Of a stretch of DNA of 32,000 bases, positions 1 through 32,000 are shown piece after piece. The stretch covers positions 1,530,001 to 1,562,000 of the forward strand of contig NZ_CP010904.1 in the NCBI RefSeq assembly GCF_001017655.1, written 5' to 3'. Source of the stretch: Kiritimatiella glycovorans (GTDB lineage: Bacteria > Verrucomicrobiota > Kiritimatiellia > Kiritimatiellales > Kiritimatiellaceae). Under the pieces are notes generated by a model. It was not told the DNA's origin. It was given only the letters and a program-made list of their open reading frames with translations, and ran no database searches. The first letter of the stretch is position 1, and each line of letters begins with the position of its first letter. Position numbers and translations under genes: made by a program.

Positions 1-432
1 GAGCTGCTGGACCAGGCACGGGATTTTCACCGCCGCGCGGCAGAGTACTACAGGAAGCTGGACCACGAGACGTCGCCACGCGCGCGAATGCTGCTCGACT
101 ACCTCGAACACCGCGAACAGAAGCTGGAGCAGGCGCTCAGGGAGTTTGAGGCGAACGCTCCGGAGGACGTGCTGGAAACCTGGCAGCAGTTTCCGCCGGA
201 ACACCGATTCCGCGAGCTGCTCGCTCAGGCGGAATTCACTCCTCCCGCCGGGATCGACGACATCACCCGCCGGGCGGAGAACCTGAGCCGCGCACTGATC
301 GATTTCTACAGCGACATGGCGTCGAATGCACCGGGCGCGCAGACCCGCGAACTGTTCGAGAGACTGCGCGAATCCGAAGAAGCCGCCCTGCATCGGATGG
401 TGAAAAACACCCAGATGCTTGAAGATCTGTGA
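1..432 (+). CDS. hypothetical protein, 5' end outside the window
   Basis: Frame 1 is open from base 1 (ELLDQARDFHRRAAEYYRKL...) and runs into the listed 88..432 ORF. The protein is helical and rich in Glu, Arg and Leu. No family recognised. It converges on nrdG with a 7-bp spacer. Confidence 0.45.
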   Translation, partial: ELLDQARDFHRRAAEYYRKLDHETSPRARMLLDYLEHREQKLEQALREFEANAPEDVLETWQQFPPEHRFRELLAQAEFTPPAGIDDITRRAENLSRALIDFYSDMASNAPGAQTRELFERLRESEEAALHRMVKNTQMLEDL

Positions 433-439
433 GGATTCC

Positions 440-1144
440 TCATCCGCCCCCCCCTCGCACCACCACCTCATGCACGAACTCGGTCACGGTGGAACGGAGC
501 TCTTCGAGCTGTTCGGGCGGGGTGCGCGGGAGCGTGCGAAAGGTCTCGCCGGGAAGGGACTCGTCGGGAACGAACGGCTGCAGCACGAGACGGTTCGAGC
601 CGTTCAGTTCGATCCCGATCCGCCGCATCCGGTCCGCATTGTGGTGGCCGGGGATCACGGTGGTGCGGAATTCATGGCGGACGCCGCCGCTCCTGAGCAG
701 TTCGACGGACCGTCGCAGACGATCGGGCCGCGACCAGCCGGTGAGGGAGGGGTAGTCCTCGAGCGCCGTCTTCACATCCATCGCCACGTAGTCCAGATCC
801 GGAAGACAGGCCTCCAGCATTTCCGGGTTCGAGCCGTTGGTGTCGAGTTTGACGGCGAACCCGTGCCGTTTATAGAAGCGGATCAGTTCGGGAAGCCCCG
901 CGGCGAGCGTCGGCTCGCCGCCGCTGATGACGGCCGCATCGGTCCAGTTGCGCCGGAAATCGGCGCAGACCTCGTCCATCCGCTCCCAGCTCAGGCCCGG
1001 CCGGGGCGCTCCCATCAGCGTGGCATTGTGGCAGAAACCGCAGGAGAAATTGCAGCCGCTGGTGAAGAAGATCGCCGCGATCCGGCCGGGATAATCCACC
1101 ATGGTAGGCTGGCGGCGGAAGGCATAGACCGGCGAAGCCGCCAT
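440..1144 (-). CDS. nrdG: anaerobic ribonucleoside-triphosphate reductase activating protein (radical SAM)
   Basis: N-terminal radical-SAM cluster motif GCNFSCGFCHN (CxxxCxxC) in a 234-aa protein. It is the last gene of the nrdD operon. Its ATG (1142-1144) overlaps the TAA of the upstream redoxin gene as TAATG. Confidence 0.9.
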   Translation of the reverse strand: MAASPVYAFRRQPTMVDYPGRIAAIFFTSGCNFSCGFCHNATLMGAPRPGLSWERMDEVCADFRRNWTDAAVISGGEPTLAAGLPELIRFYKRHGFAVKLDTNGSNPEMLEACLPDLDYVAMDVKTALEDYPSLTGWSRPDRLRRSVELLRSGGVRHEFRTTVIPGHHNADRMRRIGIELNGSNRLVLQPFVPDESLPGETFRTLPRTPPEQLEELRSTVTEFVHEVVVRGGGG

Positions 1145-1539
1145 TACGACGTCTCCCGCGCCTCATTCAGCACGCCGCGGATCGTCTCCGGCTTCAGTAT
1201 GCCCCTCCCCCGCTCCGAATAATCGGTCTGCAATCCGAGTACGGGGCCCAGGCGCGAAGGGTCGGGGCCTTCCGTCTCCGCGGACGGGGCGGGAATCGGC
1301 TCGTAACGTCCGCTCTGCTCGTCACGCCGTGCGACGAGCATGGCCGGGATACGCTGGGGATTGATGCATTCCGCCTCGCAGAAACGCACCAGCCCCTGTT
1401 CCGTATCGAGATCGACGTATTCCTTCTCGAACTCCGCCATCCCGTCGCGCTTCAGTTCCTTATCCAGACGCCGATTGAGCGCCTTGCATTTGTCGCAGTT
1501 CTGTTTGCCGAATACGGTTACGCGATACGCCGTCATCAT
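1144..1539 (-). CDS. thioredoxin-fold CxxC redoxin (NrdH/glutaredoxin-like) with C-terminal extension
   Basis: VTVFGKQNCDKCKAL is a beta-strand plus CxxC motif at the N terminus, typical of the thioredoxin fold. The gene sits between nrdD and nrdG. A GGAGGAG SD lies upstream of the ATG. About 50 extra C-terminal residues have no recognised similarity. Confidence 0.6.
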   Translation of the reverse strand: MMTAYRVTVFGKQNCDKCKALNRRLDKELKRDGMAEFEKEYVDLDTEQGLVRFCEAECINPQRIPAMLVARRDEQSGRYEPIPAPSAETEGPDPSRLGPVLGLQTDYSERGRGILKPETIRGVLNEARETS

Positions 1540-1561
1540 GCTCTCCTCCGGTATTGAGTGA

Positions 1562-4306
1562 TCAGTTCTGCCGGATTTCCGCGCCGGCTTGCGGCGAAGG
1601 CTCCTCCGCGCACTCCATGGCGTCGTCCTCCGCCGTCTCCACAGCGTACTGCCCGCGCTGCCGGGCCACCAGTTCGCCGTAGCGCTTGGACTTGTTCCAG
1701 TTCTGGATCTTGCTGAAGTAGCCCACGACGCGCGTTTCGCCGACCACGTCCTCCGAGCCGCAGGACTCGCAGCTCTCCTTCAGACCGCGCATATTGTGGC
1801 GGCAGTAGTTGCAGTAGGTGAACTCGGGCGAGATCGTGACCTGCGCCGACTGCGTCTCAAAGAACACCTTCTTCATGAGCGCGGCGACCGATTCCGGCGC
1901 CGGGCGCTCCTCGCCGACGAACGCGTGGGTGATCGCCCCCGATTCGATCAGGCTGTGGTACTTGCTCTGTTCGCGGATGCGGTCCACCAGCGTGACCGGC
2001 GCGTCCGCGGCCAGGTGAATCGAGTTCGTGTAGTAGACCACGTCCTCGTCGTCCCCCTTGACCACCTCTTTCGCCTCGTCCCGGTAGTAGATCAGGTCCG
2101 ATTTCGCCAGCCGGCGCGCGGCGCTTTCGGCGGGCGATTCCTCCAGCGAGAACTTCAACCCGTGCTTCTGGGAGAGCTTCTTCGCCTTGAGGTACATATG
2201 GGCCACGATCCTGAGGCCGAGACGGCGGGCTTCGTTGCTGTCGTGCAGCTCCTGTCCGATCAGGAATTTCACGGCGTCGTTCACACCGATCAGACCGAGG
2301 ATATACGTGCAGGTCTCCAGGTTCACGTACGGCTTGCCGTCGCAGCTCGGCTTGCCGATCTGCCAGAGGGGGCGGCCCGGCTCGGCGAGCATCTCGGCCG
2401 CCTTGCGCTTCTTCTGGAGATGCGCCTCGACCGCGAGATCCATGGTCTGGTCGATCTCCTCGAAGAAGGTCTCGAGCAGCCGTTCGCCGTCGCGGCGGGC
2501 GGCGCGGTAGGCCGCCTGCGGGATGTTAATGGTCACGTTCTGGAATCCGCAGAAACGCATCGATTCCGGGTGACGCAGCATCCGGTTGTCGTCGATGGTC
2601 GTCCGCAGCCGGCAGCAGGCCGAGAGCGTCACCTCGTCGCGGTCGAAGATGAAGTACGTCGACCCGTTCTCGCTGGCCAGCCGGCAGGCGTCCATGAAGA
2701 TCCGGTACTGCTCGGGGTCCTCGAACGTCTCGTCGCTGATGTGAAAGTCACACTTCGGAAACTCGAAGACACGCCCGTTGCGGTCGCCTTCGCCGAACAC
2801 TTCGAGAAGGGCATCGCAGAAGTCGCGGGCCTCCCGGATGTAATCGCCGTAGGTCACGACCTTCTCCCCGCGCGCCTCGACTTCCTTACGCACCTGGTCG
2901 TCGCAGACGAGCCCCTTATGCTCATCCGCCCGCTCCCGCAGCACGAGGCGGCGGCCGCCGTCCTCTTCGACGTAAAGTTCCATCAGCGGGTAGCCGGAGG
3001 GATCCGTCTCCTCCGTCTGCTCCTCGACCAGCGCGACTTTCGAGCCGTCGGCGCGACGCAGCATGTACCGGCCGCCGGGTCCCACCGCGGGCACGTCCTT
3101 GAGGTAGCGCGGGACCCCCGTGTGGATATTGAAATCCAGGAACAGGGTCTGGCCGCCGCGCGAGAACGCGTTCTGCGATCCGTTGAAGATCAGCTCCTGC
3201 GCGATCTGTTTCAGTTCCGCCCGATCCATGCCTTCAAGAAACGGCGCGTACATGATGTTGATGTAGGCGATGCCGAGCGCGCCGGCGTAGTTGGCCTGCA
3301 TCGAGGCGAGAAACGTGTTGAGGTGCCCGGTCAGCACCGAAGCCGTACGGGCGGGCCGCGACTCGGTGTTCAGGTTCACGAGCCCCTGCAGCCCGTACTT
3401 CTTGACGTACTCGATCGAGTGCGACGAGCAGTAGACCCGGTGCGGGTAGCCGAGATCGTGCAGGTGAATCCGGCCCGTGTGATGGGCCTGGCGGAGCTCG
3501 GGCGAGAAGATGGTATCCAGCGCCCACTGCTTGAGCACCAGTTCGGCGATGCCGAGGTTCACCGCCTCGGGGTTGTTGTTTACGATGTTGCTGTTCTCGG
3601 TCGACTTCGTGTTCATCAACCCGCGCACGTAATCCTTGGACACGCGATACAGCGAGAGATCGTGCAGCTGTTCGGTGTGACCGCGGTCGGCCAGTTCGTT
3701 GTTGACCAGCTCGCGGATCAGCGCCGTGCTGATCGTGCGGATCTCGCCGTCGATCACCCGGTTTTCCACGGACTTCGCGACGCTGCGGGCGACCCTGCGG
3801 GAGAGTTCGGTCTTTGCGACGATCTGGTCGACGATCCGTTCGCGGTCCCACGGCAGGGTCTCGTTGCGCGAAGGCGATTCCACCAGCAGCAGGCTGGCGT
3901 CGGTGACGTCCGCGGTGTCGCCGGGCCGGCCCCGTACCCGGATACCCTTGCGGGCGCGTTCGCGCTGCTTGCGGTACCGCTTGTAGGCGGCGACCACCAG
4001 CGACTCGTTCTCCTCGGCGAGCAGAATCTCGACCAGATCCTGCACGTCTTCGATGCGGGGGATGCGGCCCTCCCCGTCCTCTTCCGCCACATAATATTCG
4101 CTGTGCGGATCGTCGAGCTGGCGGATTACGCGTTCCGTCACGCGCTCGGGCAGCGATTCGTCCGCCTGGATTCCGTGCTCGCGGCCTACACTGACCACCG
4201 CGCTGCGCACGGCCTGCTCGATCTTGCTCGCCTCGAACGATACGACATCGCCGGAACGCTTGCGGAAACCGTCAAATGGGTGTTTATACTGCTTTTGCGC
4301 CGTCAT
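1562..4306 (-). CDS. nrdD: anaerobic (class III) ribonucleoside-triphosphate reductase, two N-terminal ATP-cone-like segments
   Basis: The C terminus has the glycyl-radical motif RVVGYFS preceded by a Zn-ribbon (CNYCRH...CESCGS). The thiyl-loop motif SACCRL is present. There are two ATP-cone-like stretches: VVSFEASKIEQAV...YKRYRKQRE and WDRERIVDQIVAKT...LYRVSKDY. Length 914 aa. Confidence 0.95.
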   Translation of the reverse strand: MTAQKQYKHPFDGFRKRSGDVVSFEASKIEQAVRSAVVSVGREHGIQADESLPERVTERVIRQLDDPHSEYYVAEEDGEGRIPRIEDVQDLVEILLAEENESLVVAAYKRYRKQRERARKGIRVRGRPGDTADVTDASLLLVESPSRNETLPWDRERIVDQIVAKTELSRRVARSVAKSVENRVIDGEIRTISTALIRELVNNELADRGHTEQLHDLSLYRVSKDYVRGLMNTKSTENSNIVNNNPEAVNLGIAELVLKQWALDTIFSPELRQAHHTGRIHLHDLGYPHRVYCSSHSIEYVKKYGLQGLVNLNTESRPARTASVLTGHLNTFLASMQANYAGALGIAYINIMYAPFLEGMDRAELKQIAQELIFNGSQNAFSRGGQTLFLDFNIHTGVPRYLKDVPAVGPGGRYMLRRADGSKVALVEEQTEETDPSGYPLMELYVEEDGGRRLVLRERADEHKGLVCDDQVRKEVEARGEKVVTYGDYIREARDFCDALLEVFGEGDRNGRVFEFPKCDFHISDETFEDPEQYRIFMDACRLASENGSTYFIFDRDEVTLSACCRLRTTIDDNRMLRHPESMRFCGFQNVTINIPQAAYRAARRDGERLLETFFEEIDQTMDLAVEAHLQKKRKAAEMLAEPGRPLWQIGKPSCDGKPYVNLETCTYILGLIGVNDAVKFLIGQELHDSNEARRLGLRIVAHMYLKAKKLSQKHGLKFSLEESPAESAARRLAKSDLIYYRDEAKEVVKGDDEDVVYYTNSIHLAADAPVTLVDRIREQSKYHSLIESGAITHAFVGEERPAPESVAALMKKVFFETQSAQVTISPEFTYCNYCRHNMRGLKESCESCGSEDVVGETRVVGYFSKIQNWNKSKRYGELVARQRGQYAVETAEDDAMECAEEPSPQAGAEIRQN

Positions 4307-4417
4307 CGGGGTCCCCTTTTATCGTTGGGGCGTGAGGTCCGGTGGGCCCCAGCCATGATCCTTTCTCGGTCCGTCCGCGCCGACGGACCCCTTGAGCCCC
4401 TCGCCGACGTTGATCCC

Positions 4418-4446
4418 ATTAAAACCCAGATGATGTTACATGTCAA
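4418..4446 (-). promoter_or_regulatory. candidate sigma70-type promoter of the nrdD operon
   Basis: On the minus strand: TTGACA (4446..4441), a 17-nt spacer, then TTTAAT (4423..4418). It lies about 110 nt upstream of the nrdD ATG, in the only AT-rich patch of this intergenic region. Confidence 0.3.
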
Positions 4447-4454
4447 ATAAAAAT

Positions 4455-4470
4455 ATACAATATGTTGTGT
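4455..4470. promoter_or_regulatory. candidate NrdR box
   Basis: The minus strand reads ACACAACATATTGTAT. This matches the published 16-bp NrdR palindrome consensus acaCwAtATaTwGtgt at 14 of 16 positions. It sits 8 bp upstream of the putative -35. Confidence 0.35.
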
Positions 4471-4518
4471 ATGGCTAAGTTGTTCCGGGGCGGGGGTTTC
4501 CTTATCCGGGCACGATTT

Positions 4519-4677
4519 GAGTGGGAGACCTGAAACTGAATTGAGTGAGAAACCTGAAACCTGAAACCTGAGTAAGACTTCCCACTCCAAACTGAATTGA
4601 GTGAGAAACCTGAAACTGAATTGAGTGAGAAACCTGAAACCTGAAACCTGAGTAAGACTTCCCACTCCCCCTTACTC
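4519..4677. repeat. nested tandem and inverted repeat array (80-bp period, 24-bp and 7-bp sub-units)
   Basis: A perfect 60-bp repeat occurs at 4529..4588 and 4609..4668. The 20-bp spacer (4589..4608) is itself a copy of 4533..4552. The heptamer cctgaaa is iterated. There are inverted matches gagtggga/tcccactc and gagtaag/cttactc. Confidence 0.9.
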
Positions 4678-4729
4678 TAATTCTGGTGTGACTACTCAGG
4701 TACCCCTCTCCCAGAGGACGGTTGACGAT

Positions 4730-4793
4730 AACGGGCGACGAGAGCGGTGGACGATAGAGGCCTTCAACTCGTGAGCCGTTCTCGTCGCCCGTT
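4730..4793. repeat. subterminal hairpin inside the IS (18-bp arms)
   Basis: aacgggcgacgagagcgg (4730..4747) pairs with ccgttctcgtcgcccgtt (4776..4793) at 17 of 18 positions. It lies between the transposase stop and the left IR. It is also present in copy 2, where the stem extends to about 22 bp. Confidence 0.7.
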
Positions 4794-4922
4794 CTCGTTA
4801 GCCGATTCCAGATGGGCTATACGGGATCGAGACGATGGCGGCAAGTCGGGATGGCTCCGCCTGGATTTGCGAGGGGGCGAGTGCGAGTAGGATCGGCGAG
4901 GTCCGTTCATACGCGGCAGGGG

Positions 4923-6407
4923 CTACGAGGTATTGAGCGCCGGAACGAAGGGGTTTCCGCTGAACAGGCGGGTCAGCACATCCATAGCGCCGACGGCATT
5001 CTTGCGGGCGGTTGAGATGTAGCTTCGAATGCGGCAGAAGGCTTGGGCGCCATCCTCGGTTCGGAACATGCCCGAGATTTTCTGCTGCACCTTCATCATG
5101 CGTAGATCGCGCTCAGCCTGATTGTTGTCGAAGGGCACGTTGAAGTCGTACATGAACGCAAGCGCTTCATCGCGGTGCTCGTCGAGCCGTTCGAGCAGGT
5201 TACGGGCTTTGGTCTTCTTGCGGCGGCCCCGTCGTTTCTTCGCGTTGCGCGGCAACGGCGGCAGCGGATTCTGCGCGTAGCCTTCGTCGAGGACTTGCTG
5301 GTAGCGGGCTTCGAAGGTGTGTAGCTGCCGCCGGTCAAGATGATCGGTCGACTGTTTGGCGAGATCGACGGCCTCTTTGATGTCGAGCAGGCAGTCGATC
5401 ATGTGGTCGGCCCAGTCCTGCTGGTGCTGCTCATGCGCAAAGATCAGTTCGCGCAAGTGATGGGCGTTGCAGAGGCCATGGAGGCAGTCGTAGCCGAAGT
5501 ACGGTTTCCAGAAGTCGTGAACGGCGCGTCCGAGGAAGTCGGGCAAGATGCCGATGTCATCGATCGCTTCGCGGCCGCGTTTGCGATGGATGTCATAATA
5601 GGTTGCCTGTGCGGTCGAGGCCGAATGCAGCCACCACAGCTTGCCGTCTACCCGTGAGCCGGTCTCGTCGAAGTGTGCCACGGCGGCCTGCTCGATCAAC
5701 TCCTTGATCTTCTCGACGGGGTCGGCGGCCAACGTGTGGGATTGGGTGATGATATTGCAGAGCGTGCCTTCGCTCATCGGGCAGCCGAAGAAGTCATTCA
5801 GCAGTTCGCAGGTTCGGTCATAGGGCAGGAACTGATAGTTCTTCAGGTACACGGCCGCAGCCTTGATCCCCTCGCCGTATTGCACGGGAGCGTTGACCCC
5901 TTCGGGGAACGCGGCTTTGTTCAGATGGCCGCAAGCGCAGGTTTTGGTTTCAGCCTGGTGCTCGGTGACGATCAGCCGCAGGGGTGGCAGGTCATGGACT
6001 TGACGCTTTTCGATGCCCTCGACGGATTGATCGGCTAGAGAGCGGCCGCAGTGTTCGCATTCCTTCACACGGTGCACTTCGGTGTGCTCGGGCTTGTCGG
6101 CCATCGCGAGCGTATGGCCGGTATGGCCGGGCTGGCCGCCGGACTTGCGCTTGCCCTTCTTGCGCAGGCTTTTGGGCGCAGGTTTCTTGAAGCCGTCGCT
6201 GGAGGGCGGTTTGCTGCTGTTGCGCGAGTTTTTGGCGAGTTGGTTCTCAAGAGACTGAACGCGTTCTTCCAGAGCACGGATGCGCGCATCCATCATCAAC
6301 AGTACCCGCACGACGGTTTCCTTGCCGGCGTCGTAGATCGCTTCGGCCTCTTGGCGTGTCATCACCTGCCCGCCCTCCCTTCGGTTCGGGAGCAGGCGGG
6401 TGCGCAC
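4923..6407 (-). CDS. IS66-family transposase (TnpC-like)
   Basis: Recognisable parts are an N-terminal leucine-zipper-like helix (LEERVQSLENQLAK), a Zn-finger (CEHCG...C.CGH) and IS66 signature motifs CNAHHLRE and FDNNQAERDLR. The more likely start is the internal ATG at 6362 (MTRQEAEA, 479 aa), which overlaps the upstream stop as TGATG. Confidence 0.9.
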   Translation of the reverse strand: MRTRLLPNRREGGQVMTRQEAEAIYDAGKETVVRVLLMMDARIRALEERVQSLENQLAKNSRNSSKPPSSDGFKKPAPKSLRKKGKRKSGGQPGHTGHTLAMADKPEHTEVHRVKECEHCGRSLADQSVEGIEKRQVHDLPPLRLIVTEHQAETKTCACGHLNKAAFPEGVNAPVQYGEGIKAAAVYLKNYQFLPYDRTCELLNDFFGCPMSEGTLCNIITQSHTLAADPVEKIKELIEQAAVAHFDETGSRVDGKLWWLHSASTAQATYYDIHRKRGREAIDDIGILPDFLGRAVHDFWKPYFGYDCLHGLCNAHHLRELIFAHEQHQQDWADHMIDCLLDIKEAVDLAKQSTDHLDRRQLHTFEARYQQVLDEGYAQNPLPPLPRNAKKRRGRRKKTKARNLLERLDEHRDEALAFMYDFNVPFDNNQAERDLRMMKVQQKISGMFRTEDGAQAFCRIRSYISTARKNAVGAMDVLTRLFSGNPFVPALNTS

Positions 6408-7273
6408 AACTCCCGCCGGAACTCCGGGATGAGCGGATACAGATACACGTCCTTGACCGGCGCCTGGATGCGGCGGTCTCGATCGTTGCGGGTCCGCCCC
6501 TGCGTTGCGCCCAGGCGCATCCAGTTCGCGGCCCGGTAGCAGGTGCCTTTGAATCGGGAACGGTCCACGAACGTTTCCAAGGCATGCACGGGATGAGCGT
6601 ACTTGCCCTGCCAGTCATCCCGGATGCGCCGGGCAATGAGGCCGAGGACGTGGCTGGCCAGATGCGGGACTTCGACCCAGGGCAGGATCAGGAAACGCGT
6701 ATTGTTGGTCAATGCCTGGAGATTGCGTTCACGGCAGGCCCGATCCCAGCCGAGGAAACGATCCCGATCCGCGCATTTCCATGCCGCCGAACCGAACAGC
6801 GCACAGGCCACGAGCCGACCGTGCCGGTCGCGGATCAGATAGCGCAGGTTCTCGCCCACCGTGTTGCGATGGCCCAAGTAGTGGTATCGGCCCAGCAGCC
6901 CTTTGAACAACTGCGAGTTATCCGAACGTGGGGCGACAAGGTCTGCCGACAGGGGCCGCAATGCGCTCAGGTCAGAGCGAATCGGTTCGGCGGCAGGTTC
7001 TACGGCAGGCACGCACCGGTTGCGGAAATGATTGGAAGACGGGCGTTGACGCGCCGGCAACTCGATGCATCCGCGTCGCTCCAGCTTCAACAGCAGGGAG
7101 CGCGCCGCCATGTCCTTGATACGGCCCTGCGCGTTGCGCCAGTTCCAGCAGCGGCACAGTTCTTCGCTCAGGCGGGTACGCCCCCAGTCCCGATGCTCTG
7201 CCATCAAATCCCGGATCAAGGCGATCTCGCCGTCCGTGATTCTCCGCCCCTGAATGACCATAGCCTGTGCCAT
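6362..7273 (-). CDS. DUF4338 (DruA-like) domain protein with N-terminal wHTH-like region
   Basis: The stretch YHYLGHRNTVGENLRYLI...ALFGSAAWKCADRDRFLGW...NNTRFLILPWV...ETFVD...GTCYRAANW matches my memory of the conserved DUF4338 core. The N terminus (LIRDLMAEHRDWGRTRLSEELCR) looks like a DNA-binding wHTH. Confidence 0.7.
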   Translation of the reverse strand: MAQAMVIQGRRITDGEIALIRDLMAEHRDWGRTRLSEELCRCWNWRNAQGRIKDMAARSLLLKLERRGCIELPARQRPSSNHFRNRCVPAVEPAAEPIRSDLSALRPLSADLVAPRSDNSQLFKGLLGRYHYLGHRNTVGENLRYLIRDRHGRLVACALFGSAAWKCADRDRFLGWDRACRERNLQALTNNTRFLILPWVEVPHLASHVLGLIARRIRDDWQGKYAHPVHALETFVDRSRFKGTCYRAANWMRLGATQGRTRNDRDRRIQAPVKDVYLYPLIPEFRRELCAPACSRTEGRAGR

Positions 7274-7436
7274 GGTCAGCAGCGTAGAAGACCACGCGAT
7301 CCGAGTCCAGCAGAAACCGCGACTTTTTCCTGTTGCGCTCGGGGGGGGGGGGTAGTCTACGATTGTTCCAGTGGTAGCGCCATGGTGGGGCTACCTGAGT
7401 AGTTACAGTGGGAGATAAAAAATGAAATAATGCAGT

Positions 7437-8126
7437 ATGGTTATAATGATGATGCTATGTGCTTTCGTTTCGAACGCAAATGCGGCGCTGATCTCATGGA
7501 CTGCCGAGGTGTTTAACGCAGCTTCGCAAGTTTCCACAAACGGATCTCTGATTGAAGCGATTAATTTTAACGGAACCAATGCAACCGTGAACACGGTGGC
7601 TTTTATGGCCGATCCGAAGGCCGGGGATGTAACCGGTGCGGACACAGACTACTTGGTTGTGGAACCGTTCAAAGTGATTGGGAGGGGAGCTTATACCGCT
7701 GCAACGGTCTATACCGGCTCGGTGACGGAGATGCAGCCGGTGCTGGACAGCTTTCGTTTTAATACTCGGGCCGATCAGACGGGGTTTCAGTTGACTGGCT
7801 TGACGGTTGGAGAGGAGTATGAGGTACAGATCTGGATAGGTGATGCGCGAACTGCAACCATTCAGGATCGTTATATGACTATCAACGGAACGCGCATTCC
7901 ATTTTCCGGTGCATGGGGCACGTCCATGTATATTGCAACCGGAACATTTACTGCGGATGCAATCACTCAGGATTTGACATTGGCCATGTTTAATAATGCG
8001 AATGATGCAGCATTGGGAACACAATTGCCTGCCTATCAGCTTCGCAGTATTCCTGAGCCTTCCTCACTCTCACTGTGTGTTGTTTTCGCAATTGCTTTAA
8101 TGGGATTGCGTCGATGGAAGATCTAG
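7437..8126 (+). CDS. secreted PEP-CTERM-anchored protein with lectin/CBM-like module
   Basis: It has a short signal peptide (MVIMMMLCAFVSNANA). The C terminus IPEPSSLSLCVVFAIALMGLRRWKI gives a PEP motif, a TM helix and a basic tail. Its central module is duplicated at 8158..8397 plus 9518..9995. Confidence 0.7.
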   Translation: MVIMMMLCAFVSNANAALISWTAEVFNAASQVSTNGSLIEAINFNGTNATVNTVAFMADPKAGDVTGADTDYLVVEPFKVIGRGAYTAATVYTGSVTEMQPVLDSFRFNTRADQTGFQLTGLTVGEEYEVQIWIGDARTATIQDRYMTINGTRIPFSGAWGTSMYIATGTFTADAITQDLTLAMFNNANDAALGTQLPAYQLRSIPEPSSLSLCVVFAIALMGLRRWKI

Positions 8127-8157
8127 CGATAACGTTTTTTTTGAGAGTTCAGATCCA

Positions 8158-8409
8158 GTGGCATCTAGGAAGGAAGTTTTTAAATATATGAGAAATGCTC
8201 GTGGTTTTTTTTGGGCAGGTTTTCTGCTCTTTGGCGCAACAGCTTCGTCAATCGCTTTGACGGTGGCGTTGACTACTGACTCCGCTGCCGACAATATGCC
8301 TGGCTCAATTAAGTGGAATGTTGAAAAATTCATTGCTGCTTCGCAAGTTTCAACAAACGGATCTCTGGTTGAAGCGGTTAATTTCAATGGTTCGACGCTG
8401 AGGAAATGA
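8158..8409 (+). pseudogene. 5' fragment (signal peptide plus N-module) of a paralogue of the 7437..8126 gene
   Basis: AASQVSTNGSLVEAVNFNGS matches AASQVSTNGSLIEAINFNGT of the upstream gene. Homology stops abruptly at about 8397, followed by 4 codons and a TGA. The rest of the module resumes at about 9518. Confidence 0.55.
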
Positions 8410-9413
8410 AGATGCTCACCCCATACCTGAAAGAATCCGCCCTGTGCGCCACCCTTGCGCTGATGCTCATGTCCGAGCGCTTGCTGGCCGAGCAAAAGGG
8501 AATCTACTGGCAGGGCCATGTCGTTGCTGTCACATCCTTCAGCACCGGCTCGGTGCCGGACGATGTTTACGCCGGGGCTGCGATATCGGGCCACCTTGTC
8601 TATGACCCCGCTCATCGGCTGCGTCGCTCCTACATCATGGGGGACTCCTCCGGGTACAAACACACTTTCTCCAACCATTTCGAGCAAACGATCGAGGTCA
8701 GCACGAACGAATGGAAGATAATCGGTGGTTTCATCAGCTTCATATACAACCGCAACATCCCATGGGATGCGGTTGATGTATTCAGCACGCAGGACACCAG
8801 CCATTACCTGTCTTTCCCGAAATACGTTGGTTCTCATGAGGTGGGATTCGCCGTTTTTGACGACGAAACCCCCTATGATCTCTACGAGTCCTCATACGAC
8901 ATCACGAACGCTGCCATCAACTGGCACCAGATCTGTTTTGCCAATGGCTTTCTCACGACCCGGAGATGGGATGAGAATGACGATATTGTTGAGGGGTACT
9001 ACATAGACTTCGATATCGACGTTGTCTTTCCCACACCCATCCCACCCGACGCCGACAACGACCGCCTGCCGGATGCGTGGGAACAAGAGCACTTCGGTGG
9101 CGTCACGAACGCCACCGCAGATGCTCTGTGTTCGAATGGCGTCAACACCACGCGCGAGGCATACATTGCAGGACTCGACCCGAACGACCCCGGCAGCCAT
9201 TTCGCCGTGTTGATGGACACGAACGCTCTTCACTGGACGAGCGTATCCGGGCGTACCTACACGGTCTACCAGACAACGAATCTCATGAACGGCTTCCAGC
9301 CGTTCATGACAGACATTCCGTGGACTCAGGAAACCTATCCACTAACCAATGATCTGCCCACGAGCTTTTACAAGCTCGGTGTGCAGATGGAGGGGGTTTA
9401 CCTTGATCCGTAG
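8406..9413 (+). CDS. secreted hypothetical protein with Asp-rich (thrombospondin-type-3-like) DADNDRLPDAWE motif
   Basis: The N terminus is hydrophobic. A DxDxDxLPDxWE...FG motif is followed by a ...LHWTSVSGRTYTVYQTTNL beta-rich C-terminal domain. Its G+C looks higher than its flanks. The start may be the ATG at 8412, which has better SD spacing. Confidence 0.6.
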   Translation: MKMLTPYLKESALCATLALMLMSERLLAEQKGIYWQGHVVAVTSFSTGSVPDDVYAGAAISGHLVYDPAHRLRRSYIMGDSSGYKHTFSNHFEQTIEVSTNEWKIIGGFISFIYNRNIPWDAVDVFSTQDTSHYLSFPKYVGSHEVGFAVFDDETPYDLYESSYDITNAAINWHQICFANGFLTTRRWDENDDIVEGYYIDFDIDVVFPTPIPPDADNDRLPDAWEQEHFGGVTNATADALCSNGVNTTREAYIAGLDPNDPGSHFAVLMDTNALHWTSVSGRTYTVYQTTNLMNGFQPFMTDIPWTQETYPLTNDLPTSFYKLGVQMEGVYLDP

Positions 9414-9526
9414 TCGATTCACAATGACAAGGAAGGCGTCGAACAAGCCGCCTGCACACGTACCGCTGAAAGCCGCGCGATGCGCGTCTTCCAGCGTCCG
9501 GTGAGGCGCGACGTTCTGCAGAAACC

Positions 9527-12397
9527 GTGAACACGGTGGCTTTTGAGGCCGATCCGAATGCCGGGGACGTAACCGGTTCGGACACAGGCCATCTGATTGC
9601 AGAGCCCTTCAAAGTATATGGGAGAGGCGCTTATGCCGCTGCAACGGTCTATACCGGCTCGGTGACGGAGATGCAACCGGTATTGGATAGCTTTCGTTTT
9701 AATACGCAGCCGGTTCAGGCCGGGTTTCAATTGACTGGTTTGACGGTTGGACAGGAGTATGAGGTACAGATCTGGATAGGTGACGCGCGAACAGCAACCA
9801 TTCAGAACCGTTATGCAACTATCGACAAAACGCGCATTCCATCTTCCGGCGCATGGGGCACGTCCATGTATATTGCAACCGGAACGTTTGTCGCAGATGC
9901 AGCGGCTCAGGATTTGACCGTTTCCATGTGCAATTCTGTTGACAATTCTGCCTTGGGAACTCAGTTGCATGCGTATCAATTGCGTTCGATCAAGACAGCT
10001 TTCGTCATCCCGAAAATTAAAAGTCGGCATGTGGCCGATACGGTTTTGTGGTACAATGAGCCAGCAGATGAATGGGAAAATGCCATGCCCCTCGGGAACG
10101 GTTCGCTGGGGGCAATGGTATACGGTGGAGTCTCGGAAGAGAATATCCAACTCAACAATGATACACTCTGGGCTGGTCGTCCGGTAGATCTTAACCGCAC
10201 CAACGCATTTGAGCATTTAGATGATATCCGAAGCCTGATGTTTGAAGGAAAGTATTCGGATGCACAAAATTTGGTCGAAACCGAGATGCTCACCGACCGT
10301 CCGCGTCCGCGAAGCTATCAGACACTGGGAAACCTGAGACTGAAATTTGATCACGGTGAAATTGTCGAAGATTACTGGAGAGAACTCAATCTGGATACCG
10401 CGATAGCATCGATCAAATATATCCGACATGGTGTGGAATACCGACGTGAGATTTTTATAAGCCCGGTCGATCATGCGTTGATCATGAAGATCAGTGTAAA
10501 TGAGCCCGGGGCTCTTTCTTGTCAGATCTTTTTGGACCGCCCCGACCAGTATGAAACCCGGGCTGAGAGCAGTTCTGCGCTCGTTATGAGCGGAGAGGCG
10601 ATGCATCCCGGGCACAGGATGCCGGATCAGAGGAGCGGAACAAAATATCAGGTTCGTGTTAAAGCGGTACATGAAGGAGGCACATGTTCGGCAACCAACA
10701 ATACACTTATGATCGCGAATGCGGATTCCTTAACATTGTATTTGTCGTCGGCTACGGATTACAACCGGCAAAATCCTGCCGAACCGGCCCCGGACGGCTG
10801 GCGAGATAGAAACCAAGAGGTTCTGCACGACGTCTTGGGTAAATCTTATGATGACCTGCGGGGTGATCATATCGCTGAGCATCAGCGACTTTTCCAACGG
10901 GTTGCACTACAGTTTATAGAAAACGAACAACAGCCCAGCCCGCCAGTCGACGAGAGATTTCGGCTTTACCGGGAGGGTTCTGAGGATCGTGAGCTTGAGG
11001 CTTTACTTTTTCAGTTTGGACGCTACCTGCTGATAAGTTCATCACGACCCGGATCCATGCCAGCCAATCTTCAGTCTATCTGGTGCAAAGAATTAACTGC
11101 ACCATGGAATGCCGACTATCATTTAGATATTAATGTTCAAATGACCTACTGGCCGACGGAAATTTGCAACCTCGCCGAACTGCGTGAGCCATTTATTTAT
11201 ATGTTGAATAGGCTGCGCGATAACGGCGGGAGGACGGCCGGGGAAGTATATGGGTGTCGGGGGTTTGCTACAGCCACGGCTACAGATGGCTGGTGGTACA
11301 CTTATCCTTTCATTCCGGCTAATGTGGGAATGTATCCCACCGGCGGCGCATGGTTGTCTCTGCAACTATGGGATCATTATCTATTCACGGGCGATCGACT
11401 CTATCTCGAACATGATGTCTATCCGATTGTGCGGGATGCCGCTCAATTCTTTGCCGATTATCTCGTGGAGAACCCTCGTACTGGCAAATTTGTTTGCGGT
11501 CCGTCCATTTCCCCAGAGAACTTGTTAATTGGACCTGATGGTAATGTGGCGGCCATTACCTATGCGACCACCCACGACCAGACGATTATCAAACAATTAT
11601 ACTGCGATTATTTGGAAATTGTCGATGTGTTGGGGATTGAGGATAACCTGACCACAGTCGTTTCAGATCAACTGGGGCAACTTCAGGAACCTTTAATCGG
11701 GGAGGATGGGCATCTGAAGGAATACAATAATGAATGCAGTCAATTCTGGCCCGCTCATCGTCATATATCCCATTTGGCCGGACTTTTTTACCCACATAAG
11801 ATGACTTTGTTCGATCAGCCCGAATACGAAGCGGCGGCTTTAAAGGTGCTGAATTCAAAAGAGGAACTGGGAGCTTTTGATGAGCCTGTTGATTGGACCG
11901 TGGCGTGGACGGCATGTATGTATGCAGCTCTAGGCAGGGGAGATGATGCCTATCGCTTTATTAATATGTTTTTAAATCAGAACTGCTATGACTCGATGTT
12001 TGCTATTTGCTCGCCGGAGCAATGGCGGTTGCCTCAGACGGACGGCAATTACGGGATCACGGCAGCGTTTGCGACAATGCTTCTGCAAAGTAATTTCGGT
12101 ACGATTGAAATTCTTCCGGCTGTTCCCTGGAACCACTGGCCGCAGGGGAAGTTTGAGGGACTCTGCGCACGCGGTGGCTTTACAGTGGATGTGCAGTGGG
12201 CAGATCGATTGCTGCAAACCTTGACGATCCATTCGGGTTTAGGCAGCACTTGTCGGCTCAAGCTGGATCATAATTTAACAGAGGGATCCTTTGAGGTGTT
12301 ATGTGAAGGGAAGGCTGTTCCGGTGTCGATTTCGGAAGGGGTTGCTTCTTTTCCTACCCAAAAAGGTCAAACCTATCAGGTCGTTTGTTTGCGTTAA
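9527..12397 (+). CDS. GH95 alpha-L-fucosidase fused to the C-module of the duplicated lectin-like domain; lacks its own signal peptide
   Basis: GH95 hallmarks are LWYNEPADEWENAMPLGNGSLGAMVYGG...IQLNNDTLW and WPAHRHISHLAGLFYP. The first about 160 aa are 85-90 % identical (by eye) at DNA level to 7590..8060. The listed start is a GTG that aligns with an internal Val of the paralogue. The frame is open from 9470. Confidence 0.85.
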   Translation: MNTVAFEADPNAGDVTGSDTGHLIAEPFKVYGRGAYAAATVYTGSVTEMQPVLDSFRFNTQPVQAGFQLTGLTVGQEYEVQIWIGDARTATIQNRYATIDKTRIPSSGAWGTSMYIATGTFVADAAAQDLTVSMCNSVDNSALGTQLHAYQLRSIKTAFVIPKIKSRHVADTVLWYNEPADEWENAMPLGNGSLGAMVYGGVSEENIQLNNDTLWAGRPVDLNRTNAFEHLDDIRSLMFEGKYSDAQNLVETEMLTDRPRPRSYQTLGNLRLKFDHGEIVEDYWRELNLDTAIASIKYIRHGVEYRREIFISPVDHALIMKISVNEPGALSCQIFLDRPDQYETRAESSSALVMSGEAMHPGHRMPDQRSGTKYQVRVKAVHEGGTCSATNNTLMIANADSLTLYLSSATDYNRQNPAEPAPDGWRDRNQEVLHDVLGKSYDDLRGDHIAEHQRLFQRVALQFIENEQQPSPPVDERFRLYREGSEDRELEALLFQFGRYLLISSSRPGSMPANLQSIWCKELTAPWNADYHLDINVQMTYWPTEICNLAELREPFIYMLNRLRDNGGRTAGEVYGCRGFATATATDGWWYTYPFIPANVGMYPTGGAWLSLQLWDHYLFTGDRLYLEHDVYPIVRDAAQFFADYLVENPRTGKFVCGPSISPENLLIGPDGNVAAITYATTHDQTIIKQLYCDYLEIVDVLGIEDNLTTVVSDQLGQLQEPLIGEDGHLKEYNNECSQFWPAHRHISHLAGLFYPHKMTLFDQPEYEAAALKVLNSKEELGAFDEPVDWTVAWTACMYAALGRGDDAYRFINMFLNQNCYDSMFAICSPEQWRLPQTDGNYGITAAFATMLLQSNFGTIEILPAVPWNHWPQGKFEGLCARGGFTVDVQWADRLLQTLTIHSGLGSTCRLKLDHNLTEGSFEVLCEGKAVPVSISEGVASFPTQKGQTYQVVCLR

Positions 12398-12863
12398 AGT
12401 TAGAGGGAGTTGGATATGAACATTCATGATTGTGGTCGGCAGCTTGGTTGCTGTTGTGGTCTTTGGCTGTATTACCGGCTTGCGGAGCCGCAAGGCGACT
12501 CGGCGATCAGTTCGTTGTTAAAGGGCGGACCACGCGACACACTGTTCATTCGGGACGATGAACAGGGCGAGCCATAAGCAGCAATGCTGAAACCCAAATG
12601 ATAGAGAGGCTTGCAATGCTTCATGATCCGTGACTACTCAGGTACCCCTCTCCCAGAGGACGGTTGACGATAACGGGCGACGAGAGCGGTGGACGATAGG
12701 CGCTTCCAACTCGTGAGCCGTTCTCGTCGCCCGTTATCGTTAGCCGATTCCAGATGGCTATACGGGATCGAGACGATGGCGGCAAGTCGGGATGGCTCCG
12801 CCTGGATTTGCGAGGGGGCGAGTGCGAGTAGGATCGGCGAGGTCCGTTCATCCGCGGCAGAGG

Positions 12864-14348
12864 CTACGAGGTATTGAGCGCCGGAACGAAGGGGTTTCCG
12901 CTGAACAGGCAGGTCAGCGCATCCATAGCGCCGACGGCATTCTTGCGGGCGGTTGAGATGTAGCTTCGAATGCGGCAGAAGGCTTGGGCGCCATCCTCGG
13001 TTCGGAACATGCCCGAGATTTTCTGCTGCACCTTCATCATGCGCAGATCGCGCTCAGCCTGATTGTTGTCGAAGGGCACGTTGAAGTCGTACATGAACGC
13101 AAGCGCTTCATCGCGGTGCTCGTCGAGCCGTTCGAGCAGGTTACGGGCTTTGGTCTTCTTGCGGCGGCCCCGTCGTTTCTTCGCGTTGCGCGGCAACGGC
13201 GGCAGCGGATTCTGCGCGTAGCCTTCGTCGAGGACTTGCTGGTAGCGGGCTTCGAAGGTGTGTAGCTGCCGCCGGTCAAGATGATCGGTCGACTGTTTGG
13301 CGAGATCGACGGCCTCTTTGATGTCGAGCAGGCAGTCGATCATGTGGTCGGCCCAGTCCTGCTGGTGCTGCTCATGCGCAAAGATCAGTTCCCGCAGGTG
13401 ATGGGCGTTGCAGAGGCCATGGAGGCAGTCGTAGCCGAAGTACGGTTTCCAGAAGTCGTGAACGGCGCGTCCGAGGAAGTCGGGCAAGATGCCGATGTCA
13501 TCGATCGCTTCGCGGCCGCGTTTGCGATGGATGTCATAATAGGTTGCCTGTGCGGTCGAGGCCGAATGCAGCCACCACAGCTTGCCGTCTACCCGTGAGC
13601 CGGTCTCGTCGAAGTGTGCCACGGCGGCCTGCTCGATCAACTCCTTGATCTTCTCGACGGGGTCGGCGGCCAACGTGTGGGATTGGGTGATGATATTGCA
13701 GAGCGTGCCTTCGCTCATCGGGCAGCCGAAGAAGTCATTCAGCAGTTCGCAGGTTCGGTCATAGGGCAGGAACTGATAGTTCTTCAGGTACACGGCCGCA
13801 GCCTTGATCCCCTCGCCGTATTGCACCGGAGCGTTGACCCCTTCGGGGAACGCGGCTTTGTTCAGATGGCCGCAGGCGCAGGTTTTGGTTTCAGCCTGGT
13901 GCTCGGTGACGATCAGCCGCAGGGGTGGCAGGTCATGGACTTGACGCTTTTCGATGCCCTCGACGGATTGATCGGCTAGAGAGCGGCCGCAGTGTTCGCA
14001 TTCCTTCACACGGTGCACTTCGGTGTGCTCGGGCTTGTCGGCCATCGCGAGCGTATGGCCGGTATGGCCGGGCTGGCCGCCGGACTTGCGCTTGCCCTTC
14101 TTGCGCAGGCTTTTGGGCGCAGGTTTCTTGAAGCCGTCGCTGGAGGGCGGTTTGCTGCTGTTGCGCGAGTTTTTGGCGAGTTGGTTCTCAAGAGACTGAA
14201 CGCGTTCTTCCAGAGCACGGATGCGCGCATCCATCATCAACAGTACCCGCACGACGGTGTCCTTGCCGGCGTCGTAGATCGCTTCGGCCTCTTGGCGTGT
14301 CATCACCTGCCCGCCCTCCCTTCGGTTCGGGAGCAGGCGGGTGCGCAC
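12864..14348 (-). CDS. IS66-family transposase (copy 2)
   Basis: 494-aa ORF differing from copy 1 at a few residues (KETVV to KDTVV, DVLTRLF to DALTCLF). It has the same TGATG coupling, at 14303. Confidence 0.9.
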   Translation of the reverse strand: MRTRLLPNRREGGQVMTRQEAEAIYDAGKDTVVRVLLMMDARIRALEERVQSLENQLAKNSRNSSKPPSSDGFKKPAPKSLRKKGKRKSGGQPGHTGHTLAMADKPEHTEVHRVKECEHCGRSLADQSVEGIEKRQVHDLPPLRLIVTEHQAETKTCACGHLNKAAFPEGVNAPVQYGEGIKAAAVYLKNYQFLPYDRTCELLNDFFGCPMSEGTLCNIITQSHTLAADPVEKIKELIEQAAVAHFDETGSRVDGKLWWLHSASTAQATYYDIHRKRGREAIDDIGILPDFLGRAVHDFWKPYFGYDCLHGLCNAHHLRELIFAHEQHQQDWADHMIDCLLDIKEAVDLAKQSTDHLDRRQLHTFEARYQQVLDEGYAQNPLPPLPRNAKKRRGRRKKTKARNLLERLDEHRDEALAFMYDFNVPFDNNQAERDLRMMKVQQKISGMFRTEDGAQAFCRIRSYISTARKNAVGAMDALTCLFSGNPFVPALNTS

Positions 14349-15214
14349 AACTCCCGCCGGAACTCCGGGATAAGCGGATACAGATACACGTCCTTGACCG
14401 GCGCCTGGATGCGGCGGTCTCGATCGTTGCGGGTCCGCCCCTGCGTTGCGCCCAGGCGCATCCAGTTCGCGGCCCGGTAGCAGGTGCCTTTGAATCGGGA
14501 ACGGTCCACGAACGTTTCCAAGGCATGCACGGGATGAGCGTACTTGCCCTGCCAGTCATCCCGGATGCGCCGGGCAATGAGGCCGAGGACGTGGCTGGCC
14601 AGATGCGGGACTTCGACCCAGGGCAGGATCAGGAAACGCGTATTGTTGGTCAATGCCTGGAGATTGCGTTCACGGCAGGCCCGATCCCAGCCGAGGAAAC
14701 GATCCCGATCCGCGCATTTCCATGCCGCCGAACCGAACAGCGCACAGGCCACGAGCCGACCGTGCCGGTCGCGGATCAGATAGCGCAGGTTCTCGCCCAC
14801 CGTGTTGCGATGGCCCAAGTAGTGGTATCGGCCCAGCAGCCCTTTGAACAACTGCGAGTTATCCGAACGTGGGGCGACAAGGTCTGCCGACAGGGGCCGC
14901 AATGCGCTCAGGTCAGAGCGAATCGGTTCGGCGGCAGGTTCTACGGCAGGCACGCACCGGTTGCGGAAATGATTGGAAGACGGGCGTTGACGCGCCGGCA
15001 ACTCGATGCATCCGCGTCGCTCCAGCTTCAACAGCAGGGAGCGCGCCGCCATGTCCTTGATACGGCCCTGCGCGTTGCGCCAGTTCCAGCAGCGGCACAG
15101 TTCCCCGCTGAGGCGGGTACGCCCCCAGTCCCGATGCTCTGCCATCAAATCCCGGATCAAGGCGATCTCGCCGTCCGTGATCTTCCGCCCCTGAATGACC
15201 ATAGCCTGTGCCAT
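14303..15214 (-). CDS. DUF4338 (DruA-like) domain protein (copy 2)
   Basis: 303 aa, differing from copy 1 at 2 residues seen by eye (R10K, SEELCR to SGELCR). Confidence 0.7.
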   Translation of the reverse strand: MAQAMVIQGRKITDGEIALIRDLMAEHRDWGRTRLSGELCRCWNWRNAQGRIKDMAARSLLLKLERRGCIELPARQRPSSNHFRNRCVPAVEPAAEPIRSDLSALRPLSADLVAPRSDNSQLFKGLLGRYHYLGHRNTVGENLRYLIRDRHGRLVACALFGSAAWKCADRDRFLGWDRACRERNLQALTNNTRFLILPWVEVPHLASHVLGLIARRIRDDWQGKYAHPVHALETFVDRSRFKGTCYRAANWMRLGATQGRTRNDRDRRIQAPVKDVYLYPLIPEFRRELCAPACSRTEGRAGR

Positions 15215-15375
15215 GGTCAGCAGCGTAGAAGACCACGCGATCCGAGTCCAGCAGAAAATCGGGTTTTTTCTGTTGCGCTCGGGGGGGGGGGGTAGACTAC
15301 GATTGTTTCAATGGTAGCGCCATGGTGGGGCTACCTGAGTAGTTACAATCCATACGGCGGGAAGCGACAGGATTT

Positions 15376-18300
15376 TTACGACCCGTTCTTGCGCATGATA
15401 ACGGTGCGTTCGGCGGGCAGCGCGAGTTCCCTTCCGATCTCCAGCAGCCGGTCATAATCCCGTGCCTCCGTCACGGCGGGACGCAGGTCCGCCTCGTACT
15501 CGATCGTCCAGATCCGTGAGTCGGGATCGTAGGCCGAGGCGCGCGTAATCGTACTTACGCCGTCGGGCAGCATGATCGCACGCCGTCCTTCGTCCCGCAC
15601 GGGTGAAAATCCCTCGGGGACGCGGATGCGGAACCGCATCAGCTCCCGGTGAAAGGTATCGCGGTAGAGCGGAAGCGTGCGCTCATCGGCATCGCAGCGC
15701 AGCAGATCCGTCATGCCGTCGGGCAGGGTGAAATAGAGCAGATCGCCGTCGCGGACGGCGTACGGGTCCGCCGTGACCGTAATGGTCTGTACGCCCGGAT
15801 AGGTGGTGTATTCCGCGCGGGGTTCTCCCTCCCGGGCGGCGGACTGGGCAATCGAGCTGACGAGGCGCTCGAAATGGCGGCGGCGCTCCTCGGGGATCAT
15901 TTCAGCGAACTCCCGGTGAAACGATGTATACGCCGAGCCGAAATAGCGGCGGGTCCAATCGATGCGCGCCCCGCCCCCGGGTGTCAGCGTGATCCCGTAT
16001 TCCACGGCCCGGCGGTCGCGGTAGCGATCCGCGGCCCGCACCGTCCCGATCGAGCCGTCCGCCGCGACGAGGGCCATCCTCCGGTCGTGGGGGGTGCTGC
16101 CCGGCGGGGCGTACTGGTCGGCGGGGCGTACTGGTCGGCGTCGTTGAGGTAGACCGGTCCGTCGTCGAGCATGACCCTGATCAGGGGGCTGTCGAAGGCG
16201 TCGCGCTGAGGATAATCGATCATCGGCGCGGCGAGAGGGTCGGGACGCGGAAGTCCGGAGGCGAAGACCCAGTCCGGCGCAAAACCGGCGGCCTCCAGCA
16301 TCGCGTAAAGCAGTATCGCGCGGTCGGCGGCATGCCCGTAACCGGATTCCAGGGTCACATCGGCCCCGCTCAGGGCCTCGAGTGGCGTCTCCGTGAACGG
16401 GGGGCCCGCCGCACGGATATGCCTGGCCACGAAGTCGCGGATCGCGCGGATCTTCGCGCGGGGGGAGTCCGCGCCCTTTACGAGGCGGAGGGCCATTGAC
16501 GCGGCCCGGTCCGCGCGCGAGGCGCGGGCGGCGAATTCGTCGCGGAGGGTGGCGGCGTAGTCCTCCCACGCGCCGGCGGAGGCGAACACCGCGGGTGCGA
16601 TCTCCCAAAGCGGCGGGAGGTCCGACTCCCGTTTGAGTCCCCGCTGCGAGCGGGATTCCCAGCTCCGCGTAATACGGCCGTCGTTGCGCATCTCGCTGAA
16701 GACCACCGCCTCGTCCGTCCCCTTCCGGATCTTGAGGACGACATCCTTCGGCGCCGCGATCTCCACCCTGCGGTTCATCATCGGGTCGAACCCCCGCATA
16801 TAGCTGCGCAGGTGGAAGAACGGATGATCCTTCATCCTGTGCACGACGCGGTATTCGATCACGCTGCCCGGCACGACGTTCGGGAGGCTGGCCACGAGGA
16901 TGCGTGCGGCGGGATAGCGCGGGGCGCCGGCGACCCATCCGGCGTCCATCACGTTGATCTCGTTTTCGCGGATCTCATGTACCCGGCCGCCGGGGGAGGT
17001 GACGCGCGCATACTTCAGTTCGACTTCTTCCCATGACGGATTGTAGTGGAGCTTCAGTTCCGCGTGCTCCTTCTTTCCGGCATAGGTCAGGACCTTCTTC
17101 TTCACCGTGTGCGTTTCGGTCCAGTTGCGCGCATCCTCCAGATCGCACTTCGTGCTGTTCTTCAAGTAGAGCACGTCCGCGCCGGGGTCCTTCTCGAGCG
17201 GGAGCGGAAAGACGATCCGCTGCCGTCCCGCCTGCTCGATGCCTTCGACCTCCGCTTTCAGCTCGCCGTATGCTTCCGGCGAAAGCTCGATCGCCCGGAC
17301 AAGGGTGCGGGTCCGGCCCTCCAGCACGCGATCGTTCAGGGACCATTTGCGCTCCCAGGCAAAGAACGGGCGGTCGACCTTCCCGGCCTCCGGCAGGCGA
17401 TCCGGAGCGGCGATCCCGCGGGCGAGGTCGATGCGGAACGACTCGTCCGTGCCGCAGGGGAAGCGCGTTCTAAGGGGATATTCCCTTTTCTCGAGTCCGA
17501 GGTTACCCAGCACCGATCTCGCGACGCCGAGGACTCCGCCCCATTCGGGCGGGCGAAACAGGCGTTTCCCGTTCTGCTCCGCGAACAGACCGGTGGCCGT
17601 ATACGCGAGGGTGGCCTTCAGGGGTCTGGAGGTGTCGCGCACCGGCTGCGGCTCGATCGTCAGATCGCGCAGCTTCGCGCCGGGAATGAGGGTCTCGAGC
17701 CTGCCCTCGAAGAAATCCTCGCGCTCCTCCGGGCGCAGCCGGGCGAAGTGGCCCCGGTAGGCGCTGTCATTGATCCCCTCGAAGGTGATGACCGTTTTCG
17801 CGCGGTAGCGTCCGTCTGAATCGAGTCGACCGTCGGTCTCGATCAGGGTCAGGTTCTCTCCGGCGGAGGACACCGGCGAGGTCATCAGCGGCACGCCCTC
17901 CGGCGTAGCCGCAAGATAGCTCATGTCGCAGAGATAGCGCGGGAGCAGGTTACGCGTATTCTCATCGGTCGGATCCATAAGCCGGAATGTGCCGCCCGGT
18001 TCGCGTACGCCGACGACAGCGTGATTGAACCAGGGCTGCGGTACCTCCCCGTCCTTTTTCGCGCCCACCATCATCAGTACGGGATAGGCGTCGAATCCGC
18101 CCTCACGCAGCATCGCGACGAGGAGCGCGGCCTTGTCGCGACAGACCCCGTAGCCGCGCTCAAAGGTGAGATCCACATCATGGGGCTCATACCCCGGCGC
18201 CTCTTTTTCCAGGGTGATACCCATGTAGCGGATGTTCTGCGAGACCCAGGTGAAGATCGCGCGCAGACGCTCGTCGCGCGATCCGGCCTCCGAGGTCAGC

Positions 18301-19154
18301 TCGGCCACCTTCCGCTTCATTTCCGGGGTAATTTTATCGAGATGCGGTTTGCTCAGGTTCCAGTACCAGCGGGAGAGCGCCTCCCATTCCGGGATGGTGC
18401 TGACGAGCACGCGCTGGACCTGACTCGAGAGATCCGGCATCGAGGGTTCCGGGAACATGCGCGGGAGGTCGCGTCCCGTCCACCGGTAGCGTATGCGCGC
18501 GCCGTTGGTCACCACGCTGTGGCTGACGGTATCGTCGACGGGGTCCTTCAGGGCGATATTCGTGAGCGGACGCGATGCCGGGGCGTCGATTTCGAACACG
18601 GCATGGAGGACGGGGTCGGTACCTTCGAAGAGGAAGCGGTCGCTCCAGGTGCCGGGGACCCGTGTCTTAAAGGTCTCATAGCGCGCGCGGTAGCGCAGGA
18701 TATCGCCGATCTCCAGCCCCGGGATGCTCACGCGCACTTCGCGCAGACTGGGGTTGTAGATATTCATCTGCATCTGGCCGGGCGAGGCCATCTCGCGGGT
18801 GTTCGCCTCCAGGTCGACCTCCCGCACCCTGCCGTCGGCCCTGATCACCTCAACGCGCTCGAAGCGGGCGCGGCTGTACGCGCGGTCGAAGCCGAGCGAC
18901 TGAGTGCGGTGGTCGCGTTTACCCTGTTCGGACAGGATCTTCCAGGCCATGTCGACCCGGGTCGTGTAGACGCCGGAGGCGGCGTATCGCGCAAAGGCCA
19001 TGTCGCTGAGCATCACCGCATCCGCGTTCGGGTACCGGTCACGATCGACGCCGCGGGCCGACGCACACAGCTTATCCGGGGAGGGGAACTCGAGGGCCAG
19101 CCCCTGAAGCGCGACCAGCAGAAAACTCAGCATTATTCCGGTGCGTCGTCTCAT
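15376..19154 (-). pseudogene. exported double DUF3857/transglutaminase-like protein, frameshifted by a 17-bp tandem duplication
   Basis: It has a signal peptide (MLSFLLVALQGLALE). The first transglutaminase core is GYGVCRDKAALLVAML...FNHAVV. A second, Cys-less copy is GYGHAADRAILLYAML. ORFs 15984..19154 and 15376..16938 join into one about 1253-aa frame if one 17-bp unit at 16102..16135 is removed. Confidence 0.8.
16102..16135. repeat. perfect 17-bp tandem duplication (cggcggggcgtactggt x2)
   Basis: Read directly: 16102..16118 equals 16119..16135, followed by 5 more matching bases. Confidence 0.95.
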
Positions 19155-19360
19155 GGATATCTATTCCTCCCCGACCCGACGTTTATTCATGATGATGAGC
19201 CGCACCCCATAGAGGGACGCGCCCCCCGGAAGAGGTTCTCGCCATCGGCGGCACGCAGGAGGCGGCTTCCCCGCCTTTCCCCCAACAACCCAACAACTTC
19301 TCTCCCCTCCCCGGCCCCGGCTCCGACGACGCGGGGCCCTCCGGAGAAGCGTATCGCGCG

Positions 19361-20347
19361 TTATTCCGGTTCGCCGGCCTCGTTCAGGAAGTGCAGGTAT
19401 TCCGAGTCGGCGTCGAGGAAGAGTACGGTCCGGCCGGTCACGGTTTTACGATAGCTCTGGAGGGTCCGGAAGAAATCGTAGAACTCCGGATCCTCGCTGT
19501 AGGCCTCGTTATAGATTCGGGTGGCCTCCGCTTCGGCCTCCCCGCGGACGACCTGGGCCTCGCGCTCGGCCTCGGAGATAATCTCCTGCACCTCTCGGCG
19601 GGTCTGCCCCTGGATCTGCTGGCTCTTGCCCTCACCTTCGGCGCGGAATTCCTCGGCGATGCGCTGCCGTTCCGAGATCATCCGGTCAAACACCTGTTTC
19701 TGGACCGAACTGATGTAATTGATGCGCTTGATGCGGAAATCGCGCAGCTCGATACCGTAGCTGGGCATCACCTTGCCGGCCTCTTCGAGGATGTCCTGTG
19801 TCAGCTTTTCGCGTCCGACGCGGACCTTTTTCTTCAGCTCTTCCTTTTTCTTCTCTACAGGAACAGTGAGTTCCTCGATCTTCTCCTCCTCCACATCCCA
19901 GTCGCGCGAACGGATGATATCGGTGAGTTCCGTACTCGACATGCGGTCGCGCACCACGGAATCGACAATATCGTCGAGGCGCGACTGCGCGCCGGTCTCA
20001 TTGCGCACGCTCTTGAGGAACTTGAGCGGGGCCACGATTTTCCAGCGCGCCGTGGTGTCCACGGAGATAAATTCACGCCCCCGCGTCGGGATCTGGTTCG
20101 GATCGCCGTCCCAGGAAAGAACGCGCTTTTCGAAACGGCGGACCTCCTGGATGAACGGCGTCTTGAAGTGGAGACCCGGGCTGGTGACCGGTTCTCCGAC
20201 CGGGGCCCCGAACTGCAGGATCACCGCCTGCTCCGTCTCATCGAGCGTGTAGGCCGCGGAAAACAACGTTACCAGGGCCATCAGCGCGATCACGACGATT
20301 GCGGCCGCAAGCACGCCCCCGTTTTTCTTTTCGGTAAGGCTCATCAC
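19361..20347 (-). CDS. hflC: SPFH/band-7 protease modulator HflC
   Basis: It has an N-terminal TM segment. The motif YTLDETEQAVILQFG...GLHFKTPFIQEV is typical of HflC. Its ATG overlaps the hflK stop (ATGA). Confidence 0.85.
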   Translation of the reverse strand: MMSLTEKKNGGVLAAAIVVIALMALVTLFSAAYTLDETEQAVILQFGAPVGEPVTSPGLHFKTPFIQEVRRFEKRVLSWDGDPNQIPTRGREFISVDTTARWKIVAPLKFLKSVRNETGAQSRLDDIVDSVVRDRMSSTELTDIIRSRDWDVEEEKIEELTVPVEKKKEELKKKVRVGREKLTQDILEEAGKVMPSYGIELRDFRIKRINYISSVQKQVFDRMISERQRIAEEFRAEGEGKSQQIQGQTRREVQEIISEAEREAQVVRGEAEAEATRIYNEAYSEDPEFYDFFRTLQSYRKTVTGRTVLFLDADSEYLHFLNEAGEPE

Positions 20348-21354
20348 TTCTTCTCCTTGGCTTGACGGTCCAGCGCATCGCGCAGCGGCAGGATCGGAAG
20401 GGGCGAGGGGCCCTGATCCCGGGTCACGTAGATGCCCCCGGCCTCGGGAAGCACCTCCTCCATCATCTCGACGAAAAGGCGTCGGCGCGTAACGGAGGGG
20501 GCCTGCCGGTATTCCTTGAGCACGGCCAGAAACCGGGCGGTATCGCCCTTTGCCCGGTTGACGCGTTCGGCTGCAAACCCCTGCGCCTCGGAGACGATCT
20601 TCTCCGCCTCACCCCGGGCCCGGGGAATCTCCCGGTTGCGCTTCTTCTCCGCTTCGTTAACCAGCTGCTCTCTCTGCTGGCGTGCCTCGTTGACCTCATT
20701 GAATGCGGGTTTCACCGGTTCGGGCGGCGTCACATCCTGCATCTCCACCGTCCTTATATGGACGCCGAGTTCATACTTATCCAGGATCTGCTGCATCTCC
20801 TCGCGGACCTTACCCGCGATCTCGACCCGGCCCACGGTGAGGACGTCGGCCCCGAGGCGGTTGCCGACCACGCGGCGCATCACGGCCTCGGAGACATCAC
20901 GGATACTTTCGCGCTGATTGCGGACATGATGCAGAAAGGCGTCGGGATCGTGGATCATATACTGGACGACCCACTCCACGTCGACCACGCTGAGATCGCC
21001 GGCGAGCATCAGCGACTCCTCTTTTTCCACGGAGCCCTGGCGGTAGCGGGTCTGCTGGCCGGCTTCAACGGTGCGAAACCCGAACTCTTCCTTGAGCACA
21101 CGCTCCGTGGGCACGAAGATCGCCGTATCGATCCCGAACGGAAGTTTCAGATGCAGGCCGGGATCCTTGATGGAGACGACCCTGCCCCATCGCTTGACGA
21201 CCGCCTTGCCTTCGGTGTCGACCGTGTAGACGGAGGTCAGCGCCGCAGCGACAATCAGCACCAGGATCACCACCGGGAGGAGGTAGGACCGATACTGCTT
21301 CCACAGATCCGTGAGGTCGATTTCGCGGTCCGGATTCATTTCATAGCCGTTCAT
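20344..21354 (-). CDS. hflK: SPFH/band-7 protease modulator HflK
   Basis: The start is chosen at MNGYEMNPDR (21354), preceded by AAGGAG at 7-8 nt. It has a TM segment followed by YTVDTEGKAVVKRWGR...GLHLKLPFGID. The 716-aa ORF upstream extension runs antisense into the next gene. Confidence 0.85.
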   Translation of the reverse strand: MNGYEMNPDREIDLTDLWKQYRSYLLPVVILVLIVAAALTSVYTVDTEGKAVVKRWGRVVSIKDPGLHLKLPFGIDTAIFVPTERVLKEEFGFRTVEAGQQTRYRQGSVEKEESLMLAGDLSVVDVEWVVQYMIHDPDAFLHHVRNQRESIRDVSEAVMRRVVGNRLGADVLTVGRVEIAGKVREEMQQILDKYELGVHIRTVEMQDVTPPEPVKPAFNEVNEARQQREQLVNEAEKKRNREIPRARGEAEKIVSEAQGFAAERVNRAKGDTARFLAVLKEYRQAPSVTRRRLFVEMMEEVLPEAGGIYVTRDQGPSPLPILPLRDALDRQAKEKK

Positions 21355-21549
21355 AATGGTACTCCTTACGGTACAAGTGGGGGGCATGATAGCGGGAAGA
21401 ACCGCATAATGCAAAACCTCCGGCCCCGGGATCGGAACACGGTGTGCAAAAAATGGAAAATCATGGCTCCCGGGGCATCCGGGTGCTAGGATCGCCCGTC
21501 GCTGATTGCGAAGCCGGGAATATCCCGGCACAGAGGTAAGGAGGCTACG

Positions 21550-23850
21550 ATGAAACCCGCGGAAGTCCGGGTTGATTTTGAGACGATTTCGGGACGCCGG
21601 CCCGGCCGGGGACTGCTCCACTGCACCGTCGAGGCTGACGTGGTCGTGACGGGCGCGGGCCCCGCCGGGCTCTGCGCCGCGATTGCCGCGGCGCGCGCGG
21701 GACGGAACACCGCCCTGATCACCGACCGCCCCGTATTCGGCGGCAGCGCATCGAGCGAGGTGCGCGTCACGCCCTCCGGCGCCGATCACGGCTGCTGGAA
21801 CCGCTATGCGCGCGAGACGGGAATCATGGAGGAAATGAGCCTCCGGCTCGCCCGCCGCACGCAGGACGGGGGCCGCTGGCGCTGGCTCTATTACGACGAA
21901 CTCTACTTCGACATGGTCGCCGCGGAACCTAACCTGCAGTGCTTTCTCAATACCTCCGTGTGCGGCGCGGATGTCGATGACACCGGACGTATCCGGGCGC
22001 TCAAGGCCGTGCAGCTCCGCTCGGAAAAGGCGTACCGGTTCACCGGCTCGATGTTCATCGACTGCTCCGGGGACGGAGTCGTCGGCTATCTCGCCGGCGC
22101 CGATTTCCGCACGGGGCGTGAGGCGAAAAGCGAGTTCGGCGAGACCTGGGCGCCGGAGGAGGCGGATTCCGGGACCATGGGCGCGACGCTGCTGTTCTCG
22201 ACCGTCGACCGCGGCCATCCGGTGCCGTTCCGGGCCCCGGACTGGGCGCTGGACGTGCGCGAACTGCGGACGATTCTCGATCCGGATTACGCCCTGCAGC
22301 GCTCGTTCTACCGTATGCCGGACGGCACGTTCTACGGACTCTGGTGGGCGGAGTATGCGGGAGAGGACTCGGTGCGCGATGACGACGAGGTATGCCGGCA
22401 TACCCGGCGGCTTATTTACGGGCTCTGGGATTACATCAAGAACAGCGGTCGCTTCGATAACGTATCCAGGCTGGAGATGGACTGGATCGGGCACCTCCCG
22501 GGCAAGCGCGAATCACGCCGCCTCACGGGACCCTATGTGGCGAACGCGAACGATTTCCTCGAACAGCGCCGGTTCGAGGACGCGATCGGGTTCGCGGGCT
22601 GGCCGGTGGACATCCATCCGCCGAAGGGATACCGCGATCCCGCCCCGGCGTGCACCCACGATTACCTTCCCGGGATCACGGATATCCCCCTGCGCTGCCT
22701 GTACTCGCGCAACGTGCCCAACCTCCTCTTCGCCGGACGCGACATCAGCGTCTCGCACGAGGGACTGGGCGTGCTCCGCGTGATCGCCACCACGGCGGTC
22801 ATGGGCCAGGCGGCGGGGACGGCCGCCTCGCTCGCGCTGGAAACCGGAACCGATCCCGACGGCGTCCGCCGCGAACACATGGCGGAACTGCAGCGGCGGC
22901 TGGCCCGCGGGGACCAGTCGATCATCGGCTACCGCCTTCTGGAGGACGACGACTGCTCGCGCCGGGCGCGGGTGCGTGCCTCATCCGAACAGCCGTGCCG
23001 GATCGAAGAGGGCTCGCACTGGCTCCCGCTCGATCAGGCCGCCGGTCTTCTGCTCCCCGTGGACCAGCCGCGCATCGACCGGATTGCGTTCCGGCTGCAC
23101 GCCTGGAGACCCTCACGGGTCCGCCTCCGCGTCTTCAGCGCCGACCGCCCCCAGAACTACCGACTGCACCGGGAGGTCGCGTCGTCGTCCACGGACCTGA
23201 AGGAAGGGGACCAGTGGGTGACGTTCGACGTCGACGCCCCGCCCGGCGACGGGCTCAAGCTCTTTTTCGTCTTCGAGGCCAACCCGGCGGTGATGCTCCG
23301 CTACGACCGGACACGCCTGACCGGCCTGCTCGGCCTGCAATTCCCCGAAATTGAAGACGGGGGCGGCTACGACACGGAATTCGTCTGCCGGCCGTTCACC
23401 CCGTGTTTCCGGGCGGAGCCCGAGCCGCGCCTCTATGCGGCCGGGAACGTGATCGACGGACACCTGCGCCCGCACGGTCTTCCGCACCTCTGGGCCTCCC
23501 GGCCGTTTGATGTGTCCGATCCGGCATGGCTCGAACTCGACTTAAAGGAGGCGCGTCGGCTGGGCCGGATCGAACTGGTCTTCAATCCCGAACTCAACAC
23601 CCACCGCCAGTCAATCCGGGGAGAGTACCCCGTCATGGAATCGGGCATGTACCCCGAACTGATCCGTGATTACGACATCGTCGCGGACGTGAAAGGGAAA
23701 CCCGTCACCGTCGTCCGCGAACGCGGTAACATCGGGCGGTTCCGCGTTCACACCATCGAGCCGGTCACGGCGCAAAGCCTGCGGCTGGTCGTGTACGCCA
23801 CCTGGGGCTGCCCCCGCGCGGAGGTGTTCGATTTCCGCGCGTACGGCTGA
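21550..23850 (+). CDS. FAD-dependent oxidoreductase with C-terminal galactose-binding-like domain
   Basis: It has a dinucleotide-binding motif VVVTGAGPAGLCAAIAAARAG. An AAGGAGG SD lies upstream of the ATG. The C-terminal stretch NVIDGHLRP...WLELDL...IELVFN resembles discoidin/F5-8-type domains. Confidence 0.75.
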   Translation: MKPAEVRVDFETISGRRPGRGLLHCTVEADVVVTGAGPAGLCAAIAAARAGRNTALITDRPVFGGSASSEVRVTPSGADHGCWNRYARETGIMEEMSLRLARRTQDGGRWRWLYYDELYFDMVAAEPNLQCFLNTSVCGADVDDTGRIRALKAVQLRSEKAYRFTGSMFIDCSGDGVVGYLAGADFRTGREAKSEFGETWAPEEADSGTMGATLLFSTVDRGHPVPFRAPDWALDVRELRTILDPDYALQRSFYRMPDGTFYGLWWAEYAGEDSVRDDDEVCRHTRRLIYGLWDYIKNSGRFDNVSRLEMDWIGHLPGKRESRRLTGPYVANANDFLEQRRFEDAIGFAGWPVDIHPPKGYRDPAPACTHDYLPGITDIPLRCLYSRNVPNLLFAGRDISVSHEGLGVLRVIATTAVMGQAAGTAASLALETGTDPDGVRREHMAELQRRLARGDQSIIGYRLLEDDDCSRRARVRASSEQPCRIEEGSHWLPLDQAAGLLLPVDQPRIDRIAFRLHAWRPSRVRLRVFSADRPQNYRLHREVASSSTDLKEGDQWVTFDVDAPPGDGLKLFFVFEANPAVMLRYDRTRLTGLLGLQFPEIEDGGGYDTEFVCRPFTPCFRAEPEPRLYAAGNVIDGHLRPHGLPHLWASRPFDVSDPAWLELDLKEARRLGRIELVFNPELNTHRQSIRGEYPVMESGMYPELIRDYDIVADVKGKPVTVVRERGNIGRFRVHTIEPVTAQSLRLVVYATWGCPRAEVFDFRAYG

Positions 23851-23884
23851 CCGTATTTTCCGCGCAAAGCGAAGAGAAAAAGAG

Positions 23885-23913
23885 GTTTCGCGCGAAGGCG
23901 CTAAGACGCAAAG
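23885..23913. repeat. left arm of a perfect 29-bp inverted repeat
   Basis: gtttcgcgcgaaggcgctaagacgcaaag is the exact reverse complement of 24579..24607. Confidence 0.95.
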
Positions 23914-23988
23914 AAGGGTCAGGGGCGGACGCAGGAAGCGCCCGCCCTGTAAAATGCGGGGACTATATGGAAGCCCGAGGCCCGCGAT

Positions 23989-24399
23989 CTACTGGGGCAT
24001 CCCGCGATCTTCACCCAATCCGTTCACGAGACGGGTAATGCCGTATTTCATCAGGTCGGCGTTGAAATTGAGCAGGAACCCCAGCTTCAGCCCCGACAGG
24101 CGCAGATAGGTGAGCACCTGCTTCATGTGTACCTTCTTCACCCGCTCCACCGCCTTCAGCTCGACGATGACCTTCCCCGCGACAATCATATCGGCCCGAA
24201 ACACCTCGTCGAACAACATGGATTCGTAGCGAACCGGAACGGGAACCTGACGATCGACCGAAAGCCCTCTTTTGCGCAACTCATACGCCAGCACGGACTC
24301 GTAAACCGTTTCCAGGAGTCCCGGGCCGAGGCGGGTGTGGATCCGAACCGCCGCATCCACGATGATCTTCCCGATTTCGTTATCAGAATCCACGATCAT
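23989..24399 (-). CDS. GxxExxY protein (PD-(D/E)XK nuclease superfamily, PDDEXK_3/TIGR04256-like)
   Basis: It has the GPGLLETVYE motif (GxxExxY). The ...ADMIVAGKVIVELKAV... D-x(n)-ExK core is present. Size is 136 aa. Confidence 0.8.
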   Translation of the reverse strand: MIVDSDNEIGKIIVDAAVRIHTRLGPGLLETVYESVLAYELRKRGLSVDRQVPVPVRYESMLFDEVFRADMIVAGKVIVELKAVERVKKVHMKQVLTYLRLSGLKLGFLLNFNADLMKYGITRLVNGLGEDRGMPQ

Positions 24400-24533
24400 A
24401 CCTGCCGGAAGCGACCATGATACGCCGGGGAATGCGGAATCTATGTGGAATCCATTAGAAGAGGATGAAAAAGCCTCGCGTCAGGACGCAGAGGCGCAGG
24501 GAAGAGACAGGGATTCTGGTATAAAGCTACAGG

Positions 24534-24572
24534 CCGGAGGGGGCGGGCGCCTCTTGCGCCCGCCCCCTCCGG
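24534..24572 (-). terminator. 17-bp perfect GC-rich hairpin, candidate terminator of the 24613..27093 gene
   Basis: The sequence is ccggagggggcgggcgc ctctt gcgcccgccccctccgg. It lies 41 nt downstream of the stop on the minus strand. The trailing sequence is only weakly U-rich (CCUGUAGCUUUAUACC). Confidence 0.4.
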
Positions 24573-24578
24573 CTCCTG

Positions 24579-24607
24579 CTTTGCGTCTTAGCGCCTTCGC
24601 GCGAAAC
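24579..24607. repeat. right arm of a perfect 29-bp inverted repeat
   Basis: ctttgcgtcttagcgccttcgcgcgaaac. A 13-nt piece of it (gcgccttcgcgcg) recurs at 24624..24636 inside the 3' end of the neighbouring gene. Confidence 0.95.
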
Positions 24608-24612
24608 GTCTC

Positions 24613-27093
24613 TTATAGTCCCCGCGCCTTCGCGCGCCACGCCCCGGCGGGCATGGCGCGTTCGAGGAAAAACGCGTCTTCGGGCGGGATACGCAGCGTG
24701 CCGCGTACCGGCTCGCCGCTGTTGTGCGCCGGATCCTGCATTCCGTCGAGACGACGCAGCTTCAGTCCCGGCAGTACGGAGGCGAGATCGACCTCCACCG
24801 CCTCTTCGCGCGAGCCGTTAAGCACGACCACGCCGTTTTCGAATACGCGGTAGAGCACATCCGCGCAGCCCTTCCGCAACTCGATCCCCGCAAGTTCCAC
24901 CGTGCCGGGCGACTCCGAGAGATCGATCTGCAGCTCGCCCGCACCCGCAGCGGGGGCCTGCAGCGTGACGTCGACCCGGCGCTCCTCAGGAAACGCAAGG
25001 ATCTCCTGGCCGAATCCCGTTTTATGGTACCCATCCGGTTTGATTGAAGTTGGCGCGAGCATCCCGCCGGACTTCAGCCGCAGGATTACCGCGCGGGGGA
25101 TCGGACGGTACCGATCCGCGATCGCTCCATACGGACTCGATCCGCGCAGCCTGAACCGCAGCGCGTACTCGGCCATCGGCTCGAACCGCACGTTATCGAT
25201 CGGCAGCCGCGCAAAGAGGTGAAAGCGCTCCTCGTCTCCGGTAAACGGGCCCGTTTGCTCGACTTCGAAGCGCAGGGTACGCATCCCGGACCGCTCGGGC
25301 TCGCGCGCCGCCCAGCGCCTGTCCTCCGCCTCAATGCGCGGAAACGCGCTTTCGGCGTCGAATGCGTAGAGCACCGGACCGAGATGTCCGCGGTACCGCC
25401 GGGGCGGGGTCAGCGGCGCACCCAGCCAGCGGCGCACGTCCTCCACGCCCCGGTGAAACTCGTCGTAGTCCAGGGCCAGGTTCGCGCCGTAACGATCCTC
25501 TTCCGCCGCACGTCCGGGATAATCCAGCAGCTCCGCCGCGGAAGGAGCGCGGATGGCGTCCTTGTGCGCGAGGCCGGTCACCATACATGCGGAGGCCAGA
25601 TCCAGCCGCCAGTACGACAGCGCGTAGCTCGGCCGCCGCCGCTGCTCCTCTTCGAGCCGCTGGTCACCGCCCCCGTGCCACGCGTCGTCGGGATGCTTAT
25701 TGCTCACGAAGGTGATATTCGGTTTCTGCGCGAGCCGTCCCCACAGCAGCAGGCGGTCGAGATTCGAGCTGTAGCGGTGCTGCCCAATGCTCCAGCCCAT
25801 GCCGTGGATCATGGTGTGTTCGAACTCCCCGCCGTTGAGCAGATGGAAGAAGCGCTGGTCGTCGGTGTCCGTGGAGTCCCAGGTCAATTCCAGCGCATCG
25901 CCCATCCCGGCATAAACCCCGGGCACGCCCTCGCGCAGGTAATAAACGAAGTCATGCATACCCAGTCCCCACCAGCTCGCGCCGTCCAGGTACCCGCGAT
26001 CGACGCGACCGTCGTTATTGAAGTCCGCGCGCTCGATAATCTTCGGCGTAGAGAAGAACGTACTGCTGCAGACGTCCAGCGCATAGCCGTCACTGTGCGG
26101 AAAATACTTCGCCTTGCGTTCGATGAAATGGCACGCGAACCACTGGGCCGCGTTGAGTCCCGTATCGGGATCGACCGGAGCATAGGGCGAAAAATTGGGC
26201 TGCATGAAGGGGATCACAGGGTAGTGTAAGGGGTGATCCTCCGGGAGGTTTCTGCGCCCCCACGTGTCGATCCGGTCCCAGATACCCACGGCCGCCGCCA
26301 CGTAGGTCCCCGCATCCATGGGGGGGAAGGCGGCCTTTTCCGCGCGGTAGCGCCGCACCGCAATCGTGCCCGCCGCCGCATCGGTCGCGGTCACCTCGCC
26401 CAGCTCCGCGCGGCTCCAGTCCAGTTCGCCCGAATGATCGCGCGGGCACAGCACCACCGTGCGCGGAACATTTGGCGACCCGGTCAGCCGCTCGAGCGAC
26501 GCCGCCATGAAGTTCGGGGTGGCGCGGCGCGGTCGGAAGCGTTCCGTGTCGGGCACGGAGAGGGTCACGCGCGGACCGGGCGGCACGGGTTTTGTGGTGT
26601 CGATACCCGCCTCGTAGAGCCAGAAGCCGGGGAAGTCCGGCATCGGCACGAAATCCTCGCGCAGCACCTCCCCGTACCCGGCGCGCCGTTCGATCCACTT
26701 CCGCCGGACCGTCCCCCGCATCAGGCCGCGATCCGACATCCACTGCCGCGGGAGGTAGGCGTTGGCGCTGATGAAATCGCCGCCGACATGGATGAGGACG
26801 GGTTTGTCCGGGTAGCGCTGCGCGAACGACTCGACCGCGTACTCGCGCATCCAGACGTGGTGATCCGAGACAACCATATCGATCCGCTCCTCACAGGCCT
26901 CCAGCATCGCGGGAGTCTCCTGCCGGAACAGAACCTGGTGCGGATATCCGCTGCGGAGCTCGCCGTCGTCCGGAACGTCCTGCGCACATCCGGCGATCAA
27001 CAACCATGCGCCGGCACCGGCGAGCACACGCCATCCGGAAGGCCGAAGCCCGCGAAAACTGCGGGGCCACGTCCCGCTGCATATCGTATTCAT
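24613..27093 (-). CDS. large lipoprotein of unknown function (possibly glycoside-hydrolase-like)
   Basis: The start is chosen at MNTICSG... because it gives a lipobox signal (AWLLIAGC). The 100 codons further upstream in the 928-aa ORF lie in AT-rich promoter-like DNA. No catalytic family could be recognised by eye. Confidence 0.6.
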   Translation of the reverse strand: MNTICSGTWPRSFRGLRPSGWRVLAGAGAWLLIAGCAQDVPDDGELRSGYPHQVLFRQETPAMLEACEERIDMVVSDHHVWMREYAVESFAQRYPDKPVLIHVGGDFISANAYLPRQWMSDRGLMRGTVRRKWIERRAGYGEVLREDFVPMPDFPGFWLYEAGIDTTKPVPPGPRVTLSVPDTERFRPRRATPNFMAASLERLTGSPNVPRTVVLCPRDHSGELDWSRAELGEVTATDAAAGTIAVRRYRAEKAAFPPMDAGTYVAAAVGIWDRIDTWGRRNLPEDHPLHYPVIPFMQPNFSPYAPVDPDTGLNAAQWFACHFIERKAKYFPHSDGYALDVCSSTFFSTPKIIERADFNNDGRVDRGYLDGASWWGLGMHDFVYYLREGVPGVYAGMGDALELTWDSTDTDDQRFFHLLNGGEFEHTMIHGMGWSIGQHRYSSNLDRLLLWGRLAQKPNITFVSNKHPDDAWHGGGDQRLEEEQRRRPSYALSYWRLDLASACMVTGLAHKDAIRAPSAAELLDYPGRAAEEDRYGANLALDYDEFHRGVEDVRRWLGAPLTPPRRYRGHLGPVLYAFDAESAFPRIEAEDRRWAAREPERSGMRTLRFEVEQTGPFTGDEERFHLFARLPIDNVRFEPMAEYALRFRLRGSSPYGAIADRYRPIPRAVILRLKSGGMLAPTSIKPDGYHKTGFGQEILAFPEERRVDVTLQAPAAGAGELQIDLSESPGTVELAGIELRKGCADVLYRVFENGVVVLNGSREEAVEVDLASVLPGLKLRRLDGMQDPAHNSGEPVRGTLRIPPEDAFFLERAMPAGAWRAKARGL

Positions 27094-27361
27094 GAAAAAC
27101 CCTTCCCCTTTATCTGAATAATACGCGTATTGAATCCTTAACAGCGATTCGCAATATCCATACAAACAGCCACTTCTGAACATCTTAAAAAAAGATCGCG
27201 AATGGATCTCCCTTAAAAGATATTGACGTATGCGGCTGAATACCACCTTTATATAATACCGTGCAATATAAAGCAATTCGAAGGCTGGATCTCCAGCTAA
27301 AACTGGAACCACGCGCGAGGATGGCCCTGTGGAAGACCGCCCCGAACCCGGAGATGAGCCC

Positions 27362-28632
27362 ATGAACACGAGATCCCTGGACAGACGAACCTTTTTCAAA
27401 TGGACCGCCGCGGGAACGATCCTGCCCTCGACCCTGGCCCATTCCGCTTCGGCGGAGGCCGGGGAGAACGATGCGCGGCCCCTTCGGGTCCGCTTTTAGC
27501 GAGTCCGCCCGTGGTCCAGCATGTATCGGAGCACGGATTTTCCGTGAATATGCGCGTAGACCGGCTTTGCACCGGCGAGGTGGAATGGGGGACCGAGCCG
27601 GACGCCCTGGACCGCCGGGCCGTCGCGACGTGGGGCGGATTGATTCAGTGGGATGAACGCTGCCTGCAGATCCCGGTCGAGTTCGACCGGCCGCTGCGTC
27701 CGGGATCAACGATCTACTACCGTTTCGGGGCACAGGAGCTTTTCTATCCGGACCGGTTTCCCGACCGTCGCCGGGGCGTCAGCGGGTGGACGGATGTTCG
27801 AACCCTGCGCATTCCCGACCCCGACCGCCCTTCGGTCCGGGCCGTTGTCGTGAACGACACGCACGAACAGGGTCGCACCTTGAAGGCACTGGCCGGGCGG
27901 GTTCGCGAACTCTCGCCGGACCTCCTGATATGGAACGGCGACACCACCACGGATTTCCACTCCTATAAGGACGTGGCTGAAATCCTGCTCGGGCCGGGCC
28001 GCAGGCCCGGAACCGCACACGGCGGCGGATGGGCATCGGAGCGCCCGCTTCTGTTTGTGGTGGGGAACCATGAGTTCCGCGGTGTTCGTGCGGGGGATGT
28101 TCTATCGACATTATCCGCCGGTCCCGTTCCCGGACTGCCGTATAATTTTGTGTCCCGTGACGGCCCGCTGGCCCTGGTCGGTATGAACACGGGGGAAGAC
28201 CGCGCCGATTCCAGTTTCGCCGGGATGCAGGGTCTGGGGGCCTTCGACCGGGAGCGCGAACGGCAGGCCGACTGGCTGGCGGATGTCGCGGATACCCCGG
28301 AGGTCCGGGACGCCCCGTTCAAGATCCTGCTCTGTCATATCCCGCTCCGTCTGCGGGACACCGACCGGAAATGGCCGTCGTCGCGTCATGCCGCTTCACT
28401 CTGGATGCCGACCCTCGAGAAGGCCGGCTTCGATCTGCTGGTCAGCGGGCATACCCATGACTAGCGTTTCGACGACCCGACCGCGGCGGAACCGATCCTT
28501 CAGGTCGTGGGCGGGGGGCCTGAACTTGAACGAGCGACCGTAACCATCCTCGACGCGACCCGGGATAAGCTGTCCGTACGTCTGGAAGACCTCTACGGAG
28601 ACCGGCTGGATCATCGAACCCTTCGGGGATGA
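27362..28632 (+). pseudogene. Tat-exported calcineurin-like metallophosphoesterase (purple-acid-phosphatase-like), frameshift plus in-frame TAG
   Basis: A Tat signal MNTRSLDRRTFFKWTAAGTILPSTLAHSASA lies in frame 2 (27362..27499). The mature domain with motifs NDTHE, NGD, GNHE and GHTH lies in frame 1 (to 28464). After the TAG at 28462, the same frame continues with 55 plausible codons to the TGA at 28630..28632. Confidence 0.75.
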
Positions 28633-28672
28633 ATCCGGGCGTGCCGACATCAGAAAGTGCGGGAAACAGAAA

Positions 28673-30817
28673 GTGAAACACGGGATCGGGACGCTGGTAT
28701 TCGCATCGGTATTGATCGGGCTGCTCCGGGTCGTGCCGGCCGCCCGTTCCGCGATGTCCGCCTCCGCTCCCGCCGCCATTGAGGTCCGGCATGATACGCC
28801 AGATCACTTTCAGGCGACGTTTACGCCCGGCGTAAAACTCTTCTCCAACCGGCCGTATACCCTGAAGGAGTGCCCGCCCCGACTGGAGGGCAAGAGATTC
28901 ATCCGGAATCTCATCGGCTACAACCGTTTCACCGTAACCCGCTCCGGAACCCTTCTGATCCTGGCCCGATCCACACAGCACGAGGCCGTGGAGGGCCGTG
29001 GTTTCACCCCTGAAGACACCCCCCCTTTCCAGCTGTTCGGCACGAATCCGGATGACGCGGCGCGGGTCTACAGCCGGTATGTCCGCGAGGGCGAGACCTT
29101 CGAGTTCCGGGTATGGACCATAGTCCTCGGCTTCTCAGAGGCGGTCCGCCGGCCCGGACCGGACTGGAGATCCAACCGCGGCAAAAAGCTCTATAACGGG
29201 ATCCGGCTTCCGGAGACCTGGCCCCCGGTGCATATGCATCCGGTATCCACCGAACCGATGCCCGTGCCCTATCTGGATCACCCGCCTGAAGTGATCCGGA
29301 TTGATGTCGGGCGCCAGCTTTTTGTCGACGACTTCCTGATCGCGGAGACGGACTTGGCCCGGACTTTCCACTATCCCGAAAAATATGAAGGTAATCCCGT
29401 ACTGAAACCGGAAACCCCGCTGGAAAGGGGAACGGAACCCCCCGCCCTGGCCGCGCGGCTCCCCGAACTCGCCTCCCGCCCGCAGCCGCTGGCCGGACCC
29501 AAGAGCGGAGGGTTATGGTGGAATCCGGACAAACAGCTCTTTGAACTCTGGTACGAAGCGGGCTGGATCGGGACCATCTGTTACGCGGTCAGCCGGGACG
29601 GGCTCCACTGGGAGCGGCCCGAACTCGATATCCGCGCCGGCACCAATCAGGCCCTGCCGGAAGGACTCCACGTCGACTCCTGGACGGTCGTGCGCGATGC
29701 GTGGACCGCTGATCCGGCGGCCCGATATAAACTGTTCATCAGCACCGGTCCCCGTCCGGGCACCTGTTATATTTCACCGGACGGCATCCACTGGCGGGGG
29801 GGAACCCGGACCGGGAACATGGGCGATCGAAGCACGATGTTTTATAATCCATTCCGCCACAAATGGATCTTCAGCATCCGCTCCGGTTTCCGGGGACGAT
29901 CCCGGCACTACTGGGAAACGGATGACTTCCTGCACGGCGTGCAGTGGGACGACTTCAACCTGCGGGGTATAGGCTGGGAGGAGGGGCAACCGGTCATCTG
30001 GACCGCGGCGGACCGGCGGGATCCGCCCGACCCGGAACTTAAAAATACGCCGCAGCTCTACAACCTGGATGCCGTGGCGTATGAAAGCATCATGCTCGGA
30101 TTCTATGAGCTGCACCGCGGACCCCCGAACCGGCAGGCCGCCGAACAGGGCACCCCGAAGATCACGGAACTGAATTTCGCCTACAGCCGGGACGGATTCC
30201 ACTGGCACCGCCCGGACCGGAACATGGCCATTGCCGCCTCGCGCCGGGAGGGGACCTGGGATCGCGGATACGTGCAGTCGCTCGGCAACCTCTGCGTGGT
30301 TCAGGACGACCGGCTGTGGTTTTACTATCTGGGATTCGCGGGCGACCCGGAAAATACCAACGAACGCTCGATGCTCAGCGGGATGTACGCCAACGGCGCG
30401 ACCGGGGTCGCTTTTCTGCGCCGCGACGGATTCGCCTCAATGGATGCGGAGAAACAGGGATATCTCACCACCCGGCCCGTCACCTTTTCCGGCCAATACC
30501 TGTTCGTCAACGCCGCCGCTCCGCAGGGCGCGGTGCGGGCCGAGATACGCGACCTGAACGGCGAGCCCATTGAACCGTTCACGCTGTCCAACAGCCGTCC
30601 CTTTACCGGAGACAGCACCCTGGAACCGCTGACCTGGAGGGGAGGTTCCGATCTCTCCGCACTGGCCGGACAACCGGTTCGATTCCATTTTGAGCTGACG
30701 AAGGGTTCGCTCTATGCCTTCTGGGTCAGCAGAGACCGGAGCGGACGCAGCGACGGTTACGTCGCCGGCGGCGGCCCCGGCTTTACCGGTCCCGTGGATA
30801 CCGTTGGAAATAGATAA
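28673..30817 (+). CDS. secreted beta-propeller glycosidase-like protein (GH43/GH32/GH130-type fold suspected)
   Basis: It has a GTG start with a signal peptide (KHGIGTLVFASVLIGLL...ARSA). Blade-like motifs recur: SRDGLHWERP, SPDGIHWRG, SRDGFHWHRP. The family assignment is not verified. Confidence 0.55.
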   Translation: MKHGIGTLVFASVLIGLLRVVPAARSAMSASAPAAIEVRHDTPDHFQATFTPGVKLFSNRPYTLKECPPRLEGKRFIRNLIGYNRFTVTRSGTLLILARSTQHEAVEGRGFTPEDTPPFQLFGTNPDDAARVYSRYVREGETFEFRVWTIVLGFSEAVRRPGPDWRSNRGKKLYNGIRLPETWPPVHMHPVSTEPMPVPYLDHPPEVIRIDVGRQLFVDDFLIAETDLARTFHYPEKYEGNPVLKPETPLERGTEPPALAARLPELASRPQPLAGPKSGGLWWNPDKQLFELWYEAGWIGTICYAVSRDGLHWERPELDIRAGTNQALPEGLHVDSWTVVRDAWTADPAARYKLFISTGPRPGTCYISPDGIHWRGGTRTGNMGDRSTMFYNPFRHKWIFSIRSGFRGRSRHYWETDDFLHGVQWDDFNLRGIGWEEGQPVIWTAADRRDPPDPELKNTPQLYNLDAVAYESIMLGFYELHRGPPNRQAAEQGTPKITELNFAYSRDGFHWHRPDRNMAIAASRREGTWDRGYVQSLGNLCVVQDDRLWFYYLGFAGDPENTNERSMLSGMYANGATGVAFLRRDGFASMDAEKQGYLTTRPVTFSGQYLFVNAAAPQGAVRAEIRDLNGEPIEPFTLSNSRPFTGDSTLEPLTWRGGSDLSALAGQPVRFHFELTKGSLYAFWVSRDRSGRSDGYVAGGGPGFTGPVDTVGNR

Positions 30818-30820
30818 TTA

Positions 30821-30986
30821 ATGCCGAGCTGGAGCTCGGCGTTCCCAGGAGAGAAAAATGCCGAGCTGGAGCTCGGCGTTCCCAGGAGAGAAAAATGCCG
30901 AGCTGGAGCTCGGCGTTCCCAGGGGGAGAAATGCCGAGCTGGAGCTCGGCGTTCCCAGGAGAGAAAAATGCCGAGCTGGAGCTCGG
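30821..30986. repeat. 4.5 tandem copies of a 36-37-bp hairpin unit (stacked intrinsic-terminator-like elements)
   Basis: The unit is atgccgagctggagctcggcgttcccaggagagaaaa, starting at 30821, 30858, 30895, 30931 and 30968 (the last partial). On the minus strand each unit reads as hairpin GCCGAGC-UCCA-GCUCGGC followed by AUUUUUCUCUCC. Confidence 0.9.
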
Positions 30987-31000
30987 GCGATTGAAGGTCG

Positions 31001-32000
31001 CTATTCCTCGTACTGCACGGTTCCGGTCTCATCCACCGGATAGCCCTGACGCCGCACAAACGTCATGCCGTCGGCGAAATCATCCGCCGTCTCCCTGAGC
31101 CTGCGTTGAAGGAGGCGCTCCAGGCGGCGCTGCAACTGCGCCGTTTCCGGACGGTCGACCAGATTGTTCCGCTGGTACGGATCGGACTCGTTATCGAACA
31201 GAAGCCACGGCCCGTTCAGATCTTTCACATAGGTATGCCGGGCCGTACGGACGCCGCGCCACTCCCTCCCGCCGCGCCGGGCGGACCACTGCCCGAAGGG
31301 ATGGATGTTCACGATCAGCGCGGCATCGTCCGACGCAGGCGCCCCCTTGAGAACCGGAACAAAGCTGTCTCCCTCGACACTCGAGGGCACCGGCACGCCG
31401 CACAGCTCGCAGAGCGTCGGCATAATGTCGGGTGTGTTGAACGGCGCCTCCAGTTCCCGCCCGCCCTTTCCGACCCCCGGATACTTCAGCAGGAACGGGA
31501 CACAGACCGACTCGTCATACGGCCACTGCTTCTTCCAGAGTCCGTGCGATCCGAGCATATCCCCGTGATCGGCGGTAAATACAAAAATCGTATCCTCCTC
31601 GAGGCCCGCATCGCGGATCGCCTGCTGCAGACGGCCGATACAGGCATCCAGTGCGCTGCAGTGGGCATAATACCCGGCCATGATCCGCCTGACGCGGTCG
31701 CGCGGCTCCATCGCGGCGTGCTCGTCCCACTTCGCCGGCGGAATAAAGTCCTCCGCATGCTCCGGCACATTCGGCGGGATCGTCAGCTTTCCGGGATCAT
31801 ACATCGCCCGATACGCCTCAGGTGCGGTCAGGTACGGCGCATGCGGAGGACCCCAGGAGAGGAACAGCACGAACGGGGCGTCCCCGTGACTGCGGATGTA
31901 ATCCACCGCGTGGCGGGTCTGGTCGATGGCGTCGTAGCCCCGCCACCGCTTCGCTTCAGGGTTGTTGTTATCGTAATACAGCGAATCGTTGTAGCGGTGC
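31001..32000 (-). CDS. sulfatase (arylsulfatase family), N terminus outside the window
   Basis: Recognised motifs are FVLFLSWGPPHAPY and FTADHGDMLGSHGLWKKQWPYDESVCVPFL. The frame stays open to base 32000. The listed M at 31906 is an internal GTG (Val). Confidence 0.9.
   Translation of the reverse strand, partial: HRYNDSLYYDNNNPEAKRWRGYDAIDQTRHAVDYIRSHGDAPFVLFLSWGPPHAPYLTAPEAYRAMYDPGKLTIPPNVPEHAEDFIPPAKWDEHAAMEPRDRVRRIMAGYYAHCSALDACIGRLQQAIRDAGLEEDTIFVFTADHGDMLGSHGLWKKQWPYDESVCVPFLLKYPGVGKGGRELEAPFNTPDIMPTLCELCGVPVPSSVEGDSFVPVLKGAPASDDAALIVNIHPFGQWSARRGGREWRGVRTARHTYVKDLNGPWLLFDNESDPYQRNNLVDRPETAQLQRRLERLLQRRLRETADDFADGMTFVRRQGYPVDETGTVQYEE

Follow-up and report, generated by a model that had tools for sequence, protein, structure and literature searches.

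The two-gene mobile element described here is best explained, and we hold this with moderate confidence, as an IS66-family insertion sequence (IS) whose transposase is coupled to a Mom-like acyltransferase that would act on nucleic acid. The window that was analysed, a stretch of 32,000 nucleotides from Kiritimatiella glycovorans, contains two copies of this 2.72-kb element that are 98.9% identical as judged by BLAST, and the genome holds at least about nine copies (about nine accessory loci are annotated). A search of a literature library revealed no publication joining DUF4338 or DruA with IS66, transposases or Mom, and the repeated recruitment of the accessory module by transposase families appears to be undescribed.

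Anatomy of the element

Copy 1 occupies positions 4688–7407 on the minus strand (2720 bp), its bounds being given by the region common with copy 2 in BLAST and by the terminal inverted repeats. Copy 2 lies at 12630–15347, also on the minus strand (2718 bp), with its accessory gene at 14303–15214 and its transposase gene at 12864–14303. Both copies have terminal inverted repeats of the GTAAC/GTGAC type. In copy 1 the left repeat (7387–7407, minus strand) reads TGTAACTACTCAGGTAGCCCC in gene orientation, and the right repeat (4688–4706, minus strand) reads GTGACTACTCAGGTACCCC on the plus strand; the element ends read (T)GTAACTACTCAGGTAGCCCC and GTGACTACTCAGGTACCCC. In many related loci, too, the terminus GTAACTAC precedes the accessory gene by about 130 nt. 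From the left repeat, a 5' leader (7274–7386, minus strand), which contains a C12 tract (7341–7352) of the same length in both copies, leads to the accessory gene (6362–7273, minus strand). This gene encodes 303 aa comprising an N-terminal three-helix domain (approximately residues 1–75) and a Mom-like GNAT domain (approximately residues 100–290), and it is followed by the transposase gene (4923–6362, minus strand; 479 aa from an ATG, 494 aa from a GTG at 6407). After the transposase stop and before the right end comes a long imperfect hairpin (4719–4804, minus strand) with 36-nt arms and a 14-nt loop; a long imperfect hairpin is present in copy 2 as well. A scan of the element for sigma-70 promoters and terminators gave results at chance level. 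An ORF of 348 aa on the plus strand (6356–7402) was rejected as a GC-rich shadow of the accessory gene.

The transposase ORF (4923–6407, minus strand) matched PF03050 (E 3e-49), DUF6444 and zf-IS66 (Pfam accessions PF03050, PF20042 and PF13005), and it matched NF033517 at E 5e-97 (score 325 bits; cut-off 180). NCBI annotates the protein as WP_074041551.1, 'IS66 family transposase', with a length of 479 aa. Only two genes lie between the repeats; neither tnpA nor tnpB was found in the element, and the upstream protein gave no match to the models of TnpA or TnpB. Together with the domain matches, this confirms the initial annotation of an IS66-type element whose sole partner gene encodes a coupled PF14236 protein.

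With regard to known IS, the element resembles canonical IS66 (tnpA-tnpB-tnpC) in its PF03050/NF033517 DDE transposase with zf-IS66, in its multicopy nature and in its length of 2.6–2.7 kb. IS66 termini start with 5'-GTAA, and those of the K. glycovorans element start with GTAA(C); target duplications of 8 bp are seen in relatives (see below). In contrast to canonical IS66, the element lacks both tnpA and tnpB and carries a coupled gene for a 303-aa Mom-like GNAT protein upstream, and its transposase has a DUF6444 N terminus where canonical IS66 has the LZ_Tnp_IS66 leucine zipper. Within the IS66 family, elements of the ISBst12 group are described as possessing a single ORF, for a TnpC-related transposase, and neither tnpA nor tnpB. 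Compared by this description, the present element agrees with the group in its TnpC-related transposase and in the lack of tnpA and tnpB but differs from it by the second conserved gene of 303 aa.

No target duplications were found at either window copy, cross-matches and a composite-transposon arrangement included. A related element of 2,596 bp from an Opitutales genome, with GTAAC at both ends, has six copies flanked by perfect 8-bp target duplications and two further copies with swapped duplication halves. By analogy with this relative, the K. glycovorans element may also generate target duplications of 8 bp.

The minus strand at the gene junction of copy 1 reads GGTGATGAC, in which the TGA stop of the accessory gene (6364–6362) and the ATG of the transposase gene (6362–6360) overlap as TGATG (6360–6364, minus strand). 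This overlap, which had been proposed earlier, was read from the sequence and is real, with a 479-aa transposase starting from that ATG. The GTG at 6407 was disfavoured as the transposase start since the conserved stop/start overlap and the 479-aa NCBI model both point to the ATG at 6362. The two genes are predicted to be translationally coupled through the TGATG overlap. As the accessory stop overlaps the transposase start, ribosomes making the transposase would just have made the accessory enzyme, in the same place and at the same time.

Both ORFs are intact in each of the two copies. The accessory proteins differ by 2 aa (R11K, E37G) and the transposases by 3 aa (E15D, V462A, R465C), precisely the numbers that the initial annotation had given as approximate. 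At the nucleotide level the genes have diverged by about 0.6% (6/912 nt in the accessory gene and 8/1440 nt in the transposase gene). The 5' non-coding end is the most divergent part of the element, at 6.7% (9/134 nt), and the 3' non-coding end has diverged by 3.4% (8/235 nt), so that the ends of the two window copies differ 5 to 10 times as much as their coding regions. Furthermore, of 57 distinct related loci from many phyla, 56 have retained a start that overlaps or abuts the stop. As judged by these two patterns, the accessory gene and the transposase behave as a unit under selection, which agrees with the functional unit previously suggested for the pair.

Fold and relatives of the accessory protein

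A search with the 303-aa protein (ORF 6362–7273, minus strand) gave the expected match to PF14236 (DUF4338), with an E-value of 9.3e-38 and 130 bits (cut-off 27) over residues 66–264. Its AF2 model had a pLDDT of 83, and a Foldseek comparison of this model with the PDB produced 61 matches at E ≤ 1e-3, in which SpeG and other GNATs appeared at E 3e-5; target-normalised TM-scores reached 0.67 for SpeG, GCN5, NAT10 and AHL synthases. The model thus indicates that the C-terminal domain has a GNAT fold, in agreement with PMC10853773. A sequence search of solved structures with the accessory protein gave nothing relevant. When the N-terminal domain was modelled alone (pLDDT 84), winged-helix domains of the Lrp/AsnC/DeoR type ranked first at non-significant values (E > 1). 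The winged helix-turn-helix suggested for the N terminus in the initial annotation therefore leads the ranking in a good model and is statistically unconfirmed, and the modelled helical domain is probably DNA-binding.

Of the known families, the nearest to the accessory domain is that of phage Mu Mom (PF25680). This GNAT moves glycine from Gly-tRNA(Gly) to the N6 of adenine in dsDNA (PMC13219725). The comparison by hhalign of a diverse accessory alignment (A1) with a Mom alignment (A5) gave 97.4%, with an E-value of 1.2e-11 over 164 columns. Apart from PF14236, Mom was also the only Pfam family that was matched, by 12 of 36 diverse members with a best E-value of 1.7e-6; the best members scored 25–26.3 bits, which is under the gathering score of 27.1, and the accessory protein of the window gave no match to Pfam Mom at E ≤ 0.1. 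Among the top 50 matches listed from a viral fold library there was no named Mom; these were generic GNATs, some of them fused to endonuclease-like domains.

The motifs paired in the Mom comparison were HY(S/L), ELNR with NNxRF, (N)SES with (N)LAS, SFAD with ETFVD and G-IYQAsNF with GTCYRAANW. In Mom, R111 and S124 are essential, and H58, Y59 and Y159 are important (Silva et al. 2026, PMC13219725). The former two align with R193 and S207 of the accessory protein and the latter three with H131, Y132 and Y246. R193, S207, H131 and Y246 are identical in 22 of 22 aligned members, transposase fusions included, while Y132 is replaced by P in 4 of the 22. The initial annotation had given the function of DUF4338 as unknown; the domain has the fold of a GNAT, comes closest to Mom and has the catalytic residues conserved.

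The accessory protein also differs from Mom in several respects. It is found on insertion sequences and not on phages, and, beyond what Mom has, it carries a helical domain at the N terminus and an 'RDxxIGW' insert specific to its family. The HTH-like insertion of Mom (approximately residues 175–209), which is required for Mom activity, lies opposite a gap in the hhalign alignment; nothing in the accessory protein corresponds to it there, so that DNA recognition by the accessory protein, if any, must work differently. Moreover, x-L-A-S takes the place of the GNAT pyrophosphate-binding motif in its canonical form (Q/R-x-x-G-x-G/A), and the acyl donor can therefore not be inferred.

The lack of a recognisable GNAT CoA-binding motif of the canonical kind would suit a protein that aids or regulates transposition by DNA or protein binding alone, its GNAT-like domain serving as a scaffold for dimerisation or ligand sensing. 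The weak likeness of the N-terminal helical domain to Lrp/AsnC/DeoR DNA-binding domains would fit such a role, as would the tight coupling to, and fusion with, transposases. However, the Mom-type catalytic residues are invariant or nearly so in members that are only 35–50% identical and in all fusion contexts, and a mere scaffold would hardly account for such conservation. A regulator that binds specifically to DNA or to the transposase should also co-evolve with its IS, yet the phylogeny of the accessory protein does not agree with that of the transposase. We consider binding alone to be a rather improbable function.

The GNAT fold likewise raises the possibility of a TacT/AtaT-type toxin that acetylates charged tRNA, which would make the IS an addiction or growth-control module. 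Mom itself uses charged tRNA, its structure superposes with those of TacT and FemX (PMC13219725), and its untimely expression is reported to be toxic (PMC3378877). Nevertheless, the 2.7-kb element has no antitoxin gene, and roughly 9 to 14 or more intact copies are tolerated per genome in the genomes examined. At roughly double the length of such toxins, the protein carries an extra N-terminal domain, and it gave no match to the acetyltransferase families that hold them, Mom being the only related Pfam family. We regard a toxin as very improbable.

NCBI names the accessory protein 'Druantia anti-phage system protein DruA', and this name and the PF14236 match (E 9e-38) would be expected if the gene were a true druA, that is, a part or remnant of an anti-phage system beside an IS. 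The two proteins do share homology in the first half of the GNAT domain, the 'RDxFIGWD' insert being part of it (hhalign 96%, E 2e-9); this comparison was made with the type I DruA proteins of R. solanacearum and P. putida and is confident over some 120 columns only. Real DruA, however, has about 410 aa and is encoded within a druABCDE operon, whereas the accessory protein has 303 aa and is encoded within an IS. At the aligned positions the DruA proteins from the two complete type I operons lack the Mom-type catalytic residues (the HY, R and S positions) and the C-terminal ETFVD/YRAANW motifs, and DruA showed no detectable similarity to Mom. The DruA model of PADLOC matched the accessory protein at E 1e-4 over 54 aa. 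In addition, druB-E genes are absent from the window and from the related loci with a readable downstream gene, which is a transposase gene there, and the accessory gene is enclosed by the inverted repeats of an element that exists in several copies. This genomic context refutes the literal reading of the name, to which we attach hardly any credence. The accessory protein is instead only a distant relative of genuine Druantia DruA and is not a Druantia component. The initial annotation had hoped for light on the function of DruA; a shared family and the first half of the domain remain of this, with the distance and the missing catalytic motifs of DruA limiting what can be learned.

Distribution and portability of the module

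A genome survey with an alignment of close members (A3) yielded 234 relatives, the best 80 of which were kept as loci; since A3 was used and not the diverse alignment A1, these numbers are biased to IS66-linked members that are 55–88% identical. The surveyed loci come from PVC bacteria, Acidobacteriota, Chloroflexota, Proteobacteria, Spirochaetia and others. Among the best 80 of 234, an IS66-type transposase gene lies directly downstream in nearly every locus with enough DNA, and the pairing of DUF4338 with a downstream IS66-family transposase, for which such a survey had been suggested, thus recurs across many phyla. The accessory protein has more than 8000 close homologues and falls into 9007 clusters at 50% identity, the latter count covering the whole accessory family with or without an adjoining transposase. 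With numbers of this size, the gene pair is not a matter of chance. In a sample of nine more distant accessory members, the transposase was absent beside two.

It is also evident that the module is not confined to one kind of transposase. Locus pairs were found in which the accessory proteins are 84% identical and the transposases 25% identical, and by such comparisons the module recombines between deeply diverged IS66 lineages. It is fused to transposases of the IS4/Tn5, IS630, IS701 and IS66 types, and an ISAs1 fusion is present on a finished Thiodictyon plasmid; in the IS4, IS630, IS701 and ISAs1 fusions the module is always N-terminal. As a separate gene it adjoins IS701-like, ISLre2 (UPF0236) and IS66 transposases. 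One locus (L086) contains a canonical IS66 in which the accessory gene (X) is inserted precisely at the junction of tnpB and tnpC, all four genes being present in the order tnpA-tnpB-X-tnpC. The module has been recruited repeatedly, with at least six mutually unrelated families of DDE transposases involved, which indicates a general function that is independent of the transposase family. The IS66 subgroup contemplated in the initial annotation is too narrow, as the module also occurs with IS4/Tn5, ISAs1, IS630, IS701 and ISLre2 transposases and together with tnpA and tnpB.

Such mobility would also be expected of a passenger gene that benefits the host or vector and has no role in transposition, for example an orphan DNA-modification enzyme directed against restriction or other defence. 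The accessory gene passes from one IS lineage to another without following the transposase, and some members stand alone without any transposase. Its homologue Mom protects phage DNA from restriction (PMC13219725, PMC7261163), and its distant relative DruA is part of a defence system. Cargo genes, however, are not usually located upstream of the transposase gene, overlapping it and translationally coupled to it, nor are they usually fused in frame to transposases as in the N-terminal fusions found here. The precise insertion between tnpB and tnpC in L086 and the retention of an ordinary IS size (2.6–2.7 kb) also argue against cargo. Overall we judge a passenger role to be unlikely, although it is the alternative that we take most seriously.

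Proposed activity and significance

According to the reading that we prefer, an IS with a coupled Mom-like acyltransferase, the IS66-type DDE transposase would move the element between its GTAAC-type inverted repeats and make 8-bp target duplications. The accessory protein, in which a helical and probably DNA-binding N-terminal domain is fused to a Mom-homologous GNAT domain, would be an active acyl- or aminoacyl-transferase on nucleic acid, an activity that we infer from the homology and the conserved residues. Its most likely act would be to add a group to a DNA base, comparable to the transfer of glycine to the N6 of adenine by Mom. Such a modification might mark or shield the DNA of the element or of the host, or it might gate transposition epigenetically, and the protein would not act through specific contact with one particular transposase.

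Dam methylation controls the ends of IS10 and IS50, the methylase being that of the host. This is a conceptual analogue, as a base modification could similarly gate transposase expression or end activity; here, by contrast, the IS would encode its own enzyme, which would be Mom-like and not a methylase. More tentatively, the elements may constitute a large class of IS across phyla (IS66, IS4/Tn5, ISAs1, IS630, IS701 and ISLre2) that encode their own Mom-like DNA-hypermodifying enzyme. Made in cis with the transposase, this enzyme would attach an acyl or aminoacyl group to a DNA base, possibly via a charged tRNA. The resulting private epigenetic mark would gate transposition, or it would keep host nucleases away from the element or its intermediates. 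We put this wider proposal forward as a possibility that is clearly less probable than the explanation on which it builds.

The accessory genes of IS are few and poorly understood, and the present data point to one conserved enzyme module that has been recruited again and again, always at the N terminus of the transposase or directly upstream of it. Thousands of proteins that bear the name 'Druantia anti-phage system protein DruA' are encoded by transposon genes, and counts of defence systems are inflated by them. For DruA itself the module offers a cautious handle, as DruA shares the first half of the domain without the catalytic residues. The chemistry of Mom was solved in 2026, and the link to Mom turns an 'unknown domain' into a concrete hypothesis that can be tested cheaply. 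If a class of IS with Mom-like enzymes does exist, many uncultured bacteria would harbour undiscovered DNA modifications.

Organisation of the element and its surroundings

The accessory gene (6362-7273, minus strand) encodes 303 aa and matched the Pfam profile PF14236 (DruA/DUF4338) with an E-value of 9.3e-38; its product is 100% identical to WP_201774599.1 from Kiritimatiella glycovorans. The neighbouring transposase ORF (4923-6407, minus strand) matched DDE_Tnp_IS66, DUF6444, zf-IS66 and NCBIfam transpos_IS66 (325 bits, cut-off 180), so the initial annotation of a DUF4338 protein partnered by an IS66-type transposase holds. The minus strand reads GGTGATGAC, showing that the accessory TGA (6364-6362) and an in-frame transposase ATG (6362-6360) have one A in common, exactly as had been claimed, and this ATG is also the transposase start in the 479-aa NCBI model.

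The pair is enclosed in a 2,720-bp unit (IS copy 1, 4688-7407) bounded by the imperfect inverted repeats (T)GTAACTACTCAGGTAGCCCC and GTGACTACTCAGGTACCCC. The unit contains neither tnpA nor tnpB. A second copy (12630-15347) is 98.9% identical, and neither window copy is flanked by target duplications. The earlier estimate of about two and about three amino-acid differences between the copies proved to be exactly two for the accessory protein (R11K, E37G) and three for the transposase (E15D, V462A, R465C), the genes differing by ~0.6% at the nucleotide level, the 5' non-coding end by 6.7% and the 3' non-coding end by 3.4%. The K. glycovorans genome encodes about nine accessory proteins of this kind.

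Both copies carry, on the coding strand of the leader, a C tract of the same length, 12 nt (7341-7352 and 15281-15292), ~70 nt upstream of the accessory gene start, which could be a slippage-prone expression switch. In both, the stretch from the transposase stop to the right inverted repeat also contains an imperfect hairpin whose arms are 36 nt long (4719-4804 and 12661-12746), which might act as a terminator, bind the transposase or form an end-protecting structure. A 348-aa ORF antisense to the accessory gene (6356-7402, plus strand) was judged to be a GC-rich shadow ORF and not a gene.

The 5.2 kb between the two direct IS copies (7408-12629) have 47-55% GC vs ~64% outside and encode two PEP-CTERM-like ORFs with internal repeats D2 and D7 (7437-8126 and 8406-9413) and a GH95 glycosidase (9527-12397). 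This segment resembles cargo gained by horizontal transfer within a composite-transposon-like arrangement, around which no flanking target duplications were found. With regard to repeats, a GAAACCTGAAAC-rich tandem repeat with 24-nt and 80-nt periods (4517-4668) stops 20 bp short of IS copy 1, and a 37-nt unit with the palindromic core GCCGAGCTGGAGCTCGGC, present in 4.5 tandem copies (30820-30986), looks REP-like or terminator-like. Two 54-nt inverted repeats with 83% complementarity (23878-23931 and 24561-24614) surround 629 nt and may together form a small non-autonomous element.

Distribution and exchange among transposases

Close homologues of the accessory protein number more than 8000, the majority on 1-4 kb contigs, the signature of repeats breaking assemblies. 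Relatives numbered 9007 among 50%-identity cluster representatives and 234 in a scan of one genome per species, the best 80 of these 234, kept as loci, coming from PVC bacteria, Acidobacteriota, Chloroflexota, Proteobacteria, Spirochaetia and others. An IS66-type transposase lay directly 3' of the accessory gene in nearly all loci with enough downstream DNA, in a survey whose seeding with close relatives over-represents IS66 partners. The transposase start overlapped or abutted the accessory stop in 56 of 57 distinct loci, in forms including ATGA, TGATG and GTGCTGA. One such transposase clade (Pfam DUF6444 and DDE_Tnp_IS66) is only 22-25% identical to the window transposase.

In a long-read Opitutales genome, a 2,596-bp relative with termini GTAAC...GTTAC is present at least 14 times, six of the copies having perfect 8-bp duplications. 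In two further copies (L035 and L041, MAG CAXXNP010000002) the duplication halves (gagaggac, tgtttctt) are exchanged, indicating a chromosomal inversion by recombination between these two IS copies. The element is thus a real, active and widespread insertion sequence.

Moreover, accessory and transposase identities are discordant among IS66-linked loci. Two loci (L026 and L056) share 84% identity in the accessory protein and only 25% in the transposase, and 20% of the pairs in the 80-90% accessory-identity bin have transposases less than 35% identical. In an acidobacteriotal locus (L086) the gene separates tnpB from a canonical LZ/zf/DDE/C TnpC, so that the order is tnpA-tnpB-X-tnpC. Thirteen of the 150 best cluster representatives exceed 550 aa; nine of the ten scanned are transposase fusions, with the module N-terminal in IS4/Tn5-like (three NCBIfam subtypes), IS630 and IS701 fusions and C-terminal in the single IS66 fusion. 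The tenth (P0200) joins the module to an adenylate/guanylate cyclase catalytic domain and contains no transposase. A finished Thiodictyon plasmid carries the module fused to an ISAs1 transposase and, in addition, a stand-alone copy that an inserted IS91 separates from a Tn5-like transposase. Among nine more distant stand-alone members sampled (P0453 from called genes only), the downstream neighbour was an IS701-like DDE_5 transposase for two members, an ISLre2 (UPF0236) transposase for one, an IS66 transposase for one, and for one protein, in three places, a 210-aa unknown ORF with an IS21 element just past it; two had no transposase there.

Separately, locus L093 (1810-3563) contains a small DUF6788 ORF overlapping the beginning of a DUF772-type transposase, and two homologues (P0218, P0239) are modules fused to DUF6788. 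This suggests that DUF6788 is a further transposase-associated accessory domain, and that there may be one more IS family partner.

IS66 itself is an established family, in which relatives with a single transposase have been described. The searchable literature shows no trace of the two-gene organisation, of how abundant it is and how it spread to other IS families, or of the Mom homology described below; a named ISfinder or TnCentral entry may list such an element with an 'unknown ORF'.

Relationship to Mom and to DruA

The AlphaFold2 model (pLDDT 83) comprises an N-terminal β-β-α-α-hairpin-α domain (residues 1-66), a linker and an α/β domain. Foldseek against the PDB returned only GNAT acyltransferases (SpeG, GCN5, NAT10, AHL synthases and FeeM), with E-values to 3e-5 and target-normalised TM-scores up to 0.67, in agreement with a remark that DUF4338 is a GNAT (PMC10853773). 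A rival reading of this fold is that the protein is a GNAT toxin. For the N-terminal domain modelled alone (pLDDT 84), winged-helix domains of Lrp/AsnC, DeoR and PerR ranked first, all at a non-significant E > 1, so the wHTH of the initial annotation stays a suggestion.

The only other Pfam family matched was Mom (PF25680), in 12 of 36 diverse members, the best at E 1.7e-6 and slightly below the gathering score. Profile-profile comparison with an alignment of phage Mu Mom and ten phage homologues gave 97.4% probability and E 1.2e-11 over 164 columns. Mom moves glycine from Gly-tRNA(Gly) to adenine N6 of double-stranded DNA; R111 and S124 are essential, and H58, Y59 and Y159 important (Silva et al., Nat Commun 2026, PMC13219725). 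With a verified +10 numbering offset, these residues correspond to R193, S207, H131, Y132 and Y246. All but Y132 are invariant or nearly so among members 35-50% identical, and identical in all fusion and adjacency contexts examined; Y132 is kept in most members and is P in four aligned ones. It is against this conservation that the rival of a non-catalytic regulator is to be weighed. At the aligned position the accessory family lacks any equivalent of the HTH-like insertion that is essential in Mom, and has instead its own N-terminal helical domain and a separate insert. The Mom link is the informative result on the nature of the protein.

A further rival, that the protein is a true DruA, was assessed against two genuine Druantia type I operons (R. 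solanacearum pUW163a and P. putida pKF715A), each with druA, three ORFs and a helicase (1,850 aa, DEAD/DEAH). Their DruAs (409-413 aa) share homology with the IS-borne family (96% probability, E 2e-9), but only ~120 columns align confidently. These comprise the first GNAT strands and a family-specific 'RDxFIGWD' insert, and DruA does not conserve the HY motif, R193, S207 or the C-terminal ETFVD/GTCYRAANW motifs. The PADLOC DruA model covered only 54 residues (E 1e-4). The rest of the window encodes no DruB-E; its products are an NrdD-like reductase, the GH95 glycosidase, a transglutaminase-domain protein and other unrelated proteins. Since DruB-E are missing, the match is partial and the motifs are not kept, the NCBI name 'Druantia anti-phage system protein DruA', carried by this protein and many relatives, is a domain-level over-annotation. 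The sole place where a real DruA and IS66 were found together was the P. putida plasmid, where a canonical tnpA-tnpB-tnpC element lies ~440 bp upstream of druA (L111, 8973-12873), probably by coincidence.

Proposed role in transposition

These data show a DDE transposase operon whose transposase start codon overlaps the stop codon of an upstream ORF, and this ORF encodes a Mom-like GNAT in which the catalytic constellation is intact. They also show that the layout is conserved and that recombination exchanges the module between IS lineages and families. The accessory protein would be an active acyl- or aminoacyl-transferase that modifies nucleic acid (most probably DNA), and would be made stoichiometrically and in cis with the transposase. 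A rival explanation holds that the gene is a passenger anti-restriction gene. Because the module works with sequence-unrelated transposases and different terminal repeats, its target is probably generic (DNA, tRNA or a common host factor) and not one transposase or end sequence. Dam gates transposition of IS10 and IS50 and offers an analogue. In the reading we favour, DNA-base modification by the accessory protein would likewise gate transposition, or would protect element DNA or transposition intermediates.
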